Source of the DNA: Elusimicrobiales bacterium
Lineage (GTDB): Bacteria > Elusimicrobiota > Elusimicrobia > Elusimicrobiales > UBA9959
Reading direction: 5' to 3'
NCBI GenBank assembly: GCA_024681855.1
Contig: JAILAB010000020.1
Location: forward strand, 16,864-80,863
Length of the DNA stretch: 64,000 nucleotides
Numbering within the stretch: position 1 is the first letter of the stretch; every line of letters starts with the position of its first letter. Made by a program: the position numbers and the translations under genes. Positions 1-64,000 of the stretch are shown here, in pieces. The notes below the pieces were generated by a model that was not told the origin of the DNA, did not search any database, and saw only the letters and a program-made list of their open reading frames with translations.

Positions 1-1
1 T

Positions 2-169
2 ATATCAGATATTGAAAGTAAGATAGATGGCAGGGTTTTCATACGCTATTCAGGCACTGAGCCTCTGCTGCGCCTGCTGGTGGAAGGCGAAAATAATGAT
101 TTGGTACAGGCCGCAGGTGAAGAAATACTAAAACATTATTCCTCAAATTCAGCAGCTGTCGCTGAATAA
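2..169 (+). CDS. glmM: phosphoglucosamine mutase, C-terminal fragment (start lies upstream of the window)
   Basis: Frame 2 reads ISDIESKIDGRVFIRYSGTEPLLRLLVEGENNDLVQAAGEEILKHYSSNSAAVAE*. The RYSGTEPLxRxxVEG block is the conserved C-terminal motif of GlmM-type phosphohexomutases. Stop TAA at 167-169. Absent from the ORF track because there is no start codon in the window. Confidence 0.6.
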   Translation: MSDIESKIDGRVFIRYSGTEPLLRLLVEGENNDLVQAAGEEILKHYSSNSAAVAE

Positions 170-223
170 TAGGAAACGGAGCAATTTTAGAAAGCAATTA
201 GCTTGTTTGGAGCATTATAAATT

Positions 224-949
224 ATGAAGCCGGTAAGACTTGGAATTAATATAGATCACATCGCAACGCTTCGCGAAGCGCGTCATAGCCAGAATCCCGA
301 TACGGTAGAGGCGGCAAGAATTATACTTGCTTCTGGCGCAGATACTATAATAATGCATTATCGCGCGGACAAAAAACATATACAGTTTTCTGACTTGGAG
401 CGTGTAAGGCGGGAAGTTCCCGGCCAGCTTCATCTTGAGATTGCTCCAATTCCTGAAATGGAAAATGCTGTTCTTTCTATAATGCCTGACTCGGTATGTT
501 TTGTGCCTGAAAAAAAAGAAGAGAGATCTGCTTGCGGCGGGCTTCTGCTTTGCAAAAATAATATGGCACAGACAGAAAAAATGATAAAAATGTTCAGCGA
601 AGCCGGAATAGAGACAGGCATATATTGCGATCCGGTTCCGCAGGCTCTTAGAGATGCTCATAATCTTGGCGCAGACACAGTCAACCTTTCTGCCGTTAAT
701 TATTCATTATCAAGAGGCAAAAAAAATCAGGCCGCAGAACTTGAAAAAATACAGCTTGCGTCATATCTAGTAAAGGAGCTGAAAATGAATATAGAGGCAG
801 GCGGAGGCTTGTCTTACTATAATATTGAGCCTATTGCCGCAATACCGGACATGGCTTGCGTTAATGCCGGATTTTCCGTGATAAGCAGGGCTATATTCTC
901 TGGGCTTAAAGAGGCTGTTTCAGAGCTTAAGGCGATAATAGAGGCATAA
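224..949 (+). CDS. pdxJ: pyridoxine 5'-phosphate synthase
   Basis: 241 aa. LGINIDHIATLREAR at the N-terminus and an H-x-R-x-D-K-K-H-I block match the PdxJ TIM-barrel signature. GGAG lies about 10 nt upstream of the ATG. Confidence 0.85.
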   Translation: MKPVRLGINIDHIATLREARHSQNPDTVEAARIILASGADTIIMHYRADKKHIQFSDLERVRREVPGQLHLEIAPIPEMENAVLSIMPDSVCFVPEKKEERSACGGLLLCKNNMAQTEKMIKMFSEAGIETGIYCDPVPQALRDAHNLGADTVNLSAVNYSLSRGKKNQAAELEKIQLASYLVKELKMNIEAGGGLSYYNIEPIAAIPDMACVNAGFSVISRAIFSGLKEAVSELKAIIEA

Positions 950-966
950 AAGCCTGGGGCAGCATC

Positions 967-2847
967 ATGTGCGGAATAACAGGTTATGTGGGCAGCAGAC
1001 AGACGGACGATGTTCTCATAGAAGGACTCTGCCGGCTTGAATACAGGGGCTATGACTCCTGCGGAATTGCGCTTGCGCAGAAAAATGGGAAACTTTATCT
1101 CAACAGGGTTTCCGGCAGGGTGCAGCTTCTGAAAAACCAGGTAAATGAGCGGCCTCCGCAGCATGGCATGGCCGGGATAGGCCATACAAGATGGGCCACG
1201 CACGGCGCACCTTCAGAGGAGAATGCCCATCCGCATACGGACTGCACAGGCGAACTCGTGGTAGTACATAACGGTATAATAGAGAATTATCCTGGCCTTA
1301 AGGAAAATCTCATTGATTCAGGCCATTCCTTCAAATCCGAGACAGATACCGAGACAATAGTTCACCTGATAGAGGCGGAGCTTAAAAAGATATGCGGCGG
1401 CAGTTTCCGTAAAAAAGCTCCTGCTGAAACTCTTGAAAGAAATTTTTTTGAGGCATTCCGCAGGGCAGTTTCAAAACTTGAAGGCTCTTTCGCCGTTTCC
1501 GCTATATGGAGCCGCTGTCCGGAACTTATAATTTCTGCCAGAATGCACAGCCCCCTTGTAATCGGAAAAGGGAAAGATGGCAATTTTTCCGCATCTGACG
1601 TTTCCGCATTCCTGAAATACACAAAACAGGTTTATTTCGCCGAGGATGGGGATATAGCGGTAATAAAAAAGGATTCAATAGTATTTTATGATTTCAAAGG
1701 CAATGCGCTTGAAAGAAAACTGACGGAAATTGAATGGGATGCCGCAATGGCCGAAAAAGGCGGCTATGAGCATTTCATGCTTAAGGAAATACATGAGCAG
1801 CCGGCTGCAGTGGAAAACACTCTCCGGGGCAGGACGATGCCTATGGACGGTGATTTTGTAATACGGGAGCTGGGAATACCGTCGTATTTCATAAAAGGCA
1901 TGGAGCAGATACAGTTCGTGGCCTGCGGCACGGCAAATCATGCCGCGCTGGTGGGCTGCCGCATATTCGGCAGCTTCGGTATTCCATGCTTTGCGGAATT
2001 CGCATCGGAATTTTCGGACAGGGCAAAAATGCTGAACGGCAAAACGCTCGTTATAGCAATATCCCAGTCCGGCGAGACTCTTGATACGATAATTGCCGTA
2101 AGGGAAGCCAGGGCCGCCGGTGCTAAAATACTTGCGATAACGAATACTGTAGGCTCAACCCTCACGAGGGAATCCGATTACACATTGTATACACGCTGCG
2201 GCCCGGAGATAGGCGTGGCCAGCACAAAGGCATTCCTGGGACAGCTTGCATCATTGTACATTCTTGCCGGACATTTCGCCGTAATCAGGGGAACGATGGA
2301 CGATTCCAAGGCAGAAGAGTATGCGGCGGAGCTTGTCAAGCTGCCAAGGCACATAGAGAAAATTCTTGCCGACGAGAAAAATATAAGGAAAACCGCCGAG
2401 ACTTTCGCAAAGAGCGAGCATTTTCTGTTTATTTCCCGCCGCTTCAATTACCCGATAGCTCTTGAAGGAGCATTGAAAATAAAGGAAATTTCTTATGTTC
2501 ACGCTGAGGGATATGCCGCCGGGGAAATGAAGCATGGCCCTATTGCCATAATTTATCCGGGTATGCCGGTAATAGCTATTGCAGTGTCATCTGAAAACCT
2601 GGAACTCGTCAATGGCAACATGGCTGAATCAAAGGCCAGGGGAGCTGATGTGCTTGCCATTGTGGACGAAAAATCCGCAGCCATAGCGAAAGCCGCGCAT
2701 TACATAAAAATCCCATTCGTGCCGGAAATTTTCAGTCCGATGCTTACCGTCATACCCTTGCAGATGTTCGCATATTATATTGCTTTATCTAAGGGCTGCG
2801 ACATAGACAAGCCGCGCAATCTTGCCAAGAGCGTAACGGTAAGATAG
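967..2847 (+). CDS. glmS: glutamine--fructose-6-phosphate aminotransferase (isomerising)
   Basis: 626 aa. MCGI(T/V)GY N-terminal nucleophile Cys2, two SIS domains (AISQSGETLDT), C-terminal DKPRNLAKSVTV. Confidence 0.97.
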   Translation: MCGITGYVGSRQTDDVLIEGLCRLEYRGYDSCGIALAQKNGKLYLNRVSGRVQLLKNQVNERPPQHGMAGIGHTRWATHGAPSEENAHPHTDCTGELVVVHNGIIENYPGLKENLIDSGHSFKSETDTETIVHLIEAELKKICGGSFRKKAPAETLERNFFEAFRRAVSKLEGSFAVSAIWSRCPELIISARMHSPLVIGKGKDGNFSASDVSAFLKYTKQVYFAEDGDIAVIKKDSIVFYDFKGNALERKLTEIEWDAAMAEKGGYEHFMLKEIHEQPAAVENTLRGRTMPMDGDFVIRELGIPSYFIKGMEQIQFVACGTANHAALVGCRIFGSFGIPCFAEFASEFSDRAKMLNGKTLVIAISQSGETLDTIIAVREARAAGAKILAITNTVGSTLTRESDYTLYTRCGPEIGVASTKAFLGQLASLYILAGHFAVIRGTMDDSKAEEYAAELVKLPRHIEKILADEKNIRKTAETFAKSEHFLFISRRFNYPIALEGALKIKEISYVHAEGYAAGEMKHGPIAIIYPGMPVIAIAVSSENLELVNGNMAESKARGADVLAIVDEKSAAIAKAAHYIKIPFVPEIFSPMLTVIPLQMFAYYIALSKGCDIDKPRNLAKSVTVR

Positions 2848-2898
2848 CTTTAGCGCAAATTTTCGGGCTTTATTTGCTTGTTATCTCTTTATAATATG

Positions 2899-2932
2899 AA
2901 AAATCCCCGTGCTTTCAGGCATGGGGATTTTT
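2899..2932. terminator. bidirectional rho-independent terminator between glmS (+) and tRNA-Gln (-)
   Basis: Hairpin aaaaatccccgtgc/tttcag/gcatggggattttt, flanked by an A-run on the left and a T-run on the right. Confidence 0.65.
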
Positions 2933-2941
2933 ATTGTTATG

Positions 2942-3013
2942 CTCCCGGGCATGGATTCGAACCATGACTAGGCGAGTCAAAGTCGCCTGTGCTAACCGTT
3001 ACACAACCCGGGA
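2942..3013 (-). tRNA. tRNA-Gln (anticodon UUG)
   Basis: Reverse complement folds as a cloverleaf: acceptor TCCCGGG/CCCGGGA (U1-A72, typical of bacterial tRNA-Gln), D arm GTGT..GCAC, anticodon stem GGCGA/TCGCC with loop CTTTGAC, T arm CATGG-TTCGAAT-CCATG. No encoded CCA. Confidence 0.9.
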
Positions 3014-3025
3014 ATCATACTACAA

Positions 3026-3916
3026 TTATATTTTAGCAAATCCGGCAACAAAAATGCGGCACTCGTCATTAAGCTCTAAGCGGGAGGCTATCATTTCAGC
3101 TTTCTTTTGCGATGATGCGAGGCCGAAACAAGATGCGCCGGAACCAGACATGAGTGCGGCTTCGCTGCCGGCGGCGAGCAGCATTTCTTTTATTTCGGCA
3201 ATGTCAGGCCTGCCAGGCAGCACGGGCTCTTCCAGCCTGTTGAACAAATTAGCCTTAGATGGCTGGAAATTTCCTTTTTTTAAAGAATCGGCTATCAATG
3301 ACATCTGCTTTATATTTGCCGATATTTCTTTTTCTGTGCCGAGCTTTAATTTGCCATAAGCTTCTTTAGTGAATACTGGCTTAGGAGGATATACGAGAAT
3401 AACATAAGGAAGCCGGCCATTCATTTCTATTGTCTCAAGAATTTCGCCTCTTCCGCGGCCTATAGCAGCCGGGCCTTTTACCAAAAAGAAAGGCACGTCC
3501 GAGCCGAGTTCTGCGGCTATTTTTCGCAGCCTTGTTATATATGTGTTTGAATCTATGTCATGTAGTTTGCAAAGCCCCAGCAGGCATGCGGCAGCATCCG
3601 ATGAGCCTCCGCCTAATCCTGCGCCTACAGGTATGTTTTTGTTTAATACGATGTCAGCCGCCGGTTTAACATTCGGAAAAGCCTCATAAAATTTCATTGC
3701 GGCTTTATATACTATATTGTCTTTAATCAGGCCGCTGCCAGGTATGTCCCCATTTACTTTCATGGAAAAACCGCCGTATTCTTTTTTGTTGAAACAGAGC
3801 TCGTCATAAATTTCAATTTTGGCAAATATTGTTTCAAGGTCATGGAAACCGTCTGGACGTTTTCCTGTAATTTCCAAAAAAAGATTAATCTTTGCAGGCG
3901 CTTTTATCTTTATCAT
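3026..3916 (-). CDS. ispE: 4-diphosphocytidyl-2-C-methyl-D-erythritol kinase
   Basis: 296 aa. N-terminal APAKINLFLEITGKRPDGFHDLETIF and GHMP-kinase loop PVGAGLGGGSSDAAA. Confidence 0.9.
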   Translation of the reverse strand: MIKIKAPAKINLFLEITGKRPDGFHDLETIFAKIEIYDELCFNKKEYGGFSMKVNGDIPGSGLIKDNIVYKAAMKFYEAFPNVKPAADIVLNKNIPVGAGLGGGSSDAAACLLGLCKLHDIDSNTYITRLRKIAAELGSDVPFFLVKGPAAIGRGRGEILETIEMNGRLPYVILVYPPKPVFTKEAYGKLKLGTEKEISANIKQMSLIADSLKKGNFQPSKANLFNRLEEPVLPGRPDIAEIKEMLLAAGSEAALMSGSGASCFGLASSQKKAEMIASRLELNDECRIFVAGFAKI

Positions 3917-3962
3917 CTGTTATTCTTCCTTTGTCATAAATATATATTGGATATGCAGCCGG

Positions 3963-6272
3963 TTATAGCTGATTGCTGCCGTTAAAGCCATTAAAGCTCT
4001 TCAGCTTTAATTTCTCCGGGGTTATTTTAAGTTTCAATTTGAAGAACGGTATTTTTATCTTAACCGTGCCAGGGAAAAAATACATGTTATTTAGGAAATA
4101 GTCATCAAATTCAAGCTTCATTTTTTTATTTCTTGAGCTTTTTGCCTGTTTCGGAAAACCGTCATCGTCAATTTTTACTTTAATTCCGTTTGAAGATGTA
4201 TATTTTTTCCCTTTCCAGCTTTTCTTTATTGCCTGCTGGTATTTTCCGGCATGCCAGTCGCGCAGCTCATGCAGCATGAGCGCAGCCCATGAACGGAAAG
4301 CCTCTTTGTCAATGCCTTCAATTTCCGGCAAGTCCATAATGGCAGAATTGCCATCAGACTGGCCTGACCATATAGGTGAGTAAAGAGGGCTTAATGCCGT
4401 TAGCTTTAATGAGCCGGAAGACTCATCATATCTTACGATGATATCTGCCTTTATTTTCTTTCCTTTTACTTGAGTTTCAATGCTGCCGAATGCTGAAAAA
4501 TCCTTTCCTAAAGGCAGAAAAGCCTGATAGTACCAGGAATGCAGCTCTGGTGCTTTTTTTGCAGGCAGTTTTTTTTCAATTTCTTTTATTTTTTTGCTGT
4601 TTTCTTCTTTATTATTTGTGTCTAAAATATAAGCGCTTTTCCAGCCTTTCCAAGCTTCCTCAAGTTTTCCGGCAGCTTGGTTTATTTCGCCATAATGTGC
4701 CCAAATTACAGGGTCTTGCGGCAAGGCATTTTTGGCTTTTATTATCATTTCCATGGCTTGTTCCATATTGCCAAGCTTATATTCTGCCCAAGCCATGGAA
4801 TCTATGTAGGCTCCATCGTCTGGCACGAGCTCAAGCGCCCTGCTTATGTATTTTTTTGCTTCTTCCAGTTTAATGCCTCGCTCGGCTAAAGAATATCCCA
4901 AATGATTTAATGCCGAAGGATCGTCAGGAGACATTTTTAAAAATTCCTTGAAATGCTGTTCCATTTCATCGGTTTTGTTAAGCTTATCGCATATTTGGGC
5001 TAACAGATATCTGTATTCCTTGTTGTCTGGTTTTTTTCGCGCAAGCAGATCCAAAATCTCATAGGCTTTTTCTGTCCGGCCAAGGTCATCAAGGCCTAAT
5101 GCCAGATAATATGCTATGTTCTCATTCTCAGGAAATTTTTCATAAGCTTTTTCCAGCAATTCCACGCCTTCCTTGTATCTGTTAGTTTGGGTATAATAAA
5201 ACCCCAGTCTCATTAGCAGATCTGGCTGTTTCCATAGGGAACGGGAATCTTCAAGCTGCTTTGCGGCTTCAGCATAATCTTTATTGTCTTCTGCGGTTGC
5301 CGCAAGCCAGAAACAGGCATCAGGGTCGGTCTTGTCTGTCTTCTTAATCATTCTGAAATAGCGTTCTGCTTTTTCCATGTCTGTTTCCATGGATATTTCC
5401 GCTATCTGTTTTAGCAGCTTTATATTGCCTGGCTCTGTCTCTGCAAGCCTTTCCATCATTTGAACAGCTGAAGCAGTGTCTTTCTTTATTTCATAAAGCT
5501 CAATAAGAGAGTACAGTGAGGGCACATGATATGGATTTTCTTTTATTGATTTCAGCAGGTATTCCTCTGTTTTAGGCATGTTCCCTTTAATATTGTAGAC
5601 TACGGCAATGCGATAATCAATTTCAGCAGAATCTTCCGGCCTTATTTTCTTATATTTTTCCAGGCAGCTTAGGGCTTGGTTTGGATTTTGTTCGCTTATT
5701 AGAATCGCATACTGATAAAGGGCCTCATAATTATTGGGGTCAAGTTTTTGAGCTTTTAGGTATGCTTCTCTGGCTTCAGCAGGTTTTTCCTTTGCCCATT
5801 TGGAATTTCCAAACAGAACCCAGTTTTGCGCAGAAGAAGAATCTTTCATTATAAGATAATCAGCCCATTTTTCAGCGTCATCATAAAGGCCTGTGTCAAG
5901 CGCCAGTTCGGCGGCATGCTGATAAATATACAAGCTGTCGGGGGGAGCAGCTTCAATGGCCTTTTTTAGGCTTGCCATGGCGGCAGGTATATTTCGTTTC
6001 TGTTCTTCAATAAGTGCCTCCGCAAAAAACTTTGATGCTTCCGATACGGAGTCTGTTGTAAGTTTTATTCCTGAATTTGGAAGATCTGCAGGCAGAGACA
6101 TTATTTCCTCTTCTGCTTTGCGAATGGCTTCTTTTTCGCTATATTCCGTGTCGTAAAAAGTATCGTCTTCATAATAAGTCTGGGCATAGGCTTTTTCCGC
6201 AAAAGATGAAAGAACTAATGCGGCTGCCATTGCGGCTAGGCTTAATGGAAAAAATATCCTTTTATTTTTCAC
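3963..6272 (-). CDS. secreted TPR-repeat protein with a non-TPR C-terminal domain of about 200 aa (possibly LolB/LolA-like)
   Basis: 769 aa. Signal peptide MKNKRIFFPLSLAAMAAALVLSSFAEKAYA. More than 10 TPR-like repeats (recurrent A..Y.kAl.ldP.n patterns). The C-terminal region FSAFGSIETQVKGKKIKADIIVRYDESSGSLKLTALSPL... is not TPR. Overlaps the rimI stop by 11 nt and lies directly upstream of ispE. Confidence 0.7.
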   Translation of the reverse strand: MKNKRIFFPLSLAAMAAALVLSSFAEKAYAQTYYEDDTFYDTEYSEKEAIRKAEEEIMSLPADLPNSGIKLTTDSVSEASKFFAEALIEEQKRNIPAAMASLKKAIEAAPPDSLYIYQHAAELALDTGLYDDAEKWADYLIMKDSSSAQNWVLFGNSKWAKEKPAEAREAYLKAQKLDPNNYEALYQYAILISEQNPNQALSCLEKYKKIRPEDSAEIDYRIAVVYNIKGNMPKTEEYLLKSIKENPYHVPSLYSLIELYEIKKDTASAVQMMERLAETEPGNIKLLKQIAEISMETDMEKAERYFRMIKKTDKTDPDACFWLAATAEDNKDYAEAAKQLEDSRSLWKQPDLLMRLGFYYTQTNRYKEGVELLEKAYEKFPENENIAYYLALGLDDLGRTEKAYEILDLLARKKPDNKEYRYLLAQICDKLNKTDEMEQHFKEFLKMSPDDPSALNHLGYSLAERGIKLEEAKKYISRALELVPDDGAYIDSMAWAEYKLGNMEQAMEMIIKAKNALPQDPVIWAHYGEINQAAGKLEEAWKGWKSAYILDTNNKEENSKKIKEIEKKLPAKKAPELHSWYYQAFLPLGKDFSAFGSIETQVKGKKIKADIIVRYDESSGSLKLTALSPLYSPIWSGQSDGNSAIMDLPEIEGIDKEAFRSWAALMLHELRDWHAGKYQQAIKKSWKGKKYTSSNGIKVKIDDDGFPKQAKSSRNKKMKLEFDDYFLNNMYFFPGTVKIKIPFFKLKLKITPEKLKLKSFNGFNGSNQL

Positions 6273-6720
6273 TTTGAATCTCCTTATTTGCGGCGGCGCG
6301 CATCAGAAGCGCATCTCCGTTATCATTATAGAATTTAGGCCGGCTTCCCTCAATATGAAAGCCTTCTTTTTTGTAAAAAGAGATGGCTGGGGCATTGTCT
6401 GCCCGTACTTCAAGAATTATTGATGAGCACAGGTTTTTTTTCGCATATTCGCGCAGCTTAGCCAAAAGCTTTGTGGCTATCTTCTGCCGGAGAAAGGCCT
6501 TATCAACCGCTATAAGATTTATCTCTGCTTCTGGCCTTAGAATTATGAAATTCAGAAATGCTACCGGCTTTCCGTTTTCTTCTGCGGAAAGCGTTACGGA
6601 ATGCGGGTTGTCATTTTCTTTTATGAAAATATTTTCGCTCCATTGCGGTAATAGCGGATGCTGTTTTTCAATAAGAACGAAATACGGATAGTCTTCTTTT
6701 CTGGCTCTTCTTATTATCAT
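6262..6720 (-). CDS. rimI: ribosomal-protein-alanine N-acetyltransferase (GNAT)
   Basis: 152 aa GNAT fold (acetyl-CoA motif around RQKIATKLLAKL). Sits downstream of tsaE-tsaB, the usual context. Confidence 0.75.
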   Translation of the reverse strand: MIIRRARKEDYPYFVLIEKQHPLLPQWSENIFIKENDNPHSVTLSAEENGKPVAFLNFIILRPEAEINLIAVDKAFLRQKIATKLLAKLREYAKKNLCSSIILEVRADNAPAISFYKKEGFHIEGSRPKFYNDNGDALLMRAAANKEIQSEK

Positions 6721-6819
6721 TTGTGCTGGTTCTTTTTTTGTTCTTTGAGCAGCTTATGTTTTCCTTTAAAGCTCTGCCATAATCATGCGGATTTATTTTT
6801 ATCTTTTTATGCTCTATGC

Positions 6820-7548
6820 TCATTTGAGAGAGACTTTTTCCCTCGCGGCCTTTTCCATTGCGTCCAGTTCAAATTTTGCCGGTTTCAGATACAGGGGTTT
6901 TAAATCTGCTCCGCCGTAAAGCCTTGGAGCTTTGATAAGATATTCAGGAAGTATCTTTGAAATATTTTTTGCAGCCCTGATTGCATTCGCAGGGATAAGA
7001 TCATATATTCCTGGCTTTTCTTCTTCATCCGCAATGCAAAAGAAAGGTTCTTTTATTCCTCTTAGCAGTTTTTCCATTTCTGGCCTTTGAAGCCATACGG
7101 GCTCCATGTTTTTTTCTGGCAGGCTGCCTGGCACGGCGGCATAATAAATTGCGCAGAAATATTCTTCCCTGAAAGCCTGCATCAGAACGGCTATTTTCCC
7201 TCCGGAAGGAAAATGCTTATGAAAAGCTTTGCTTTCGGAAGCCTGGCATGCCAAAGTTTCAAAAACGGTTGCGGAATGAGCTTCTGCGCCTGAAAGGGCA
7301 TTCATTATTCCTGCCACGGTAAGGGCTATCCTTATTCCAGTGAAGCGGCCTGGCCCTTTTAATGCGCATACTTCTTTTATGGAACTTAAATCTTTTCCGG
7401 GAGGGAGCAGTTTTTCTACTGTTGGGAAAAGGGCGGTTTCCTGGCTGAACAGCTTGCGCCTCATGGATTTAATCTGCCCGTCATGCTCAATTGCCACAAT
7501 AAGCCTTGAACCAGAAGAGCATAATCCTATGCTGATATCTTTTTCCAT
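6820..7548 (-). CDS. tsaB: tRNA t6A37 threonylcarbamoyl-transfer protein TsaB (YeaZ)
   Basis: 242 aa with GPGRFTGIRIALTVA (the GPGSFTGLRIG motif of YeaZ/TsaB). Overlaps the tsaE stop. Confidence 0.8.
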   Translation of the reverse strand: MEKDISIGLCSSGSRLIVAIEHDGQIKSMRRKLFSQETALFPTVEKLLPPGKDLSSIKEVCALKGPGRFTGIRIALTVAGIMNALSGAEAHSATVFETLACQASESKAFHKHFPSGGKIAVLMQAFREEYFCAIYYAAVPGSLPEKNMEPVWLQRPEMEKLLRGIKEPFFCIADEEEKPGIYDLIPANAIRAAKNISKILPEYLIKAPRLYGGADLKPLYLKPAKFELDAMEKAAREKVSLK

Positions 7549-8030
7549 TTTTCCTCCGTCTTTTTTAAGAAACTTTTTGCCTGCCTGCCTATGGCATAGG
7601 TTTTTATTATGCGGCTGTTGCCGCCAGCCAGCTCAAATATCATTTTTACATATCCGGCTTTTTCTGCCAGGCTGCTGGCTGCTTCGGACCACTCCATTAT
7701 TGATATTCCGTCTTCCATGCCAAAAAATTCTTCCACGCCCAGGTTTTCCATGTCTTCTTCCCCAGCGCGGAAAAGGTCAAAATGATATAGCTTTAGCTTT
7801 TTGCCTTTATAAGAGCGCATCATTCCGAAGCTTGCGCTTGCAGGCAGCTTTTTTACGCCGATTGCTCTAGCCAGTTCTCTTGTGAACCAGGTTTTGCCTG
7901 CTCCTATCGGGCCTTCCAGCAGAATTATTTCTCCGCCTTTGGCTGAGGCTGCGAATGCTGCCGCTATGCATGCTGTATCTTCTGGCGAACTGCTTTTAAA
8001 AATGCTCAAATCCTTCAATTTTTCCATCAA
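7527..8030 (-). CDS. tsaE: tRNA t6A37 threonylcarbamoyl-adenosine biosynthesis ATPase TsaE
   Basis: 167 aa. LLEGPIGAGKTWFTRELARAIG Walker A in the TsaE/YjeE arrangement, and the HFDLFR motif. Confidence 0.85.
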   Translation of the reverse strand: MMEKLKDLSIFKSSSPEDTACIAAAFAASAKGGEIILLEGPIGAGKTWFTRELARAIGVKKLPASASFGMMRSYKGKKLKLYHFDLFRAGEEDMENLGVEEFFGMEDGISIMEWSEAASSLAEKAGYVKMIFELAGGNSRIIKTYAIGRQAKSFLKKTEEKWKKISA

Positions 8031-9042
8031 AATTCTCTATGTCCGCTCCGCTGCCTTTTTCAAAATGTCCTATCTGATAAGCTCCTGGCAGTTTTTGTTT
8101 CAGAATTGGAAGCTTTTCTTTCCTCATGCTGAATATGAGCCCATAGTCTTCTCCTCCGGCTATGGCATAGGCTTTGGCATTCTTGCCATGTGCCATGCAC
8201 CACTTTCCTAAACAGTCTGAAATTTTGATTTGTGAGGCATCTATCACAGCTTTCAGTCCGGACCTTTCGGCTAAAATTTTTGAGCTTTTCAACAGCCCGT
8301 CCGAATTGTCTAGCATTGCTGCGGCTAGGCATTCCTCTGCAATTATGCGGCCTGCCTTAAGCTGCGGCTCTGGCCTCCAAAATGATTCCAAAAGCTGTAA
8401 ATATACGGTTTGTTCAATATCTTTTTTTGCTGCGGAGCTGTCAATGCCGGAATATTTGTTTTGAAATTTATCTGGAAGATTCCTCAGGTTTATAGGATTT
8501 AAACCTGAATTTTTCATTTCCTGCATTGCTTCCAGCGCAGCTTTTGCTTCTCCCAGAGGCCCGATGTTTACAAGAATGTCTCCTTCTCTTGTCCCGTCCC
8601 TTAGTATGGGGGCGGACTGAGCTTCGCCCCATACAGTCATATAAAAATGATTTTCCCTTGCGGCTGCCAGATTGCCTCCTGCAATGGTTATGCCGAAATG
8701 CCGGGCTTCTTTTTTCAGCTGCTGTATGAATCTGTCAATAAAATCCGGCTGCGTTTCCGGGGCAAGAGCGGCTCCGGCTAAGCATGATATTGGGCGCACA
8801 TTGCCCATGCTTGCTAAATCGCTGATATTTGACCGCATCAGTTTGCATGCTATGTCTTCTGGCTCTGAGCCATGGAAAAAATGGGTGCCCTCAACCTGCT
8901 CATCGGTTGTTATCACGAGCTGGCCTTTTATTGGCTTAAGCACAGCGCAATCATCGCCGGGGCCTAGTATCAGATCATCATTGCCTGGAAATGAAAACTC
9001 TTCCTCTATTTTTTTTAGAATGTCATTTTCGCTTGCTTTCAT
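7996..9042 (-). CDS. thiL: thiamine-monophosphate kinase
   Basis: AIR-synthase-like fold with GPGDDCAVL, TTDEQVEGTHF and AIAGGEDYGLIF. The ORF track starts at 9132. I prefer the ATG at 9042 (MKASEND...) because AAGGAG lies 11 nt upstream and it removes the 74-nt overlap with nnrD. Confidence 0.85.
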   Translation of the reverse strand: MKASENDILKKIEEEFSFPGNDDLILGPGDDCAVLKPIKGQLVITTDEQVEGTHFFHGSEPEDIACKLMRSNISDLASMGNVRPISCLAGAALAPETQPDFIDRFIQQLKKEARHFGITIAGGNLAAARENHFYMTVWGEAQSAPILRDGTREGDILVNIGPLGEAKAALEAMQEMKNSGLNPINLRNLPDKFQNKYSGIDSSAAKKDIEQTVYLQLLESFWRPEPQLKAGRIIAEECLAAAMLDNSDGLLKSSKILAERSGLKAVIDASQIKISDCLGKWCMAHGKNAKAYAIAGGEDYGLIFSMRKEKLPILKQKLPGAYQIGHFEKGSGADIENFDGKIEGFEHF

Positions 9043-9058
9043 GCTATTGTGATGCTCC

Positions 9059-10174
9059 TTATAAATTTTCTGCCGCATTGAAAGCTTGCGGAATGGCTTC
9101 AATGAGATCTGTTGCGATAATGCTGCGGGCATTTAAGGCTGCGGATGCATAAAAGCCGCATTTTCCATGAATCCAGGCTGCTAACACTGCGCTGTTGCAG
9201 GCAGTTTTATGCGTAAAGCCATTTGCTATGCCGTTCTGCATATATATTGCTGCCGTAATGCCAGCCAGAACATCGCCGCTGCCGCCTTTTGCCAGTTCGC
9301 TGCTTCCAGTATCATTGCGGAATATTTTGAAGATTCCGTTTTCTTTAGCATCGTAAGATTTATGGCATATAAGGGTTCCTGGCCCTTTCAGCATGACTAT
9401 TCCGCCGCAGATTTCAGCAAGCTCCATTGAGGCCTGCTCTCTTGATATTTCCTTATTGCAGCAGTAATTTTCTGTTCCTGATTCAAAAGAGCCTTTTTTT
9501 CTTGTCTGGCAGTTTTCAATGTTTTGGCGGTTTATCTTTTGCTTTTTTATTTTTTTGCCAAGCAGCCGCGCTGCTTCGCCCTCATGCGGAGTTATTATCA
9601 TAGGGAGAGCTTTTTTAGGAAATGAAATTTTGCGGAAGCCTCCAAGCATTGATATTGCATTAAGCGCATCTGCATCCGCTGCTATGGGAAGACAGGTATT
9701 TTCTAAAATGTTTTTTACTAAAACAGCAATGTTTTCAGAGCATGACAGCCCAGGACCTATGAGAATTGCGGAAATTTTACGTTTTTTTGCGAACTCCATT
9801 ATTTCCGCTGCGGCAGACGGCGCAAGCGCTCCGCATTCCTCGGACAGGCCTAATGTCATGGCTTCCGGCAATGCCGCAGCGATTATGGGACGTTCGCTAT
9901 GCGGGCAGGCTATGGTAACAAGTCCTGCTCCTGCCCGCAAGGCTGCGCGAGCTGCCAGAATTGCCGCGCCGGTCATGCCGCATGATCCGGCAATAATTAA
10001 CAGCGAACCGAAATCATATTTATTTGCGAATTCATGCCTGGCAGGCAAAAAGTTTTTCAGCGGCATTTCTGCTGATGAAGAAATTTCATAAGACGAAATA
10101 TTTCTATAGCAGGAATTTTTGTCGCTGCGCCTGGAAATTTCCGGCATTGCATGATTGTTTTCTCCGCTTAACAT
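9059..10174 (-). CDS. nnrD: ADP-dependent NAD(P)H-hydrate dehydratase (carbohydrate-kinase fold)
   Basis: 371 aa. KYDFGSLLIIAGSCGMTGAAILAARAALRAGAGLVT and C-terminal GGSGDVLAGI. Contains a Lys-rich insertion of about 35 aa (KKIKKQKINRQNIENCQTRKKG...). AGGA lies 8 nt upstream of the ATG. Confidence 0.85.
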   Translation of the reverse strand: MLSGENNHAMPEISRRSDKNSCYRNISSYEISSSAEMPLKNFLPARHEFANKYDFGSLLIIAGSCGMTGAAILAARAALRAGAGLVTIACPHSERPIIAAALPEAMTLGLSEECGALAPSAAAEIMEFAKKRKISAILIGPGLSCSENIAVLVKNILENTCLPIAADADALNAISMLGGFRKISFPKKALPMIITPHEGEAARLLGKKIKKQKINRQNIENCQTRKKGSFESGTENYCCNKEISREQASMELAEICGGIVMLKGPGTLICHKSYDAKENGIFKIFRNDTGSSELAKGGSGDVLAGITAAIYMQNGIANGFTHKTACNSAVLAAWIHGKCGFYASAALNARSIIATDLIEAIPQAFNAAENL

Positions 10175-10372
10175 AAATCAAATCCTTAGTATTATATTAT
10201 ATCAATATAAAAAGGAGATATTTCTGCCAGGCATGGGCTTGCGCATTAAAGTTGCAAGCGCAACATTAATTCGCTGTACGTCAAAATCCGTTTTATTGCA
10301 AAAATGCCGTATTAATGCTCTCCTTTAAGGCTTTATAAATTTTTTTTTATATAACGCTTATCGTCGGAATGT

Positions 10373-10386
10373 AGGACTTTAGTCCT
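10373..10386. promoter_or_regulatory. inverted repeat AGGACT-TT-AGTCCT upstream of the protease gene (candidate operator)
   Basis: 6+2+6 inverted repeat, read directly, 56 nt upstream of ATG 10442. A T9 tract lies at 10340-10348 in the same intergenic region. Confidence 0.25.
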
Positions 10387-10441
10387 TGATTTGTGTTTTG
10401 CTTATTCTTTAAACTAATTATATACTGTATTTGGAGGAGAC

Positions 10442-11500
10442 ATGAAAAACTTTTTGCCTATTTTATTTACCGCGCTTATGATAATGCCGTCTTTTGCGTC
10501 AGCATCCCGCATAATTTATGGTGATGACGATCGTCAGGATTATAGCGATTCTTCTTCCGCAATGCAAAGCCTTGCTGACTCTGTTGTTTCTATTTGGGAC
10601 AAAGACTATATCCTTTCTAAAGACGGCAAGTCATATTTGGCTACTGTCACTTTCCAGAAACGCGTTGGCCTTTGCGATGGAGAGGTTTTTGGCCAGCAGC
10701 CTGCCGGCGCCTTCTGCTCCGGCACGCTCGTGGGAGAGGATCTTATACTTACGGCAGGCCACTGTATAACTGATAGTGCATCTTGCGCAAAAGCCCGCTT
10801 TGTTTTTGGCTTCAATGACAAAGCTGTAAAGAACATAAAGCCTTTTAACGAGAATGTTTCGCTTGTTCCGGTTGATAATAATGATGTTTATTCCTGCTCA
10901 TCCATAGTGAAGCGTAACCTGGGCAAACAGCATAACAGTACAGTTGGCATGATATGGGATTATATCATGTACCAGCATGACAAGGTAGCCCCTGACTATG
11001 CTCTTATAAAACTTGACCGCAAAGTCAAAGGACATAAACCTCTGCCTGTTGAAAGGTCGAAAAACCTGAATGAAGGTGACAGTATATTTGTCATAGGGCA
11101 TCCCGTGGGACTGCCTGTAAAGGTTGCAGGCGGTGCGACTATACGCAACAACAAGCCTAAAAATTTCTATCTTACGGATCTTGATACCTTCGGAGGAAAC
11201 TCCGGCAGCGCTGTATTCAGTTCTGCTACAAACAAGATAATAGGAATACTTGTCCGCGGCAGCACTGATTTCGTGGATGCTCCCGATGGACGCAGCTGCA
11301 AGATTCAGAACCGTGTTCCGCAGGATTACGGCAAAGGAGAAGCTGTAAACCGCCTTGCTCCAGTGCTTAAATACATACCTGAAATTAGCGGCGCTAAAGC
11401 TGAGTCTTCTGATGTTTCAGCTAATGAGGTGGTTTCTGTGCCTGCCCCCAAGATTGAAAAAGACAAGAAATCAAAAACAAATATTAAAGTTGGATTCTAA
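10442..11500 (+). CDS. secreted trypsin-fold (S1 family) serine endopeptidase
   Basis: 352 aa. Signal peptide MKNFLPILFTALMIMPSFASA. Catalytic His in LTAGHC, Asp in PDYALIKLD, Ser in GGNSGSAVF. GGAGGAG RBS. Confidence 0.8.
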   Translation: MKNFLPILFTALMIMPSFASASRIIYGDDDRQDYSDSSSAMQSLADSVVSIWDKDYILSKDGKSYLATVTFQKRVGLCDGEVFGQQPAGAFCSGTLVGEDLILTAGHCITDSASCAKARFVFGFNDKAVKNIKPFNENVSLVPVDNNDVYSCSSIVKRNLGKQHNSTVGMIWDYIMYQHDKVAPDYALIKLDRKVKGHKPLPVERSKNLNEGDSIFVIGHPVGLPVKVAGGATIRNNKPKNFYLTDLDTFGGNSGSAVFSSATNKIIGILVRGSTDFVDAPDGRSCKIQNRVPQDYGKGEAVNRLAPVLKYIPEISGAKAESSDVSANEVVSVPAPKIEKDKKSKTNIKVGF

Positions 11501-11539
11501 TCCTATTAAAGGCAAATTATTCAATAAGTAAAGAAAAAT

Positions 11540-11569
11540 GCCCGCTACAAATGGCGGGCTTTTTCTTTT
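11540..11569 (+). terminator. rho-independent terminator after the protease gene
   Basis: gcccgc-tacaaatg-gcgggc followed by tttttctttt. Confidence 0.75.
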
Positions 11570-11712
11570 ATAGATATTGCAGGCATGCCAGCTCTAATAA
11601 AACTTTTTTTCTTGCAATATCCAATATTTTTTGCTTTATGGTATTATATAATGCAAGCCGCTTGTTTTAACTGTTTCATTTTTATTGCATTAGCTAAGCG
11701 GCGGAGGCGTTC

Positions 11713-12888
11713 ATGTTAAGATTATTGATTCTTTTTATTGCTTTTGCCATGCAGGCCTCTTATGCTCTTGCATCTGAAACAAAACTTCATGAATGGGCCA
11801 TACTTGTATATTTGGATGGCCAAGATCAGCATACATGCTCAAATGCTGAAGCCAAAGCCCGGCGGCTTGAAGCCATAGGCTCTACGGATAAGGTGAGCAT
11901 TCTTCTTGAAACTTCCATTCTTGACAGGAATAATCCTGGTGCTGAAAAAACAGCTGGAAGATATTTTTTGAAAAAATCAACTGATACCTATCATTTCTCT
12001 TCCAAGCCGGATGAAGAAATAAAAAATGCTGATATGCAGAATATGAAAGAATTGGCTTCATTCATAAAATGGGCCAAGAAAAATTATCCGGCAAAAAAAT
12101 ACATGCTGCTTCTTTGGACCAGGCATTATGATATGCCTTTAAGATGCCCTGGCTGTTATTTATATCGCGAAAATTTAAAAGCTTCTGAGACAGCTGATGC
12201 CATAAGGGAGGCTGGCGGCATTGATGTTTTAGGCATTGATTCTGATGGCCTTCAGTCTGCCGAATGGCTTTATGAATTTGATGGAGCAGCCAGGTATGCT
12301 GTGGGGTCTGTAGATAAAATGCTCCTGACAGGTTATAATTTTGAAGACTTTTTTGAAAAACTCAATGGCAACCCTGGCTCAAACCCGAAAAAGGCGGCAG
12401 AATATTTGGCCAAAGCCTTTGTATCTGAAATAGACAGGCTGGCAAGCTCCGGACAGCCTGTTGCGCAAGGCTATGCCCAGAGCGTAGCAGACCTTTCAAA
12501 AATGAAAGCTTTGAAGAAAAAGACTGATTATTTTGCAGCAGTCCTTAAAGCTGAAAAAGATAAGCGGAAAATTAAAGAGCTTCTCAATAATTCTCTGATT
12601 TTGGCAGACGGAAATGCCATAGAGCTTTGTGATTTTGCTAAGTCTGTTGCGGATAATGGCAGCGATAAGAAAATTGTGCGCGCCGCAAAAGCTCTTATAT
12701 CCCAAATAAATAAAACAGTTATCCTGAATTTGGCAAAAGATAATCCAAAATCCTATTGGGTAAAGAATTTGCCTCTAAGCCGTTCCTGCGGAATTTCTGT
12801 TTCACTGCCAAAAAGACAAACAGATAGTTTAGGGCGTTCATGGTCTGGCGGAAGCTGGGACTCCATGCTTAGGCAGCTTGATAATTAG
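11713..12888 (+). CDS. secreted clostripain (C11)-like protein, apparently without the catalytic Cys
   Basis: 391 aa with signal peptide MLRLLILFIAFAMQASYALA. C11-like blocks: WAILVYLDGQD, VSILLE, FIKWAKKNYPAKKYMLLLW, IDVLGIDSDGLQSAEWLYE. The position expected to read FDACLM reads IDSDGL. GGAGG RBS. Confidence 0.55.
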   Translation: MLRLLILFIAFAMQASYALASETKLHEWAILVYLDGQDQHTCSNAEAKARRLEAIGSTDKVSILLETSILDRNNPGAEKTAGRYFLKKSTDTYHFSSKPDEEIKNADMQNMKELASFIKWAKKNYPAKKYMLLLWTRHYDMPLRCPGCYLYRENLKASETADAIREAGGIDVLGIDSDGLQSAEWLYEFDGAARYAVGSVDKMLLTGYNFEDFFEKLNGNPGSNPKKAAEYLAKAFVSEIDRLASSGQPVAQGYAQSVADLSKMKALKKKTDYFAAVLKAEKDKRKIKELLNNSLILADGNAIELCDFAKSVADNGSDKKIVRAAKALISQINKTVILNLAKDNPKSYWVKNLPLSRSCGISVSLPKRQTDSLGRSWSGGSWDSMLRQLDN

Positions 12889-12944
12889 ATAAACAGTGTG
12901 TGTTTTTATTAAAAGCAGTCCGCGTATATATTTTTCTAGTATGC

Positions 12945-12973
12945 TTGATGTATTTTTAAAAAATACATATAAT
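12945..12973 (+). promoter_or_regulatory. sigma-70-type promoter TTGATG-N17-TATAAT whose spacer is a 21-bp palindrome (12948-12968)
   Basis: TTGATG at 12945-12950, TATAAT at 12968-12973, spacer exactly 17 nt. atgtattttt-a-aaaaatacat is a perfect 10+1+10 inverted repeat. Lies 36 nt upstream of the TolC-family ATG. Confidence 0.55.
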
Positions 12974-13008
12974 TTATCTAGGCACTAAACGCTTTTTAGG
13001 CGAATATT

Positions 13009-14400
13009 ATGAAAAAGCTCTTGTTGTTTGTCGTGTCTTTGCTGCCGGCGGCTATAGTCTGCCCGGCATTCGCTGGGCCCTCCTCTATATCTTTGGACGA
13101 GGCTGTGCAGCTTTCATTTAAACAGAATAAGGAAATAAAAGCAGCGCTTGAACAGGAGGAAGCCGCAAGGCAGGATCTGCGCTCAGCCAGAGGCATGTAT
13201 TTCCCCAAAATAGAGGCGGAAGGACGTTATGTCCGCATTAATGATCCGATTTCTCTTGATGTGAACGGAATACGTTCTGCCTTGATTGCCTCAAATGCTG
13301 CAACAGCTTTTGCTGCAACAGGCGGTAATGCCGCCATAGCCGCCGCAGTGCGCAATTCACTGGAATCTCAGCTTCCTTCCTTTGACATGCGCCTGCAGGA
13401 CCAGGATTATTTTAATTTTTCCATTTCCGCGGTTCAGACAATTTATGCCGGAGGCCGCATACATGCCGCTAATTCAGCAAAGAAAGCAGCATTGGCTTCC
13501 GCTGAAAGGGCCTCTGCCGCCGCTAAAGAAAAAATAACGGCAGAAGTAACAGAGGCATATTTTCGCCTAAAACTTGCGGAAAGAGTTGCGCAGATAAGAA
13601 AAGAAGCAAGGGAAGGCATAGCCAGCCATGATGATATGGCCCGCAAACTCCAGGAACATGGCATGATTCCTAAAGCCAGCCGCATGAGGGCTCAGGTAGC
13701 CCTTGCCAATGCGGAACGTGAAGAGAAAAAATCCCTCCGTGATGAGGAGCTGGCCGCAATATTGCTGGCAAATCTTCTTTCTGTTGAGCAGAGCAGTTTT
13801 ACTCTTACTACGGATTTCTCCATGCCGGAGGAGCCTGCCTCGGCTGATTCGTATATTGCCCAAGCCATTGCTTCAAATTCGGTTTTAAATTCTTTGGGAT
13901 ATGTTAAGAAACAGCTCGCAGCCGCTCATTCAGCGGAAAAAGGGAAGATGTTCCCTACTTTGGCGGCTTTTGGCAAATATGAGCTTTATAAGCATGATCT
14001 CACTGCCCTTGAACCTGAGTGGGCTGCCGGGCTTATGCTAAAAATTCCTTTGTTCAGCGGACTTTCCGATTATAGCAGCAGCAAGGCAATTGAAGCGAAG
14101 AGGGAAGCCGTCGGCAGCATTGCCGAAAATGCCGAAAGACAGATAAAAACTCTTGTCAGGAAGCTTCACCATGACATGCTTGCTGCTAAAGAGGAATATG
14201 AATCCTTAGGAAAGGCAGAAGAGCTGGCTGAGGAGAATCTGCGTTTAAACAGCCTTTCTTTTTCAGAAGGCATGGCAACTTCGCTTGAAGTTATTGATGC
14301 TCAATTGGCTTTAAGCAAGGCTAAAACCGACAGATGCCGGGCTTTGTATGATTATGCCGTGGCCCGCGCTGAGCTCATGCGCTCATGCGGCAGATATTGA
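13009..14400 (+). CDS. TolC-family outer-membrane efflux protein
   Basis: 463 aa. Signal peptide MKKLLLFVVSLLPAAIVCPAFA. Two OEP repeats (LSLDEAVQLSFKQNKEIKAA..., and a C-terminal ...LEVIDAQLALSKAKTDRCRALYDYAVARAEL). Confidence 0.85.
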   Translation: MKKLLLFVVSLLPAAIVCPAFAGPSSISLDEAVQLSFKQNKEIKAALEQEEAARQDLRSARGMYFPKIEAEGRYVRINDPISLDVNGIRSALIASNAATAFAATGGNAAIAAAVRNSLESQLPSFDMRLQDQDYFNFSISAVQTIYAGGRIHAANSAKKAALASAERASAAAKEKITAEVTEAYFRLKLAERVAQIRKEAREGIASHDDMARKLQEHGMIPKASRMRAQVALANAEREEKKSLRDEELAAILLANLLSVEQSSFTLTTDFSMPEEPASADSYIAQAIASNSVLNSLGYVKKQLAAAHSAEKGKMFPTLAAFGKYELYKHDLTALEPEWAAGLMLKIPLFSGLSDYSSSKAIEAKREAVGSIAENAERQIKTLVRKLHHDMLAAKEEYESLGKAEELAEENLRLNSLSFSEGMATSLEVIDAQLALSKAKTDRCRALYDYAVARAELMRSCGRY

Positions 14401-14429
14401 TTTTATTTATTGCTTTTAGAGGCCATTCT

Positions 14430-15314
14430 ATGAAAAATATTTTCCTTTTACTTATGTCTGTTTTGTTCTGCCCGCTTTTTTGCGCATGCTCAAAGCCTGC
14501 CGAAAGAATAACTGGAGAGGCTGAGGCCGCAGAAATAGATGTTGGCGTGAAAGTGCCAGGCCGACTTGCGGAACTTTTCGTGCGCGAAGGGGACATTGTT
14601 AAGAAAGGCCAGAAGCTGGCAAAGCTTGAAAGCAAGGAAATAGATGCCAAGAAAAAAACAGCTGAAGCTGCCCTTAAGGAAGCAGAGGAACAATTTGCCT
14701 TTGCCGGAAAGAGCTATAACAGGGTTAAGAGCCTTTATGAGAAAGGCGTTTTGCCTAAGCAGCAGTATGATGAAACGAACTATAAATACGAAGCAGCCAG
14801 ACAGAAGGTTGAGGCTACAAAAGGCATACTGAACGAAGTTAAAGCATATTATGATGAACTTTACCTTAAAGCTCCGATAGACGGTGAGGTTACATCTGTA
14901 ATTTCCAGGGCGGGAGAAATAGTTTCCGCAGGCTATCCCGTGCTTACAATTATGGACCCGTCGGATAAATGGATTGTTTTTAATTTGCGGGAAGACAAAC
15001 TGAAAGGCCTAAAGAAAGGCGATATGCTCCTTGCTGAAATTCCGGCATTAAACAAGAAAACCAATCTTAAGATTTTTTATATTTCCGCATTAGGGGCTTT
15101 CGCCAAATGGAAAGCTACCGATGAGCTTGGCTCTTTTGACCTTAAAACCTTTGAAGCCAGGGCCAGGACTGAGCAGCCGTTAGATGATCTGAGGCCGGGC
15201 ATGACAGTTTTCATCAATAGCCTGATTATAAAGAGCACGGCAGAAACAGATTCTGCCAGTGAAAACAAAGAAAATGTTAATGCTGCGGAAATGCATTCCG
15301 TGGCAGGCAAATAG
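14430..15314 (+). CDS. HlyD-family membrane-fusion (periplasmic adaptor) lipoprotein
   Basis: The ATG at 14430 has an AGAGG RBS. MKNIFLLLMSVLFCPLFCAC is a lipobox-like signal. Lipoyl hairpin (VPGRLAELFVREGDIVKKGQKLAKLE ... APIDGEVTSV) and a coiled-coil segment. Confidence 0.85.
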   Translation: MKNIFLLLMSVLFCPLFCACSKPAERITGEAEAAEIDVGVKVPGRLAELFVREGDIVKKGQKLAKLESKEIDAKKKTAEAALKEAEEQFAFAGKSYNRVKSLYEKGVLPKQQYDETNYKYEAARQKVEATKGILNEVKAYYDELYLKAPIDGEVTSVISRAGEIVSAGYPVLTIMDPSDKWIVFNLREDKLKGLKKGDMLLAEIPALNKKTNLKIFYISALGAFAKWKATDELGSFDLKTFEARARTEQPLDDLRPGMTVFINSLIIKSTAETDSASENKENVNAAEMHSVAGK

Positions 15315-15338
15315 GGCCATATCGGCAAAGCCCTGGCT

Positions 15339-16484
15339 ATGAAAGCAATGTTTCTTTCCTTTAAAAGGGAGATGAATCGGCTGTTTAAGAACAGAAAGCT
15401 GTGCATCCTTCTGTTCGCATGGCCATTTCTGTTTGCATCTTTTTTGGCTTCAATTTATACGGAAAAAGTCATAAGAAAAATGCCAATAGCCTTGTGCGAT
15501 GAGGATAATTCCTCAATTTCGCGATTGGCAGCAAGATATCTGAATGACACGCGCTCGCTAGACTTGTCTTATAGGGTCAGTTCCCCAGAGGAAATAAAAC
15601 AGCTGCTGCTTGAAGGCAAGATTGAAGGCGGGATATACATACCGCGAGGCTTTGCAGCGGATATGAAGCGAAATATTCAGGTGCCGCTAATAGCCTATGT
15701 CAATGGCGGAAACATGGTAATAGGCAATATGATAATGGCAGATGTCAAAACTATTGCCGGAACAATCTCCGCAGGAGTACGCATAAAATATTTGGAGAAA
15801 ACCGGCAGCTCAGTAAGCCAGGCCGGCGGCACTTTCATGCCTGTCGGAACAGAGAATTTCCGCTTGTTTAATCCTGGCGGGAATTATATGCGTTTTCTTG
15901 TGCCAGGCTTGTGGGGAGCGATTCTGCAGCAGATTTTCCTTACCATTAGCGCCTTGGCTTTGGCATCTGAAAAAGAAAAAAACACATTAAAGGAAGCCTT
16001 GACTGCTGCTGGCAGGCCATCTGACTTGCTTGCAGGCAAGCTGCTTGCCTATGCCGCGCTTTTCTTTGCTGTGCTGGATATGTTTGAATTTGCAATGTTC
16101 CCTTTTTTCGGCATTCCGGTAAAATCCGCTGGCGGCCTTGTTCTGGCAAACCTTCTGTTTTCTTTATCCGTAACTTCGGCAGGGCTGATGATAAGCGCAA
16201 TTGCGCCCACAGAGACTGATTCGCTTAAAGGCGTTCTGATAATAGGTGCTCCGGCTTTTATATTGTCCGGCTATATATGGCCTTTGGAATATATGCCTTC
16301 CTGGATAGCGGCATTCGCAAGCATTATACCGCTAATGCCTTATCTGAAAGCGATGCGGCCTCTTGCGGAATATGGCTGCCAGCTTGCAGATATTATTGTT
16401 CCTCTGCTTTCCATGACTGGAATGGCCGCTGTTTATTTCTGCATTGCCGCAATTTTATTGCGCAGGGAGATGTCAGATGCTTAA
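15339..16484 (+). CDS. ABC-2 type transporter permease (YbhS/YbhR/YhhJ-like)
   Basis: 381 aa. N-terminal FKREMNRLFKNRKL, TM1, a large periplasmic loop (PIALCDEDNSSISR...GGIYIPRGFAADM), then 5 C-terminal TM segments. Confidence 0.8.
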   Translation: MKAMFLSFKREMNRLFKNRKLCILLFAWPFLFASFLASIYTEKVIRKMPIALCDEDNSSISRLAARYLNDTRSLDLSYRVSSPEEIKQLLLEGKIEGGIYIPRGFAADMKRNIQVPLIAYVNGGNMVIGNMIMADVKTIAGTISAGVRIKYLEKTGSSVSQAGGTFMPVGTENFRLFNPGGNYMRFLVPGLWGAILQQIFLTISALALASEKEKNTLKEALTAAGRPSDLLAGKLLAYAALFFAVLDMFEFAMFPFFGIPVKSAGGLVLANLLFSLSVTSAGLMISAIAPTETDSLKGVLIIGAPAFILSGYIWPLEYMPSWIAAFASIIPLMPYLKAMRPLAEYGCQLADIIVPLLSMTGMAAVYFCIAAILLRREMSDA

Positions 16485-17661
16485 AGCCTTCATTAGTGTT
16501 TTCCTGCATGAGTTTAAGAGAATATTCTCTAATAGGCATTTAAGGCTGGTATGTCTTCTTTCTCCTTTTTTCTATGTCATTGTGCTTACCTCGGTTTATC
16601 ATGAAAAGCGCCTGACTGAAGTGCCTGTAGGAATTGCGGATCTGGATAAAACTCAAATCACAAGAGAGGCCGCAAGATTTTTAGATTCTTCTGAAAATCT
16701 AAGGATAGCGGGGCATTATGATTCTGCGGACGCAGCCCAGCATGATCTTGTAAAAGGCCGCATTTACGGATACTTTTACTTTCCTAAAGGCTTTTCCTCG
16801 GATATAAAAAAAGGCAAGAATGCTTCTTACAGGGTGGCTGCGGATTATATGAACATTGCGCTTGCTAATCCTATTTTCCTTGCATCAGCAGATGTTGCAG
16901 GCGAGCTTTCATCTGAACAATTTTCCATGCTGCCAGGGAAGCCCAGACTGTCAAGGGAAAGGGCCGCTGCCATTCGGAATCTGGTCAGGCCTCAAGTGCA
17001 TACTATTTTTAACCGTGAAATGAATTATGCGGATTTTTTCTTGCCCGGGCTTGTGGTCGTAATAATTCAGCAGGTTATAATAGTAAGCCTATGCTTCTGC
17101 GGTGCAGAAGACAAGCAGGAAAAGCTAACGGATATTTACCGCCTGTCTGGGCTAAATCCGTTCATAGCCGCAGGCGGAAGGATTGCGCCTTATATTCTTC
17201 TTAATTATGCTTTTTCTTGCTTATTCATTCTGATTTGGCTGCGTATTTTTGATTTGAGGCTTGCCCATAGCATGTCAGATTCTCTTCTGTTCATTTTTGT
17301 TTTTGTGTCCGCCTGCTGCTCATTCGGGCTTATGCTTTCTTCTTTTTTCCGTAAGACTGCTGATGTTTTTCTTGTGCTTATGTATTTTGCCATGGGAGCT
17401 TTTCTTGTTTCCGGCTATTCCTGGCCTTCCTATATGCTGCCGCTTATTGCCAGAATCGCGGCGCTGCCTATTCCGTCTACTTATTTCATGTCATGGCTGC
17501 GCATGGCCTTTGGCGCAGAATTGCCGCCAGCCGCGCTTACTTCGGATTTTTGGATACTGGCCGCTATGGCAATTAGTTATTTTATGGTCTCTGGAATAAT
17601 GTTCCGCCGCATATACTGCCATTCTTCGGGAAAAATTACAGCTGAAGAAACTGAAAAATGA
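16477..17661 (+). CDS. ABC-2 type transporter permease, second subunit
   Basis: Same architecture as the first (FLHEFKRIFSNRHL, PVGIADLDKTQITR...GYFYFPKGFSSDI). The ATG at 16477 has a GGGAG RBS and overlaps the upstream stop. Confidence 0.8.
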   Translation: MLKAFISVFLHEFKRIFSNRHLRLVCLLSPFFYVIVLTSVYHEKRLTEVPVGIADLDKTQITREAARFLDSSENLRIAGHYDSADAAQHDLVKGRIYGYFYFPKGFSSDIKKGKNASYRVAADYMNIALANPIFLASADVAGELSSEQFSMLPGKPRLSRERAAAIRNLVRPQVHTIFNREMNYADFFLPGLVVVIIQQVIIVSLCFCGAEDKQEKLTDIYRLSGLNPFIAAGGRIAPYILLNYAFSCLFILIWLRIFDLRLAHSMSDSLLFIFVFVSACCSFGLMLSSFFRKTADVFLVLMYFAMGAFLVSGYSWPSYMLPLIARIAALPIPSTYFMSWLRMAFGAELPPAALTSDFWILAAMAISYFMVSGIMFRRIYCHSSGKITAEETEK

Positions 17662-17872
17662 GCAGAATGAGCAGAATGAGCAGGCGGTAATGCCTATGCA
17701 AGCGCTATAATGCGCAAAAGTTATTTATTCCTGTTATTTTCCCATTAATGTGCCTCTATAATTGTTCTATTGACAGTAATTTGCTCTGCAAAAGATAAAC
17801 AGATATTATAAAATATAATATAATTTTAGCGGCAGCTTGCCTGAGGGCAAAGTTATTTTACAGGACTTGCTT

Positions 17873-18292
17873 ATGATAAAAATATTAGCGGTTGAGGATA
17901 ATAAAGCCATTGTAGATTTCTACTTTGAGTTTTTCACGGATTTCGGCTATGAGGTTCAAACTGCCGAAGATGCCGGCACGGCCATACAGAAACAGCAGTC
18001 ATTTCATGCTGATATTATGATATTGGATCTGGATATCCCTGGCGGCGGCGGAATTTATGTGTATGATACGGTACGCAATAAAATGAAAGACAATGTCCCT
18101 ATAATTTTCTCTACTGGCAAGCCTGAGAAGCTGGCAGAGCTTAGAGGGCTTTCAAATGTCTCTTCATTGGGAAAGCCTACGCCCCCAGAGAAACTTATTG
18201 CTGAAGTCCAGCGCCTTGCCGGAACAAAAAAAATGCCTCAGGCAGATCCAGGTTTTGCACCGCCTCCTCCGCCTCCAGGCCCTAAAAAATGA
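17873..18292 (+). CDS. stand-alone receiver-domain response regulator with a poly-proline C-terminal tail
   Basis: MIKILAVEDN (acidic pocket), ILDLDIPG (phospho-acceptor Asp), IIFSTG (Thr), GKP (Lys). No output domain. Ends with FAPPPPPPGPKK. The ORF-track start at 17837 is a non-ATG codon, so I prefer the ATG at 17873. Confidence 0.85.
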   Translation: MIKILAVEDNKAIVDFYFEFFTDFGYEVQTAEDAGTAIQKQQSFHADIMILDLDIPGGGGIYVYDTVRNKMKDNVPIIFSTGKPEKLAELRGLSNVSSLGKPTPPEKLIAEVQRLAGTKKMPQADPGFAPPPPPPGPKK

Positions 18293-18798
18293 AAAGAGAA
18301 TCACTAAAGCATTTAAGAGAACGATCTGAAGAAAGCATTGCATCGCTTGAAACAGAAATCTCTAATGCAGAAAAAATATTGCAAAATATTTCTTCTGCAT
18401 TTGATAAGAAGAGGCATAGCCTTAATGAAAAATGGCATAGCATAAGCAATAAGCTTCGCAATGAGAAGAGCATAAACATGGCAAATCTTGAGTCCTTGCG
18501 CAAAGAGTATGAAGCCAGGGAAAAGACAATGAGAAAACAGACAGCCGAAGCTCTTGCTGATCAAAAAAAGATTCTCCAGGAAGAAATACGCAAGCTGGAG
18601 GAAGAAATGAAAGCGCAAAAAAAAGATTTTAGCCTTAAAGAGAAGCTCTTAGAAGCCAGAGTTTCGGAGCTGGATGGTTTGCGCCAAAGCGCTAATGAAA
18701 AAATCAGAGCTCTTGAAGCTTCGCGAAATGAAGTTATGGAAAGGCTTAGAGCCGTGCTTGATAAAATTAATTTTATGCTGAAAGAAGAAAGAGTTTAA
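18289..18798 (+). CDS. coiled-coil protein of unknown function
   Basis: 169 aa, almost entirely heptad-like and K/E/L-rich. Its start overlaps the response-regulator stop (ATGA), implying translational coupling. Confidence 0.6.
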   Translation: MKRESLKHLRERSEESIASLETEISNAEKILQNISSAFDKKRHSLNEKWHSISNKLRNEKSINMANLESLRKEYEAREKTMRKQTAEALADQKKILQEEIRKLEEEMKAQKKDFSLKEKLLEARVSELDGLRQSANEKIRALEASRNEVMERLRAVLDKINFMLKEERV

Positions 18799-18835
18799 AG
18801 GTAAAACTTTCTTGATATTTGGGGAATGTGTTAAT

Positions 18836-19177
18836 ATGGAAGCAAAAGAAACTAAATCTGACAAAGTTACAGATTATTTCATTTATTTTAATGAAACAGA
18901 TAAAAATGACAGCGATCTTATTAAATATGCTTACAGGGAAGAAGCAAATAAGAGAATATATCTTGCCGGCAAAAGGCATAGAACTGCGGATACTTTTAAG
19001 CAGATCTTATATGCCGTGCTGGAGCTTTGTGAGGAAAATGATATTCTGTTAAAGAGAATAGAAAAAAATTTGGAGAGAATACAGATTTTGGAAGCCAGGC
19101 AAAAGAAGATTAATGATATGCTTCAAAAAGTTTTAGAAAGAGTGAAGGAGTATTCCCTTGAAGATATGGAAGGCTAA
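18836..19177 (+). CDS. hypothetical protein (113 aa, C-terminal coiled coil)
   Basis: ATG at 18836 (MEAKETKSDK...). The C-terminal LLKRIEKNLERIQILEARQKKINDMLQKVLERVKE is helical. I recognise no family. Confidence 0.5.
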   Translation: MEAKETKSDKVTDYFIYFNETDKNDSDLIKYAYREEANKRIYLAGKRHRTADTFKQILYAVLELCEENDILLKRIEKNLERIQILEARQKKINDMLQKVLERVKEYSLEDMEG

Positions 19178-19191
19178 GACAGGGAACTGAA

Positions 19192-20706
19192 ATGGAAAAC
19201 ACTTTTTTTGATTTAGAGGACAAAGAGAATGAGCATGCTTCGGAAATTCCTCTTGCCGCGCGGCTTGCCCCTAAAACCCTGGAGGAATTTTTTGGCCAGG
19301 AAAATATTCTAGGCGAAGGAAAGCTGCTTCGCCGGGCTATAGAGGCAGGCACTTTAAAGTCAGCAGTTTTTTTTGGGCCTCCAGGCTGCGGCAAAACAGC
19401 TTTAGCCCGTTTCATAGCGTCAAAAGCAGATGCTAAAACATTTGATTTGAACGCAGTGATGGCCGGAGTGGCAGACCTAAAAAAAATAATAGATTTTGCC
19501 AGAAGCATGAGCAGGGGCATAGCTAAAAGACAGAAAGTGCTGCTTGTGCTTGATGAAATACATCATTTCAACCGCACGCAGCAGGATGTGCTGCTTCCGT
19601 CTGTGGAACGGGGGGAAATCATACTTATAGGCATGACTACCGAAAATCCGTTCTTTTATATAAACCAGGCCCTTCTTTCCCGTTTTATTGTTGTGGAATT
19701 TAAGCAGCTCGGTTTTAAAGCGCTTGAGGGCATTTTTGAAAGAGCTTTAAAGCATAAAGAGGGCCTTGCTCTTCTTAAAGCCTGTTTTACACCTGAAGCC
19801 AAGAGATACCTGATAGATAATTCATCTGGAGATGCCCGCCGTCTTTTGAATGCCGCAGAGCTGGCTGCCATAACCACTAAGCCGGGAGAAGACGGAATAA
19901 GGCATATAGATTTAGCCGTTGCTGAAGAATCCATACAGCGCAGATCCTTGCGCTATGACAAAAGTTCTGATGAGCATTATGATCATATATCCGCATTTAT
20001 AAAAAGCATGCGCGGTTCAGATCCTGATGCGGCGGCATACTGGCTTGCCAAAATGCTTGAGGCAGGCGAAGACCCCAGATTTATTGCCCGGCGAATACTG
20101 ATATGCGCTTCTGAAGATGTCGGCAATGCCAATCCAATGGCTCTTGTTCTGGCTCAATCCGCATTTAACGCCGTGCAGGTTTTGGGAATGCCTGAGTCTA
20201 GAATAATACTGTCCCAAGCCGCCATATATGTGGCTTCCTCGCCTAAATCCAATGCCTCTTACCTGGCTATAAACGAAGCATCTTCGGAAGCGCTGCATGG
20301 TCCGGAGAGGCCTGTTCCGCTGCATTTGCGGGATGGATCGCGCGATGGAGATGCATTGGGACATGGCAAAGGATATAAATATCCGCATGACTATCCGGGC
20401 CATTATGTTAAGCAGGAATACATGCCTAAACATAAAATTTTTTACCGTCCGTCTGAAAATGGATTTGAAATAGAGATAGGCCGCCGCCTGCGCCGCCTGC
20501 GCGGAGAAAAAGAAATTCCGGAGCAAATCCATTGCGGCAAGGAAGATGAAACAGATAAAAAACATTCTGGGAAACATGACTGTAAAAATGAAAAAGCAGA
20601 GGTGTCCATGGAAAAATCAGATGCCGCTGTGTCTGTCAATAATCCGGGGAAAGAAACGGAAAATTCTGTTTTAGCCTCATTAGAAAATGAAGGGGATAAT
20701 TTATGA
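19192..20706 (+). CDS. rarA: replication-associated recombination protein A (AAA+ ATPase RarA/MgsA)
   Basis: GPPGCGKTALA Walker A, LVLDEIHHFN Walker B, and C-terminal MgsA blocks (YDHISAFIKSMRGSDPDAAAYWLAKMLEAGEDPRFIARR). Carries an extra charged tail of about 70 aa. Confidence 0.9.
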   Translation: MENTFFDLEDKENEHASEIPLAARLAPKTLEEFFGQENILGEGKLLRRAIEAGTLKSAVFFGPPGCGKTALARFIASKADAKTFDLNAVMAGVADLKKIIDFARSMSRGIAKRQKVLLVLDEIHHFNRTQQDVLLPSVERGEIILIGMTTENPFFYINQALLSRFIVVEFKQLGFKALEGIFERALKHKEGLALLKACFTPEAKRYLIDNSSGDARRLLNAAELAAITTKPGEDGIRHIDLAVAEESIQRRSLRYDKSSDEHYDHISAFIKSMRGSDPDAAAYWLAKMLEAGEDPRFIARRILICASEDVGNANPMALVLAQSAFNAVQVLGMPESRIILSQAAIYVASSPKSNASYLAINEASSEALHGPERPVPLHLRDGSRDGDALGHGKGYKYPHDYPGHYVKQEYMPKHKIFYRPSENGFEIEIGRRLRRLRGEKEIPEQIHCGKEDETDKKHSGKHDCKNEKAEVSMEKSDAAVSVNNPGKETENSVLASLENEGDNL

Positions 20707-22085
20707 TCCGTTTTGGCGGTTTTGACGGCGGACATGATGCCGAAAAAGATGACAGCTGGCTTTCGCCTGATGGCGGGCCAGGCAGTGAACAGGAAGTTAT
20801 CTATTCTGTATCAGAAATAACGCAGGATATAAAAGCTTATCTTGCCCGTTCATTTTCGCATATCTGCGTGCGCGGAGAAGTTTCAGGCGTAAAAAGGGCT
20901 TCAAGCGGGCATACATATTTTGATTTGAAAGATGAAAAGTCAGTAATTAACTGCGTTCTTTATAAATGGGCTGCTCCCAAATTTCGCCAGGAAGTGGCAA
21001 ACGGCATGCAAATGCGGGTATGGGGCTCTATAACTGTTTATAACAGCCGTTATCAGATAAGCATAGTTAATCTTGAGGAAGAAGGCCTTGGCCAGCTTCA
21101 GATAGCTTTTGAAAAGCTTAAACAAAAGCTGCAGGCAGAAGGGCTTTTTGATGCTTCCAGAAAACGTACGCTTCCGGCATTCCCTAAACAGATAGGCGTT
21201 GTAACTTCGCCGACAGGCGCTGCCATAAGGGACATACTTTCTGTATTGCGCCGTCGCGGCGGTAATTTGCGGATAATACTTTCCCCTGCCATGGTGCAGG
21301 GTAAAGGCTCTGCTGAAGATATTGCCGCTGCCATAAAAGCCCTGAATGACAATTTTCCAGAAACAGATGTGATGCTTGTGGGGCGTGGCGGAGGCTCTAT
21401 TGAAGATTTATGGTCATTCAATGAGGAAATAGTAGCCAGAGCCATTGCCTCTTCACGAATACCTGTAATCTCCTGCGTAGGTCATGAGATAGACACTACC
21501 ATTGCTGACTTTGTGGCCGACAAGCGGGCGGAAACCCCATCTGCCGCAGCAGAAATGGTAGTGAAAAGCCGGGAAGAAGTTATTCAAAAAGTGGAAAATC
21601 TTAAAAAAAGGCTTTTGCAAGGCTTGCGCATATACTATGAGAACCTGAGCGGGCGATTTCAGAAGCTGGCATCCTGCCGCATTCTTTCAAATCCTCTGGC
21701 CTTGCTTGAAAAGCCTGCCAGAACCCTCGACGACGCTATAGAAGGACTTATAAGGGCGGAAGACCGCCTTGTATTAAAAAAAGAGCATGAGCTTAAGCTT
21801 TTGTCTGAAAAAATGCAGGCCTTAAGTCCCCTGTTCCCGCTTAAAAAAGGATATGCCCTGGTTAGGGACATGGCAGGCAATGCGGTGAGGGATGCTTCAA
21901 TGCTAAGCAAAGGGGACAGGCTTGCCCTTAGCTTCCATAAAGGCAAAGCCATTGCGGAAGTTATGGGGACAGAATCTGCGGCAGCAGGAATGCAAGATTC
22001 TCTCTTTTTATTGCCTAAAAGCAAGGGCCGCACAAAGAACAGGATAAAAAAACAGGAAAATCCTGATCAGGAGACATTATGGTAA
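20703..22085 (+). CDS. xseA: exodeoxyribonuclease VII large subunit
   Basis: 460 aa. OB-fold N-terminus (VRGEVSGVKRASSGHTYFDLKD), IGVVTSPTGAAIRDIL, GRGGGSIEDLWSFNEE. ATGA overlap with rarA. Confidence 0.9.
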   Translation: MIRFGGFDGGHDAEKDDSWLSPDGGPGSEQEVIYSVSEITQDIKAYLARSFSHICVRGEVSGVKRASSGHTYFDLKDEKSVINCVLYKWAAPKFRQEVANGMQMRVWGSITVYNSRYQISIVNLEEEGLGQLQIAFEKLKQKLQAEGLFDASRKRTLPAFPKQIGVVTSPTGAAIRDILSVLRRRGGNLRIILSPAMVQGKGSAEDIAAAIKALNDNFPETDVMLVGRGGGSIEDLWSFNEEIVARAIASSRIPVISCVGHEIDTTIADFVADKRAETPSAAAEMVVKSREEVIQKVENLKKRLLQGLRIYYENLSGRFQKLASCRILSNPLALLEKPARTLDDAIEGLIRAEDRLVLKKEHELKLLSEKMQALSPLFPLKKGYALVRDMAGNAVRDASMLSKGDRLALSFHKGKAIAEVMGTESAAAGMQDSLFLLPKSKGRTKNRIKKQENPDQETLW

Positions 22086-22414
22086 ATGAAAAAAATATAA
22101 ATGAGCAGGAAGTACCGGGGCAGGCTTTTAATAAACCTTCTCCAGCCATACGTGAAGATGCCGGAAATGATGTAATTATTAAGAATAAAGAGCAGGATAC
22201 AGGCTTTGAAGCCAGGCTTGCCCGCCTGCAGGAAATAGTCTCTGTGCTTGAAAATGAGAATACTCCGCTTGAAAAGTCCTTAGCCGTATTTGAAGAGGGC
22301 GTTAAAATATCTAAGGAACTTAGCGAAACGCTGGACAATATAAAGCAGAAAATAGAGATTTTGAAAAAAGATGCCGAAGGCAAGCTGCAGCTAAGGCCTT
22401 TTGATGAACAGTGA
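22079..22414 (+). CDS. xseB: exodeoxyribonuclease VII small subunit (with N-terminal extension)
   Basis: FEARLARLQEIVSVLENENTPLEKSLAVFEEGVKISKEL matches the XseB helical hairpin. Overlaps the xseA stop. Confidence 0.8.
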   Translation: MVNEKNINEQEVPGQAFNKPSPAIREDAGNDVIIKNKEQDTGFEARLARLQEIVSVLENENTPLEKSLAVFEEGVKISKELSETLDNIKQKIEILKKDAEGKLQLRPFDEQ

Positions 22415-22518
22415 GTTTTTTACTATTGATTATGCTCATTTCTTTTCAGTCTATACGGCTTGATTTTTTATTCCATACAGCCTGCGATAAATAAGGCGGG
22501 GCGCAGTAAGGGCAGATT

Positions 22519-23253
22519 ATGAAAATAAGGCTTGATGTCGCTTGCGTAAAACAAGGCCTTTTTGAAAGCAGGGAAAAAGCCTTGCGCGCCATAATGGCTG
22601 GGGAAGTGCTGCTTAATGGACAGAAAGCGGAAAAGGCTGGAATGCCGGTGCGGGACGGAGACATTGTTTCCCTGGCTATTCCCTCATGTCCATTTGTTTC
22701 CCGTGCCGGCTTAAAATTGCAGGGCGCATTAGACCTGTTCGGAATAAACCCTTCGGGCAGAATATGCCTTGATGTGGGAGTTGCGACCGGAGGCTTTACT
22801 GACTGCTTCTTGCAGAATGGCGCGGCTAAAGCTTATGCCGTTGACGTTGGCGAGGGCCAGCTCCATGAGAAAATAAAAAATAATCCGAAAGTTATTTTCA
22901 TACCGCAGACAAATGCCCGTTTCCTTCATAAAGATTTTTTTAGGGAAAAACCAGATTTATGCGCCATTGATGTTTCTTTTATTTCATTAAAATTAGTTTT
23001 AGGGCCTGTTTTTTCTTCATTAGCTGCGTCGGCGGAAGCTGTTGTGCTTATAAAACCCCAGTTTGAATTGCAGGCAAAGGACTTGCGCCGAGGCATAGTA
23101 AAAGATGAAGAAACAAGGCAGAGTGTTCCTGCTGATTTGCGGCATTGGCTGGCTGAAAATATGCCGGATATAAAAGAAGAAGGCCTTGCTGATTCTCCTC
23201 TGAAAGGGACGAAAGGCAATTTGGAATTTATCTGGCACCTGCGCAAAGGCTGA
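22519..23253 (+). CDS. tlyA: TlyA-family rRNA 2'-O-methyltransferase (S4 + FtsJ domains)
   Basis: N-terminal S4-like RLDVACVKQGLFESREKALRAIMAGEVLLNG, the SAM motif LDVGVATGGFTDCFLQNGA, and DVSFISL. Confidence 0.85.
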   Translation: MKIRLDVACVKQGLFESREKALRAIMAGEVLLNGQKAEKAGMPVRDGDIVSLAIPSCPFVSRAGLKLQGALDLFGINPSGRICLDVGVATGGFTDCFLQNGAAKAYAVDVGEGQLHEKIKNNPKVIFIPQTNARFLHKDFFREKPDLCAIDVSFISLKLVLGPVFSSLAASAEAVVLIKPQFELQAKDLRRGIVKDEETRQSVPADLRHWLAENMPDIKEEGLADSPLKGTKGNLEFIWHLRKG

Positions 23254-23416
23254 ATTTGTCATTATTCCTGCCTTAAATATACATAAACTGTCTGACTTGT
23301 TTTATCATGGGGAAAATTGTTTTGCCGCAGGCTTAAATCAGTTCATTCAGATTCCAGACAGCATTGGCAGGACTGTGCCTATGTTTTGCTAATTCTAAAA
23401 ATTATATAATTTAAGC

Positions 23417-23647
23417 ATGAAGAAAAACTCTGCGGACACGGATAAGAACAAGGACAGCCTGTCTTATAGGTTTGACACGGCAATGGACTATCTGCAAATT
23501 GCCATGCAAACTTTCATAATGGTGCCTTTTATCTTGCTGGGCGCTTTATTCGCTAATAAAATCGGCGATATAATTGAAATTGCCGATAATAATAACTGCA
23601 CTATAGCGGAAGCCGCAGCGATATGGTCAGCTTCCCAAAATCTGTAA
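23417..23647 (+). CDS. small membrane protein (76 aa), unknown function
   Basis: One predicted TM segment (FIMVPFILLGALFA). Has its own strong terminator downstream. No SD sequence. TATAAT at 23405-23410 ends 6 nt before the ATG. Confidence 0.4.
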   Translation: MKKNSADTDKNKDSLSYRFDTAMDYLQIAMQTFIMVPFILLGALFANKIGDIIEIADNNNCTIAEAAAIWSASQNL

Positions 23648-23663
23648 AATTTTCTGTAAAACG

Positions 23664-23702
23664 AAAAAGCCAGGCTTTGTTTGTCTCTAAGCCTGGCTTT
23701 TT
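23664..23702. terminator. bidirectional rho-independent terminator between convergent genes
   Basis: aaaaagccaggct-(13 nt)-agcctggcttttt: a 9-bp perfect stem flanked by an A-run and a T-run. Confidence 0.8.
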
Positions 23703-23740
23703 GTTGTTATCAATGCTTATTTATAAATCAGCTTTATGAT

Positions 23741-25039
23741 TTATTCTGCCTTGCGGTCAAAAATCATTAGCGATTCCGCATGCGGAGTATTGGGATAAAA
23801 ATCAAATCCGGCACATCGCATGAGATTGTATTTTTCTAGCAGGATGGCCGCATCCCTGCCCTGAGTTATCGGATTGCAGGAGAGATAAATTATCCTTTTA
23901 GGCTGTATTTCCATTATATGATTCATGGCTTTAGGATGCAGGCCTGATCTTGGCGGATCTACGGCAAGAATATCAGTGCCTTTTAGCTGCTCCGCATCAG
24001 TTTTTTCTGTCATTGAGCATATATGCCTGAAATTGCTTATTCCGTTCTGTCTGGCATTCATTTCCGCAAATTTTGCGGATGCCGGCGCAGCTTCCACGGA
24101 AAGCAGACTGTCCGCGCAGCTGCCAATAGATAATCCTATAACGCCAACGCCAGAATATAAATCAGTGAATTTTCGGCAAGGGAACATAGAGTTTTGCATT
24201 TCTTTCAGAGCCTCAGTGAAAAGAGGAATATTGTTCTGAAAGAAGCAGTCAAAGCCGAAAGATATTTTCTTCCCCAAGATTTGCTCTGTAAGATAGTCTG
24301 TTCCTGTCTGCTTTAGGACTTTAGTAGTAACGCTTGAGGATATTTTGGGGTCTGAATATACTAGAATAAAGCCGTTTAGGCTGTTTTGCTCAGGCAAGGG
24401 GAAATCAATGTCTTCCCTGGTTATGAATAATGAAGCCACGCATTCATCCGTGTTTTTCGTTTCCCTTATAATTAAAGTTTTAAGGTCTTCGCAAGATAGG
24501 CCTTTCTGGTTTATTATCCTTAATATTGCTTTAGCGGCGGCATTGGTCTTGCTTCCGGCTAATATGCAGCCGTCTTCCAGCGGTATCCTCTGCTTCCAGT
24601 TGCCGCGCTTGTGGAAAGCCAGCGATATTTTTCCTGGTTCGCCTATGAAACTGTACTCTATTTTTGTCCTATAGCCGAATAGATTTTCGGCTTTGTAAAA
24701 TTTGTCAATTTTAACTGGAGCGCGCATGGACTGCATGAATGCTTCCTCTATGAGCTGCCGCTTCAGTTCTGCCTGGCATGAATATTCTATTGTTTGCCAT
24801 GGGGAACAGCACATATAATGCTCTTCTTTCGGATTTATCCTCTTGGGAGAAGGCTTTATTATCTCTAAAAGCTCTGCTTCGGCGAAGTTTTTCTTTTCGT
24901 AGGAGGTTATTACTCTTGCGGTTTCTCCAGGAAGCGCGCCATAACAGAAAATAACTTTTCCCTCGCTATGGCCTAGCGCTTTGCCTTCTCCAGCCATTTT
25001 CTCAAATTCAAGAATTATTTCTCTTTTAGGCTTTCTCAT
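23741..25039 (-). CDS. TRAM-domain RNA (uracil-5-)-methyltransferase, RlmD/TrmA family
   Basis: 432 aa. N-terminal TRAM-like beta domain, SAM motif DLYSGVGVIGLS, DPPRSGL, and the catalytic region YLSCNP. Confidence 0.8.
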   Translation of the reverse strand: MRKPKREIILEFEKMAGEGKALGHSEGKVIFCYGALPGETARVITSYEKKNFAEAELLEIIKPSPKRINPKEEHYMCCSPWQTIEYSCQAELKRQLIEEAFMQSMRAPVKIDKFYKAENLFGYRTKIEYSFIGEPGKISLAFHKRGNWKQRIPLEDGCILAGSKTNAAAKAILRIINQKGLSCEDLKTLIIRETKNTDECVASLFITREDIDFPLPEQNSLNGFILVYSDPKISSSVTTKVLKQTGTDYLTEQILGKKISFGFDCFFQNNIPLFTEALKEMQNSMFPCRKFTDLYSGVGVIGLSIGSCADSLLSVEAAPASAKFAEMNARQNGISNFRHICSMTEKTDAEQLKGTDILAVDPPRSGLHPKAMNHIMEIQPKRIIYLSCNPITQGRDAAILLEKYNLMRCAGFDFYPNTPHAESLMIFDRKAE

Positions 25040-25150
25040 TTATATATTCCCTATATTTCAAGTTTTAGCTTAATTTCTTTATTTATATGCTACTATAATT
25101 AAAAGACGCAATAAAAGAAGCTTCTTTTCCGCAAGGAAGGTTTAAATGAT

Positions 25151-26383
25151 ATGAAAGAATTGTTTAAGGAATTGAATTTTTTTGCGAAGAAATACGGGGA
25201 TAAGATAGGCCGCTATCTTGAAAAGAAATTTGACACTCAGGAAAAAATTGTGCGCAAGCTGGACTTAGCCCTATTTATTCTTGCCTTGCTTGCTCTTTCT
25301 ATTAATATGTCTACCTGCGTGAAGGTTTTTGCTAATGCGCCAATAAACGAGAGGATAAGCCGTCCTGCCATGGCAAGAGCTTCATCTTGGTTTTATGCGT
25401 CAGGCCCTCTTGAGCCATTGCCTGTTTTTGCATTAAAAGTTCCAATGCTGGTCTCAAAGGCAAATCCTATAAAAATTCAGAGGGCAGAAGGCTGCATTGT
25501 GTTTGTCTTGATTTTTTTTGCTTTCATAAAAGTTGTTTCTGCCAGAGTTTCCCGTTCTGCCGCTTTGTATTCTTCTGTAATATTAGCGGGCATTCCCTGG
25601 CTAGGTTATTATGCCATGACTGGCAGCGCAATGCTTTTCTCATTGCTTTTTTTGCTGCTTTACTGGGATTATTCTGATATTTCAAGGCTAAACTATGAAA
25701 GGGCAGTTTATGCAGGTCTTTGCGCTGCTGCGGCTTGCCTGTGCCGGACAGAAAGCGTCTTCTTCATTATTATTAATACTTTATTTTTCATTCCTGAATG
25801 CAAAGCTGGCAGCAAATGGAGGCATATAGGGCTGGTTTTCGCTATACTGCTTTTTCTTTCCGCACCTTACTTTATATGGCAGAAATCTCATTTCGGCAAT
25901 GCCTTTTATGGGCAGGAAATGGGGCTTACCAGGCTTATAAATGCGGAAATAAGCAATCTTGGCCTTGATAAGGAGTACGTGAAGCAGCCTTCAAGCCTCT
26001 TTCAGTTCCTTTTCCGGGATGGTTTCATGGCTGCGCTTGCCGCTCCCTTCAAGGGACTGCTTCAGGCTCTTACTTTTGAGTTCCCCCGAGCCATTTATTA
26101 CAAGATAGCGATACTCTTTGCATTTATCGGTCTTTATTTTTCATATATGAAAAGCAGCAAAATTTTTTACTCGCTATGGCTTTCGGCTTTTATTCCTGTT
26201 TGTTTTTTCGCATATATGAACATTGTTCAGCGCAATGGCGAGCCTGCCGGAGGAATACCATTGGAATATTATTTGTCATCGCTTCCTGGAATTATTGCGG
26301 CAGCCGGATATGGCTTGCAGGAATCATGCCGTTATTTTTCTGAATGGCTGGCTCGCAAATATCCGCAAGGATTTAAGAGATAG
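25151..26383 (+). CDS. polytopic integral membrane protein (possibly a GT-C-type glycosyltransferase)
   Basis: 410 aa with about 9-10 hydrophobic segments. Only weak resemblance to the ArnT/PMT family and no motif I can name. Confidence 0.45.
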   Translation: MKELFKELNFFAKKYGDKIGRYLEKKFDTQEKIVRKLDLALFILALLALSINMSTCVKVFANAPINERISRPAMARASSWFYASGPLEPLPVFALKVPMLVSKANPIKIQRAEGCIVFVLIFFAFIKVVSARVSRSAALYSSVILAGIPWLGYYAMTGSAMLFSLLFLLLYWDYSDISRLNYERAVYAGLCAAAACLCRTESVFFIIINTLFFIPECKAGSKWRHIGLVFAILLFLSAPYFIWQKSHFGNAFYGQEMGLTRLINAEISNLGLDKEYVKQPSSLFQFLFRDGFMAALAAPFKGLLQALTFEFPRAIYYKIAILFAFIGLYFSYMKSSKIFYSLWLSAFIPVCFFAYMNIVQRNGEPAGGIPLEYYLSSLPGIIAAAGYGLQESCRYFSEWLARKYPQGFKR

Positions 26384-26514
26384 TCAGGCCATCTATTGCA
26401 TTAATGCCTTAGCCTTGCTGTCTCTGTAAGCGCAGGCTGTCTGTTTTGAAAATGTTTCCTGTGATATGACGCTGTTTGTCTGATTATCTTTTTGAATGTT
26501 TTGAGGTTAGCTTT

Positions 26515-27447
26515 ATGAAGAAAATAAATATTTCTAAAGAAACAATGTTTGCTTCTTTCATCATTGTTTTCTTTCTCATTCCTTTCCTGCTCATTATTTT
26601 TCAGTTCCGCAGCAATGCTGTTTATATGAGAAAGCTGTATGCCTCAAGTTATCTTGAAATGCGCACGCATACTGCCGCCAGGCTTGTTTCAGATATGCTT
26701 GTTACGAATTATAATCTGTCTGACATTTCCAATGCGGCTGAGTTCAGGAGCAAAGGCAAGGCTTCCATTCCCGCGCTTGCCGCTAAGATGCCTGCGCCGT
26801 TCTATGAAATAGTGCTGCTTGATGAAAAAGGCATTGAGACATACCGCTTTTCATCCGGGAAAAAGACGGATTATTCTTATGAACACAGCGAAGGAGTTAA
26901 GACTGCCATACAAACAGGAATGTCCAATGGCATGGTTGAGTATGACAGGTATATGCCTCCCGTGCTTGCTGAAGTTGAGCCGGTTCATGACAGGAGCGGC
27001 AAGGGCAAAATATCATTTATCGCTGGCCGTTTCAGTCTTGCCTCAATGTGTGAGCTTGTAAAGAGGCTAGGCAAGAATTCTTATGGAAATATGGGACTTT
27101 TAGATTCTGGAGGACAGGTAATAGCTGATTCTCTTGGGGTTTTTTCCATGGCCAGGACTGGACGGGCTGCTCCAGAGGAGATTTTGAAGTCGCTTGAATA
27201 TTCTAGAAAATCTAATATGAGCAGCAGCGTGCATTCAGTTAAAAGCGAAAAAGCTGAGTATCTTATTTCTCTTGCCAATGTGGATGGTACTGACTGGTGG
27301 TTTTATGAAGTCCTTGACACCAGTTTCATGCCGCTGTCTAAAGACGGATTGCAGTTTAAGCATGCTGTTATTTTCGGCATTCTGCTTATAATTATTTCTG
27401 GCATTGCCTCTACAATTTTGGCTAAGAGCCTTTTCTCTAATGAGTGA
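26515..27447 (+). CDS. membrane protein with a TM - periplasmic Cache-like domain - TM layout and no cytoplasmic output domain
   Basis: ATG at 26515 with a GAGG RBS. TM1 is FASFIIVFFLIPFLLIIF. The loop of about 250 aa has Cache-like blocks (FYEIVLLDEKGIETYRF, GNMGLLDSGGQVIADS, TDWWFYEV). TM2 is AVIFGILLIIISGIASTIL, and the protein ends 9 aa later. Confidence 0.5.
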   Translation: MKKINISKETMFASFIIVFFLIPFLLIIFQFRSNAVYMRKLYASSYLEMRTHTAARLVSDMLVTNYNLSDISNAAEFRSKGKASIPALAAKMPAPFYEIVLLDEKGIETYRFSSGKKTDYSYEHSEGVKTAIQTGMSNGMVEYDRYMPPVLAEVEPVHDRSGKGKISFIAGRFSLASMCELVKRLGKNSYGNMGLLDSGGQVIADSLGVFSMARTGRAAPEEILKSLEYSRKSNMSSSVHSVKSEKAEYLISLANVDGTDWWFYEVLDTSFMPLSKDGLQFKHAVIFGILLIIISGIASTILAKSLFSNE

Positions 27448-27503
27448 CTGAATAGGCCTTTTGTCCCTTGTATGAATTAAGTAAGGGGTGTATACTTTTT
27501 AGT

Positions 27504-28757
27504 ATGAAGAAGAAATTTCTTTTTTCCGTTTTGTTGTCTCTTGCCATGTTGCCTGCCGCGGTTTTTGCGGGCAATGTTGCGGAAGCCAAGTCTGCTCCAG
27601 AGCAAATCAATATTGATTTGAGCAATCCTCTTCCTAACTGGGTTGACGCATCCCGTGAAAAAGAACAGGACATAAGCCGCGTGCGCGGCGTGCCTGCCGC
27701 AGTAACCCCGGCTGATTTCCGAATACCGGCTGAATATGAGCCGGTTGGCGCGGTTGTGCTTGGCTGGGCTGGATATTCCCAGATGCTTTCAGGCATAGCC
27801 AGGGCAGCTTCAGATGCTGGCGCTCATGTTTGGGCCATTGGAGGCCCTTCATCGGTTTCAGGCGTTTCAAATTATTTGTCTTTGCCTTTGCGCATAGATT
27901 CTGTCTGGGTGCGCGACTATGGCCCGTTCGGCATAGCTTCCGGCAGCAAAACTCCTGGAATTGTGGATGCCGTTTACCGTCATTATCAGTATAGGGTTTA
28001 TGATGATGCCATTCCTCAGCAGCTCGGACGCATGAAAGGAATTAATGTATATGGCATGAATATTATTTTGGATGGCGGAAATCTCATGGTGGATTCCTAT
28101 GGCAATTTATTCATGACAAACCGCACTTATCTTTGGAACAGGCATTTGAGCCGCGAGCAAGTGGACAATGCTTTGAAAACAGCTTTGCGCGTGAAAAAGA
28201 TTATTTCTTTTGATTATGCCGGCTATCCTGGAGAGCCGGAAGACGGCACGGGGCATATAGATATGTTCATGAAGCTTCTGAATGATCATACCGTGCTGAT
28301 AGCTAAAACAGATGACGAGCCTTATAAATCAAATAATGAGAAAGCCATTAAGTATTTCCAGAACCGCATGGCTCCGGACGGCCAGCCATATAAGGTTATA
28401 ACATCAAAAGGCTGGGTTTCAGAAAGAGCCTGGTATACTTTCACAAACTCACTCATAGTGAATAATACCGTAGTTATGCCTTCTTACAGAGGCCGTCAGG
28501 CTGAAGAGCAGGAGGCCATAGCTGCATATAAGGCTGGAATGCCTGGCGTTAAAGTGGTGCCGGTTAATTCCGATTCCAGTATTGTTTCAGGAGGCTCAAT
28601 ACATTGCGTGACGCAGACTATTCCGGTGTTGCCTAAAGAAGTCAAGAATTCCGGCAATTCAGACATTGTTGTTCCTGTTAATTTCTCTCCGGAAGAATAC
28701 ACTCTGCCTGCTTCGCCTATCCTGAAACATCTGATTAAGCTTGCTGAACATAATTAA
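27504..28757 (+). CDS. agmatine deiminase / Porphyromonas-type peptidyl-arginine deiminase family protein, with signal peptide
   Basis: MKKKFLFSVLLSLAMLPAAVFAGNVAEA signal. DSVWVRDYGPF, LDGGNLMVD, DGTGHIDMF, and the catalytic-Cys motif GGSIHCVTQ near the C-terminus. Confidence 0.8.
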   Translation: MKKKFLFSVLLSLAMLPAAVFAGNVAEAKSAPEQINIDLSNPLPNWVDASREKEQDISRVRGVPAAVTPADFRIPAEYEPVGAVVLGWAGYSQMLSGIARAASDAGAHVWAIGGPSSVSGVSNYLSLPLRIDSVWVRDYGPFGIASGSKTPGIVDAVYRHYQYRVYDDAIPQQLGRMKGINVYGMNIILDGGNLMVDSYGNLFMTNRTYLWNRHLSREQVDNALKTALRVKKIISFDYAGYPGEPEDGTGHIDMFMKLLNDHTVLIAKTDDEPYKSNNEKAIKYFQNRMAPDGQPYKVITSKGWVSERAWYTFTNSLIVNNTVVMPSYRGRQAEEQEAIAAYKAGMPGVKVVPVNSDSSIVSGGSIHCVTQTIPVLPKEVKNSGNSDIVVPVNFSPEEYTLPASPILKHLIKLAEHN

Positions 28758-28782
28758 TCAATCAAATATGTTTCATTTAGAA

Positions 28783-28815
28783 AGCCGTCCTTTTTTCTAG
28801 GGACGGCTTTTTTTG
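28783..28815 (+). terminator. rho-independent terminator
   Basis: agccgtcc-ttttttcta-ggacggct followed by a T-run. Confidence 0.8.
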
Positions 28816-28878
28816 TAGAATATTATTAAATTTTATTTTATTGTTATGCCAGGATTTCATGCCTGGCGGAGGAAAAAA

Positions 28879-29925
28879 ATGGAAGATCAGAATATTAATG
28901 CCTCTTCGGCAGCCAATGCAGCAGCGCAGCCAGCTGCTGTTGACAAAAATCTAAAACATTTTTCCTGGCTGCTGAAAGTTACAGCAGCTTTATTTCTCTG
29001 TTCGGTAATTGCTGCTTTGTCATTGTCTGCAAAAATAGACAGCCAGAAAAAGTCCCCTGCTGATTCTGAAAAAAGCTCAATTTCAGAATTGAAAGAAAAA
29101 GTATCAAAGAAAACAAAAGACGGCGTGGCAGTAATACGCGTGTATGGCGTTATTTCACAGTCAATGAAAACCTATGACTGGGAAAAGACAGGAAGCTCGG
29201 CACTGGCCCAGCGCATCAGAAAAACCGGAAAGAAAAAAAATATCAAGGCCATAGTGCTTGACATTAATACGCCCGGCGGAACTGTCGCGGCTGTGCAGGA
29301 AATTTATGATGCAATTAATTTTGTTCGCAAGGAATATAAAAAGCCAGTTGTCGCTCTTTTCGGAGATGTTTCCGCCAGCGGCGGGTATTATATCGGGGCC
29401 GCATGCGATGAGATTTTTGCCCACCCTGGAACCATGACAGGCTCCATAGGCGTAATAATGAGCGGCATGAACTATGAGGGCCTTATGAAGAAAATAGGCT
29501 TTAAGTCTGAAGTAGTGAAATCAGGAAAATATAAAGACATAGGCGCGCCGTATCGCGAAATGTCTCCTGAGGAAAGAAAACTTCTGCAAGACATGATTGA
29601 TGACTCCTATAGCCAGTTTGTAAAAGCTGTGGCTGAGGGCCGAAAAATGTCAGACGAAAAAGTGAGATCTCTTGCCGACGGGCGCATTTATACCGGCAGC
29701 CAGGCAAAAGAGGCTGGCCTGGTAGATAAGCTTGGCAATTATCAGGATGCCTTAGACCGCGCAGGAGTGCTTGCAGGCCTTGGCAAAGATCCCCATGTGA
29801 TTAGCGGAGCTTCGGAGCCTTTTGATAATTTCTTCTCAATGATGAATTCTAAATTCGGAGGAGGACTCCTTTCTGAGGCTTTTGAAAGCGGCCCGCGCCT
29901 TGAATACCGCCTGTACATGAAATAA
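28879..29925 (+). CDS. sppA: signal peptide peptidase SppA (36K type)
   Basis: ATG at 28879 preceded by GGAGG. One N-terminal TM segment. ClpP/crotonase-fold motifs IVLDINTPGG, ASGGYYIGAACD (Ser nucleophile region), GSIGV and KSGKYKD (Lys). Confidence 0.85.
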   Translation: MEDQNINASSAANAAAQPAAVDKNLKHFSWLLKVTAALFLCSVIAALSLSAKIDSQKKSPADSEKSSISELKEKVSKKTKDGVAVIRVYGVISQSMKTYDWEKTGSSALAQRIRKTGKKKNIKAIVLDINTPGGTVAAVQEIYDAINFVRKEYKKPVVALFGDVSASGGYYIGAACDEIFAHPGTMTGSIGVIMSGMNYEGLMKKIGFKSEVVKSGKYKDIGAPYREMSPEERKLLQDMIDDSYSQFVKAVAEGRKMSDEKVRSLADGRIYTGSQAKEAGLVDKLGNYQDALDRAGVLAGLGKDPHVISGASEPFDNFFSMMNSKFGGGLLSEAFESGPRLEYRLYMK

Positions 29926-29935
29926 GGGGGCAAAA

Positions 29936-30490
29936 GTGTCTGTCTGCAATTCTATAGCAAAATATTGTCAGTCGCCTAATCTTTTGGCAGAAGATTCTGC
30001 TGCTGAAGAACTGGCTGTGCCAGGCATGGCAGGGTATGCCATAGGCTCTTTGGGGCTTTTTGCATATCTTCGCCTTGAAGCTTCCGTATTTCCTGGATTG
30101 TTTGCCTTTATAGGCCTTATGCTTCTTATTTTGTTTTCGGAAGCCTTGGTCACAAGCCTTATTCATTTTTTTCTTAGCCTTTCAGGTAAGAAAGGGCAGG
30201 TGTCAACAGTGTTTTATCTCTTTGGCTGTTCTAATGCAATGCTTGCTCTTGCCGTGCCGATAGGCATTGCTGCTAAATTTTATGCATCATGCGGAAACGT
30301 TCTGATGTTAGGGCTAATGCTTTATATTTTTATTTTGCGGCTTTATATAATCCGCAAAGCCTATTCAGATGTTTCTGTTAGCAAAACCGTATTTGCCTTG
30401 ATTATTCCCGGAATCCTATTTCAGGTATTTATGTATTTTGCTCTGATTTACGGCATAATCAACAGCGTATGGCTTATGAGCATGTTATAA
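29936..30490 (+). CDS. Yip1-like polytopic membrane protein
   Basis: 184 aa with 5 hydrophobic segments. GTG start with a strong AAGGGGG RBS 5 nt upstream. The family assignment is tentative. Confidence 0.5.
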   Translation: MSVCNSIAKYCQSPNLLAEDSAAEELAVPGMAGYAIGSLGLFAYLRLEASVFPGLFAFIGLMLLILFSEALVTSLIHFFLSLSGKKGQVSTVFYLFGCSNAMLALAVPIGIAAKFYASCGNVLMLGLMLYIFILRLYIIRKAYSDVSVSKTVFALIIPGILFQVFMYFALIYGIINSVWLMSML

Positions 30491-31249
30491 ACTGCTGAAT
30501 ATTTCTGAAATGCGGGCAGAAATAATGCCCAAATGTTCTCGTATTTTAGGCTGCTTTTTCTCAAGAATGGGAAGCAGCCTTTTCCTTATCCAGTTGCGAG
30601 TGTACCTGTCGTCATCATTTGTGCGGTCTTTGCGTGATTTAAGGCTGTTTAGCTTTAAGTACTGCTCTATTTCTTTTCTTGAAACGGCAAGCATTGGCCG
30701 GATAAGCTTTATGGATTTTCTTCCTCTGTGGCTTAATGCCCTTGATGGCGGTATGCCTGCAAGTCCTTTAGGGTCTGTTCCTCTCAATATGTTCAGAAGC
30801 ACGGTTTCGGCATTGTCGTCAGAATGGTGAGCTGTAGCTATTATTGAGCATTTATTTGTTTTGGCCGCTTGCAGCAAAAGCTCATACCTGGCTTTCCTGG
30901 CTGCGCTTTCAATGCCGTTTCCTTCCTCTTCCGCTATTTTCTTTACATCAGCTGAGAGTATTGAGGTTTCAATTCCATAGAAGGTGCCTAATTTTTTTAC
31001 GAAATTTGCATCCGCTTCTGCTTCTTTGCCCCTAAGATGATGATTTACATGTGCTATGAAAAGATGAAGTTTTCTCTTTTTGGCATTTCTTGCGAAATAA
31101 TCTAGCATGGCAACGGAATCAGGACCGCCGGATACTGCCAAAAGAATATAATCTTTCTCGGCAAAAAGCTTTTTTTCTTTTGCGAAAGATGTTATTTTGT
31201 TCCAAACAGTCATTGTGTGGATTTTTTTTGTAAGCAGAAGCTTTTTCAT
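30485..31249 (-). CDS. tilS: tRNA(Ile)-lysidine synthase (short form)
   Basis: PP-loop LLAVSGGPDSVAML, HVNHHLRG, TAHHSDDNAETVLLNILRG. Only 254 aa, so it lacks the long C-terminal domains. Confidence 0.85.
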   Translation of the reverse strand: MKKLLLTKKIHTMTVWNKITSFAKEKKLFAEKDYILLAVSGGPDSVAMLDYFARNAKKRKLHLFIAHVNHHLRGKEAEADANFVKKLGTFYGIETSILSADVKKIAEEEGNGIESAARKARYELLLQAAKTNKCSIIATAHHSDDNAETVLLNILRGTDPKGLAGIPPSRALSHRGRKSIKLIRPMLAVSRKEIEQYLKLNSLKSRKDRTNDDDRYTRNWIRKRLLPILEKKQPKIREHLGIISARISEIFSSL

Positions 31250-31275
31250 TAATCAAATTATACAAAACATAAAGA

Positions 31276-32940
31276 ATGAGAACTTTGTTTTATGCTAATA
31301 TTTCATTAATAATGAATAATATTTTTAAGAAAGTTTCTGAATTTATTTTTTCCATTGACGAAGGCTATGCCATATTCTTCCTCGCTCTTATTTTTCGCCT
31401 TGTATTCCTTTGGCAATGGTCAGGCACGCCTTATTTCTCTTCTTTTAATGCTGATGCATGGGTTCATGACAGATGGGCCATGGATATAGCAGGCGGGGCA
31501 ATAATAAGACATACGGCTTTTTATCAGTCTCCGCTGTATCCTTATGTTCTTGCTCTGTTCTATAAGATTTTCGGTCATCATTACTGGCCTGTATATATTG
31601 CTCAGGCTATAGCTGATTCTTTTTCATGCCTTTTTATATTGAAGGCAGCGCGGCTTATGTTTAACAGGCGTGTTTCCCTGATTAGCGGTCTTATTGCGGT
31701 CTTTTATGCCCCTTTTATTTTAAATTCCGGTCTGCTGCTTAAAGAGACTCTGGTTGTGTTTTGTGTTTCTTCTTTTCTTTTTCTTTTTCTGAAATCAATC
31801 AGGAGCGGCAGCTGGCTGCTGTCATTTGGCTGGGGGGCAGCTCTAGGAGCGGCATCTCTTTCAAGGCCAAACATTACGGTCCTTTTCGCCTTTGCCGCAT
31901 TGTGGCTTATTATGAGAAAATGTCCTTCGGCATTCAGTGCTGGCTTTAAAGGCATTAAAGAGCATGCTTTAATTATTAAAGATTTTTTAAAGAAAAAGAT
32001 TCTTCCCGCATTGCTGGGCCTGGCATTGTTCCTGCTGCCTTCAGTCTTGCATAATTATATGGCGTCTTATGATTTCATTCTGTTCAATTATGCCGGAGGC
32101 TTCGTATTTTATTTAGGCTCAAATCCTTATGCTGATGGAACCACAACTTATCCGCCTTGGATAAATTCTGATCCTGAGAAAGAACAGCAGCAGATTTATG
32201 ACATAGCGGAAGCTGAAACAGGCCGCAAGCTGAAGCCTTCGGAAGTTTCGGCTTTTTGGCTTAAGGAAGGCCTTAAGCATGTGCGTGAAAATCCGAGGCG
32301 TTTCTTTTGGCTTACTTTAGGCAAGCTTTACCTCTTTTGGAATAAATATGAAATCCCTGATAATTATGATATTTCATTCATAAGGAGACATTTTCCCACG
32401 GTTGCCTCTTTGCCTCTGTTCGGATATGGTTTTACGGCTTCTTTAGGCGTTTTTGGCCTGTTTCTTACAGGGCTGAAGCGGCGGGGAGGCATATTGCCGG
32501 CATTGTTCTGGCCTTATATGCTGTCTCTGTTGCCATTCCTCATTACAGACCGCTATAGGATGCCGGCTTTGGTTTTCCTTATTCCGGCGGCGGCATACGC
32601 AATTAACAGGCTTTATGTGAAATTTCTTGCCGATGCAGGCAAAATATTGCCTGCTCTAATGTTTTCTCTGCCTTTCTTTGCGATGATATTTCTTCCTTCC
32701 CCTTCAAATATGAGATTTGCTGAAGCGGCCGGGTATGCGAATCTTTCATGCAAATATGCTAAAACAGGCGAATACATGAAAGCTGTGAAATGCTTTGAGC
32801 AGTCGGAGGCATTAGATCCTGACGCTATAGGTGAATCTGAGGCAGTATGCGCGGCATATTCTTATAATAAACTTGGCAATTCTGCTGGTTTTATGAAAAT
32901 AATGGAGAAATATAAAGAATTAGTTATGCCCGAGGAATAA
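31276..32940 (+). CDS. GT-C fold glycosyltransferase (family 39/83-like) with C-terminal TPR
   Basis: 554 aa with about 11 TM segments. First-loop DA..H motif (NADAWVHDRWAMDIAGG) followed by FYQSPLYPYVLALF. The C-terminal soluble part is TPR-like (YMKAVKCFEQSEALDPD). Confidence 0.65.
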   Translation: MRTLFYANISLIMNNIFKKVSEFIFSIDEGYAIFFLALIFRLVFLWQWSGTPYFSSFNADAWVHDRWAMDIAGGAIIRHTAFYQSPLYPYVLALFYKIFGHHYWPVYIAQAIADSFSCLFILKAARLMFNRRVSLISGLIAVFYAPFILNSGLLLKETLVVFCVSSFLFLFLKSIRSGSWLLSFGWGAALGAASLSRPNITVLFAFAALWLIMRKCPSAFSAGFKGIKEHALIIKDFLKKKILPALLGLALFLLPSVLHNYMASYDFILFNYAGGFVFYLGSNPYADGTTTYPPWINSDPEKEQQQIYDIAEAETGRKLKPSEVSAFWLKEGLKHVRENPRRFFWLTLGKLYLFWNKYEIPDNYDISFIRRHFPTVASLPLFGYGFTASLGVFGLFLTGLKRRGGILPALFWPYMLSLLPFLITDRYRMPALVFLIPAAAYAINRLYVKFLADAGKILPALMFSLPFFAMIFLPSPSNMRFAEAAGYANLSCKYAKTGEYMKAVKCFEQSEALDPDAIGESEAVCAAYSYNKLGNSAGFMKIMEKYKELVMPEE

Positions 32941-33041
32941 ATGTCATTGCTTTCAAATATAACAAAGCTCTGTTAAAGAATATTGCCGATTGAGCTGATT
33001 TTTCTTTGTGTTTGCGAGCTTAGGCGTCTGTTGCTATTTAT

Positions 33042-33497
33042 TTACCAGTTTGGAATATTGTTAGGAGATATTTTTTTTAATATTCTAGTGGTTTTTCTAT
33101 TCATCTTATCCCGCAGTTCTTGCGTGGAATCGTCCATCCCAGCGACATGAAGGGAACCGTGAACGGTAAGAGTGAGTATTTCCGTTAGCCAGGAATGCCC
33201 CATCATCTTGGCTTGTTTTTTTGCCTGCGGCAGACAGACATAAATTTCTCCGAGGATTATGCTTTCGTCTTTTATAGGCACAGGGGGATAATTGAAGGCA
33301 ATAACGTCAGTTATTCGGTCTCGGTTAAGGAACTGCTTGTTTATTTTCTGTATTCCCGCATTTCCTGTATAAATTATGTTTACAGTTCCATTGCGGAATT
33401 TTGCGCCGAGAGCCGCTTCAGCCGCTTCTTCCAGCAGGGGCAGGCTTTCGCCAGCCTCTGCCGGAATTTTTCCTGTGAAAAATATCTTTACTGCCAT
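33042..33497 (-). CDS. ybeY: rRNA maturation endoribonuclease YbeY
   Basis: 151 aa with the zinc motif HGSLHVAGMDD (HGxLHLxGYDH). Confidence 0.85.
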   Translation of the reverse strand: MAVKIFFTGKIPAEAGESLPLLEEAAEAALGAKFRNGTVNIIYTGNAGIQKINKQFLNRDRITDVIAFNYPPVPIKDESIILGEIYVCLPQAKKQAKMMGHSWLTEILTLTVHGSLHVAGMDDSTQELRDKMNRKTTRILKKISPNNIPNW

Positions 33498-34693
33498 TTG
33501 GAAATGCCGCGCGGCATAACGATTATTCCGTCCGGGTCAATATAATAATGCTGCGCATCTTCTTCGGCATTATAGCCTATAACGGATTTTGCCGCAATGG
33601 TATTGAAGCGGTCCATTATAACTTTCTTCATTCGCGTTCCGGCCTTTATTTCGCATGCATCCATTATGATGCAGTCTTCCAGCTGGCAATGCTCATGAAT
33701 TATTACGTCATTGCCGAGTATGCAGCGCTTGAGTGAAGACTGCGTTATGGAGCAGCCGTCTGAAATCATGCAGTCTTGCAGATTAGATTCTATAATTTTA
33801 GACGGAGCTGAATTATGCCTGGAATTCTGTATCGGCCATAGCTTATTGTTTAAGTCCAGCTTTGGTTTTGCGCCAAGCAGGTCCATGTGGGTTTGCCAGA
33901 AAGCTTTTATAGTGCCTACATCGCGCCAGTAATTCTGTTCTTCATAATCTTTAGCGCCGGGAAGTTTCTGGTCTGAGAAATTATAAGCGCATACTTTGTA
34001 CTGTTTCAGTATGTTCGGCAATATGTTCTTTCCGAAGTCAAGCGCGCCGTTCTCATTTCCGCCGTGAAGCACTTTCACAAGCGTTTCATAATTGAAAATA
34101 TAATTTCCCATTGAAGCCAGCACGGAATTAGGATCATTCGGCATTGGCTTTGGATTTTTAGGTTTTTCTTCAAAAGCAGTGATCACATTGTCATTGTTTA
34201 TCACCATCGTGCCGAATCGTGAGCCTTCTTTAAGCGGTACGCGCAATGCGGCTACTGTAACATCTGCCTTGCTGGCCAGGTGCGCATCAATCATCTGTTT
34301 TATGTCCATTCTGTAAATATGGTCAGCGCCGAAAATTGCCACTAAATCAGGCTTGTAATCGCTGATAAGGTTAAGATTCTGTTTAACAGAGTCTGCGGTG
34401 CCGCGGTACCACATTTCGCCAAGGCGCATCTGCGGAGGAACCACTGTTATGAAATGTTCCCTTGTCATTCCTCCCAAATTCCATGTGGAATGCAGATATT
34501 CTATTAATGACTGGGACATATATTGCACCAGCACATAAGTTGAAAAAATGCCTGAATTGATAAAATTGGAAAGCACGAAATCTATTATGCGGTATTTTCC
34601 GCCGAAAGGCACTGCCGGTTTTGAACGCTCTTTTGTTAAAGGATAAAGCCGTTCGCCTTTGCCGCCTGCCATTATTACGCCCATTACTTTCAT
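33488..34693 (-). CDS. glgC: glucose-1-phosphate adenylyltransferase
   Basis: GVIMAGGKGERLYPLTKERSKPAVPFGGKYRIIDFVLSNFINSGI, WYRGTADSV, FGADHIYRMD, and a C-terminal left-handed beta-helix region. Confidence 0.92.
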   Translation of the reverse strand: MKVMGVIMAGGKGERLYPLTKERSKPAVPFGGKYRIIDFVLSNFINSGIFSTYVLVQYMSQSLIEYLHSTWNLGGMTREHFITVVPPQMRLGEMWYRGTADSVKQNLNLISDYKPDLVAIFGADHIYRMDIKQMIDAHLASKADVTVAALRVPLKEGSRFGTMVINNDNVITAFEEKPKNPKPMPNDPNSVLASMGNYIFNYETLVKVLHGGNENGALDFGKNILPNILKQYKVCAYNFSDQKLPGAKDYEEQNYWRDVGTIKAFWQTHMDLLGAKPKLDLNNKLWPIQNSRHNSAPSKIIESNLQDCMISDGCSITQSSLKRCILGNDVIIHEHCQLEDCIIMDACEIKAGTRMKKVIMDRFNTIAAKSVIGYNAEEDAQHYYIDPDGIIVMPRGISKWQ

Positions 34694-34726
34694 AAGTTCC
34701 TCCTGTCGCTAATAATTATAACTAAA

Positions 34727-35410
34727 CTAAGCCAAATGGTCTAGTATTTCTGCAAGTCCCCTGCCGATGCAGAAGAAATAAGGATTGTCTGATATAGTAT
34801 ATTCATTGTTTTTAAGCTGCCGCAGATCGTATGTTATGGCTTCCAGATCTATTGCTGCTTCGGCTTCGCGCTGAATTATAAAATCCTGCTGGCCTAAGCC
34901 GTATGACAGAAATACATTCTCATTTACATTTTTGTATTTGTTTAAAACATTCTGTCTTTCCGCGCATACATTATTCCGTTCTTCTTCTTTAAGAAAATGC
35001 CATTTGTCATTTTTCTTAACAGCGTGAAGACTCATATAAGGAAATCGTCCAAATTTTTCATTTGCTTCTTTTTCCGCCTGTTCCTCCGGGCCAGCTGTTT
35101 TGAATGAGAATATTCCTAAATATTCCTTTGCCGGAATAAGCCATTTCCCCATACCTGTTTTCATAAGGCTTGACGATAGTTCCTGAAGCCTGCTGACCCG
35201 GCGGCACATGCGCCAAATCATTATGTCAGATTCGGCATTGAGCCCTGCGGTCATATAAGTCCGCAAAAAAATTCTTTCCTGATGTGAAGCCAGCATATCC
35301 TCAAATTCTCTTTTAGCAGTCATCTGCTCATTGGGACTGAGTCTCTTGAACTCAGGCTGCATGCGTAAAAAGGAAAAAGAGGAAAAAAGAGTCGCTTTGT
35401 TTTCTGGCAT
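34727..35410 (-). CDS. chlorite dismutase family protein (HemQ/ChdC-like)
   Basis: 227 aa. Pattern YMSLHAVKKNDKWHFLKEEER ... SYGLGQQDFII ... resembles the ferredoxin-like repeat of Cld/ChdC proteins. Its start overlaps the upstream stop (TAATG). Confidence 0.55.
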   Translation of the reverse strand: MPENKATLFSSFSFLRMQPEFKRLSPNEQMTAKREFEDMLASHQERIFLRTYMTAGLNAESDIMIWRMCRRVSRLQELSSSLMKTGMGKWLIPAKEYLGIFSFKTAGPEEQAEKEANEKFGRFPYMSLHAVKKNDKWHFLKEEERNNVCAERQNVLNKYKNVNENVFLSYGLGQQDFIIQREAEAAIDLEAITYDLRQLKNNEYTISDNPYFFCIGRGLAEILDHLA

Positions 35411-36825
35411 TATTCCTCACCTTCAAGGAAGTCATTTGACACAGCATCATTAGGAGATGTGTATACCTTTGAATCTGATTCCCCTTCAACTTTCACGTCA
35501 AGCGGCTTGTCATTTGCAGACGGATCTGAAGCTTGAGGCTGTGTTGCCGGAGCTTCAGTTCCTTGCCCGCTTGGCGCTGCTGAGTCTAAGCCGGCCTGGG
35601 CTTTTGCTTCCGGAGTGCGTTCAGGGGCGGATTTCTCCTGCACTACTTGATCGGCAGTGCTTCCGTCAACGCCTACAAATGATATATCGCTTGCTGCCGC
35701 ATTAGGAATTGCCGGGGCTTTTTTGGGAGCAGATTTTTTTCTGGGCTGATTCTTGCGTTTTTTTGCTGCTGTTTTTTTCTTAGCGGCTTTCGTTTTTAAA
35801 GGCCTTTTTTTAGCGGTCTGTTTGCTGCCATCGCCCATAATTACGGTAGGCGTTCCGGAAGGATTTTTTGCCGCTGAGGATTTTTTTACAGGCTGCGGCG
35901 CTTCTTTTTGTATCGCTTTTTCCTCTTCTGTTTCCTGTAGCAGCTGGCCTCCTTCTATGTATTTCCAGTTAAGCACTTTTGTTATAGGACGTATAAGCTC
36001 AATCTCATTCTCTGTTTCAAGCCCTGTTTCAACTTCCATAAGCACATATTTTTTCCCGTTATGCCTAATGAGATTTTTTCTATTAATAATTCTAGTGCCA
36101 AGGCTTTTAGCTACTGTAAGATTGCCGTCAAACTGTTCGCCTATGGCCATTCCTTTTTTTATGTCAAGCACTTCAAGCCATAAGCGGTAAAAATAAGGCT
36201 TGTCTTTTATTGGAATGAAACGGGTAAGTTTTGCGGAAAAGGCATCTCCGGTGCGGAAATGCTCTACTTCTGCCGTCATGCCTTTTAGCAGAGGATTATA
36301 AATTGGCTCAGTGTTTTTTCCTATCAGCAGGACTTTTCTTGAAACAGTAAAAAGCCTGTCTCCCGCATATACTGTTGTATTTGGCGGCACATGTATTTTT
36401 GTTATGATGCCCTTTTCTTCCGGTTTTATGTAGTATGGCTTAAAAACATCCTGCCATCTCCTGCGCGTCTGATTTTTGCTGGTTTCCGGAGTTGCGTCTA
36501 CCATAGCAGCCAGTTCGGTTGTGAGTTCCGTGGCTAATATGGAAGTGGGATCCACTGTGTCAAAAAGCTCTACGTGTATTTCTTCTATGCGGCCGTCAAA
36601 CGGGGCATAAACATCATAGCTGCTTTGCGTAGTGCTTATGGCCGATATTTTAGAAAGCAGTATAAGGTCTCCGGCACGTATGTCTGCCGAAGTATCCTGC
36701 ATTTCCAGCTGCCTGCTCATGTCTTTGTATACCCATGGCCGGTCTGTGTCTTGCGCCTTTAAGCAAGACGGATATGTAAGAATTGCGGAACATAAGAACA
36801 GAAAGAATGCGATAAGTCTTTTCAT
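35410..36825 (-). CDS. secreted membrane-fusion-protein-like (lipoyl/beta-barrel) protein with a long disordered basic-then-acidic tail
   Basis: 471 aa with signal peptide MKRLIAFFLFLCSAILTYPSCLKA. Barrel-sandwich halves IRAGDLILL...VYAPFDGRIEEIHV and GIITKIHVPPNTTVYAGDRLFTV. The tail reads KKRPLKTKAAKKKTAAKKRKNQPRKKSAPKKAP and then turns Q/A/P/S/D/E-rich. Confidence 0.55.
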   Translation of the reverse strand: MKRLIAFFLFLCSAILTYPSCLKAQDTDRPWVYKDMSRQLEMQDTSADIRAGDLILLSKISAISTTQSSYDVYAPFDGRIEEIHVELFDTVDPTSILATELTTELAAMVDATPETSKNQTRRRWQDVFKPYYIKPEEKGIITKIHVPPNTTVYAGDRLFTVSRKVLLIGKNTEPIYNPLLKGMTAEVEHFRTGDAFSAKLTRFIPIKDKPYFYRLWLEVLDIKKGMAIGEQFDGNLTVAKSLGTRIINRKNLIRHNGKKYVLMEVETGLETENEIELIRPITKVLNWKYIEGGQLLQETEEEKAIQKEAPQPVKKSSAAKNPSGTPTVIMGDGSKQTAKKRPLKTKAAKKKTAAKKRKNQPRKKSAPKKAPAIPNAAASDISFVGVDGSTADQVVQEKSAPERTPEAKAQAGLDSAAPSGQGTEAPATQPQASDPSANDKPLDVKVEGESDSKVYTSPNDAVSNDFLEGEE

Positions 36826-36826
36826 C

Positions 36827-37528
36827 TTATTTCTTTTCCTCGCTTATTTCAAGCAATGCTGCTGCGGTCCATGGCATTTTCTTGCGGAAAATTTCTTTTA
36901 TGACATTTGCATAACAGCGTATTTCATATTGGGCATGAGAGTCCGAGCGCAGGTTTATATAATTAAGCAGGCTGCGGGCATTTATGGTCCAGTGGAACTG
37001 CGTGTACTGTGATACTGGCAGTACCGCGCGTGCCATTTCTCTGGCAACGCCTGCTTCTAGCAGTTTTTTATATGCCGAATAGGAAGCGTTAATGCTTTCT
37101 TTGTATATTTTAAGCAGCATTTCCTGATCTAAATCTTTTGTCTCTATTGAGCCTTGCCTGTTTACCAGATCTTGAATGCGGAATGCTTCAGGTATGTAGA
37201 ATTCTTCTTTGACTTCGGTGTATCTTGCTGAAATTTCATTATAAGAAGCAATGCGATGCCTCATCCACTGGCGCGCCACAAAGAGCGGGCATTTTATATG
37301 AAACTGAAAAACCGTGTGCTCAAAAGGGCTCAGATGCCCGTTTTTAAGAAGATATTTTATCAGTTTCCTGTCTCTCTCCTCGCCTTTGGAGCTGCCTCCG
37401 AAAGAGACTCGCGCAGAATCTGTGGCGCGCTGGTCTCCTCCCATGAAATCCACGAGCTTAACAAACCCCTTGTCTAATACGGGGAAAGAGATAATGTCTT
37501 TTCTTTCGTTTTCCTGCATTTCAAACAT
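36827..37528 (-). CDS. thyX: FAD-dependent thymidylate synthase
   Basis: ThyX signature RHRIASYNEISARY (RHRxxSxxxxSxRY). Confidence 0.92.
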   Translation of the reverse strand: MFEMQENERKDIISFPVLDKGFVKLVDFMGGDQRATDSARVSFGGSSKGEERDRKLIKYLLKNGHLSPFEHTVFQFHIKCPLFVARQWMRHRIASYNEISARYTEVKEEFYIPEAFRIQDLVNRQGSIETKDLDQEMLLKIYKESINASYSAYKKLLEAGVAREMARAVLPVSQYTQFHWTINARSLLNYINLRSDSHAQYEIRCYANVIKEIFRKKMPWTAAALLEISEEKK

Positions 37529-37639
37529 ACGGCTTATAAAATTCCGCTCCTCAAAGCAAAGGCAAATGCCATTTATTATTTATTCTAACATTTTAAGAAA
37601 TGTAGATAAATAAACATTAAAATTATATACTTTCTAAGT

Positions 37640-38113
37640 ATGGAAGAGCAAAAAGACAATAAGAAACAGAATAAGATGATGTCGGCCTTAAGCAGGGAGA
37701 GCTTAGTGTCAAAAGGCAGGGAACTGGCTTCCCGCGGAGATTTGCCTGCGCTGGAGGAAATAATGAAAATACTCCTTTCGCCGCAAGGCTGCCCCTGGGA
37801 CAGAAAGCAGACGCATGAGACTCTTATGAAATATATGCGTGAAGAAACAGAAGAGGCCGCGCATGCTGTTGAAAAAAAAGATTGGGAAAATCTTAAGGAA
37901 GAACTTGGGGACTGCCTGCTGCAAATTGCTTTCCATTGTGAAATGGCCCGTCTAGAGGGGCATTTCACAATGGAAGACGTCATCAGGGGAATAAATGCAA
38001 AGATGGTTCGCCGCCATCCGCATATTTTCGGCAATGCTGAAGCTAAAGACCCGGAAGCCGTGCTGAATCTCTGGGCGGAAATAAAGAAAAAAGAAAAGGA
38101 AAATAATAAGTGA
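37640..38113 (+). CDS. mazG: MazG-family nucleoside triphosphate pyrophosphohydrolase
   Basis: CPWDRKQTHETLMKYMREETEEAAHAVE and EELGDCLLQIAFH (the EExxE/D metal motifs of MazG). Confidence 0.8.
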   Translation: MEEQKDNKKQNKMMSALSRESLVSKGRELASRGDLPALEEIMKILLSPQGCPWDRKQTHETLMKYMREETEEAAHAVEKKDWENLKEELGDCLLQIAFHCEMARLEGHFTMEDVIRGINAKMVRRHPHIFGNAEAKDPEAVLNLWAEIKKKEKENNK

Positions 38114-39618
38114 ACTCTAAAGACCTGGCCAGGCTTATTTACCCGGAGTTCCGCTTTGGCAAAACGTCCATTGAGCAGGGTCTGGAACTGGTAAGGGCCG
38201 GGGTTGGCGGATTCTGCTTTTACGGCGGCACTGCGGAAGAGGTCCGCCATGCGGCAAAAACGCTTAAAGATGCCGCAGACCACCCTCTTTTAATCGCCGC
38301 AGATTACGAGGAGGGCGTCGGGCGGCGCGTGCAGGGCATGACAGAGCTGCCGTCCAATATGGCGGTAGGTGCTGTCGCAGGCATAGAGGAGGCGGAAAAT
38401 TTCGCCTACAACAAGGGCCTTGTCACCGCACAGGAAACTGTCTCCCTCGGCGCAGACTGGGTATTTGCCCCTGTGCTGGATTTGGCCGTGAATGCGGATA
38501 ATCCCATAGTAAGCCTGCGCTCATTCGGTTCAGACCCGGAAAGGGTGTCCAGGCTGGCAGAAGCATACTGCAAAGGCCTTACAGACGGCGGAGCGTTAAA
38601 TTCATTAAAGCATTTCCCCGGACATGGGCGCACAAACACGGATTCACACCTTGCGCTGCCTGAACTTGACGCAGATGAGGAACTGATACGGGAAACTGAT
38701 ATGTACCCGTTCATTAATGTCCTGCCGTACGCCGACAGCATAATGGCCGGACATCTGCTGGCAAAGCCGCTTGATGCTGATTATCCGGCTTCGCTGTCAA
38801 AAAAAGTTATTACAGGCATAATCCGCAGGGAAATGGGCTTTGACAAAACAGTAATCACGGATGCCCTCAATATGCACGCTCTTAACAGATGGGGCGAACC
38901 AGGCATAATGGCTCTTGACGCCGGGGCGGACATTCTTCTTTATCCGGCAGACCCTTTCACACTTATAAATGCCCTTGAGAAAGGATTGAAAGACGGCGTT
39001 ATAACGGAAGAACGCATAAGCGGGGCCCTGCAAAGGCAGAAGCAGCTGATAGAACATTCCGGAAAAATAAAGCAGGCCGCAAAAAACACTCGCAGAAGCA
39101 ATTGCTTAATTCCCGCCGGGGAGTTTAATGCAAGGATTGCTGCACAAAGTGTTGCAGTGACAAGCGGCCTGGATCATCTTTCCAGAGGTTCCTGTGCCGC
39201 ATATGTTGAGCCGGGCAGAACATGGGAAAATCGCGAAGGCCGCGCGTTCACCAGCGCATTAGAGAATTGCGGCATAAGATTAGTGCCGTATGAAAAGGTA
39301 AAATCCGGAGAACTGCGGGAAATTGACAGCGGGGCAATAGAATACCTTGTTGCCGCCGCTTTCACAGGCCCGCAGGCATTCAGCGGAAAGATAAACCTCT
39401 CCACGGAACAGAAAGCGGAGCTGGCAGAGGCATTCCCTGAATTCAAACGTGTTTACATGGTCTCATTCGGCAGTCCTTTTGCACTGCAAGGCATAGAGCC
39501 TGCACCGCAAGTCTCCGTATGCGCCTATGGCAAGCTGCCACAGTTCCAGCAGCAGGCTGCCGCCATAATAACCGGCAAAGCCAGGCCAGGAGGCATCGAC
39601 CCGACATTTTTAAAGTGA
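38110..39618 (+). CDS. nagZ: glycoside hydrolase family 3 beta-N-acetylhexosaminidase (NagZ-like) with an extra C-terminal domain
   Basis: GTG start overlapping the mazG stop. LIAADYEEG, SFGSDP, KHFPGHGRTNTDSH, VITDAL. No signal peptide. Confidence 0.75.
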   Translation: MNSKDLARLIYPEFRFGKTSIEQGLELVRAGVGGFCFYGGTAEEVRHAAKTLKDAADHPLLIAADYEEGVGRRVQGMTELPSNMAVGAVAGIEEAENFAYNKGLVTAQETVSLGADWVFAPVLDLAVNADNPIVSLRSFGSDPERVSRLAEAYCKGLTDGGALNSLKHFPGHGRTNTDSHLALPELDADEELIRETDMYPFINVLPYADSIMAGHLLAKPLDADYPASLSKKVITGIIRREMGFDKTVITDALNMHALNRWGEPGIMALDAGADILLYPADPFTLINALEKGLKDGVITEERISGALQRQKQLIEHSGKIKQAAKNTRRSNCLIPAGEFNARIAAQSVAVTSGLDHLSRGSCAAYVEPGRTWENREGRAFTSALENCGIRLVPYEKVKSGELREIDSGAIEYLVAAAFTGPQAFSGKINLSTEQKAELAEAFPEFKRVYMVSFGSPFALQGIEPAPQVSVCAYGKLPQFQQQAAAIITGKARPGGIDPTFLK

Positions 39619-39667
39619 GGAATTTTCAGTTTCATCTGTCTGGCAGCATTTAATAAAGATAACTTTT

Positions 39668-40939
39668 ATGAAGACAATAACAATAATCCTATCCGCTTTT
39701 TTTATGTTTTCTGCTGCGTTTGCTGTATATGGGGCAGAAAGCAGTACAGCCGTCAATGAAAAACAAAAAGAAAATCAAGAGGGTAAAATTATGGAAATGG
39801 CAATGAGAGCAAATGAAATTGCTTTCAGCTTTTATAAGCAGAAAGCTGCAGGGAAAGAGGAAAATTTCTTTTTCTCTCCGTATAGCATGAGGTCTGCTTT
39901 TGCCATGGCCCGTGAAGGCGCAAAAGGAAAAACGGCAGAAGAAATGGATAAGGTTTTTTTCTTTCCGTCTGAAAATGCGGAAATGCGGCTTGAAATGCAG
40001 TCAATGGCAGAAGCCGCAGCGCAGGCTGCAGAAGGTTCTGAATTTTCCGATGCAAATTCATTTTGGGCGCATAATAATTACACATTTCTGCCTGAATATG
40101 TTTCTGCCCTGAAAAAACATTATAATGCCGCAGCTGAAAATGCTGATTTCGTAATGGATGCTGAAGGCGCAAGGAAAAAGATAAATTCCTGGGCTTCTGA
40201 TAAAACAAACGGCATAATAAAGGAACTTCTTGCCAAAGGCTCTGTAGACCCTCTTACAAGGCTTGTTCTGGTCAATGCTGTTTATTTCAAGGGAACATGG
40301 CAGAAGGCTTTTGATAAAAAAAATACGTCCAAGGAAAATTTTACCCTTAATTCAGGAAAGAAAGTTAAAACAATGTTTATGCAGCACAGGAAAGCTGTCC
40401 GCCTGCAATATGCAGAGACAGAGGAGGGACAGTTTCTGGCCATGCCTTACAGGAAAGGAGAAGATTTGTCAGGCGGCTGGCTGGAAATGATGATAATACT
40501 GCCGAAAGATAAAGAGGCCTTCGCAGATATTGAAAACAATATTTCTTCGGAATACATAAACGAAATGAGAAGGAAAATGACAAGAACTGAAGTAGAGCTT
40601 TATCTGCCCAGGTTCAAATTTGCGGTTTCGCATGAGCTTGATTCCAGCCTTAAATCAATGGGAATGCCGCTTGCCTTTTCAGATAATGCAGATTTTTCAG
40701 GCATGACCGGCAATAATGATTTAAAAATAGGATATGCCATACAGAAAGCATTTATAGATGTTTCCGAAGAAGGCACGGAAGCGGCAGCCGCTACCGCTGT
40801 TGTAATGGCGTTCAGATCAGCAGCTGTGAGGCAGCGGCCGGAAGTTTTCCGCGCGGACAAACCGTTCATATTCCTTATCAGGGATGCAAAAACAGGATTG
40901 ATATTTTTTATGGGCAAATTGGAAAAACCGACGGCATAG
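39668..40939 (+). CDS. serpin (inhibitory type, predicted P1 Arg), with signal peptide
   Basis: 423 aa with MKTITIILSAFFMFSAAFAVYGA. Serpin blocks NFFFSPYSMRSAFAM, INSWASDKTNGIIKELL, LVLVNAVYFKGTWQ. Hinge/RCL is EEGTEAAAATAVVMAFR|SAAV, followed by FRADKPFIFLIRD. Confidence 0.9.
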   Translation: MKTITIILSAFFMFSAAFAVYGAESSTAVNEKQKENQEGKIMEMAMRANEIAFSFYKQKAAGKEENFFFSPYSMRSAFAMAREGAKGKTAEEMDKVFFFPSENAEMRLEMQSMAEAAAQAAEGSEFSDANSFWAHNNYTFLPEYVSALKKHYNAAAENADFVMDAEGARKKINSWASDKTNGIIKELLAKGSVDPLTRLVLVNAVYFKGTWQKAFDKKNTSKENFTLNSGKKVKTMFMQHRKAVRLQYAETEEGQFLAMPYRKGEDLSGGWLEMMIILPKDKEAFADIENNISSEYINEMRRKMTRTEVELYLPRFKFAVSHELDSSLKSMGMPLAFSDNADFSGMTGNNDLKIGYAIQKAFIDVSEEGTEAAAATAVVMAFRSAAVRQRPEVFRADKPFIFLIRDAKTGLIFFMGKLEKPTA

Positions 40940-40978
40940 CAAAATCAGGAAAACGCAGAAATCTGGGAGCATATCATT

Positions 40979-42490
40979 ATGGAAACATTGTCATCAGTGC
41001 AGAAAATAACCGGCCTGGGCGGCTGGGATTATTTGATACTTGCGGCATCCTTGCTTTTCCTGGCCTTTGTTGCCTGGTACAAGGGCAAGGACGAGGAGGA
41101 CACGCACGACTACTTCCTCGGAAAACGCAAGACACCGGTATGGGTAGGCACATTGTCATTCGTAGCCACGGAAATAAGCGCCATGACCATAGTGGGAATA
41201 CCACCTGTAGGATTCACTGAAAATCTGCAGTATATGCAGTTTTTTATAGGTTCTGCCATAGCTAGGGTTATAATTGCTTTTCTGTTTATACCAGCATTTT
41301 ATAAGTTCAGCTGTACTACAATTTATGAATTTCTAAAACACCGTTTCGGAGTTGAGACTCAGTATTGCGGCTCAATTTTCTTTTTCATAACCAGACTGTT
41401 CGCTTCCGGAGTAAGGCTTTATGCCGCAGCGCTGGCAGTTTCGGTAATAATGGGCTGGCCATTAATGGCTACGCTGGCCGGATTTACTGTGGCAGCCATT
41501 CTCTTTATAGGCTTTGGGGGAATAAAGGCTGTGCTTTGGACAGGCACTTTTGAAACTGTTATGTTTTATGCCGCAGGCTTTGGAGTATGCGCATATATAC
41601 TGTGCAATGTTGACGGCGGAATATCCGGGGCTTATTCCGTTGCCCATGAAGCAGGCAAGCTTTCAATGTTTAATTTCGCCTGGGATCCGGCAAATCCCAA
41701 TGTGTTCTGGAGCGCGATTCTGAATGGCATTTTCGGCTCAATGGCTTCTTTTGGCACTGATCAGGAAATGATGCAGCGCCTCCTTACGCTTGAAACGCGT
41801 AAGGAAAGCCAGAAAACGCTAATACTTACCATTGCGGCCAGCGTGCCTCTTACGGCTCTGTATCTGCTTGTAGGAACGCTTCTCTATGTTTTCTATCAGC
41901 AGAATCCCGGGCTGCCGCAGCCTGATAATGCTGATAAGATTTTGTCGCATTTCACTATATATGTTCTCCCTGCGGGGCTGAAAGGACTTGTTCTTTCAGC
42001 CATTGTGCTTGCCAGCATAGATTCTCCGCTAAGCTCCCTTTCCTCTTCGTTTATAACTGATATTTATCGCCCTATAATAAAGAAAAATGCTGATGAAAAG
42101 CATTATTTGCTGGCATCCCGCATAAGCGTTTTGTCTTTTGGCATTCTGCTGGCGGTTATAGCATGGCTTTGTGCATCCGGTTCCGGAAGGATGTTTTGGC
42201 TTGCCTTTAAGATCAATGGCGTTACAGCAGGTTCCCTGCTTGGAGTTTTCCTATTTGGCCTGCTTACAAAAATGCGCGGCAATAAACTGAATGTGGCTTC
42301 AATGCTTATAAGCGCCTTGTCTTCCGCTATAATACTTTGGCTTTCCGAAAAAGGCATAGCTAAGCTGGGCTGGAGCTGGATAATTGTTATAGGAACGGCA
42401 ATAACTTTCTCCCTTTCGTGCCTGTTTTCATGGGGCGCATCAAAAATTAAAACAGCATCAGCGCAGTCTGGCAAAAATTATCAGGGATAA
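40979..42490 (+). CDS. sodium:solute symporter family transporter
   Basis: 503 aa with about 13 TM segments. The N-terminal YFLGKRKTPVWVGTLSFVATEISAMTIVG is typical of SSF (PutP/PanF/SGLT-like) carriers. Confidence 0.8.
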   Translation: METLSSVQKITGLGGWDYLILAASLLFLAFVAWYKGKDEEDTHDYFLGKRKTPVWVGTLSFVATEISAMTIVGIPPVGFTENLQYMQFFIGSAIARVIIAFLFIPAFYKFSCTTIYEFLKHRFGVETQYCGSIFFFITRLFASGVRLYAAALAVSVIMGWPLMATLAGFTVAAILFIGFGGIKAVLWTGTFETVMFYAAGFGVCAYILCNVDGGISGAYSVAHEAGKLSMFNFAWDPANPNVFWSAILNGIFGSMASFGTDQEMMQRLLTLETRKESQKTLILTIAASVPLTALYLLVGTLLYVFYQQNPGLPQPDNADKILSHFTIYVLPAGLKGLVLSAIVLASIDSPLSSLSSSFITDIYRPIIKKNADEKHYLLASRISVLSFGILLAVIAWLCASGSGRMFWLAFKINGVTAGSLLGVFLFGLLTKMRGNKLNVASMLISALSSAIILWLSEKGIAKLGWSWIIVIGTAITFSLSCLFSWGASKIKTASAQSGKNYQG

Positions 42491-42573
42491 AGCCGGCATT
42501 GACAAAAAGAGCAGTAAAGAGTAAACTTATTTAAGGATACGCTTTATAAAAATATTTTATATTGGAGGCAATC

Positions 42574-42960
42574 ATGGCAGAAAATTCTTCTGGGGAAATA
42601 GTAGGAACTTTCTTGGCAGGCACTATAATCGGCGGCATAGTTGCTCTGCTTCTTGCTCCTTCTTCCGGCAAACAGACTCGTGAAAAATTAGGCGACTGGA
42701 TGTCTGAAGGCAAAGACAAGGCACAGCAGAAAATTGATGAGCTTGAAGAAGAAATAAGACGGCGCAAAGAAGAGCTGCTTAAAGAGATTAAGCGTCAGGA
42801 AGCAGAATGGCGCGCAAAGAGAGAAGGCAGCAAAGTTTCAGCTGAAGAAGCCGAAGTTAAAGAAGAAAAAACTGACTGTTGCGGAGAAAACTGTAAAGAA
42901 GAAAAAGCTGACTGGTACTCATACGAGGACCCTGCCGCAAAAGAAACTCCTAAGGAATAG
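42574..42960 (+). CDS. YtxH-domain protein
   Basis: ATG at 42574 after GGAGG. GTFLAGTIIGGIVALLLAPSSGKQTREKL is the YtxH motif. The rest is a charged helix, with Cys-containing CCGENCKEEK near the end. Confidence 0.7.
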   Translation: MAENSSGEIVGTFLAGTIIGGIVALLLAPSSGKQTREKLGDWMSEGKDKAQQKIDELEEEIRRRKEELLKEIKRQEAEWRAKREGSKVSAEEAEVKEEKTDCCGENCKEEKADWYSYEDPAAKETPKE

Positions 42961-43000
42961 TTTCTTGCTTATTAGCCCGTTTCTTAAGAGAATATAAGGA

Positions 43001-43036
43001 AATAGCTGGCATGCCTTCATAGTCATGCCAGCTATT
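43001..43036. other. 13-bp perfect stem hairpin without a T-tract
   Basis: aatagctggcatg-(10 nt)-catgccagctatt, read directly, 40 nt after the ytxH-like stop. Lacks the U-run of a canonical intrinsic terminator. Confidence 0.35.
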
Positions 43037-43123
43037 AAAGCTAATGTTTTGCTTAATAAAGGGCCTCTTATTTATCTATATTCCCTGCTAGTCCCAGAGA
43101 CGATAATTATATAAAATACTATT

Positions 43124-44431
43124 ATGAAAAAAATCATTTTATTTTTTGTTTCAATGTTCTGTTTTTTTCAGCTTTCCTATGCCGGAAGCTATGAAAGCAT
43201 CGCATCGTCATTAGTGAATTCGGGAGCGGGGCTTAAAGGCGAGAAGCTTGTAATTATTCCTTTCAAGACTGGTTCTGGTCTTCCAGGATATGCGGGGGAA
43301 TCTGCTGCCCATAAGCTTCAGATAAAGCTTACCCAGGAAATTTATTATGATGTGATTACAAAGCCGGAATTTGAAAAAGCTGATGCCTGGCTGAAGGAGA
43401 ATGGGGATTCTAACAAAAATTATGCCTTGCAGCTAATGGAAAGGCTTAATGCCAAGCTTGCTGTCACTGGAGAAATTAACAGAAAGAGCGATTCTGCCGC
43501 CGAATTGAAGGTCAGGCTAATAAACCCTTTTGATAAAAAGACTATTTCAACAATTTCAGATGAAATTCCAAATGAATGGGCTTCCATTGCCTCTTCTGGC
43601 GGAGCGGAGCATGTTCCTGCCCAAGAACAGAATATGGTGCCTGCTCCTGCCGCTGGATATAGTTTTGCTTCAACTGAAAATGCCTCTGCCGGTTCTGCCA
43701 GTCAATCATATTCCTCATCTTCAGCTTATGATTATGGACGGGATTTAAACAAAAAGCGCTCTGACTATGCTTTCTTTGATATATTTTACGGTCTTTCAAA
43801 TTCCCAAAATCTAAGTATGGAATTCAAGCCTCAAAGCGGATATCTTTACGTTAAGGATTTTATAGACAGAGATACTTATGCTTCCAGTTTTGAGCTTAAT
43901 GACCTGGAGACTGATTCAAAAGGCCCAATAGGATTCCGATTTGGAATGTTCCAGGATGTCGTGGGATTTGACTTGGGATTCAGATATGCCAGTTATGAGA
44001 CAAAAGCTCAAAACGGCGAAACAAATCTTGTGAATTATTCTAAAGCCCCGTTGCCAAAAAAATATGCCATGGTTGATGTTTATGAAATGAATGGCGACTT
44101 GCTGTTCCGCTTTGTTAATTCCTCCTTTGCTGATATATACGCAGGCATTGGCCTTGGCATGAATCTTACCCATGTAGAGCTGCCTTATGTGAAAGGATAT
44201 ACAGGATTTTCAGTTAAACAGCCCCCGGTTAAGGAAACAGGCTTTGGAATGTCTTTCCGCATACCGGTAGGCGCGCGATGGAAACTTTCTGATTCAGTGC
44301 ATCTGCTTACCGAAGCATCTTTTGAAGCTTCTATGACCATGGGCGGATTTAGCAGAAATATAGTGGATGAGGATGACACCTATTATCTTTGGGGTTTCCA
44401 GACCATAGCCGGCATAGGCTTTGTGTTCTGA
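43124..44431 (+). CDS. outer-membrane protein, paralog 1: N-terminal periplasmic alpha/beta-like module plus a C-terminal beta-barrel-like domain
   Basis: 435 aa. Signal peptide MKKIILFFVSMFCFFQLSYA|GSYES. The C-terminal half alternates hydrophobic and polar residues and ends AGIGFVF (terminal Phe). Confidence 0.65.
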   Translation: MKKIILFFVSMFCFFQLSYAGSYESIASSLVNSGAGLKGEKLVIIPFKTGSGLPGYAGESAAHKLQIKLTQEIYYDVITKPEFEKADAWLKENGDSNKNYALQLMERLNAKLAVTGEINRKSDSAAELKVRLINPFDKKTISTISDEIPNEWASIASSGGAEHVPAQEQNMVPAPAAGYSFASTENASAGSASQSYSSSSAYDYGRDLNKKRSDYAFFDIFYGLSNSQNLSMEFKPQSGYLYVKDFIDRDTYASSFELNDLETDSKGPIGFRFGMFQDVVGFDLGFRYASYETKAQNGETNLVNYSKAPLPKKYAMVDVYEMNGDLLFRFVNSSFADIYAGIGLGMNLTHVELPYVKGYTGFSVKQPPVKETGFGMSFRIPVGARWKLSDSVHLLTEASFEASMTMGGFSRNIVDEDDTYYLWGFQTIAGIGFVF

Positions 44432-44452
44432 GAAAAAAATCTGATTCAGATA

Positions 44453-44484
44453 AAAGAGGCCGTTTTGTGCGGCCTCTTTTATTG
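44453..44484 (+). terminator. rho-independent terminator
   Basis: aaagaggccg-ttttgtg-cggcctcttt followed by tattg. Confidence 0.75.
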
Positions 44485-44572
44485 GGACAGGCATGGATAA
44501 CAGATGAATATTTTATCTAAAAAATAAAGCGGAGAATTAAAGATTTATACAAATAAATTTATAATGCGTAAA

Positions 44573-44582
44573 TTTTTTTTTT
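44573..44582 (+). repeat. T10 homopolymer tract in the signal-peptide codons of OMP paralog 2
   Basis: Counted directly: ATG CGT AAA (44564-44572), then ten T (44573-44582). It is the longest homopolymer I noticed by eye in the window. Confidence 0.9.
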
Positions 44583-44612
44583 ATTTTCATTTTATTTCTG
44601 CCAACTGCAGCA

Positions 44613-45902
44613 ATGGCAGGCAGCTATGAATCTCTAGCTTCAAAGTTAGCTGCGGCTGGTCAAGAGCTTAAGGGGGCCCGGCTTGCAATAATACCGTTTG
44701 ATGTGCCTGAAGGCCTGCCAGAAGTTTCCGGGGCGGAAGCAGCCCATAAGCTGCATATTGCGCTGTCAAAAAATGCTTATTATGAAATTGTCAGTGAAGA
44801 TGAATTGCGTTCCGAAGAAATATGGCTGAAAGAAAACCGGGATTCTGAAAAAAATTATGCGTTGCAGCTCATGGAGCGGCTTAATGCCAGCCTTGCCATA
44901 ACTGGCAAAATTATTGCATTGAAAAACGGAAATGCTGAAATAAAGGCAAATCTTATAAATACGAGCGAAAGGAAAATTATCGCTTCAATTCTTGAGGAAA
45001 TTCCTTTCAGTGACTGCGACAATAAAGAGAAAAGGGAAGGATTAGCTGGAATTTTGGAAGAAACAGCCGGAGATTCTCTATTCTTGCCTGCGGCATCTGA
45101 ACAGAATAAAAATGGCAGCGAAGCTGCTAAATTATGCGCAGGAACCGCCGATAGTTCTGCGGATACAGGCAGCGTATGTTTGTTTGAGGATGCAGATAAA
45201 GCAAATAAAAATACATTGAACTATTCCTTTTTTGAAATATATTATGGACTGGCAAATCAAAGTTCATTGAATATGTCTTTTTCCAGTGATATGGGGCAAA
45301 TAAACTTAGGGGATTTTAATCTCGGTCTGAGCGGATATGCAAGCAAATTTGAGTTTCGGGGATTAGAAACTTCAGCCGTTGGCCCTATTGGTTTTCGCAC
45401 GGGCTTCTTTGAAGATAAATATGGCTTAGACATTGGCATAAGGTATGCTAAATATCAGACTAAGGCTCAGCATGCCAAGCATGTCGGCTCTAATTTAGAG
45501 AATTATCCTTCCCTGCGGCTTCCTGCAGGATATGCGCAAATTTCCATAGTTGAGTTAAGTTTTGATTTGCTTTACCGTTTTATTAAGTCTTCTTTTATTG
45601 ATGCTTATGCGGGCTTAGGGTTTGGAATGAGCATGACTTATGTTGATCTTCCTCATGTAAAGGGGTATGAGCACATGTATTATAATAAGACTATAGATAA
45701 AAAGGATGAATACGACGGGGTAACTTTCAGGCTTCCCGTTGGCGCAAGGTGGAAAATAAGCAATTCGGTTCATGTTTTTGCGGAATCTTCCGTTGAGGCT
45801 TTAATCATTCGTGAGGATTTTGACTGGGATGCCTCTGGGGGAGAGAATTGCTATAAAATTTATTCGTTCAATACTGTTGCTGGAATTAGCTTCATATTGT
45901 AA
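44613..45902 (+). CDS. outer-membrane protein, paralog 2 (as assembled it lacks a signal peptide; upstream ATG 44564 is out of frame by +1)
   Basis: 429-aa ORF beginning MAGSYESLASKL..., which aligns with the mature N-terminus of paralog 1. Shared blocks include KNYALQLMERLNA, GPIGFR, RYAxYxTKAQ, PVGARWK and AGI(G/S)F(V/I). See the finding on the T10 tract. Confidence 0.65.
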   Translation: MAGSYESLASKLAAAGQELKGARLAIIPFDVPEGLPEVSGAEAAHKLHIALSKNAYYEIVSEDELRSEEIWLKENRDSEKNYALQLMERLNASLAITGKIIALKNGNAEIKANLINTSERKIIASILEEIPFSDCDNKEKREGLAGILEETAGDSLFLPAASEQNKNGSEAAKLCAGTADSSADTGSVCLFEDADKANKNTLNYSFFEIYYGLANQSSLNMSFSSDMGQINLGDFNLGLSGYASKFEFRGLETSAVGPIGFRTGFFEDKYGLDIGIRYAKYQTKAQHAKHVGSNLENYPSLRLPAGYAQISIVELSFDLLYRFIKSSFIDAYAGLGFGMSMTYVDLPHVKGYEHMYYNKTIDKKDEYDGVTFRLPVGARWKISNSVHVFAESSVEALIIREDFDWDASGGENCYKIYSFNTVAGISFIL

Positions 45903-46182
45903 AGATTTTTATCTGGAATTTATTTATGCCTAAAATACCGGGCTTCTGAATTGCCTGCGCAAAATGACAATTGCATTGTTTGCTCAAATATGAAAAGAAA
46001 AGCATTATTAATTCCTGTGCCTGAAAAATTAAAAGTCTTGAAACTTTAATTTTAATTGAGTAAATTGTATATAGGAACAGCCATTGCGCCTGCTTAAACA
46101 GCTTGCCGAGTTAACCGGCATATATGCAGGAAAAGCATGTTTTCAAGCTTGCGGCTGTTTCAAAACTAAGGAGGAGCAAAGA

Positions 46183-47406
46183 ATGATTGATTTGGTTAAG
46201 CACCTGTCAGTAACCCCCAGACGCACTAAAGCATCAGTTATACGTGAGCTTCTGAAAATAACTAATAAGCCCGGCATCATTTCTTTTGCCGGAGGCCTGC
46301 CCGATCCTAAATGTTTCCCATATGATTTTGTGCGGGAGGCTGCTGCTAAAGTAATAGACCGCTATGGCAGCACGGCATTGCAGTATGGTCCTACCGCAGG
46401 CCTGCCGGAGCTTAAGAACGCTTTTATAAAATATCTTAAGAAATATGAAAATATAGACGCTTCGCCTGAAAACCTTATAATCACTACTGCTTCGCAGCAG
46501 TCCCTTGACATGGTCGGAAGACTTTTCATAGACGCTTCTGATCCTGTCCTCGTGGAAAAGCCCAGCTACATGGGCGCTCTTCAGGTTTTCCGCTCATATG
46601 GCGCGGAGTTTGTCGGAGTTAACATGGATGACGACGGAATTTCCGTGGAAGATTTGGAAAAACAGCTGCTCATCCTTAAAAAGCTGGACGAGCATTATAA
46701 ATTCCTGTATCTTATAACAGATTTCCACAATCCATGCGGAATAACTCTTAAAGAGGAAAAACGCATTAAGCTTGTAGAGCTTTCTAAAAAATATGATCTT
46801 GTCATAGTGGAAGACCTGCCCTACAGGCAGATACGTTTTGAGGGAACGGCTCCCAGGACTCTATACCGGATAGATAAGGAAACTCTTGGCACCAATAATA
46901 TCATATCTCTATACACATTCAGCAAGATTTTTGCCCCCGGCCTGCGCTTGGGAGTGATACTTGCCCATCCTGATATCATACGCAAGCTGGAAATACTTAA
47001 GCAGTCCCTTGATCTCTGCACTTCAAGCCTAAGCCAGCTCATAGCAACAGAATTTTTAGAGAGCGGATATATAGATGAGCATCTGAAAGTAGTGAACTCT
47101 GGCTATAAAGTGAAGAAAGACGCAATGCTTGTCGCCCTTGACAAATATATGCCCGAAGGCGTTTCTTGGACGAAGCCTGAAGGAGGTCTTTTCCTTTGGG
47201 TTCGCCTGCCGGAAAAAATAAGCGCGGATGAGATGTTTGAGGATGCGGTTAACAAGGACCATGTGGCTTATGTGATAGGCTCCGCTTTCCATTGTGATGG
47301 CAGCGGGCAGAACACTATGCGCCTTAATTTCTCTTTCGCTACTCCTGAGGAAATTGATGAAGGAATAAAGCGCCTTGCCGCAGCCATTAAGAAACGCATG
47401 GCTTAA
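46183..47406 (+). CDS. PLP-dependent aminotransferase, class I/II (LysN/KAT-like subgroup)
   Basis: ATG at 46183 preceded by AAGGAGG. ISFAGGLPDPKCFP, YGPTAGLPELK, TFSKIFAPGLRLG (PLP-Lys region), MRLNFS. Confidence 0.8.
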   Translation: MIDLVKHLSVTPRRTKASVIRELLKITNKPGIISFAGGLPDPKCFPYDFVREAAAKVIDRYGSTALQYGPTAGLPELKNAFIKYLKKYENIDASPENLIITTASQQSLDMVGRLFIDASDPVLVEKPSYMGALQVFRSYGAEFVGVNMDDDGISVEDLEKQLLILKKLDEHYKFLYLITDFHNPCGITLKEEKRIKLVELSKKYDLVIVEDLPYRQIRFEGTAPRTLYRIDKETLGTNNIISLYTFSKIFAPGLRLGVILAHPDIIRKLEILKQSLDLCTSSLSQLIATEFLESGYIDEHLKVVNSGYKVKKDAMLVALDKYMPEGVSWTKPEGGLFLWVRLPEKISADEMFEDAVNKDHVAYVIGSAFHCDGSGQNTMRLNFSFATPEEIDEGIKRLAAAIKKRMA

Positions 47407-47433
47407 ATTCGCGCGCATTATTGCCGCTGAAAG

Positions 47434-47468
47434 AAAAAGAACGCCAATAGCTATTGGCGTTCTTTTTT
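47434..47468 (+). terminator. rho-independent terminator
   Basis: aaaaagaacgccaatag/ctattggcgttctttttt: a long perfect inverted repeat followed by a T-run. Confidence 0.85.
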
Positions 47469-47542
47469 ATTGAGGATTGCTGTTTTGCTTAATATTGTAT
47501 AATTAAATTAAAGAATTTAATTTGTTTAGCAGGAGCTGAAAA

Positions 47543-48313
47543 ATGTCATCATCAAAAAGAATACCAATGATTGCCGGCAATTGGAAAATGAATCTGGTTT
47601 CCGGGGAAGCTGCCGAACTTGCTGCAGCTCTTAAAAAGAATTTGAGCCCTGAGCTTAAGCACGAAGTCCTTCTGGCTCCTTCGTTCACTAACTTGCACTG
47701 CGTGCATGAAGCCATAAAAGGGTCTCCTATACTGCTCGCCTCTCAGGATATGGCTTGGGAAGAAAAAGGCGCTTTCACTGGCGCTGTTTCGCCTGCACAG
47801 ATTAAGGATGCCGGTTGCACGCATGCAATCCTGGGCCACAGTGAACGCCGCCATATTTTCCTTGAGACAGATGCTGTCATAAACAAAAAAATGAAAACTG
47901 CCATAAAGGACGGAATAATCCCGATACTCTGCATAGGCGAGATGCTTGAAGACCGCGAAAGCGGTAAAACAAATAATGTTTTGGCCAGCCAGCTGGACGG
48001 AGATTTTGAAGGCATATCTGCTGAAGAGGCCTCAAAGGTAATTATAGCCTATGAGCCTGTATGGGCCATCGGCACTGGCAAGACAGCAACACCTGATGTG
48101 GCTGAATCAACGCATGTTTTCATACGCTCACACATGGAGAAGAAATACGGCAAGGCTTTTGCCGACGCAGTGCGCATACTTTACGGCGGCAGCGTGAAAG
48201 CTTCTAATGTTGATGAGCTAATGGCTCAGCTTGATATTGATGGTGCTCTTGTCGGCGGGGAAAGCCTTAAAGCTGATAAATTCACCCGCGTAATTCATTT
48301 TCAGAAAATCTAA
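47543..48313 (+). CDS. tpiA: triosephosphate isomerase
   Basis: IAGNWKMN, ILGHSERR, AYEPVWAIGTG, YGGSV. AGGAG RBS. Confidence 0.95.
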   Translation: MSSSKRIPMIAGNWKMNLVSGEAAELAAALKKNLSPELKHEVLLAPSFTNLHCVHEAIKGSPILLASQDMAWEEKGAFTGAVSPAQIKDAGCTHAILGHSERRHIFLETDAVINKKMKTAIKDGIIPILCIGEMLEDRESGKTNNVLASQLDGDFEGISAEEASKVIIAYEPVWAIGTGKTATPDVAESTHVFIRSHMEKKYGKAFADAVRILYGGSVKASNVDELMAQLDIDGALVGGESLKADKFTRVIHFQKI

Positions 48314-48326
48314 AGAGGTTTTTATA

Positions 48327-48923
48327 ATGGCAAACACAAATAACAGATCAGAACTGCCCATAGTTGTGGGCGTTTCCAACAAACACATACATCTCACTAA
48401 GGAACATTTCAAAATCCTTTTCGGCGAAGCCGCAGAGCCTACTCTTAAGAAGGCTGTAGGCCAGCCGGGCCAGTTCGCATGCGAGGAAGTGGTAGACATT
48501 GAAGGGCCTCGCGGCATTATGAAAGCTGTAAGGATGCTTGGCCCTTACAGAAGCCACACGCAGCTGGAGCTTTCCAAAGCTGATGCCCGCAAGCTTGGCC
48601 TTGAATGCCCCATACGCGATTCCGGCAAAGTGGAAAATACACCAGGCTTCAAGATAATAGGCCCTAAAGGCACTGTTGAAACCGCAGACGGCGCTATAAT
48701 TGCCAAGCGCCATATACACTTTGCTCCGGCTGACGCAGAGAAATTCGGTGTGAAAGACGGAGAAGATGTTAGCGTTATATGCGGTAAAGGCGGAGACAGG
48801 GAACTGGTTTTCAATAAAGTTCTCGTACGTGTTTCTGATAAATTTGCCCTTGAAATGCATGTGGACGTTGAAGAAGCAAATGCCGCTTGTCTCAAAAATG
48901 GCGACAAAGTATTTGTTCTGTAA
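48327..48923 (+). CDS. pduL: PduL-type phosphate acyltransferase (phosphotransacetylase/propanoyltransferase)
   Basis: 198 aa with the two PduL repeats: VGVSNKHIHLTKEHFKILFG and IAKRHIHFAPADAEKFGVKDGE. Confidence 0.85.
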   Translation: MANTNNRSELPIVVGVSNKHIHLTKEHFKILFGEAAEPTLKKAVGQPGQFACEEVVDIEGPRGIMKAVRMLGPYRSHTQLELSKADARKLGLECPIRDSGKVENTPGFKIIGPKGTVETADGAIIAKRHIHFAPADAEKFGVKDGEDVSVICGKGGDRELVFNKVLVRVSDKFALEMHVDVEEANAACLKNGDKVFVL

Positions 48924-48950
48924 TTTTAAAATCAGCAAGAGAGGCTTAAA

Positions 48951-49610
48951 ATGGAAAACAATGTAAAACTTACTCCTATGATTGACCATACGCTGCTAAA
49001 GGCTGTTGCCACAAAAGAGCAGATAGTGAAACTATGCGAGGAAGCTCGTCAGTATCATTTTGCTTCCGTTTGTGTGAATCCTGCAAATGTCTCCCTGGCC
49101 GCAGAGCAGCTTAAAGGCTCTGGAGTTAAGGTGTGCACTGTAATAGGCTTCCCTCTGGGAGCTAACACATCTGTCGTGAAGGCTTTTGAAGCCACAGATG
49201 CTATTGCCAATGGGGCTGATGAAGTGGACATGGTAATAAATGTCGGCGCAATGAAGGCTGGAGATACGGAACTTGTTTACAATGACATTAAAGCTGTGCG
49301 CGATGCTTCAGCCGGTAAGCTGCTAAAGGTTATAATAGAAACCTGCTATCTTACGGATGAAGAGAAAGTAAAAGCCTGTGAGCTTTCCAAGAAAGCTGGA
49401 GCTGATTTCGTAAAAACATCTACTGGCTTTGGAACAGGCGGAGCCACAGCTGAAGATGTAGCCTTAATGCGCAAAACAGTAGGCCCGGATATGGGCGTAA
49501 AGGCATCCGGCGGCATACGCGATGCGGCAGCTGCGGCAGCTATGGTTAAAGCCGGAGCGAACCGCCTGGGCTGCAGCGCAGGCGTTGCAATAGCCCAGTC
49601 AGAAAAATAA
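48951..49610 (+). CDS. deoC: deoxyribose-phosphate aldolase
   Basis: [27 protein letters not shown] (Schiff-base Lys), VKASGGIR. Confidence 0.92.
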
Positions 49611-49615
49611 GCCTC

Positions 49616-49665
49616 AAGCCTGTTATTCGTTTATCTTAAACAGATAAACAGGCTTTTAGTTTTTA
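49616..49665 (+). terminator. rho-independent terminator 1 after deoC
   Basis: aagcctgtt...(inner gtttatc/gataaac)...aacaggctt followed by ttagttttt. Confidence 0.6.
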
Positions 49666-49667
49666 TG

Positions 49668-49712
49668 AATCACGGATATTCTCTTTCTTTTTGATAGTAT
49701 CCGTGATTTTTT
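49668..49712 (+). terminator. rho-independent terminator 2 (tandem)
   Basis: aatcacggata-(19 nt)-tatccgtgatt followed by tttt. Confidence 0.7.
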
Positions 49713-49795
49713 CAAAATAGGCCATTTATCTCATAGCCCTATGTTGATATTACGGCAGTATTTAGTCTTGAATTTTGTCCGAATCATTTTAAATT

Positions 49796-51358
49796 ATGAA
49801 TAAACTTCTTGCGCTTGTTTTTTTCTCATTGGTTTCCTTGTTTCCGATGTTTGCTTCGGCAGAAACTGCTGAAAATAGCAATGCTGAAACTAAAAACAAT
49901 AAGACAAAATCTGTCGCAGAAAATAATTTAAAGCCTGTTGCAGATTCTATGCCAGCTGCGTCAAAGGCTGAATCTGATGACGGTTTAAAAGATTTGACAG
50001 CTGTCATTCCTGATGAACAGGAGATTTTGTCTGAAGATGTTTCGGATATTTCATTAGAGCCGGAAATATCTTCTGAAACGGCTCATTCAGATGCAGGGCA
50101 GAAAACTTCTTCAGAAGAAGAAGCCTGGATGACGCTTTTCCCTTTCAGTCCGGCGGCAATGAAAGACCCTTCACCGCAGGATACCCGTTCTTTCAGCGAA
50201 ATTTCACAAGCTGAGTATTGGTTCCTTAAAGAGAATCTTTCTGCTGCGAAAGACGATGATACGCGCAAGGCTCTGTTGCTTGCGGTAGATGAATGGATTA
50301 CGGCTTTTAAGGATTCTGAACATGCGGATGACATTCTGCTGGCCAAAGCGGAGCTTTACATGGGCTTGGGGGATAGCCGCAAAGCTCTCATAACATTAAT
50401 GAAGCACCGGCAGGCATATCCTGACTCTCTTCTTAAGGAAGTTGTGAAAGAAAAACTTTCCTCCATAATAAGCAGGAAATATAAAAAGCATGAGACAGCC
50501 CTTAAGGCTCTTGCCGAAGCGGAAGGCAATGGCCGTACATCCCGACTTGCCAGGCTTTATTCAGGACTGGCAGAACAGTTTGGTGATGAGTTTTTTGACC
50601 CGCTTGTCTCTGAATTTAGAGCTTTGCTTGCCGCAGTGCCTGTATATGCCTATAGGGACAGGCTTCTTTTTTCCCTAGCCCAGCTGTATCATTCGCGGGG
50701 ACATTACGATGAGGCTGCCATAACTTATGCGGAAGTAATAAGAGTTTATCCTGAAGGCACGATAATTCCGGCAGCTAAATTAGCTATAGCTGAAATACAG
50801 GCTAGGGAAAAGCGCAATTATCCCGAAGCCATAAGAATATATGAGGAGATAGCCTTAAAATATGAAGGCCAGGAGGAAGCATTTGCTGCTTATAAAGAGC
50901 TTCCCAGGCTGCTTGAGCGCCAAAAAGAGTATGAAGAGGCAGTAAACATATATGAGAAAATAATAGAGCTTTATCCTGATAAGCCTGAGGCAAGGGATGC
51001 TTACAGGGCTGAAACTTCAATCCTTCGTTATGAGCTGAAACATTATGGCGAAGCAATACATGTGATAAAGCGCATGGCAGAGAAATATAAAGACAACAGG
51101 GCGAAGAATGATCTTTACGGAGCAGCCGATATTGCCAGAAACAATTTGAAAAGCCTTGATGAGGAATTGAAAATTTATGATATAATTGCCAAAGATTATG
51201 CGGATCCTAAGAATGCTCCTGCCGCGCTTCTTGCGGCTGCTCAGGCCTGTGAAAGGGCAAAAGAGCCTGCAAAGGCAGAAAATTATTATAATAAGATTCT
51301 AAATTCCTGGCCGGCTTCCCCGCAGGCTAAGAAAGCGGCAAAAGCCTTGGGAAAGTAG
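49796..51358 (+). CDS. secreted TPR protein (BamD/YbgF-type repeats) with an acidic disordered N-terminal region
   Basis: 520 aa with signal peptide MNKLLALVFFSLVSLFPMFASA. Repeats end in YP(D/E)...(YPDSLL, YPEGTI, YPDKPEA, WPASPQA), as in BamD/YbgF-like TPRs. Confidence 0.7.
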   Translation: MNKLLALVFFSLVSLFPMFASAETAENSNAETKNNKTKSVAENNLKPVADSMPAASKAESDDGLKDLTAVIPDEQEILSEDVSDISLEPEISSETAHSDAGQKTSSEEEAWMTLFPFSPAAMKDPSPQDTRSFSEISQAEYWFLKENLSAAKDDDTRKALLLAVDEWITAFKDSEHADDILLAKAELYMGLGDSRKALITLMKHRQAYPDSLLKEVVKEKLSSIISRKYKKHETALKALAEAEGNGRTSRLARLYSGLAEQFGDEFFDPLVSEFRALLAAVPVYAYRDRLLFSLAQLYHSRGHYDEAAITYAEVIRVYPEGTIIPAAKLAIAEIQAREKRNYPEAIRIYEEIALKYEGQEEAFAAYKELPRLLERQKEYEEAVNIYEKIIELYPDKPEARDAYRAETSILRYELKHYGEAIHVIKRMAEKYKDNRAKNDLYGAADIARNNLKSLDEELKIYDIIAKDYADPKNAPAALLAAAQACERAKEPAKAENYYNKILNSWPASPQAKKAAKALGK

Positions 51359-51390
51359 TGTATTAAGCAATTATAAGATAAGGAGAAAAC

Positions 51391-52647
51391 ATGAAGAAAA
51401 AAACTTATTTCTTTCTTGCCCTTGCCTGCGCGGCATTTGTGACAGGATGCAGCTGCAGCTGTAAGACAAAAACGGCTGTTCCAGAGGCTTCCAAGGAGGA
51501 ACTTAATTCAATGACAGAACGTTCAAACAGCATAGCCTTTTCTTTTTATGCCCAGAAAGCGGCAGGAAAAGCGGAAAATTTCTTCTTCTCTCCTTATGGA
51601 ATGAGGGCAGCTTTCGCAATGGCAAGGGACGGGGCAAGAGGCAGCACTGCAGATGAAATGAATAAGGTTTTCTCTTTTCCTGAAAATGAGGAACAGCTCA
51701 GGAATGAAAACCTGGTAATTTCCGCTGCCATGGAAAAAGCGGCGAAAGGAACTGTTTTTTCTGATGCCAATTCTCTTTGGCCGCAAAAAGGCTTTAATTT
51801 TCTGCCAGAATACTTGTCAGGATTAAAAAAATATTATGGCGCTGTTTCTGAAACAGCAGACTATGTGAAAGACATTGATGGCGCTAGAAATAAAATTAAT
51901 TCTTGGGCCGCTAGCAAAACCAATGGAAAGATAAAGGAACTTTTTGCTGAAGGCTCCTTAAACAGCCTTACCAGGCTTGTTCTTGCAAATGCTGTTTATT
52001 TCAAAGGCAGCTGGAGAAAGCCTTTTACAAAAAATTCTTCCTTTGAGGCAGATTTTCATCTTAATTCCGGAGAAAAAGGCAAGGCAATGTTAATGCGGCA
52101 TGAGAGTGAAACATATTTCCCGTATGGGGAAGAAAAAAACATTCAGTTTCTTGCCATGCCGTATAAGGCGGCATCAGAAGAACAGGAAGAGTTCCTTGAA
52201 ATGATGATAATTCTTCCCTATGATAAGAAAGCCTTCATAAATGCCGAGAAAAACCTTAGCTCATCATATATAAAAGAAGCCAGGGAAAAAATGTCAAGCG
52301 AAAAAGTAAGGGTTTTCCTGCCAAAATTTTCTTTTTCTTCATCGCATGATCTTAATGAAGATTTAAAATCACTTGGCATGCGGCTTGCCTTTAATGACAA
52401 GGCAGATTTTTCCGGCATGACAGGAGATAAATCTCTGTATTTGCAGAAAGCAGTGCAAAAAACTTTCATAGATGTTTCGGAAGAGGGAACGGAAGCGGCA
52501 GCTGTTACGGGCATCAGCATGGGACTTAAGTCAATGGCTCCTGTCCCATCAATAATTTTTAGGGCGGATAAACCTTTTATTTTCCTTATACGGGATGTCA
52601 AAACAGGATTAATTCTTTTCATTGGTAAAATAGAAAATCCAAAGTAA
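51391..52647 (+). CDS. serpin (inhibitory type, predicted P1 Lys), lipoprotein signal
   Basis: 418 aa. MKKKTYFFLALACAAFVTGC is a lipobox. NFFFSPYGMRAAFAM, LVLANAVYFKGSWR, hinge/RCL EEGTEAAAVTGISMGLK|SMAP, FRADKPFIFLIRD. AAGGAG RBS. Confidence 0.9.
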   Translation: MKKKTYFFLALACAAFVTGCSCSCKTKTAVPEASKEELNSMTERSNSIAFSFYAQKAAGKAENFFFSPYGMRAAFAMARDGARGSTADEMNKVFSFPENEEQLRNENLVISAAMEKAAKGTVFSDANSLWPQKGFNFLPEYLSGLKKYYGAVSETADYVKDIDGARNKINSWAASKTNGKIKELFAEGSLNSLTRLVLANAVYFKGSWRKPFTKNSSFEADFHLNSGEKGKAMLMRHESETYFPYGEEKNIQFLAMPYKAASEEQEEFLEMMIILPYDKKAFINAEKNLSSSYIKEAREKMSSEKVRVFLPKFSFSSSHDLNEDLKSLGMRLAFNDKADFSGMTGDKSLYLQKAVQKTFIDVSEEGTEAAAVTGISMGLKSMAPVPSIIFRADKPFIFLIRDVKTGLILFIGKIENPK

Positions 52648-52681
52648 TAATAAATATGCTATAATTTTTTTAACACATTTA

Positions 52682-52755
52682 CGGGGTGTGGCTCAGCTGG
52701 CTAGAGCGCTCGCTTCGGGTGCGAGAGGTCGTGAGTTCAAATCTCACCACCCCGA
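52682..52755 (+). tRNA. tRNA-Pro (anticodon CGG)
   Basis: Acceptor CGGGGTG/CACCCCG, D arm GCTC..GAGC, anticodon stem CTCGC/GCGAG with loop TTCGGGT (G37), T arm GTGAG-TTCAAAT-CTCAC. No encoded CCA. Confidence 0.9.
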
Positions 52756-52764
52756 AAAAGAAAA

Positions 52765-52797
52765 AGCGGAAGAATTGATGATGCTTCCGCTTTTTTT
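52765..52797 (+). terminator. rho-independent terminator after tRNA-Pro
   Basis: gcggaag-(11 nt)-cttccgc followed by ttttttt. Confidence 0.8.
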
Positions 52798-52825
52798 GTA
52801 AAAAGAAAATACAATGGAGATTGTG

Positions 52826-53851
52826 ATGGATAAAAAAACATCAGTTATTTTTTGCAAAAGAGCCTTAGCTGGCTTTTTGTCTGCCATGCTTGTTGCTGGA
52901 ATGAGCGTAAAAGCATTGGCACAGGTAGATCCTCTTGCTGAGCAGATTACGGATCATTTTATATATTCAGTGGCTATGGGCATTTCAGACCAGAACAGCT
53001 TTATGTCTTTTTCGCTTAATGATATAGGCAATCAGACACTGTTTGCCCCTGCGGCGGCTGGCCTTAACAGCGGTGATGTATGCGGCACTGGCGCATGCGT
53101 AGGAAATCTCCATATAAAAGCTTTTGCTAACAGCGATAATCTGCGCGATTCAGATATGCTGGATGACAATGCTGGCGTGGTGGCGGCATTTAGCACAGAC
53201 CGCATTTATGATGCCTTTGATGCCCGCTATTCTGTGTTTGGCGGATACATGATTTCCCGCATGAAATATGAGGCTTCCATAGGCACAAAAGATCATCATG
53301 AAAACAATATCCCTTTCGCTGGACTGTCCGCTGAGTTTTATAAAGGTCATTTCTTCGGAGGCTTTGTTCTTAATGGCGCTTATGCCCATACAAAAACAAT
53401 GTTTGAAGGAGCAGATGACCGCTCAAGCGATTCCTGGATGGGCGGAGCTGGCGTAAAAGCAGGTTATAATATGAACCTGTTCAGTCATTTTGCCCTGCAG
53501 CCCTTTGGCAAAGCCTCATATACTTATTTCAAAATGGAAAATCAGGAGACTCCTGCCGGAGAAATAGATTTCCATGCCATGCATGGCGTATCTCTTGCCC
53601 CCGGAATGAAAGGCGTTTTGAATCTTGGAAAATGCTGGGAACTTGCCGGCTTCGGCAATTATGTTTGGGATTATATGACTTATAACGATGTAAAGGCAGA
53701 TTCCACAGCTGATGAGATGCTGAATTATGTGGAATACGGCTTGGGCCTTCAGAAGAAATGGTCTTCAGTCATTCTTTCTGCCAATGGCAAGCGCCGTGAA
53801 GGCAAACGCTATGGCTGGTATGCCGACCTTAATTTGGAAGTAAGGTTCTGA
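52826..53851 (+). CDS. outer-membrane beta-barrel protein (autotransporter beta-domain-like, no sizeable passenger)
   Basis: ATG at 52826 with GGAG 6 nt upstream (the track start is 52814). Signal ...LSAMLVAGMSVKALAQ. Alternating beta-strand pattern ending YGWYADLNLEVRF (terminal Phe). Confidence 0.6.
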   Translation: MDKKTSVIFCKRALAGFLSAMLVAGMSVKALAQVDPLAEQITDHFIYSVAMGISDQNSFMSFSLNDIGNQTLFAPAAAGLNSGDVCGTGACVGNLHIKAFANSDNLRDSDMLDDNAGVVAAFSTDRIYDAFDARYSVFGGYMISRMKYEASIGTKDHHENNIPFAGLSAEFYKGHFFGGFVLNGAYAHTKTMFEGADDRSSDSWMGGAGVKAGYNMNLFSHFALQPFGKASYTYFKMENQETPAGEIDFHAMHGVSLAPGMKGVLNLGKCWELAGFGNYVWDYMTYNDVKADSTADEMLNYVEYGLGLQKKWSSVILSANGKRREGKRYGWYADLNLEVRF

Positions 53852-53872
53852 GCGGGTATTTAATAGGAGAAT

Positions 53873-54526
53873 ATGACAATGAAAAATTTAATGCTTTTAA
53901 TTATCTCCGCAGGCTTTCTGACTGGCTGCGGCCTTTCATACTGCCGCGAAAATATGTGCGGCAGCTGCCAGACTGCTGAAGAGGCTCCTGCTCCGGTAAA
54001 AAAAGAAGAGCCTAAGAAACCGGTAGAGCAGCCTAAGCCTAAGCCGGTAGAGCAGCCTAAGCCGGTGGCAACGCCGACCGTGGTAATTGACAATGAAGAT
54101 GAGGCAATAACCCTCGGAGCTACTACATTTAAATATAATGCTTACGACTTCACTGATGAAGCTAAAGCAAATCTTGATGTTCTTGCCAATTACATGAAGC
54201 TCCATAAGAAATCTACAATAACTGTTGAAGGCCATACTGACAGCATTGGCTCCGCAGCTGCTAATCAGGATATTTCCGAGAAGCGCGCCAATGCCGTTAA
54301 GAATTACCTTGTTGACAGCGGCATAGACGAAAAGCGCATAACCACTAAGGGGTATGGCAAAACCAAACCTATTGCTACTAACAAAACAAGAGAAGGCCGT
54401 GCAAAGAACCGCCGCATTGAGATTGTTTTTAACAACTCAAAGGCTGCGGCTCAAAAGGCAGCAGCTGCTAAGAAAGCAGCAGCCGCAGTCCAAAAGACAG
54501 CAGCTCAGAAAACAGCTGTAAAATAA
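53873..54526 (+). CDS. OmpA/Pal-family peptidoglycan-binding lipoprotein
   Basis: Lipobox LIISAGFLTGC. OmpA_C motifs TVEGHTDSIGSAAANQDISEKRANAVKNYL and NRRIEI. Pro/Lys repeat linker and an A/K-rich C-terminal tail. An alternative start lies at 53879. Confidence 0.85.
   Translation: MTMKNLMLLIISAGFLTGCGLSYCRENMCGSCQTAEEAPAPVKKEEPKKPVEQPKPKPVEQPKPVATPTVVIDNEDEAITLGATTFKYNAYDFTDEAKANLDVLANYMKLHKKSTITVEGHTDSIGSAAANQDISEKRANAVKNYLVDSGIDEKRITTKGYGKTKPIATNKTREGRAKNRRIEIVFNNSKAAAQKAAAAKKAAAAVQKTAAQKTAVK
54011..54061 (+). repeat. short in-frame tandem repeat encoding (PK)PVEQPKP in the Pal-like linker
   Basis: ccggtagagcagcctaag occurs at 54020-54037 and again at 54044-54061 (24-nt period). cctaag occurs 4 times. 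Confidence 0.8.
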
Positions 54527-54552
54527 ATAATTAGGCTGACTTAGCCTGTAAG

Positions 54553-54590
54553 GTAAAGGGACAGTATTTTCGCTGTCCCTTTACTCTTTA
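54553..54590 (+). terminator. rho-independent terminator
   Basis: gtaaagggacag-(8 nt)-ctgtccctttac followed by tcttta. Confidence 0.7.
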
Positions 54591-54683
54591 TTAAAGTCAT
54601 TTTTTTTGCTAATATTGATATTAAAGCATGTTGTTTTCCGGCAACTTTTTAATGCGGCTATTTTAATATAATTTTTAAGGCAG

Positions 54684-55844
54684 ATGCTCAATAACATGAA
54701 TGATGAGAAAGACAAAAACATGGAGGAAGAAAACCTTTCTTCCATCCAGATGCCTGATTTTGCCGAATCAGGCGATTTTCAGTCCGCATTTGCTGCAAAC
54801 AGCGAACAGGAGGAAAATATCGGCAAAGAGCTATCCTCTGTAATCAGGCCTGGCCGTAAAGCTTCTGTTAATGATTCCGTAAAACAGTATATTGCCCATG
54901 TAAGCCAGATACAGCCTATAGACCGTGAGCAGATGGGAGAGCTTTGGAAGCGCGTAAAAAGGGGAGACCGGCGGGCTAAAGAGAAAATTTTTGAGCAGAA
55001 CCTGCGGCTTGTGATTTCCATAGCCCGTAAGTTCATGGATAAGCATAATGACGGAGGTCTTGATTTTCTTGATCTTATAGAGGAAGGCAATTTGGGCCTT
55101 TATCATGCGATTGAAAAATATGATCCTGAGCTTGGATATCGTTTTTCAACTTATGCCAATTATTGGATAGAGCAGCATGTTCGCCGCTATCTGGAGGAAA
55201 CTTCTAAAACCATACGCATTCCTCCCCATGCCTGGACTGCCATGCGCAAATGGCAGCGCGAATATAAGGCTTTGCAGGAAAAGCTTGGCCGCAGCCCGGA
55301 ATTTAGCGAAATGACAAGACATCTCGGCTGGACTGAAACGCAAGCCCGCCTGGCTATTAGAACTTCTGATCTCGTTTCTGGCATATCGTCAATAGATGCC
55401 ACCAGAACGAACAGCGAAGGAAAGGAAAATACCTTAGAAGAAACTATACATAGCGGGATGGAAGACACTCCTGAACATAAAGTAACGGAGAATAATACTT
55501 TGGAAGTGCTTAAAAAAGCTTTTGAGGAGCTTGATCCCAGAGAAAGGGAAATCCTTGAAGCCAGATATGGCCTTCACGACGAATCTGCTAAAACGCTTAA
55601 TGAAATAGGAAAGGAGCTGCATTTGTCCAGGGAGCGTGTGCGCCAGCTTGAGGCAAGAGCTTTGCAGACCTTGCGCAGGGCTGTAATTTCCTTAGGGCTT
55701 AATGAAGATGCTTACAGGACAGCTTCCTTGCGCAAAAAAAGCAGTTCATCCAATTTTGAAATGCTTTCAATGGCTTTGGCTGGGAAAAAACAGAAAAGAG
55801 GCTCAAGCCTGAAAATTTTAAAAATTCCAAGGAGAAACAAATGA
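54684..55844 (+). CDS. RNA polymerase sigma-70 family factor (regions 1.2-4; RpoD/RpoS-like)
   Basis: Region 2: DLIEEGNLGLYHAIEKYDPELGYRFSTYANYWIEQHVRR. Region 3 is present. Region 4: LNEIGKELHLSRERVRQLEARAL. Basic C-terminal extension. The start is ambiguous (54684 or 54696). Confidence 0.85.
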   Translation: MLNNMNDEKDKNMEEENLSSIQMPDFAESGDFQSAFAANSEQEENIGKELSSVIRPGRKASVNDSVKQYIAHVSQIQPIDREQMGELWKRVKRGDRRAKEKIFEQNLRLVISIARKFMDKHNDGGLDFLDLIEEGNLGLYHAIEKYDPELGYRFSTYANYWIEQHVRRYLEETSKTIRIPPHAWTAMRKWQREYKALQEKLGRSPEFSEMTRHLGWTETQARLAIRTSDLVSGISSIDATRTNSEGKENTLEETIHSGMEDTPEHKVTENNTLEVLKKAFEELDPREREILEARYGLHDESAKTLNEIGKELHLSRERVRQLEARALQTLRRAVISLGLNEDAYRTASLRKKSSSSNFEMLSMALAGKKQKRGSSLKILKIPRRNK

Positions 55845-56371
55845 ATGAAAATATAATTAAGGCTGCTGATGCGGCAATACGCAATATTCCTGATTTTCCT
55901 AAAAAAGGAGTTCTTTTCAAGGACATTACCCCTCTTCTTGGAGATGCGGTTCTTTTGAAACAAGTCATAAAGGCAATGGCAGAGCCATTTCGGGAAGCAG
56001 GAATAACAAAAGTCCTCGGCTCCGAGGCCAGGGGCTTTCTGCTTGCCGCTCCAATTGCTATAGAGCTTGGCGCCGGCCTTGTGCCAGTGCGCAAGAAAGG
56101 CAAACTGCCGGCCAAAACTATTTCTGCCAGCTATGCTTTGGAATATGGCACAGATACTCTGGAAATGCATGCTGATGCCTTGAAGCCTGGCGACAAAGTT
56201 CTTATAGCGGATGATGTTCTTGCCACAGGAGGCACTGCTGCGGCAATGAAAGAATTGGTTGAAAAAACAGGTGCTTCTGTCGTCGGTGTTTCAATGCTTA
56301 TTGAGTTGCCTTTTTTGAAGGGAAAAGAAAAAATTAGTGACTGTAAGCTATTTTCTTTGCTAAAATATTAG
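55841..56371 (+). CDS. apt: adenine phosphoribosyltransferase
   Basis: IPDFPKKGVLFKDITPLL and the PRPP motif VLIADDVLATGGTAAA. ATGA overlap with the sigma-factor stop. AAGGAG RBS. Confidence 0.92.
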   Translation: MNENIIKAADAAIRNIPDFPKKGVLFKDITPLLGDAVLLKQVIKAMAEPFREAGITKVLGSEARGFLLAAPIAIELGAGLVPVRKKGKLPAKTISASYALEYGTDTLEMHADALKPGDKVLIADDVLATGGTAAAMKELVEKTGASVVGVSMLIELPFLKGKEKISDCKLFSLLKY

Positions 56372-56382
56372 TAATACATTGC

Positions 56383-56459
56383 GCCCCCGTAGCTCAACTG
56401 GATAGAGCTGCTCCGTCCTAAGGAGAGGGTTGATGGTTCAAGTCCGTCCGGGGGTGCCA
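56383..56459 (+). tRNA. tRNA-Arg (anticodon CCU), CCA encoded
   Basis: Acceptor GCCCCCG/CGGGGGT (G1-U72), D arm GCTC..GAGC, anticodon loop GTCCTAA, T arm GATGG-TTCAAGT-CCGTC, then G-CCA. Confidence 0.88.
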
Positions 56460-56488
56460 ATATTTTATCTGTTATCCTGAGGAAAATT

Positions 56489-57184
56489 ATGCCAGCTAAT
56501 ACATGGGTGGAAAGCAAAAAAGAAGTTGAGACTGTGAAGAAGTCCCAGGCTCTTATTGATTGGATTAAAGAAAACAGGGAGACTTTCTGGGGCTCCGTAG
56601 CTGTTATAGCTGCCACAATCGCATTTGTCATTTTTTTTACTGCCAGCTATGCTAAAACACAAAAAAATGCCTGGCAGGCCCTTTTTATTGCTCAGCAGAA
56701 TGCCTATGCCGGTAAAATTGATGAGGCGAAAAAAATTTCCTCTGATCTCATAAAAAACTATAGCCGAAGCTCCGCTGTTCCTTTTGCGATTATGCTTGAA
56801 GGCGATCTTGATTTTGCTAAAGGCAAATTTGAAGAAGCTGAAAAATCTTATCGTCTTGCTATGAAAAAAGCAGAAAACACTCTTCTTCCTGTATTGCTTT
56901 TCAATGTTGGCAAAACTTTTGAGGCCCGCCATAATTGGGAAGAGACAATAAAGACTTATGAGTCTTTTATGAAAAAATATAATAGCCATTATACTGCCCC
57001 TGAAGTGTATATGAATCTTGCGGCGGCATATGCCAGGTCAGGCAAATCAGAAGAAGCGAAAACAGCTTTCTCAAAAATTACTGTTCTTTATCCTGACACT
57101 ATATGGGCTCAGCAGGCCAAGGCTATATTAAATCCTCCAGTGAAGGAACAGCCAAAGGCTGGCAAGAAGCAGACAAAAAAATAA
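56489..57184 (+). CDS. single-pass membrane TPR protein (YfgM-like)
   Basis: 231 aa. N-terminal cytoplasmic segment, one TM segment (FWGSVAVIAATIAFVIFF), then TPR-like helices. Lys-rich C-terminal end. Confidence 0.6.
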   Translation: MPANTWVESKKEVETVKKSQALIDWIKENRETFWGSVAVIAATIAFVIFFTASYAKTQKNAWQALFIAQQNAYAGKIDEAKKISSDLIKNYSRSSAVPFAIMLEGDLDFAKGKFEEAEKSYRLAMKKAENTLLPVLLFNVGKTFEARHNWEETIKTYESFMKKYNSHYTAPEVYMNLAAAYARSGKSEEAKTAFSKITVLYPDTIWAQQAKAILNPPVKEQPKAGKKQTKK

Positions 57185-57210
57185 TTGCCAGCGCAGAGCA
57201 TGGCATTAAT

Positions 57211-57241
57211 GAAGCCCGCTTAAAACGGGCTTCTGTTTTTT
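57211..57241 (+). terminator. rho-independent terminator
   Basis: gaagcccg-cttaaaa-cgggcttc followed by tgtttttt. Confidence 0.8.
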
Positions 57242-57301
57242 AATGCAATGCTGTTAATTAACGATTAATACCATAATTGAATACAAAATAAAATTCTTTC
57301 C

Positions 57302-58189
57302 ATGAAAAAAATATTTTCATTTTTCTTCTTTTTTGTTCTGTTGTCTGACATTTCCGCATATGCCCAGTTTGAGATGCCTGAGAATGATAACATAAATGCT
57401 TTATATAGGGCTGATTCAACATCTCTTAATATGAAAAATCAATCTTATGGAGGCAATATAAAGCTGGGAACTGCCGCAGGCCATAATGTGTACGCGCGCG
57501 GCAAGTGGGCGGAATATCAGTCATCCGGCTATGGTTATTTTCCTAAATATCTTTATGAGGCTAATATTTCCCTGTTTGCGGCATCGGAAATACAGACAAT
57601 TTCACTGTATGCGGATTCTAAATCTGACAAGCTTTATCATTCGGATAAGGAAACTGATTTCGGCTTTAGCTATTTCCGTACCATAAAATCATGGAGCACT
57701 CCGCAAAGCACATGGATGTTCGCCTTGAATTATTCCAGCAGAAGAAGCTTTTGGGGAGGGATTCCAATCCCTTTCTTAGCTTACAGATATATTTCAAGAA
57801 AATTTATCTTTATGGCTCCTTTTTATGCCCAGTGGAATATTAGCGAAACATGGTCTGCCAATGCCCAGTGGCTTCCTGTTGAGTGCTATAAGGCCGGAAT
57901 AAAATGGATGCCTTCAAAATCCTTTTTTATTGAGCTTCAGCATGGAATTAACTCAGAATCTTTTTTCATAGCAAATAGGCCGGAAGAAGATGAGTCGCTG
58001 TATTTAAAAACTGCATATCTGTCCCTAAATCCAGTATGGAAGATAGGGGAGAAAGCTGAACTTTCCTTAATGGCAGGCTGGATATTTCGCAGCAAATATT
58101 ATTATGGAGACAGCTATAGTGATGTGAATGGACTTGTAAGGACTGGCGATGGCTTTGCCGGATCTGCGGCATTAAAGATTTTTTTCTGA
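57302..58189 (+). CDS. putative outer-membrane beta-barrel protein, unknown family
   Basis: 295 aa. Signal MKKIFSFFFFFVLLSDISAYA. Aromatic-rich alternating pattern ending GSAALKIFF. Confidence 0.5.
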   Translation: MKKIFSFFFFFVLLSDISAYAQFEMPENDNINALYRADSTSLNMKNQSYGGNIKLGTAAGHNVYARGKWAEYQSSGYGYFPKYLYEANISLFAASEIQTISLYADSKSDKLYHSDKETDFGFSYFRTIKSWSTPQSTWMFALNYSSRRSFWGGIPIPFLAYRYISRKFIFMAPFYAQWNISETWSANAQWLPVECYKAGIKWMPSKSFFIELQHGINSESFFIANRPEEDESLYLKTAYLSLNPVWKIGEKAELSLMAGWIFRSKYYYGDSYSDVNGLVRTGDGFAGSAALKIFF

Positions 58190-58373
58190 GTTTCTTTTGA
58201 GTCTTTAGACTGCAATATAAGTCTTAATGCGGTTTTCAGGCATAGGCTCAGGCCTGCTTCATGCTTTATAAAGCATTTAATGCTGCCTTATAATCCTTGT
58301 TTTGCCCTTCTTATAATAATAATGTAAAATATGAATGATTGTTCCAGCAATGCCGGAGCGATTTTTATGCCGT

Positions 58374-60191
58374 ATGATTACTTTGCGAAATATATGCAAG
58401 TCTTTTACTTCACAGGTCCTTTTTGAGGATGCATCGCTTCAGCTTAATGATGGGGATCGTTTCGTGCTTGTAGGGCCTAATGGCGCTGGCAAATCCACAT
58501 TATTTAAAATGCTGCTTGGGCAGGAAGAATGCGATGAAGGCGAGATAAGCTTTAAAAAAGGCGCTGTCATAGGCTATCTTCCGCAAGAAAATCCTCCAGT
58601 TTCAGATGAAAGCATAATTAGTTCCGTCCTTGACGGGGCAGAAGACTTTGACGGCAGGCTGGCAGCAGAAGGCAAATCCATACTTATGGGGCTTGGATTT
58701 AAAGTTAAGGATTTTGATCGCCCTATTAACACTTTAAGCGGCGGATTAGCTATGCGTGCTGCCTTAGCAAAGCTTTTGCTCAAAAAACCGGATCTTCTGC
58801 TTTTGGACGAGCCGACTAATCATCTTGACCTGGAATCGCTTAAATGGCTTGAAGATTATCTTCAGCACTATCAGGGCGCGGTTTTTTCCATATCTCATGA
58901 CCGTGATTTTATAAATAAGACAAGCAAAGCTATTGTAGCCTTACAGGAACATAAACTGAAAATATATTATGGGGATTATGAGCATTATCTTAAGCAGAGA
59001 GATGATGAAAAAGCTAAGCTTTTAAGCGCCTGGAAAAGGCAGCAGGAAGAAATTGCCCAAATGGAAGACTTTATCGCAAGGAACAGAGTTAGGGCTTCTA
59101 CTGCCAGCCGCGTGCAGAGCATGATAAAGCGCTTGGAGAAAATAGAGAGAATTGAGCTTCCGGCTGAAAGCAAAACTGTAAAGATGCATTTCCCGCAGCC
59201 AATGCGCACGGCCACAAAAGTGCTTGAACTTAAGGGAGTATCTAAGATTTACCCTATTGAAGGCCACGAACCGCTAAAAGTTTATGAAAATTTTGATTTT
59301 GTCCTTGAGCGCGGACAGAAAATGGTATTCGTTGGTCATAACGGTGCAGGCAAGTCCACTCTTCTAAAAATGCTTGCAGGGGCAATTCCTCCAGACACTG
59401 GCGATAGAATACTGGGTCTTAACGTGAAGACGGGATATTTTTCCCAGCATCATACCGATATGCTGGATGCAAGGAAAACAGTTCTTCAGGAAGCCATGGA
59501 CAATGACCGCATGAATCCGGAACTTATGGTGCGCACAGTTCTTGGCGCATTTCTTTTTCATGGCGATGACGTATATAAGCCTGTATCGGTGCTTTCAGGC
59601 GGAGAAAAAAGCCGCCTAATGCTAGTTAAGCTCCTTCTTGACCCTCCCAATGTGCTGCTAATGGATGAACCTACGACACATCTTGATATGGCTAGCGCAG
59701 ATGCCCTCATCTCTGCCCTAAAAGATTTTGAAGGCACTATATGCTTCATAAGCCATGATGTATATTTTATAAACGCAATTGCCGATTCGGTAGTGCATGT
59801 GGAAAATGGCAAGACTACGGTTTATCCGGGAAATTATGATTATTTTCTCTACCGCATGCGTCAGGCAGAGAAAGCCGAAGAGCCCATGCAGCCTTTTGCG
59901 CAGGAAAAAAATAATAAGAAAACCTGCGGCTATGGAAGCTGGGCTGAAAAAAAACAGCGTGATGCGGAAGTCCGAAAAAAGGCACGCCGCAGGGAAACTA
60001 TTAAGAAGGAAATAGACAGAATAAAATCAGAAGTTGCAAAACTTGCTGAGAAAATGGCCAGTCCGGAAATTTATTCAGATTATATCCAAGTTCAGGAAAT
60101 CAGCGGAAAAATATCTGCCATGGAAAAACAGATAGCCGATTATTCTGATGAGCTTGACTTGCTTGATCTGGAAGCTTTGGAAGAGAACTGA
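58374..60191 (+). CDS. ABC-F family ATPase (two NBDs, no TMD) with a C-terminal coiled-coil
   Basis: Two Walker A sites (GPNGAGKST, GHNGAGKST), two LSGG signatures (LSGGLAMR, LSGGEKSR) and a linker between them. I prefer the start MITLRN at 58374; the track start is 58335. Confidence 0.9.
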   Translation: MITLRNICKSFTSQVLFEDASLQLNDGDRFVLVGPNGAGKSTLFKMLLGQEECDEGEISFKKGAVIGYLPQENPPVSDESIISSVLDGAEDFDGRLAAEGKSILMGLGFKVKDFDRPINTLSGGLAMRAALAKLLLKKPDLLLLDEPTNHLDLESLKWLEDYLQHYQGAVFSISHDRDFINKTSKAIVALQEHKLKIYYGDYEHYLKQRDDEKAKLLSAWKRQQEEIAQMEDFIARNRVRASTASRVQSMIKRLEKIERIELPAESKTVKMHFPQPMRTATKVLELKGVSKIYPIEGHEPLKVYENFDFVLERGQKMVFVGHNGAGKSTLLKMLAGAIPPDTGDRILGLNVKTGYFSQHHTDMLDARKTVLQEAMDNDRMNPELMVRTVLGAFLFHGDDVYKPVSVLSGGEKSRLMLVKLLLDPPNVLLMDEPTTHLDMASADALISALKDFEGTICFISHDVYFINAIADSVVHVENGKTTVYPGNYDYFLYRMRQAEKAEEPMQPFAQEKNNKKTCGYGSWAEKKQRDAEVRKKARRRETIKKEIDRIKSEVAKLAEKMASPEIYSDYIQVQEISGKISAMEKQIADYSDELDLLDLEALEEN

Positions 60192-60194
60192 TTT

Positions 60195-62045
60195 ATGGAA
60201 AACACAGTGAAACATCGCAATGATTTAAGAAATATAGCTATTATAGCCCATGTTGACCATGGCAAGACAACACTGGTTGATGCCATGCTTAAACAGACTG
60301 GTGCATTTAAAGATAAGAGCGGCGAAGAAGCTACCTGCATAATGGACTCAAATGACCAGGAAAGGGAAAGGGGAATAACAATTCTTTCTAAGAATACATC
60401 AGTGAAGTACGGCGATACCACAATTCACATTGTGGATACCCCCGGACATGCGGACTTTGGCAGCGAGGTTGAGCGCGTATTGCGCATGGTAGACGGAGTT
60501 CTGTTGCTGGTGGATGCTTTAGACGGCCCTATGCCGCAGACTCGTTTCGTATTAAAGAAATCTCTTGCATTGGGATTGCGCCCTATTGTTGTTATAAATA
60601 AGATTGACCGCCCTAACTGCAATCCTAGCGCATCATTAGATAAAGTGTTCTCATTGTTTATGGAACTGGATGCCACAGATGAGCAGCTGGATTTCCCTGT
60701 AGTTTATGCTGTCGGCAGAGACGGCTGGGCCACTTATGACCCTGAGGTTAAAACTGATAACCTTAAGCCTTTGTTTGATACTATAATAAAGCATGTTCCA
60801 GGCCCGGCAGACGATGAGGAAGGCCCTCTTAGGCTTTTGGTTACTATGCTGGATTACAGCTCATATACAGGCCGTATAGGCATAGGCCGCATAACGCAGG
60901 GCAAAATTTTAGAGGGCCAGCAGGTAATGACAGGCTCTGAGAAAAAGCCTATGGTGCAGCGCAAAGTCGTTCAGCTTATGGGATATAAGGGCCTTCAGCG
61001 CATAAATATCAAGCAGGCGAGAGCTGGTGATATAGTAGCCATAGCGGGCCTTGAGGGAGTGGATGTAGGCGATACTGTTTCTTCTGTTGATTCTCCTGGT
61101 GTTCTTCCTACGCTTGAAATAGAGCCTCCTACGCTCTCAATGGAATTTTTTGCAAATGACGGGCCTTTCGCAGGCAGGGATGGAAAATTTGTTACCATTA
61201 CGCAGATTAAAGAAAGGCTTATGCGCGAGCAGGAAACAAATGTGGGCCTTAAGGTAGAAGAAATAAACAGCGGCGTAGCCGGCTATAAAGTTTCCGGCAG
61301 AGGGGAACTGCATCTCTCTGTGCTTATTGAAAGCATGCGCCGCGAAGGCTATGAGCTTTGTGTTTCTAAAATGGTTGTGCTTACTAAAGAAGAAAATGGC
61401 GTAAAAATGGAGCCTGTAGAATATCTGGTCATGGATGCTCCGTCCGAATACCAGGGCAATATAATGACTGCCATGGGAGAAAGGGGAGCACAGATGAAAA
61501 ACATGGTCATCGGCGAGGATGGCCGCATACGCTTTGAGTATGTAATATCTTCAAGGGCGCTTATAGGCCTTAAGTCAAAATTCCTCAGCTTCACCAGAGG
61601 CTCAGGCCTTATGCATCACAGCTTCTACGGATATATGAAAGAAGGCTCTTTCAGTCCCGTTAAGCGCAATGGCGTTTTTGTAGCTAAGGAAACAGGGCAG
61701 ACAGCAAGCTATGCCCTTAATACTCTCCAAGAGCATGGAACTATGTTCGTGGGCCCTGGAGAGGAAGTGTATGCGGGTCAGATTGTCGGAGAAAATTGCC
61801 GCAGCAATGATCTTGTTGCTAATCCCTGCAAGGAAAAACACCAGACAAATATGCGTTCTTCAACAGCTGATGCTTCAGTAATACTTACTCCGCCAGTAAG
61901 AATGAGCCTTGAGCAGTCTATAGAATATATTGCTGAAGATGAATTTGTTGAAGTTACGCCCCATAACATAAGAATGAGAAAGAAAATTTTGGATCATGGC
62001 AAGCGCCGCAGAAGCGAACGCCCTGTTTCAGAAGAGGAGGATTAA
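60195..62045 (+). CDS. typA: translational GTPase TypA/BipA
   Basis: [32 protein letters not shown], and the TypA-specific C-terminal domain. Confidence 0.95.
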
Positions 62046-62758
62046 TGTCACCGAAAATCATGCGTTATTTGCGCCTTTCCGCGCTTATTATTGCCGTTGC
62101 TTTATCATCTGCATGCTTAGGCAATTCTAGAAAAGCTGCCACTGCTCTTCAGTATCTGGATGAGGCTTCTGTATTGTCTATAAAACTGCCAGAAGTGCCT
62201 GACACAGGCTCTGCCTTGTTTGAATCTGATTTTAAGACTTTGCATGAATGGCAGGAAAAGAGATCTGAAGGGGAGTGCATAGTTGCCAAGAAAAATGCGG
62301 ACTATGATTTTAGGGCCATGTTTCCAGGCCTTAAAGATTTTTATGAGAATCTTCCAGCTGTAAATAGGGAATTTTTGGATTCCGTAGGAGATGAAACGGC
62401 AATAGCTGTAAAACTCATGAAGAAAAAATATAACAGGGCTCGTCCGTATATTACAGATCCTACATTGCTGCCATGCGTGGATAAGCCTGGAAAGAACAGC
62501 AGAGCCTATCCGAGCGGACATTCCACGAGGGCAAGGGTTTATGCCTTATTGCTTACCGAGCTTATGCCTAAGCGCCGTTCTGAGTTTCTTACAAGGGCTG
62601 ACATAATCGGCCTTGACCGGGTTGTAGGCGGTGTACACCATCCTACAGATATTGAAGCCGGCAGGCGCTTCGCTAATGCTCTTTTTGCGAAGTATATGCA
62701 GAATAAGCTCTTTAGGGCTAATGTGAATAATCTCAGGCAGTATCTTCCCAAAAATTGA
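62045..62758 (+). CDS. class A acid phosphatase / PAP2 superfamily lipoprotein
   Basis: Lipobox ALSSAC. PAP2 tripartite motif KKKYNRARP ... PSGHS ... DRVVGGVHHPTD. TAATG overlap with typA. Confidence 0.8.
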   Translation: MSPKIMRYLRLSALIIAVALSSACLGNSRKAATALQYLDEASVLSIKLPEVPDTGSALFESDFKTLHEWQEKRSEGECIVAKKNADYDFRAMFPGLKDFYENLPAVNREFLDSVGDETAIAVKLMKKKYNRARPYITDPTLLPCVDKPGKNSRAYPSGHSTRARVYALLLTELMPKRRSEFLTRADIIGLDRVVGGVHHPTDIEAGRRFANALFAKYMQNKLFRANVNNLRQYLPKN

Positions 62759-62782
62759 TTTTCTTGCGAAGACGAAAAGCAG

Positions 62783-62816
62783 AAAAGGCCAGCTTTATGC
62801 TGGCTTTTTCTTTTTT
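62783..62816 (+). terminator. rho-independent terminator
   Basis: aaaaggccagc-tttat-gctggcttttt followed by cttttttt. Confidence 0.75.
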
Positions 62817-62834
62817 AGCACTCTAAACTGAGTA

Positions 62835-62863
62835 TTGACAATTAAGTCTGCATGAGCTATAAT
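62835..62863 (+). promoter_or_regulatory. consensus sigma-70 promoter for hrcA (TTGACA-N17-TATAAT)
   Basis: TTGACA at 62835-62840, exactly 17 nt of spacer, TATAAT at 62858-62863, read directly. Confidence 0.75.
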
Positions 62864-62867
62864 ATTT

Positions 62868-62894
62868 TTAGCACTTAAAAGCATTGAGCGCCAA
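62868..62894 (+). promoter_or_regulatory. CIRCE-like HrcA operator (imperfect)
   Basis: TTAGCACTT-N9-GAGCGCCAA against the consensus TTAGCACTC-N9-GAGTGCTAA (8/9 and 7/9), starting 5 nt after the -10. A further exact left half-site TTAGCACTC sits at 62815-62823. Confidence 0.55.
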
Positions 62895-62926
62895 TTTTGA
62901 AAAATGCTTAAAGGCTAGAGATTAAA

Positions 62927-64000
62927 ATGCGAGTCCTTAAACCTGAAGATGCCAGAAACAGAAAAGAGAAGATCCTCAATTGGGTTGTCTTTAACTATGT
63001 TAATACAGGCCGCCCGGTAAGCTCAGATCTTATCACTAAGGAAGGCAGCTTCAATATCTCTAGCGCTACAATAAGGAATGTGCTCAAGGAGCTTGAAGAA
63101 GAAGGGTACCTTTTTCAGCCTCACACTTCCGGAGGCAGAATACCTACGGATAAAGGCTATAGAGCTTATGTGGACAATGTTTCCCGCATGCAGAGGCTTG
63201 CTCTTAGAGAAAAAGAACTTCTTGAGCAGGAATATGAGCGGCGCATTGAGCAGCTGGATGGCTTCCTTAAGCATACGTCAAAAATGCTTTCTGAAATGTC
63301 TCAGTGTGCTGGCTTTGTAATGAGCGCTGATGCTGAAAATGACTTGCTAAAACGCATGGAGCTTATAAGCCTTGCTCCAAATACTGTGCTTACGGTTCTT
63401 GTTTCACATGCAGGGATAATAAAGAACAATGCCTTTGTGCTTAGCAGTCCTATTGAAAAAGACGATTTGCGTATCTTGGCAATTAAGCTTAATCGCCGGC
63501 TTAAAGATTTTTCAATAATTGAATGCTCTAATATTATAAAGACAGAATTTTTGCCTGTCCTGCGCAGCAGGGGGATTTCAGAACTGCTGAAAAAAATTGC
63601 GGATTATCTGGCCAGCTCTGCCCATGCGGAAGATGCACTTTACATGGACGGCTTGAGCCGCATATATTCAAATTTTGAAGATGTAAGTCCTGATGACATA
63701 AGAGATTTAGCCCGCCTTCTGGAGGAAAAAGAACGTTTTTCTGGCATGCTGCGCCGCCGCTTGCGCGAAAGCAGCCGCCCAGCCATATCTTCCGGCAAGA
63801 CTGGCCATGCGGTTGATGTAACAATAGGATCAGAGAATAATATAAAGGAATTTAAAAATTTTAGCCTTGTTTCCAGCTCTTACAGAATTAATGACAAGAC
63901 TGTGGGCATGATAGGCATTCTCGGCTATAAGCGCATGGAATACTCGCGCATGATTTCCTTGGTGGAAACAGTTAGCCGTATGATGGAAGAAATGCTCGGT
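62927..64000 (+). CDS. hrcA: heat-inducible transcription repressor HrcA (3' end beyond the window)
   Basis: The ATG at 62927 stays open to the window end (358 codons). MRVLKPEDARNRKEKILNWVVFNYVNTGRPVSSDLI...SSATIRNVLKELEEEGYLFQPHTSGGRIPTDKGYRAYVD is the HrcA winged-helix N-terminus. Absent from the ORF track because there is no stop in the window. Confidence 0.9.
   Translation, partial: MRVLKPEDARNRKEKILNWVVFNYVNTGRPVSSDLITKEGSFNISSATIRNVLKELEEEGYLFQPHTSGGRIPTDKGYRAYVDNVSRMQRLALREKELLEQEYERRIEQLDGFLKHTSKMLSEMSQCAGFVMSADAENDLLKRMELISLAPNTVLTVLVSHAGIIKNNAFVLSSPIEKDDLRILAIKLNRRLKDFSIIECSNIIKTEFLPVLRSRGISELLKKIADYLASSAHAEDALYMDGLSRIYSNFEDVSPDDIRDLARLLEEKERFSGMLRRRLRESSRPAISSGKTGHAVDVTIGSENNIKEFKNFSLVSSSYRINDKTVGMIGILGYKRMEYSRMISLVETVSRMMEEMLG

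Follow-up and report, generated by a model that had tools for sequence, protein, structure and literature searches.

LpoB, TolB, PelC, CsgG and FlgO are periplasmic proteins. LpoB reaches PBP1B via a flexible tether of about 50-60 residues, similar in length to the linker described below, and FlgO, PelC and CsgG form rings below the membrane. Vibrio FlgO, a protein of ~190 aa, is lipidated at Cys16 and forms a C58 ring with FlgP (bioRxiv 10.64898/2025.12.02.691832). Here, we describe two adjacent genes, ORF1 and ORF2, on a 64-kb stretch of DNA from a gut/rumen Elusimicrobium (the whole stretch is referred to as the window), whose products are predicted to combine a domain of this type with a C-terminal outer-membrane β-barrel. 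A preliminary description had regarded them as uncharacterized tandem paralogs which could not be assigned to a family and had suggested a variable surface-antigen locus.

Gene pair and flanking signals

The features of the locus are listed in Table 1. The two proteins are similar over their full length (BLASTP: 43% identity, 61% positives, 434 columns, E 5e-115), which confirms the tandem paralogs, and every motif quoted earlier is present in both. Common to both copies are GSYES(I/L)AS, ALQLMERLNA, FF(D/E)I.YGL.N, GPIGFR and TKAQ, as well as DLL(F/Y)RF, LP(Y/H)VKGY, PVGARWK and AGI(G/S)F(V/I)(F/L). No additional paralog was found within the 64-kb window. The locus had also been perceived as AT-rich, but its GC content (ORF1 41.7%, ORF2 40.9%) is within about 1 SD of the ORFs of the window (mean of 52 ORFs 43.9 +/- 2.8%), among which ORF1 ranks 14th and ORF2 9th lowest.

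RNA folding revealed one hairpin on either side of ORF1. The stem-loop between a YtxH-like gene and ORF1 (-22.4 kcal/mol, z -5.1, equally stable shuffles 0/200) is probably a terminator, giving ORF1 its own transcription unit. The hairpin between ORF1 and ORF2 (-27.4 kcal/mol, z -6.5, equally stable shuffles 0/200) is kept in L001. Because of these terminator hairpins, we read ORF1 and ORF2 as separate transcription units.

Table 1. Coordinates of the features at the ORF1-ORF2 locus, given as positions in the window.
Feature	Position	Strand	Description	Basis
Stem-loop	43001-43036	+	Upstream of ORF1, after the YtxH-like gene	RNA folding
ORF1	43124-44431	+	Intact; pre-protein of 435 aa comprising a signal peptide, an FlgO/LpoB-like domain, a linker and an 8-stranded barrel	ORF list, AF2 model, orthologs with the same MKK... 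start
ORF1 Sec signal peptide	43124-43183	+	aa 1-20, cleavage between MKKIILFFVSMFCFFQLSYA and GSYES; SPase I type, without lipobox	
ORF1 N-terminal α/β domain	43184-43573	+	aa 21-150; FlgO/LpoB/TolB-N/PelC/CsgG-type fold, predicted periplasmic	
ORF1 linker	43574-43759	+	aa 151-212; disordered, low-complexity	Model pLDDT
ORF1 C-terminal barrel	43760-44428	+	aa 213-435; predicted 8-stranded outer-membrane β-barrel ending ...GIGFVF	AF2, Foldseek
Intrinsic-terminator-like hairpin	44449-44483	+	AAAAGAGGCCG...CGGCCTCTTTT, between ORF1 and ORF2	RNA folding
Ancestral ORF2 ATG	44564-44566	+	Start of the MRK... signal peptide; its reading frame differs here from that of the ORF2 body	
T10 homopolymer	44573-44582	+	In ORF2 signal-peptide codons; 2-nt deletion compared to TTTATTTTTTTT in all relatives	
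ORF2 body	44613-45902	+	429 aa counted from an internal ATG (MAGSYES...)	
ORF2 N-domain	~44616-45005	+		
ORF2 linker	~45006-45221	+		
ORF2 barrel	~45222-45899	+		

Domain structure

In all orthologs, a conserved mature N-terminus (AGSYE) directly follows the signal peptide, and the signal peptides of the family are of the SPase I type (..SYA/G, ..AMA/G, with the slash marking cleavage). A lipobox is absent in 19 of the 22 full-length relatives checked; the remaining three show loose matches to the lipobox pattern, all at non-conserved positions, and no conserved Cys was found in the family. The window proteins likewise lack the lipobox of FlgO sensu stricto.

The N-terminal domain of ORF1 (model pLDDT 92.3, pTM 0.84) has its best structural match in LpoB (Foldseek, 4q6l; E 3.5e-8, TM 0.73/0.74, 133 columns), followed by GNA1162, TolB, CsgG and PelC (probability 1.00, E 7e-6 to 6e-4). 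Neither ORF1 nor ORF2 reaches a Pfam or NCBIfam cut-off: the Pfam models FlgO, CsgG, LpoB and TolB_N (PF17680, PF03783, PF13036, PF04052) gave no match for either protein, even at E <= 1, and neither matched the LpoB model TIGR02722 (cut-off 110.55 bits). The placement of the family is based on profile and fold evidence. Among 84 scanned relatives, Pfam matches were obtained for CsgG (76), FlgO (68), LpoB (37) and OMP_b-brl (22, at E <= 0.01). Eight of 16 relatives were scanned singly and reached 25-38 bits for FlgO (cut-off 22.6) and 30-44 bits for CsgG (cut-off 20.8). The relatives cover model positions 2-127 of 130 in Pfam FlgO, above the gathering score, and about 34-104 of 210 positions in CsgG, which corresponds to the shared core and leaves the channel-forming part uncovered; with TIGR02722 they score about 18-20 bits versus the cut-off of 110.55. 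The resemblance to LpoB, FlgO and the TolB N-domain noticed in the preliminary description is borne out by the Foldseek matches and the Pfam FlgO and CsgG scores of the relatives, and the models strongly predict the FlgO/LpoB/TolB-N/PelC/CsgG fold class for this domain.

The linker of ORF1 has pLDDT values of 21-29 across residues 156-211 of the AF2 model. Family members share on average 25% pairwise identity in this segment, yet the linker is kept at 53-64 aa in nine full-length relatives. Conservation peaks in the N-domain (65%) and the barrel strands (64%, loops 41%), so that the three-part layout proposed earlier is retained. In the barrel model, DSSP assigned eight long strands of 14-22 residues (pLDDT 80-93). 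Turns of 2-4 aa connect them on the side where the termini lie, and longer loops (10-22 aa) at the other end. Foldseek matched this part to the OmpA transmembrane domain (E 1.2e-7), then to Ail, OmpX, OmpW and NspA (E up to 5e-5), with target-normalized TM-scores of 0.5-0.6 and the best TM-scores for 8-stranded barrels. Both the AF2 strands and these matches support the β-barrel character which had been assumed for the C-terminal region. The strand count and the periplasmic topology are predictions of AF2, for which 11 aligned sequences were used (mean pLDDT of the model 73). With Pfam OMP_b-brl (PF13505), ORF2 scored 24.6 bits (E 3.3e-5, cut-off 28.7) and ORF1 gave no match. Most family members carry a terminal aromatic residue as in a C-terminal β-signal: ORF1 ends as given in Table 1 and its orthologs in ...GISFVF, while ORF2 terminates with Leu (...GISFIL). 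Overall, a disordered linker and a barrel with both ends on the short-turn side are strongly predicted by the model.

Family placement

An alignment of the close family with 16 relatives using hhalign (probability 100%, E 3.7e-52) extends over 397 columns across both domains. Members are known from Elusimicrobiota, with some relatives in Spirochaetota. The source databases use three names for relatives: FlgO family outer membrane protein (in Elusimicrobiota, Endomicrobiales), CsgG/HfaB family protein (in Spirochaetota) and TolB-like protein. The family can, contrary to the initial view, be placed by a full-length profile-profile match to proteins named FlgO family outer membrane protein by NCBI. 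Two observations had been named beforehand as speaking against the preliminary description, namely assignment to a well-described outer-membrane protein family and a structure prediction lacking a transmembrane barrel; the former is found in part, as regards domains and annotation, but the barrel itself is predicted. A search with the close-family HMM detected 122 cluster representatives among 1.8 billion, mostly 400-440 aa long. The family is real, rare and made from known parts.

A literature search yielded no paper and no experimental study of the family, for which "uncharacterized" remains the appropriate term. No conserved gene neighborhood naming a partner or process was found, and distant relatives occur in unrelated contexts. 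Flagellar, curli or Pel genes were absent among the 20 neighboring ORFs scanned with Pfam, as were the flagellar partners FlgP and FlgT from the neighboring ORFs of the window and the related loci examined.

Frameshift and selection in ORF2

Five further assemblies of the species to which the window belongs, from at least four samples, also contain the tandem pair; in these, the ORF1 protein is 99.8% identical and, according to the alignment, a 446-aa protein is called from the ancestral ORF2 ATG. A single copy occupies the same place in L006 and L007 (the latter from uncultured Elusimicrobium sp. RUG12883). In an NJ tree, ORF1 groups with the single-copy orthologs and ORF2 is found on a long branch. 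ORF1 is the conserved ortholog, single-copy at the same position in a sister species; ORF2 is an additional copy that diverges fast and has been seen solely in the species of the window.

A slippery tract in the second copy had been pointed out before, and the T10 run is indeed the longest homopolymer of the 64-kb window. Translation of tract variants showed that with T10 the frame shifts and reaches a stop at codon 22, separating the ORF2 body from its signal peptide, whereas T9 or T12 restores a pre-protein of 445/446 aa. The five other assemblies have an in-frame T3-A-T8 at the tract; the 2-nt deletion was seen solely in the window. In the window, ORF2 is probably a pseudogene or an OFF allele without signal peptide and inactive, with the qualification that the frameshift could be a homopolymer miscall; if the tract were really T12, the gene would be in frame. 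T runs arise as a by-product of Phe/Ile-rich signal peptides in a genome of 43% GC; the signal-peptide codons of ORF1 contain runs of T6 and T7.

Between strains, ORF1 is under purifying selection (dN/dS 0.06-0.17). Compared to L002, ORF2 has 8 nonsynonymous and 2 synonymous changes, versus 5 nonsynonymous and 22 synonymous changes in seven neighboring genes (Fisher p 0.001). Private to ORF2 in the window lineage are 7 nonsynonymous and 2 synonymous changes, and a comparison of the window branch with the L001 branch gave p 0.13. Although the substitution counts are small, ORF2 appears to be under relaxed constraint in the window lineage. The window-specific changes are spread over linker and barrel with no concentration in loops. 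Across the 8.6 kb shared with L002, a single indel exists, located inside the longest homopolymer.

Discussion

The reading we favor, and hold to be fairly probable, is that the locus encodes two tandem, separately transcribed paralogs of a barrel-anchored periplasmic adaptor, of which ORF2 is most likely inactive. BAM would insert the barrel, which would then serve as outer-membrane anchor. Because an 8-stranded barrel has both termini on the periplasmic side, the linker and the N-domain should hang into the periplasm, where the N-domain as the most conserved part may bind a partner or self-associate below the outer membrane. We read these proteins as adaptors because their lipid-anchored relatives LpoB, FlgO, PelC and CsgG act in this way; in our reading, a barrel is used in place of the lipid anchor of the characterized relatives.

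The state of ORF2 hinges on the T tract. Should T10 be an assembly or sequencing artefact in which a true T12 collapsed by 2 nt, both genes would be intact. T12 differs from the relatives by one A-to-T substitution and reads MRKFFFFIFILF..., with the signal-peptide length of the relatives and one Ile-to-Phe change, and the sole indel compared to 8.6 kb of L002 falls in the longest homopolymer. On the other hand, the remaining shared sequence is free of homopolymer indels, so errors are not a general feature of this assembly, and the excess of nonsynonymous private changes in ORF2 is expected for a truly inactive gene. We regard an artefact as possible, albeit rather unlikely. The tract could also slip during replication or transcription and switch ORF2 ON and OFF, with the paralogs offering alternative surface loops for evasion of the immune system or of phages, as implied by the proposed surface-antigen locus. 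Like in contingency genes, a simple-sequence tract sets the reading frame in the 5′ coding region, and a slip of -1 or +2 gives back the full ORF2 pre-protein with its signal peptide; the lower conservation of the extracellular loops compared to the strands and the nonsynonymous excess in ORF2 would fit as well. However, the tract is interrupted in all five other assemblies and shows no length polymorphism among them, and a metagenome pattern scan allowing 6-18 nt at this site retrieved one of those same contigs and nothing further. Moreover, T runs come with Phe/Ile-rich signal peptides, ORF1 is conserved between strains, the window-specific changes in ORF2 are scattered without loop clustering, and variation is highest in the linker, for which a periplasmic position is predicted. 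Together with the ordinary composition of the locus, this leaves the surface-antigen reading unsupported, and phase variation appears very unlikely.

Two further explanations concern the architecture. The proteins might be true functional orthologs of FlgO (flagellar H-ring), CsgG (curli-type secretion channel) or LpoB (PBP activator), given that relatives exceed the Pfam thresholds of FlgO and CsgG and that LpoB, the top structural match, is likewise held on a long disordered tether. This is highly improbable: a lipobox is absent, the CsgG match (~35-104 of the 210-position model) misses the channel-forming part, TIGR02722 gives ~19 bits in relatives and no match in the window proteins, and the scanned neighborhood is devoid of flagellar, curli and Pel genes. 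Vibrio FlgO is a 190-aa lipoprotein which rings the motor together with FlgP and FlgT (bioRxiv 10.64898/2025.12.02.691832). Export of the N-domain through the barrel and its display on the surface, as in a type Va-like mini-autotransporter, would agree with the domain order of classical autotransporters and with long strands as in the surface-protruding Ail, OmpX and OmpT, but is scarcely credible, since every structural relative of the N-domain resides in the periplasm, the top TM-scores belong to 8-stranded barrels and the disordered, low-complexity linker forms no pore-filling helix in the model. With eight strands, the model does not correspond to a classical type Va autotransporter, which has 12 strands and a helical pore linker.

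Taking the barrel-anchored adaptor further, one may speculate that in Elusimicrobiota and some Spirochaetota a fused 8-stranded barrel replaces the lipid, with the linker crossing the peptidoglycan, and that the locus is a duplicated, switchable regulator; this is conceivable but unlikely as a whole. The N-domain would then control an inner-membrane or peptidoglycan-associated machine, e.g., a peptidoglycan synthase as LpoB does, and gene duplication would have produced a second, fast-evolving regulator, switched off at the T tract. Such a fusion would represent a separate way of tethering envelope regulators to the outer membrane. If the favored adaptor reading is right, adaptor domains known solely as lipoproteins (LpoB, FlgO, PelC, CsgG) also exist in a barrel-anchored form, in a phylum that is mostly uncultured and has received little study. 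This form would offer a handle on how the envelope of Elusimicrobiota is organized, and would test naturally whether the anchor type matters for tethered adaptors. The practical yield is modest, namely a domain-level annotation for two "hypothetical" genes, with ORF2 flagged as frameshifted; no new mechanism or system is indicated.

Comparison with known systems

Full-length homologs are the FlgO family and TolB-like proteins from Elusimicrobiota and Spirochaetota MAGs, which are known from database annotation only (e.g., MFH2069670.1, MHB9155700.1). As in these, the window proteins have ~400-440 aa and an SPase I signal peptide directly followed by a [DG]xY[DE]xLA helix, a linker and a C-terminal barrel with mostly a terminal aromatic residue. 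In contrast to them, the clade of the window is 20-30% identical, its N-domain has diverged beyond detection by Pfam FlgO, CsgG and LpoB, and a tandem second copy occurs only in the species of the window.

With PelC, CsgG, GNA1162 and the TolB N-domain, most of them outer-membrane-proximal periplasmic proteins and several ring-forming, the family shares the fold class. PelC, CsgG and GNA1162 are, however, lipoproteins, TolB is soluble with a β-propeller, and all four are devoid of a C-terminal integral barrel. The transmembrane hairpins of CsgG are absent in the family, which shows neither the full-length CsgG/HfaB match nor its lipobox. FlgO (Vibrio H-ring lipoprotein; PF17680; PDB 9yds) is similar in having an outer-membrane-attached periplasmic domain, but the window proteins differ by the missing lipobox, the barrel and the lack of flagellar neighbors among the scanned ORFs.

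The C-terminal 220 aa match the fold of the OmpA N-terminal domain, OmpX, Ail, OmpW and NspA, with which they share turns that are short on the periplasmic side, loops that are long on the outside, and the C-terminal aromatic signal; barrel sequence identity is about 10-15%. OmpA carries its barrel N-terminally and a peptidoglycan-binding periplasmic domain C-terminally, whereas the periplasmic domain of the window proteins is N-terminal and of another fold. LpoB (lipoprotein activator of PBP1B in E. coli/Salmonella; PDB 4q6l, 4q6z, 2mii), the best structural match of the N-domain, also consists of a globular domain joined to an outer-membrane anchor by a disordered tether. Sequence identity is 12-14%, the TIGR02722 threshold is missed and the evidence gathered contains no link between the family and a PBP. 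Finally, the order is different: LpoB runs from an N-terminal lipid anchor via the tether to the domain, the window proteins from the domain via the tether to a C-terminal integral barrel.

The gene pair

The two adjacent genes, ORF1 and ORF2, are paralogs with the same architecture, as had been proposed from the DNA: across 434 columns, 43% of the residues in their proteins are identical and 61% positive (BLASTP, E 5e-115), and all motifs listed in the preliminary description were found in both. No third copy was detected within the 64-kb window using tblastn. A typical Sec signal peptide (MKKIILFFVSMFCFFQLSYA, followed by GSYES) opens ORF1. Public automatic calls starting at Met11 (425 aa, database protein P0001) truncate it; alignment with the orthologues favors the upstream MKK as the probable start. 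A consensus terminator scan missed obvious hairpins, which were then folded directly. Since a strong hairpin (-22.4 kcal/mol, z -5.1) precedes ORF1 and a second one (-27.4 kcal/mol, z -6.5) separates the two genes, ORF1 and ORF2 look like separate transcription units. A consensus scan for promoters gave background level only. The GC contents of ORF1 (41.7%) and ORF2 (40.9%) rank 14th and 9th lowest among the 52 window ORFs, both within about 1 SD of the mean (43.9 ± 2.8%). The apparent AT-richness of the locus relative to its flanks is, therefore, not meaningful, and a horizontal-transfer island was rejected on the same grounds.

Features of the locus and its surroundings (window positions unless residues are stated)
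Feature	Position	Strand	Length	Remark
ORF without Pfam match	35410-36825	-	471 aa	E ≤ 1e-5
Serpin gene	39668-40939	+	423 aa	Pfam E 5e-110
Sodium:solute symporter gene	40979-42490	+
ORF1	43124-44431	+	435 aa
ORF1 signal peptide	43124-43183
ORF1 alpha/beta domain	residues 21-149			AF2 model
ORF1 disordered stretch	residues 156-211			AF2 model, pLDDT 21-29
ORF1 eight long strands	between residues 215 and 434			AF2 model
Upstream ATG of ORF2	44564			49 bases 5′ of listed start; T10 run downstream
T10 run	44573-44582			sole homopolymer of at least 10 bases in 64 kb
ORF2 as listed	44613-45902	+	429 aa	start MAGSYES
Serpin gene	51391-52647	+	418 aa	Pfam E 4e-103
ORF without Pfam match	52814-53851	+	345 aa	directly 5′ of OmpA-family gene
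OmpA-family gene, Pal-like	53873-54526	+	217 aa
ORF without Pfam match	57302-58189	+	295 aa	E ≤ 1e-5

Family placement

Direct searches with the window proteins were unproductive. Pfam gave no match for ORF1 and, for ORF2, OMP_b-brl under the cut-off (24.6 bits; cut-off 28.7), while NCBIfam and PDB-sequence searches yielded nothing usable for either. Ten close homologs were found among 5.8 billion proteins, one of them named as from an Elusimicrobiales MAG, and the single match in 185,579 species-representative genomes was uncultured Elusimicrobium sp. RUG12883. Placement came from an iterated profile route. An HMM of the close family, applied to 1.84 billion cluster representatives, retrieved 122 proteins at E ≤ 1e-3 (64 at E ≤ 1e-10), mostly 400–440 aa long and aligned end to end. 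Pfam detected CsgG in 76 of 84 relatives, FlgO in 68, LpoB in 37, OMP_b-brl in 22 and TolB_N in 11. Individual full-length relatives passed the FlgO gathering score, covering model positions 2–127 of 130; the CsgG score was passed over the common core only (positions about 35–104 of 210). Aligned profile to profile with 16 of these relatives, the close family gave a probability of 100% (E 3.7e-52, 397 columns) across both domains. Word-indexed searches using the broad alignment contributed little among the matches listed. A profile search of PDB sequences using the 84-sequence alignment returned TolB and FlgO marginally only (E 0.02–0.1). The relatives are named at source as “FlgO family outer membrane protein” (Elusimicrobiota, Endomicrobiales), “CsgG/HfaB family protein” (Spirochaetota) or “TolB-like protein”. 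Based on these results, we conclude that ORF1 and ORF2 form a divergent branch of a rare family of two-domain proteins, already labeled in databases by its FlgO/CsgG/TolB-like domain. No account of the architecture was found in the literature on FlgO/beta-barrel proteins, Elusimicrobia outer-membrane proteins, and TolB-like, CsgG, LpoB and FlgO proteins. A PagL-like lipid A deacylase was rejected, as the sole match, in one relative, was sub-threshold (20 bits; cut-off 23).

Some relatives retrieved through the N-terminal domain (P0134 and others in the alignment A4) carry TPR arrays in place of the barrel, and one has Laminin_G_3; thus, the FlgO/TolB-like module is joined to varied C-terminal parts in these lineages.

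Predicted structure

For ORF1, AF2 gave a model with a mean pLDDT of 73, rising to 80–93 within the two domains. Modeled alone, the N-terminal alpha/beta domain (N-domain) reached pLDDT 92.3 and pTM 0.84. Its best structural match is the LpoB C-terminal domain (E 3.5e-8, TM 0.73/0.74, 133 columns), followed by GNA1162, the TolB N-domain, CsgG, PelC, CT253 and HpaA. Together with the FlgO scores of the relatives, this bears out the suspected resemblance to LpoB, FlgO and the TolB N-domain. The beta-barrel character ascribed to the C-terminal part was likewise correct: 2–4 aa turns join the eight strands at the end where both termini lie, and 10–22 aa loops join them at the other. Foldseek matched this part in PDB to eight-stranded barrels, namely the OmpA transmembrane domain (E 1.2e-7) and Ail, OmpX, OmpW and NspA (TM normalized to target 0.5–0.6). 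The C-terminal residue is aromatic in ORF1 and most relatives. In ORF1 and most family members, the signal peptide lacks a lipobox. Conservation peaks in the N-domain (65% identity), and the linker is free in sequence (25% identity) with its length held at 53–64 aa.

ORF2 and the history of the pair

As listed, ORF2 has no signal peptide. Reading from the upstream ATG gives MRKFFFYFHF… and a stop at codon 22; translation of tract variants with T9 or T12 gives MRKFFF(F)IFILFLPTAAMA running into GSYES and open to the normal stop. Five other assemblies of this species (L001–L005; at least four samples of origin, 96.7–99.3% identity to the window at the locus) all carry TTTATTTTTTTT at the tract position, in frame, with a 446-aa gene called including its signal peptide. 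Because all five share this sequence, the window allele is, on this comparison, a private 2-nt deletion; it is the sole indel across the 8.6 kb common to the window and L002. Relative to L002, ORF2 has eight nonsynonymous and two synonymous substitutions, compared to one and five in ORF1 and five and 22 in seven neighboring genes (Fisher test: ORF2 vs. neighbors p 0.001, vs. ORF1 p 0.035). With L001 as outgroup, seven nonsynonymous and two synonymous changes in ORF2 are private to the window lineage; a comparison of the window branch with the L001 branch was not significant (p 0.13). The counts are small, and the pattern fits a gene which would be truly inactive in this genome.

Every assembly of this species carries both genes in tandem, and the related species represented by L006 and L007 has one copy at the corresponding position. 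In a neighbor-joining tree, ORF1 groups with these single-copy orthologues (49–53% identity), and ORF2 and its 446-aa orthologue P0008 lie on a long branch outside this group. When the intact orthologue of ORF2 served as query, no other ORF2-type protein turned up among the matches listed. Judging from distribution and tree, ORF2 is therefore apparently a lineage-restricted, fast-evolving extra copy, known only from this species among the matches listed, and ORF1 the conserved gene of the pair.

Synteny of the SSF symporter, a YtxH-like gene, the ORF1-type gene and an aminotransferase is kept among close relatives only. As distant relatives have unrelated gene contexts, no functional partner can be inferred from the neighborhood. 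The position directly upstream of a Pal-like gene is the usual place of TolB; the 345-aa ORF located there might encode a divergent protein of the envelope and would be a possible partner of the N-domain. A TPR protein is also encoded nearby (49796-51358). Two serpin genes, within 12 kb of each other, flank the locus; both copies occur at corresponding positions in L001, and one copy each in L003 and L006. Outside this stretch, ORFs of 471 aa and 295 aa gave no Pfam match, and L006 has a 490-aa ORF of this kind at the corresponding position. The symporter gene, two genes upstream of the pair, is 82% identical to L001 (dS about 1.0, 15 gaps) and 96% to L003, with all flanking genes at 98–99.7%; it looks like a putative patch of allelic replacement or recombination.

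Alternative readings

The 10-base tract might be a miscalled T12, in which case both genes would be intact. Such a sequencing artefact is possible though rather unlikely, and bears on the state of ORF2 only. The tract and its position would also fit a phase-variable surface antigen. Indeed, the slippery tract expected in the second copy is present, but its length is invariant in the five other assemblies, and a metagenome pattern scan allowing 6–18 nt at the tract matched one contig, already among the known assemblies. Further, ORF1 is under purifying selection (dN/dS 0.06–0.17 between strains), and the variable linker is predicted to be periplasmic. The proposed variable surface-antigen locus is, therefore, not supported, and we regard it as improbable.

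Still less credible is that either protein represents a true FlgO, CsgG or LpoB orthologue: this fails on lipobox, model coverage, score threshold and gene context. Autotransporter-like surface display of the N-domain, which a barrel joined to a second domain might bring to mind, is contradicted by the number of strands (eight) and by the disorder of the linker, and ranks as the most improbable of these readings.

Proposed working and relation to known adaptors

For the two-domain family, a signal peptide without lipobox, a FlgO/LpoB-type domain, a disordered linker of free sequence and narrowly held length, and an eight-stranded barrel are shown or strongly predicted. The barrel would be inserted by BAM and serve as membrane anchor; the even strand number and the short turns next to the termini would place linker and N-domain in the periplasm. 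The work is probably done by the N-domain, which would bind a partner or assemble with itself under the outer membrane, and the integral barrel would stand in for the lipid anchor of its relatives.

To our knowledge, characterized relatives of the N-domain fold are all outer-membrane-proximal periplasmic modules, most of them lipoproteins. LpoB reaches PBP1B via a disordered tether, similar in length to the linker described here, and CsgG forms a 9-mer ring. The PelC ring is a 12-mer, according to titles of PDB entries matched by the N-domain, and Vibrio FlgO, lipidated at Cys16, forms a C58 ring with FlgP (bioRxiv 10.64898/2025.12.02.691832). In contrast to the window family, where a barrel would replace the lipid, FlgO, LpoB, PelC and CsgG are known only as lipoproteins. 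Both folds are well known; anchoring an adaptor domain by a barrel instead of a lipid would be a variant rather than a new kind of system.

What the first reader, a model, noticed from the sequence alone, without database searches (positions are those of the whole stretch)
44564..44629. A T10 tract in the signal-peptide codons takes OMP paralog 2 out of frame: a candidate slipped-strand phase-variation switch, or a homopolymer error
As assembled, ATG 44564 reads ATG CGT AAA, then T10 (44573-44582), giving MRKFFFYFHFISANCSNGRQL and a stop at 44627-44629.

The long ORF starts only at ATG 44613 (MAGSYESLAS...). That is 49 nt downstream, so it is in the +1 frame. It has no RBS and no export signal, although the protein is otherwise an outer-membrane paralog.

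With T9 (or T12) the frames fuse to give MRKFFFIFILFLPTAAMA|GSYESLASKL.... That is a textbook signal peptide with a basic n-region, a hydrophobic core and an A-x-A site. Its cleavage point matches paralog 1 (...FQLSYA|GSYESIASSL).

T10 is the longest homopolymer I noticed in the window, and it lies exactly where a 1-nt change toggles expression. Poly-T and poly-A tracts in the 5' coding region of surface-protein genes are an established ON/OFF mechanism in several bacteria.
Basis: seen in the sequence. Interest (0 to 1): 0.65.

Follow-up and report, generated by a model that had tools for sequence, protein, structure and literature searches.

The report
Strain-specific 2-base frameshift in outer-membrane gene
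The T10 run is real and does cut this outer-membrane protein gene off from its export signal, but eleven other assemblies of the same gene all carry a fixed, interrupted, in-frame TTTATTTTTTTT, so this is most likely a one-off 2-base loss (a recent null allele or an assembly slip) and not an evolved on/off switch.

Summary

The window comes from an Elusimicrobiales MAG, where the gene is annotated as a 429-aa protein with no signal peptide. Eleven other complete assemblies of the same locus (ENA, Logan, JGI; at least 5 other haplotypes; 96-99.3% nt identity) all read TTT-A-TTTTTTTT (12 nt). All are in frame and give MRKFIFFIFILFLPTAAMA|GSYES. The window equals that sequence minus 2 nt (AT/TA). 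So the in-frame ancestor is not T9. No tract-length polymorphism is seen, and the uninterrupted tract exists only in this MAG.

That 2-nt loss is the only indel against the closest relatives over 4.3-7 kb. All 17 A8/T8 runs inside ORFs are in frame, so the assembly is not generally prone to homopolymer errors.

The protein is a signal peptide, an LpoB/FlgO-like periplasmic domain and an 8-stranded OM barrel. Export is therefore essential and the T10 allele is OFF.

My estimates: real recent null allele about 0.5, assembly artefact about 0.3, genuinely switching tract about 0.12. Reads are needed to decide. This is ordinary and of low interest.

The parts
44564..44566 (+). True start codon of OMP paralog 2. 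It is the start used by the intact orthologues with the long leader.
   Evidence: The same ATG CGT AAA/AGA begins the 446-aa genes in L001-L005 and L007-L010.
44573..44582 (+). T10 tract. It corresponds to TTTATTTTTTTT (T3-A-T8, 12 nt) in every other assembly, so the window has a net loss of 2 nt (AT or TA) and the frame shifts.
44564..44629 (+). Frame-0 remnant: 21 codons (MRKFFFYFHFISANCSNGRQL) ending in TGA at 44627-29.
44583..44618 (+). Rest of the signal-peptide coding sequence, now in the +1 frame (IFILFLPTAAMA). The predicted cleavage is after GCA 44616-18, before GGC 44619-21 (AMA|GSYES).
   Evidence: Direct reading; alignment with the intact orthologues and paralog 1; hydrophobicity.
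44613..45902 (+). Body of paralog 2 as annotated (429 aa, NCBI MCR4820029.1, Elusimicrobiales MAG). About 44619-45011 encodes an LpoB/FlgO/TolB-N-like periplasmic domain, then a low-complexity linker, then about 45222-45899 an 8-stranded OM beta-barrel. There are no further stops or indels relative to the intact orthologues.
   Evidence: intact apart from the tract; OMP_b-brl 24.6 bits, below the 28.7 cut-off; family; CsgG/FlgO/LpoB hits in distant members; AF2 model pLDDT 76.5; Foldseek hits to LpoB with TMt 0.74 and to OmpA/OmpW/Ail/OmpT barrels.
43124..44431 (+). Paralog 1 (435 aa), intact, 43% identical to paralog 2. Its signal peptide is MKKIILFFVSMFCFFQLSYA|GSYES. Its A7/T6/T7 runs are invariant in all assemblies.
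44449..44483 (+). Strong hairpin followed by T-rich sequence between the paralogs. It is probably the terminator of paralog 1, which would make paralog 2 its own transcription unit (inferred).
   Evidence: -28.8 kcal/mol, z = -5.7, 0 of 200 shuffles as stable; conserved in L001, L012, L013 and L014. The simple terminator scan did not list it.
44484..44563 (+). AT-rich leader and putative promoter region of paralog 2. Sixty-three nt of it are absent in the 'short-leader' allele of L006, L012 and L013. In one sample it is the insertion site of an IS200/IS605-type element.
   Evidence: No consensus sigma-70 match was found here.

Best explanation
In the lineage or sample behind this MAG, the signal-peptide region of OMP paralog 2 lost 2 nt from an ancestral, in-frame TTT-ATT-TTT-TTT. 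Either AT/TA was deleted in one step, or A changed to T to give T12 and the tract then contracted by 2. The result is an uninterrupted T10 and a frameshift after codon 6.

Translation from the real start (44564) now ends after 21 codons. The only downstream in-frame start (44613) yields a protein with no export signal. This protein needs Sec export, since it has a periplasmic LpoB/FlgO-like domain and an outer-membrane beta-barrel, so the allele is functionally OFF. It is a recent, strain-specific null allele, and the intact paralog 1 next door may provide redundancy.

It is not an evolved, conserved phase-variation device. The species' normal state is a stable interrupted tract.

Shown: the frameshift, its 2-nt nature, the invariance of T3-A-T8 elsewhere, the export-dependent architecture, and the absence of other lesions.

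Inferred: that the deletion is biological and not an assembly error; that the allele is non-functional; and that a T10 tract, once created, could revert (T10 to T9) or be partly rescued by RNA-polymerase slippage.
For: (1) Eleven other complete assemblies from at least 11 samples and three sources all read T3-A-T8 in frame (L001-L010, L012). This holds across at least 5 coding haplotypes (96-99.3% nt identity) and both leader alleles.

(2) In the 15-billion-protein collection the 90% cluster has 6 members. Five are 445-446 aa with a signal peptide. Only the window's protein (P0003, NCBI MAG) is the 429-aa truncated form.

(3) The 2-nt gap is the only indel against L007-L010 over 4.3-7 kb at about 99.2% identity. 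All 17 A8/T8 runs inside long ORFs of the window are in frame. Paralog 1's A7/T6/T7 runs match every assembly. The assembly is therefore not generally error-prone at homopolymers. The change also removes a non-T base, which a simple run-length miscall does not do.

(4) Window-unique substitutions in paralog 2 are 5 nonsynonymous to 1 synonymous. For five neighbouring genes together the count is 3 to 4. The direction fits relaxed constraint, but it is not significant (Fisher p = 0.18-0.27).

(5) Every full-length family member inspected starts with a classical signal peptide. The model shows an LpoB-like domain plus an OM barrel, so losing the signal peptide should abolish function.
Against: Only one assembly carries T10 and no reads can be inspected. 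T-rich low-complexity DNA is a known trouble spot for sequencing, consensus calling and polishing, and a MAG consensus may pick a minor variant.

The gene is otherwise perfectly intact over 429 codons. If the lesion is real it is therefore very young, and an intact body is equally what an artefact would look like. The N:S excess is not significant, and paralog 2 evolves fast at the protein level in all strains (16 codons with amino-acid changes against 19 synonymous-only, excluding the window).

A T10 tract meets the usual screening threshold for poly-A/T phase variation (at least 10 in PhasomeIt, PMC6321876), so within-population switching cannot be excluded.
Confidence: 0.5

Rival explanations
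1. Assembly, consensus or polishing artefact. The organism actually carries TTTATTTTTTTT, the gene is intact, and 2 nt were lost in silico in a low-complexity T-rich stretch.
For: T10 is seen in a single MAG contig only. Every other assembly at 99% identity is in frame. The rest of the gene carries no lesion. The neighbourhood (AAATTTATTTTTTTTATTTTCATTTTATTT) is extremely low in complexity. One other assembly (L013) breaks off inside this very T run, which shows that assemblers struggle here.
Against: There is no other indel against the closest relatives over 4.3-7 kb. All 17 A8/T8 runs within ORFs are in frame, so there is no general homopolymer error signature. The error would have to delete 2 nt including an A, not just misjudge a run length by 1. 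Eleven other assemblers and samples got through the same stretch consistently.
Confidence: 0.3
2. A genuine, newly born slipped-strand ON/OFF switch. Loss of the interrupting A created an uninterrupted tract of at least 10 T. The tract now expands and contracts (T9/T12 ON, T10/T11 OFF) in this strain's population, and the MAG captured an OFF majority.
For: T10 reaches the customary poly-A/T cut-off (at least 10) used to flag phase-variable genes (PMC6321876). It sits where a 1-nt change toggles export of a surface protein. The same gene layout is documented experimentally for Gardnerella nanH3, where a poly-C tract lies next to the signal-peptide codons and OFF alleles are annotated without a signal peptide (bioRxiv 10.1101/2020.09.16.300947). 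The route via an in-frame T12 (MRKFFFFIFILF...) would pass through a functional intermediate (direct reading).
Against: No tract-length variant other than T10 is seen anywhere. All other strains keep an interrupted T3-A-T8, so the repeat is not conserved or maintained by selection. No other long tract lies in a 5' coding region in this 64 kb, and runs of at least 9 are fewer than the first-order Markov expectation (2 observed against about 7.6). That argues against a genome style rich in contingency loci. PhasomeIt's authors note that tracts at the cut-off may mutate at below 1e-5, which is inefficient for switching.
Confidence: 0.12
3. The gene is still expressed from the T10 allele by recoding. 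RNA-polymerase slippage on the T10/A10 run, or a +1 ribosomal slip on UUU-UUU-UUU-U, yields a fraction of in-frame product, so the frameshift is tolerated and not fully null.
For: Runs of 9-11 A/T are documented sites of transcriptional slippage that rescue frameshifted bacterial genes. An example is Citrobacter rodentium tssM (PMC4256274); reviews and genome-wide data are in PMC5009743 and PMC5574713. A -1 slip gives exactly the T9 message, which encodes a good signal peptide.
Against: There is no conservation of the frameshift, since all orthologues are in frame, so it cannot be a programmed device. No stimulatory element was identified. The 0-frame codon after the run is an ordinary TAT, not a stop or a rare codon. 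Any rescue would be partial and incidental.
Confidence: 0.08

Closest known systems
Homopolymer (SSR) contingency loci in the 5' coding region of surface or secreted protein genes. An example is Gardnerella nanH3 poly-C next to the signal-peptide codons (bioRxiv 10.1101/2020.09.16.300947). Others are the Neisseria, Campylobacter and Helicobacter phasomes (PMC5953494, PMC6321876) and the Mycoplasma hominis vaa poly-A tract (recalled from memory; the locus is described in PMC524362).
   Same: A mononucleotide run lies within or next to the signal-peptide codons. Tract lengths that are multiples of 3 give the full exported protein and other lengths truncate it. Automated annotation then calls a protein without a signal peptide from an internal ATG.
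   Different: In those systems the uninterrupted tract is present in all strains and its length differs between and within strains (8-14 C in nanH3). Here the tract is interrupted and length-invariant in 11 of 11 other assemblies. The uninterrupted T10 is unique to one MAG.
Ordinary strain-specific frameshift pseudogenes or null alleles of outer-membrane proteins in natural populations.
   Same: A single small indel sits near the 5' end of a fast-evolving, duplicated surface-protein gene. Intact alleles are found in sister strains, and an intact paralog is adjacent.
   Different: The lesion happens to create a run long enough to be slippery, so reversion (T10 to T9) is easier than for a typical indel.
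Frameshifts at poly(A/T) runs rescued by transcriptional slippage (Citrobacter rodentium tssM, PMC4256274; insect endosymbionts, from memory).
   Same: A run of about 10 A/T lies at the site of a frameshift in an otherwise intact gene.
   Different: There the frameshifted state is fixed or conserved and rescue has been shown. Here it is a singleton and nothing has been shown.
LpoB / FlgO / CsgG / TolB-N-like periplasmic domain proteins and small 8-stranded OM barrels (OmpA-TM, OmpW/OprG, Ail, NspA).
   Same: In the predicted structure, residues about 20-150 superpose on the LpoB C-domain (TMt 0.73-0.74, rmsd 3.4-3.7 A). Residues about 220-446 form an antiparallel barrel that hits OmpA, OmpW, Ail and OmpT. 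Distant family members pass the Pfam cut-offs for CsgG and FlgO.
   Different: The two domains are fused into one roughly 440-aa protein, and that family has only 83 representatives (E <= 1e-3) among 1.84 billion cluster representatives. The window's own proteins reach no Pfam or NCBIfam cut-off. The function is unknown.

Membership tests
SSR-mediated phase-variable (contingency) locus | Uninterrupted simple repeat above the length at which slippage is frequent (poly-A/T of at least 10 in PhasomeIt) | tested here: met
   T10 at 44573-44582 sits exactly at the cut-off quoted in PMC6321876. This is true for this MAG only.
SSR-mediated phase-variable (contingency) locus | The repeat is placed so that a unit change toggles the reading frame or promoter of a gene | tested here: met
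   T9 or T12 fuses ATG 44564 to the 429-codon ORF and restores a signal peptide.
SSR-mediated phase-variable (contingency) locus | Repeat-number polymorphism between strains or within populations | tested here: not met
   Eleven of eleven other complete assemblies have the identical T3-A-T8, and no T9, T11 or T12 is found anywhere. Within-population variation could not be examined because no reads are available.
SSR-mediated phase-variable (contingency) locus | The uninterrupted repeat is conserved in orthologues, i.e. maintained by selection | tested here: not met
   The tract is interrupted by A in all other haplotypes and in both leader alleles. More distant homologues P0016-P0018 have no FFF run in their signal peptides.
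SSR-mediated phase-variable (contingency) locus | High-frequency reversible switching | not testable with these tools
   This needs read pile-ups or culture, and the organism is known only as a MAG.
Pseudogene / null allele | ORF disrupted relative to intact orthologues | tested here: met
   The window has a 2-nt gap against the 445-446-aa intact genes.
Pseudogene / null allele | Signs of relaxed constraint, such as further lesions or raised dN/dS on the lineage | tested here: inconclusive
   There are no further stops or indels. Window-unique changes are 5 N to 1 S, against 16 to 19 in the rest of the tree, with p = 0.18.
Pseudogene / null allele | The lesion is supported by the primary reads | not testable with these tools
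   Reads are not available. The exact 429-aa product is present only in the NCBI record and is not in the gene-position index.
Programmed transcriptional slippage / recoding site | The frameshifted arrangement is conserved among orthologues | tested here: not met
   All orthologues are in frame.
Outer-membrane beta-barrel protein (OmpA/OmpW-like barrel) | N-terminal Sec signal peptide | tested here: met
   It is present in the intact orthologues, in paralog 1 and in 18 family members inspected. It is split off by the frameshift in the window. SignalP itself was not available, so the judgement rests on n/h/c-region inspection and hydrophobicity.
Outer-membrane beta-barrel protein (OmpA/OmpW-like barrel) | Membrane beta-barrel fold | tested here: met
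   In the AF2 model, barrel residues have pLDDT of mostly about 80-97 and form 8 long antiparallel strands. Foldseek probability is 1.00 to OmpA, OmpW/OprG, Ail, OmpT and NspA. Pfam OMP_b-brl scores 24.6 bits, below the 28.7 cut-off.
Outer-membrane beta-barrel protein (OmpA/OmpW-like barrel) | C-terminal beta-signal ending in an aromatic residue | tested here: inconclusive
   Paralog 1 ends ...GIGFVF, whereas paralog 2 ends ...GISFIL, with a terminal Leu and the Phe at position -3.
LpoB/FlgO/CsgG/TolB-N-like domain | Sequence or fold match to the domain | tested here: met
   Foldseek matches the LpoB C-domain with TMt 0.73-0.74. Distant family members exceed the Pfam CsgG and FlgO cut-offs. 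The window proteins themselves have no significant Pfam hit in this region.

The most novel reading that the evidence does not exclude
Loss of the single interrupting A fused T3 and T8 into a long uninterrupted poly-T. That would have created de novo a hypermutable ON/OFF switch for an outer-membrane protein in one strain of an uncultured gut Elusimicrobiales species. It would be a contingency locus caught at birth, with sister strains preserving the stable interrupted precursor.
Probability: 0.12. Interest if true: 0.45.

Novelty: already known. Interest (0 to 1): 0.2.

Why it matters
The main value is practical. The annotated protein MCR4820029.1 (429 aa, no signal peptide) is a truncated call. 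The species' real gene is 446 aa with a signal peptide.

The case also shows how comparison across independent assemblies separates a contingency locus (variable, conserved tract) from a singleton frameshift.

If reads showed mixed tract lengths, this would be a small but neat example of how a point change in an interrupted run can create a phase-variable surface-protein gene in Elusimicrobiota, a phylum where I know of no described phase variation. Otherwise it is an ordinary null allele or an assembly slip.

Tried and rejected
(1) A JGI metagenome scan for the conserved anchor just downstream of the tract, meant as a look for frameshifted variants that does not depend on gene calls, found only the contig already held (L011 = L008).

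(2) Two scans of GTDB species-representative genomes with protein alignments A2 and A4 found no relative. A3 was too divergent to make patterns. The species and its near relatives are therefore not available there.

(3) Exact-product look-ups for the window's 429-aa ORF and for the protease next to the T9 tract found nothing on record. I could not recover the source sample or compare the T9 tract between strains.

(4) I checked whether paralog 1's 425-aa calls in other assemblies hide a second variable tract. They do not: the DNA is identical at A7/T6/T7, and the difference is only the gene caller's choice of start.

(5) A first AF2 run with 4 sequences was unusable (pLDDT 34). It was replaced by a 19-sequence run.

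(6) The N:S test for relaxed constraint was not significant.

(7) An alternative in-frame start upstream of 44613 is rejected. There is no ATG/GTG/TTG between the TAA at 44562 and 44613. Only ATT codons occur there, and a product started at one of them would lack a basic n-region (direct reading).

(8) The sigma-70 and terminator consensus scan gave nothing above shuffle expectation in the leader.

Full report
**Observation.**
- ATG 44564 is followed by CGT AAA and then ten T (44573-44582).
- That frame reads MRKFFFYFHFISANCSNGRQL and stops at TGA 44627-29.
- The long ORF runs from ATG 44613 to 45902 (429 aa), 49 nt downstream, so it is in the +1 frame.
- Between the TAA at 44562-64 and 44613 there is no ATG, GTG or TTG in that frame.
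- T10 is the longest homopolymer in the window. The only T9 (10340) is intergenic, and there are eighteen runs of 8.
- The length alone is not improbable. A first-order Markov model expects about 1.6 T runs of at least 10 in 64 kb. Runs of at least 9 are in fact fewer than expected (2 against about 7.6).
- The notable point is where the tract lies.

**Source.** The 429-aa product is identical to NCBI MCR4820029.1, 'MAG: hypothetical protein K5838_02775 [Elusimicrobiales bacterium]', on a 107,389-bp contig. The window is therefore a metagenome-assembled consensus, not an isolate genome.

**Comparison with other assemblies: the decisive evidence.** A search of 5.8 billion protein clusters with the T9-restored protein found only two clusters, the orthologues of paralog 2 and of paralog 1.
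- The paralog 2 cluster has six members. Five are 445-446 aa and begin M(R)(K/R)FIFFIFI(L/V)FLP(T/A/S)AAMA|GSYES. The sixth is the window's truncated form.
- I fetched the DNA for all of them, and for further paralog 1 variants. This gave loci L001-L010, L012 and L013, from ENA, Logan and JGI, representing at least 12 samples.
- All are syntenic: serpin, SSF transporter, YtxH, paralog 1, paralog 2, aminotransferase, TIM.
- They are 96-99.3% identical to the window and fall into at least five coding haplotypes besides the window.
- In every one of the eleven that cover the site completely, the stretch reads TTT ATT TTT TTT (T3-A-T8, 12 nt), in frame. L013 ends inside the run.
- The window's T10 is this sequence minus 2 nt.

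So the in-frame ancestor is neither T9 nor T12. The T8 sub-tract shows no length variation at all. The uninterrupted tract is a singleton.

The invariance also holds across two different leader alleles. A long one begins ATG CGT AAA/AGA. A short one lacks 63 nt and starts at an upstream ATG (ATG AAA TTT ATT...; L006, L012, L013).

**Real mutation or artefact?**

Evidence that the lesion is real:
- The 2-nt gap is the only indel against L007-L010 over 4.3-7 kb.
- All 17 A8/T8 runs lying inside long ORFs of the window are in frame.
- The A7/T6/T7 runs in paralog 1's signal-peptide region are identical in all assemblies.
- The assembly therefore has no general homopolymer error signature.
- The change removes a non-T base as well, which is not the usual run-length miscall.
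- Window-unique substitutions in paralog 2 are 5 nonsynonymous to 1 synonymous, against 3 to 4 in five neighbouring genes. This hints at relaxed constraint, but it is not significant (p = 0.18-0.27), and the gene evolves fast in all strains.

Evidence that it could be an artefact:
- Only one assembly shows T10.
- The sequence context is extremely low in complexity.
- Another assembler broke its contig inside this very run (L013).
- The remaining 429 codons are flawless.

Without reads this cannot be settled. I put a real, recent null allele at about 0.5 and an artefact at about 0.3.

**What the protein is, and why the signal peptide matters.**
- The two paralogs are 43% identical and align from ...A|GSYES onward.
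- A profile search of 1.84 billion representatives finds a small family. There are 83 hits at E <= 1e-3, mostly 400-440 aa, and those inspected all begin with classical signal peptides.
- Distant members exceed Pfam's cut-offs for CsgG and FlgO in the N-terminal domain.
- The window protein gives only a sub-threshold OMP_b-brl hit and nothing in NCBIfam.
- An AlphaFold model built on a 19-sequence alignment (pLDDT 76.5) shows an alpha/beta domain that superposes on the LpoB C-domain (TMt 0.73-0.74). It also shows a disordered linker and an 8-stranded barrel matching OmpA, OmpW/OprG, Ail and OmpT.
- Such a protein must be exported. The product from ATG 44613 has no hydrophobic N-terminus (best 9-residue Kyte-Doolittle mean 1.66, against 3.4-3.6 for the in-frame versions).
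- As assembled, the gene is therefore OFF.
- A strong hairpin (44449-44483; -28.8 kcal/mol, z = -5.7) separates the paralogs, so paralog 2 is probably transcribed on its own (inferred).

**Mechanism.**

Best reading: a 2-nt loss in an interrupted T-rich codon string (Phe-Ile-Phe-Phe) frameshifts the signal peptide and produces a strain-specific null allele. The loss could be a single deletion of AT/TA. It could also be an A-to-T change giving an in-frame T12, followed by contraction.

The result is a run that sits exactly at the customary poly-A/T threshold for phase-variation screens (at least 10; PMC6321876). Two things then become mechanistically plausible. One is reversion by a -1 slip to T9, giving MRKFFFIFILF.... 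The other is partial rescue by RNA-polymerase slippage, as documented for Citrobacter tssM (PMC4256274). Both are inferences.

The data do not support an evolved switch. In genuine cases such as Gardnerella nanH3, the tract is present in all strains and ranges from 8 to 14 units between and within strains. Here it is interrupted and invariant everywhere else.

**Comparison with known systems, and novelty.** The layout resembles 5'-coding-region homopolymer contingency loci. It fails two of their defining features that could be tested, namely length polymorphism and conservation of the uninterrupted repeat. It fits an ordinary singleton frameshift, either biological or technical. Nothing here is a new kind of system.

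The most novel reading not excluded is a contingency locus at birth in one strain (probability about 0.12).

**Verdict.** Interest is low (0.2).

The practical outcome is that the annotated 429-aa protein is a truncated call of a 446-aa exported outer-membrane protein.

Noticed in passing
L014:2120-2826 and L006:1-161 (sample ERZ27297830); the corresponding window site is about 44484-44490: In one sample an IS200/IS605-type element is inserted between paralog 1's terminator hairpin and paralog 2. It carries a Y1_Tnp gene at L014:2260-2727 and has hairpin-forming CCCCCGG...CCGGGGG ends. The insertion follows ...CTCTTTTATTG, and the element itself ends ...ATATTTATTG. The two k141 contigs overlap by exactly 141 nt.
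   Followed up: partly
window 44505-44569, compared with L006:140-170, L012:1380-1400 and the L013 tail: Paralog 2 has two leader alleles. A 'short' allele lacks 63 nt of the leader plus the first codons, and starts at an upstream ATG (ATG AAA TTT ATT...). This gives a 445-aa protein whose n-region is only MK. The 5' end of this gene is therefore structurally variable among strains even though T3-A-T8 is not.
   Followed up: partly
L013:4350-4365 (contig end): The WILK20-1 scaffold ends inside the T run (…ATGAAATTTATTTTT$). This could reflect assembly difficulty or heterogeneity at the tract in that sample.
   Followed up: no
window 10340-10348: The second-longest homopolymer (T9) lies in the divergent intergenic region about 95 nt upstream of ORF 10442-11500. 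That ORF looks by eye like a secreted trypsin-like serine protease, with a signal peptide and GHC / GNSGS motifs. A promoter-spacing effect is conceivable. An exact-product look-up found no other assembly to compare.
   Followed up: partly
window 43124-45902 and the family hits P0016-P0096: The fusion of an LpoB/FlgO/CsgG-like domain to an 8-stranded OM barrel defines a small, uncharacterised family. It has 83 representatives (E <= 1e-3) among 1.84 billion. Two scans of the GTDB species representatives, seeded from the paralogs and their closest homologues, found no relative. Paralog 2 ends in ...SFIL, not in the usual terminal aromatic residue.
   Followed up: partly
window 39668-40939: A bacterial serpin with a signal peptide (Pfam Serpin, from the precomputed annotation of the syntenic locus L001) lies three genes upstream of the paralogs and is conserved in the related assemblies.
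   Followed up: no
whole window: Homopolymers of at least 9 are fewer than a first-order Markov model predicts (2 observed, about 7.6 expected), while runs of 8 match expectation (20 against about 20.6). This is consistent with selection against long runs in this coding-dense genome.
   Followed up: partly
L002-L005 compared with window 42960: A second 2-nt length difference occurs in a T run just after the YtxH stop codon (TAGTTTTTC against TAG--TTTC). It separates haplotype group A from the window and the other strains. So short T-run length changes do occur between strains in intergenic DNA.
   Followed up: no
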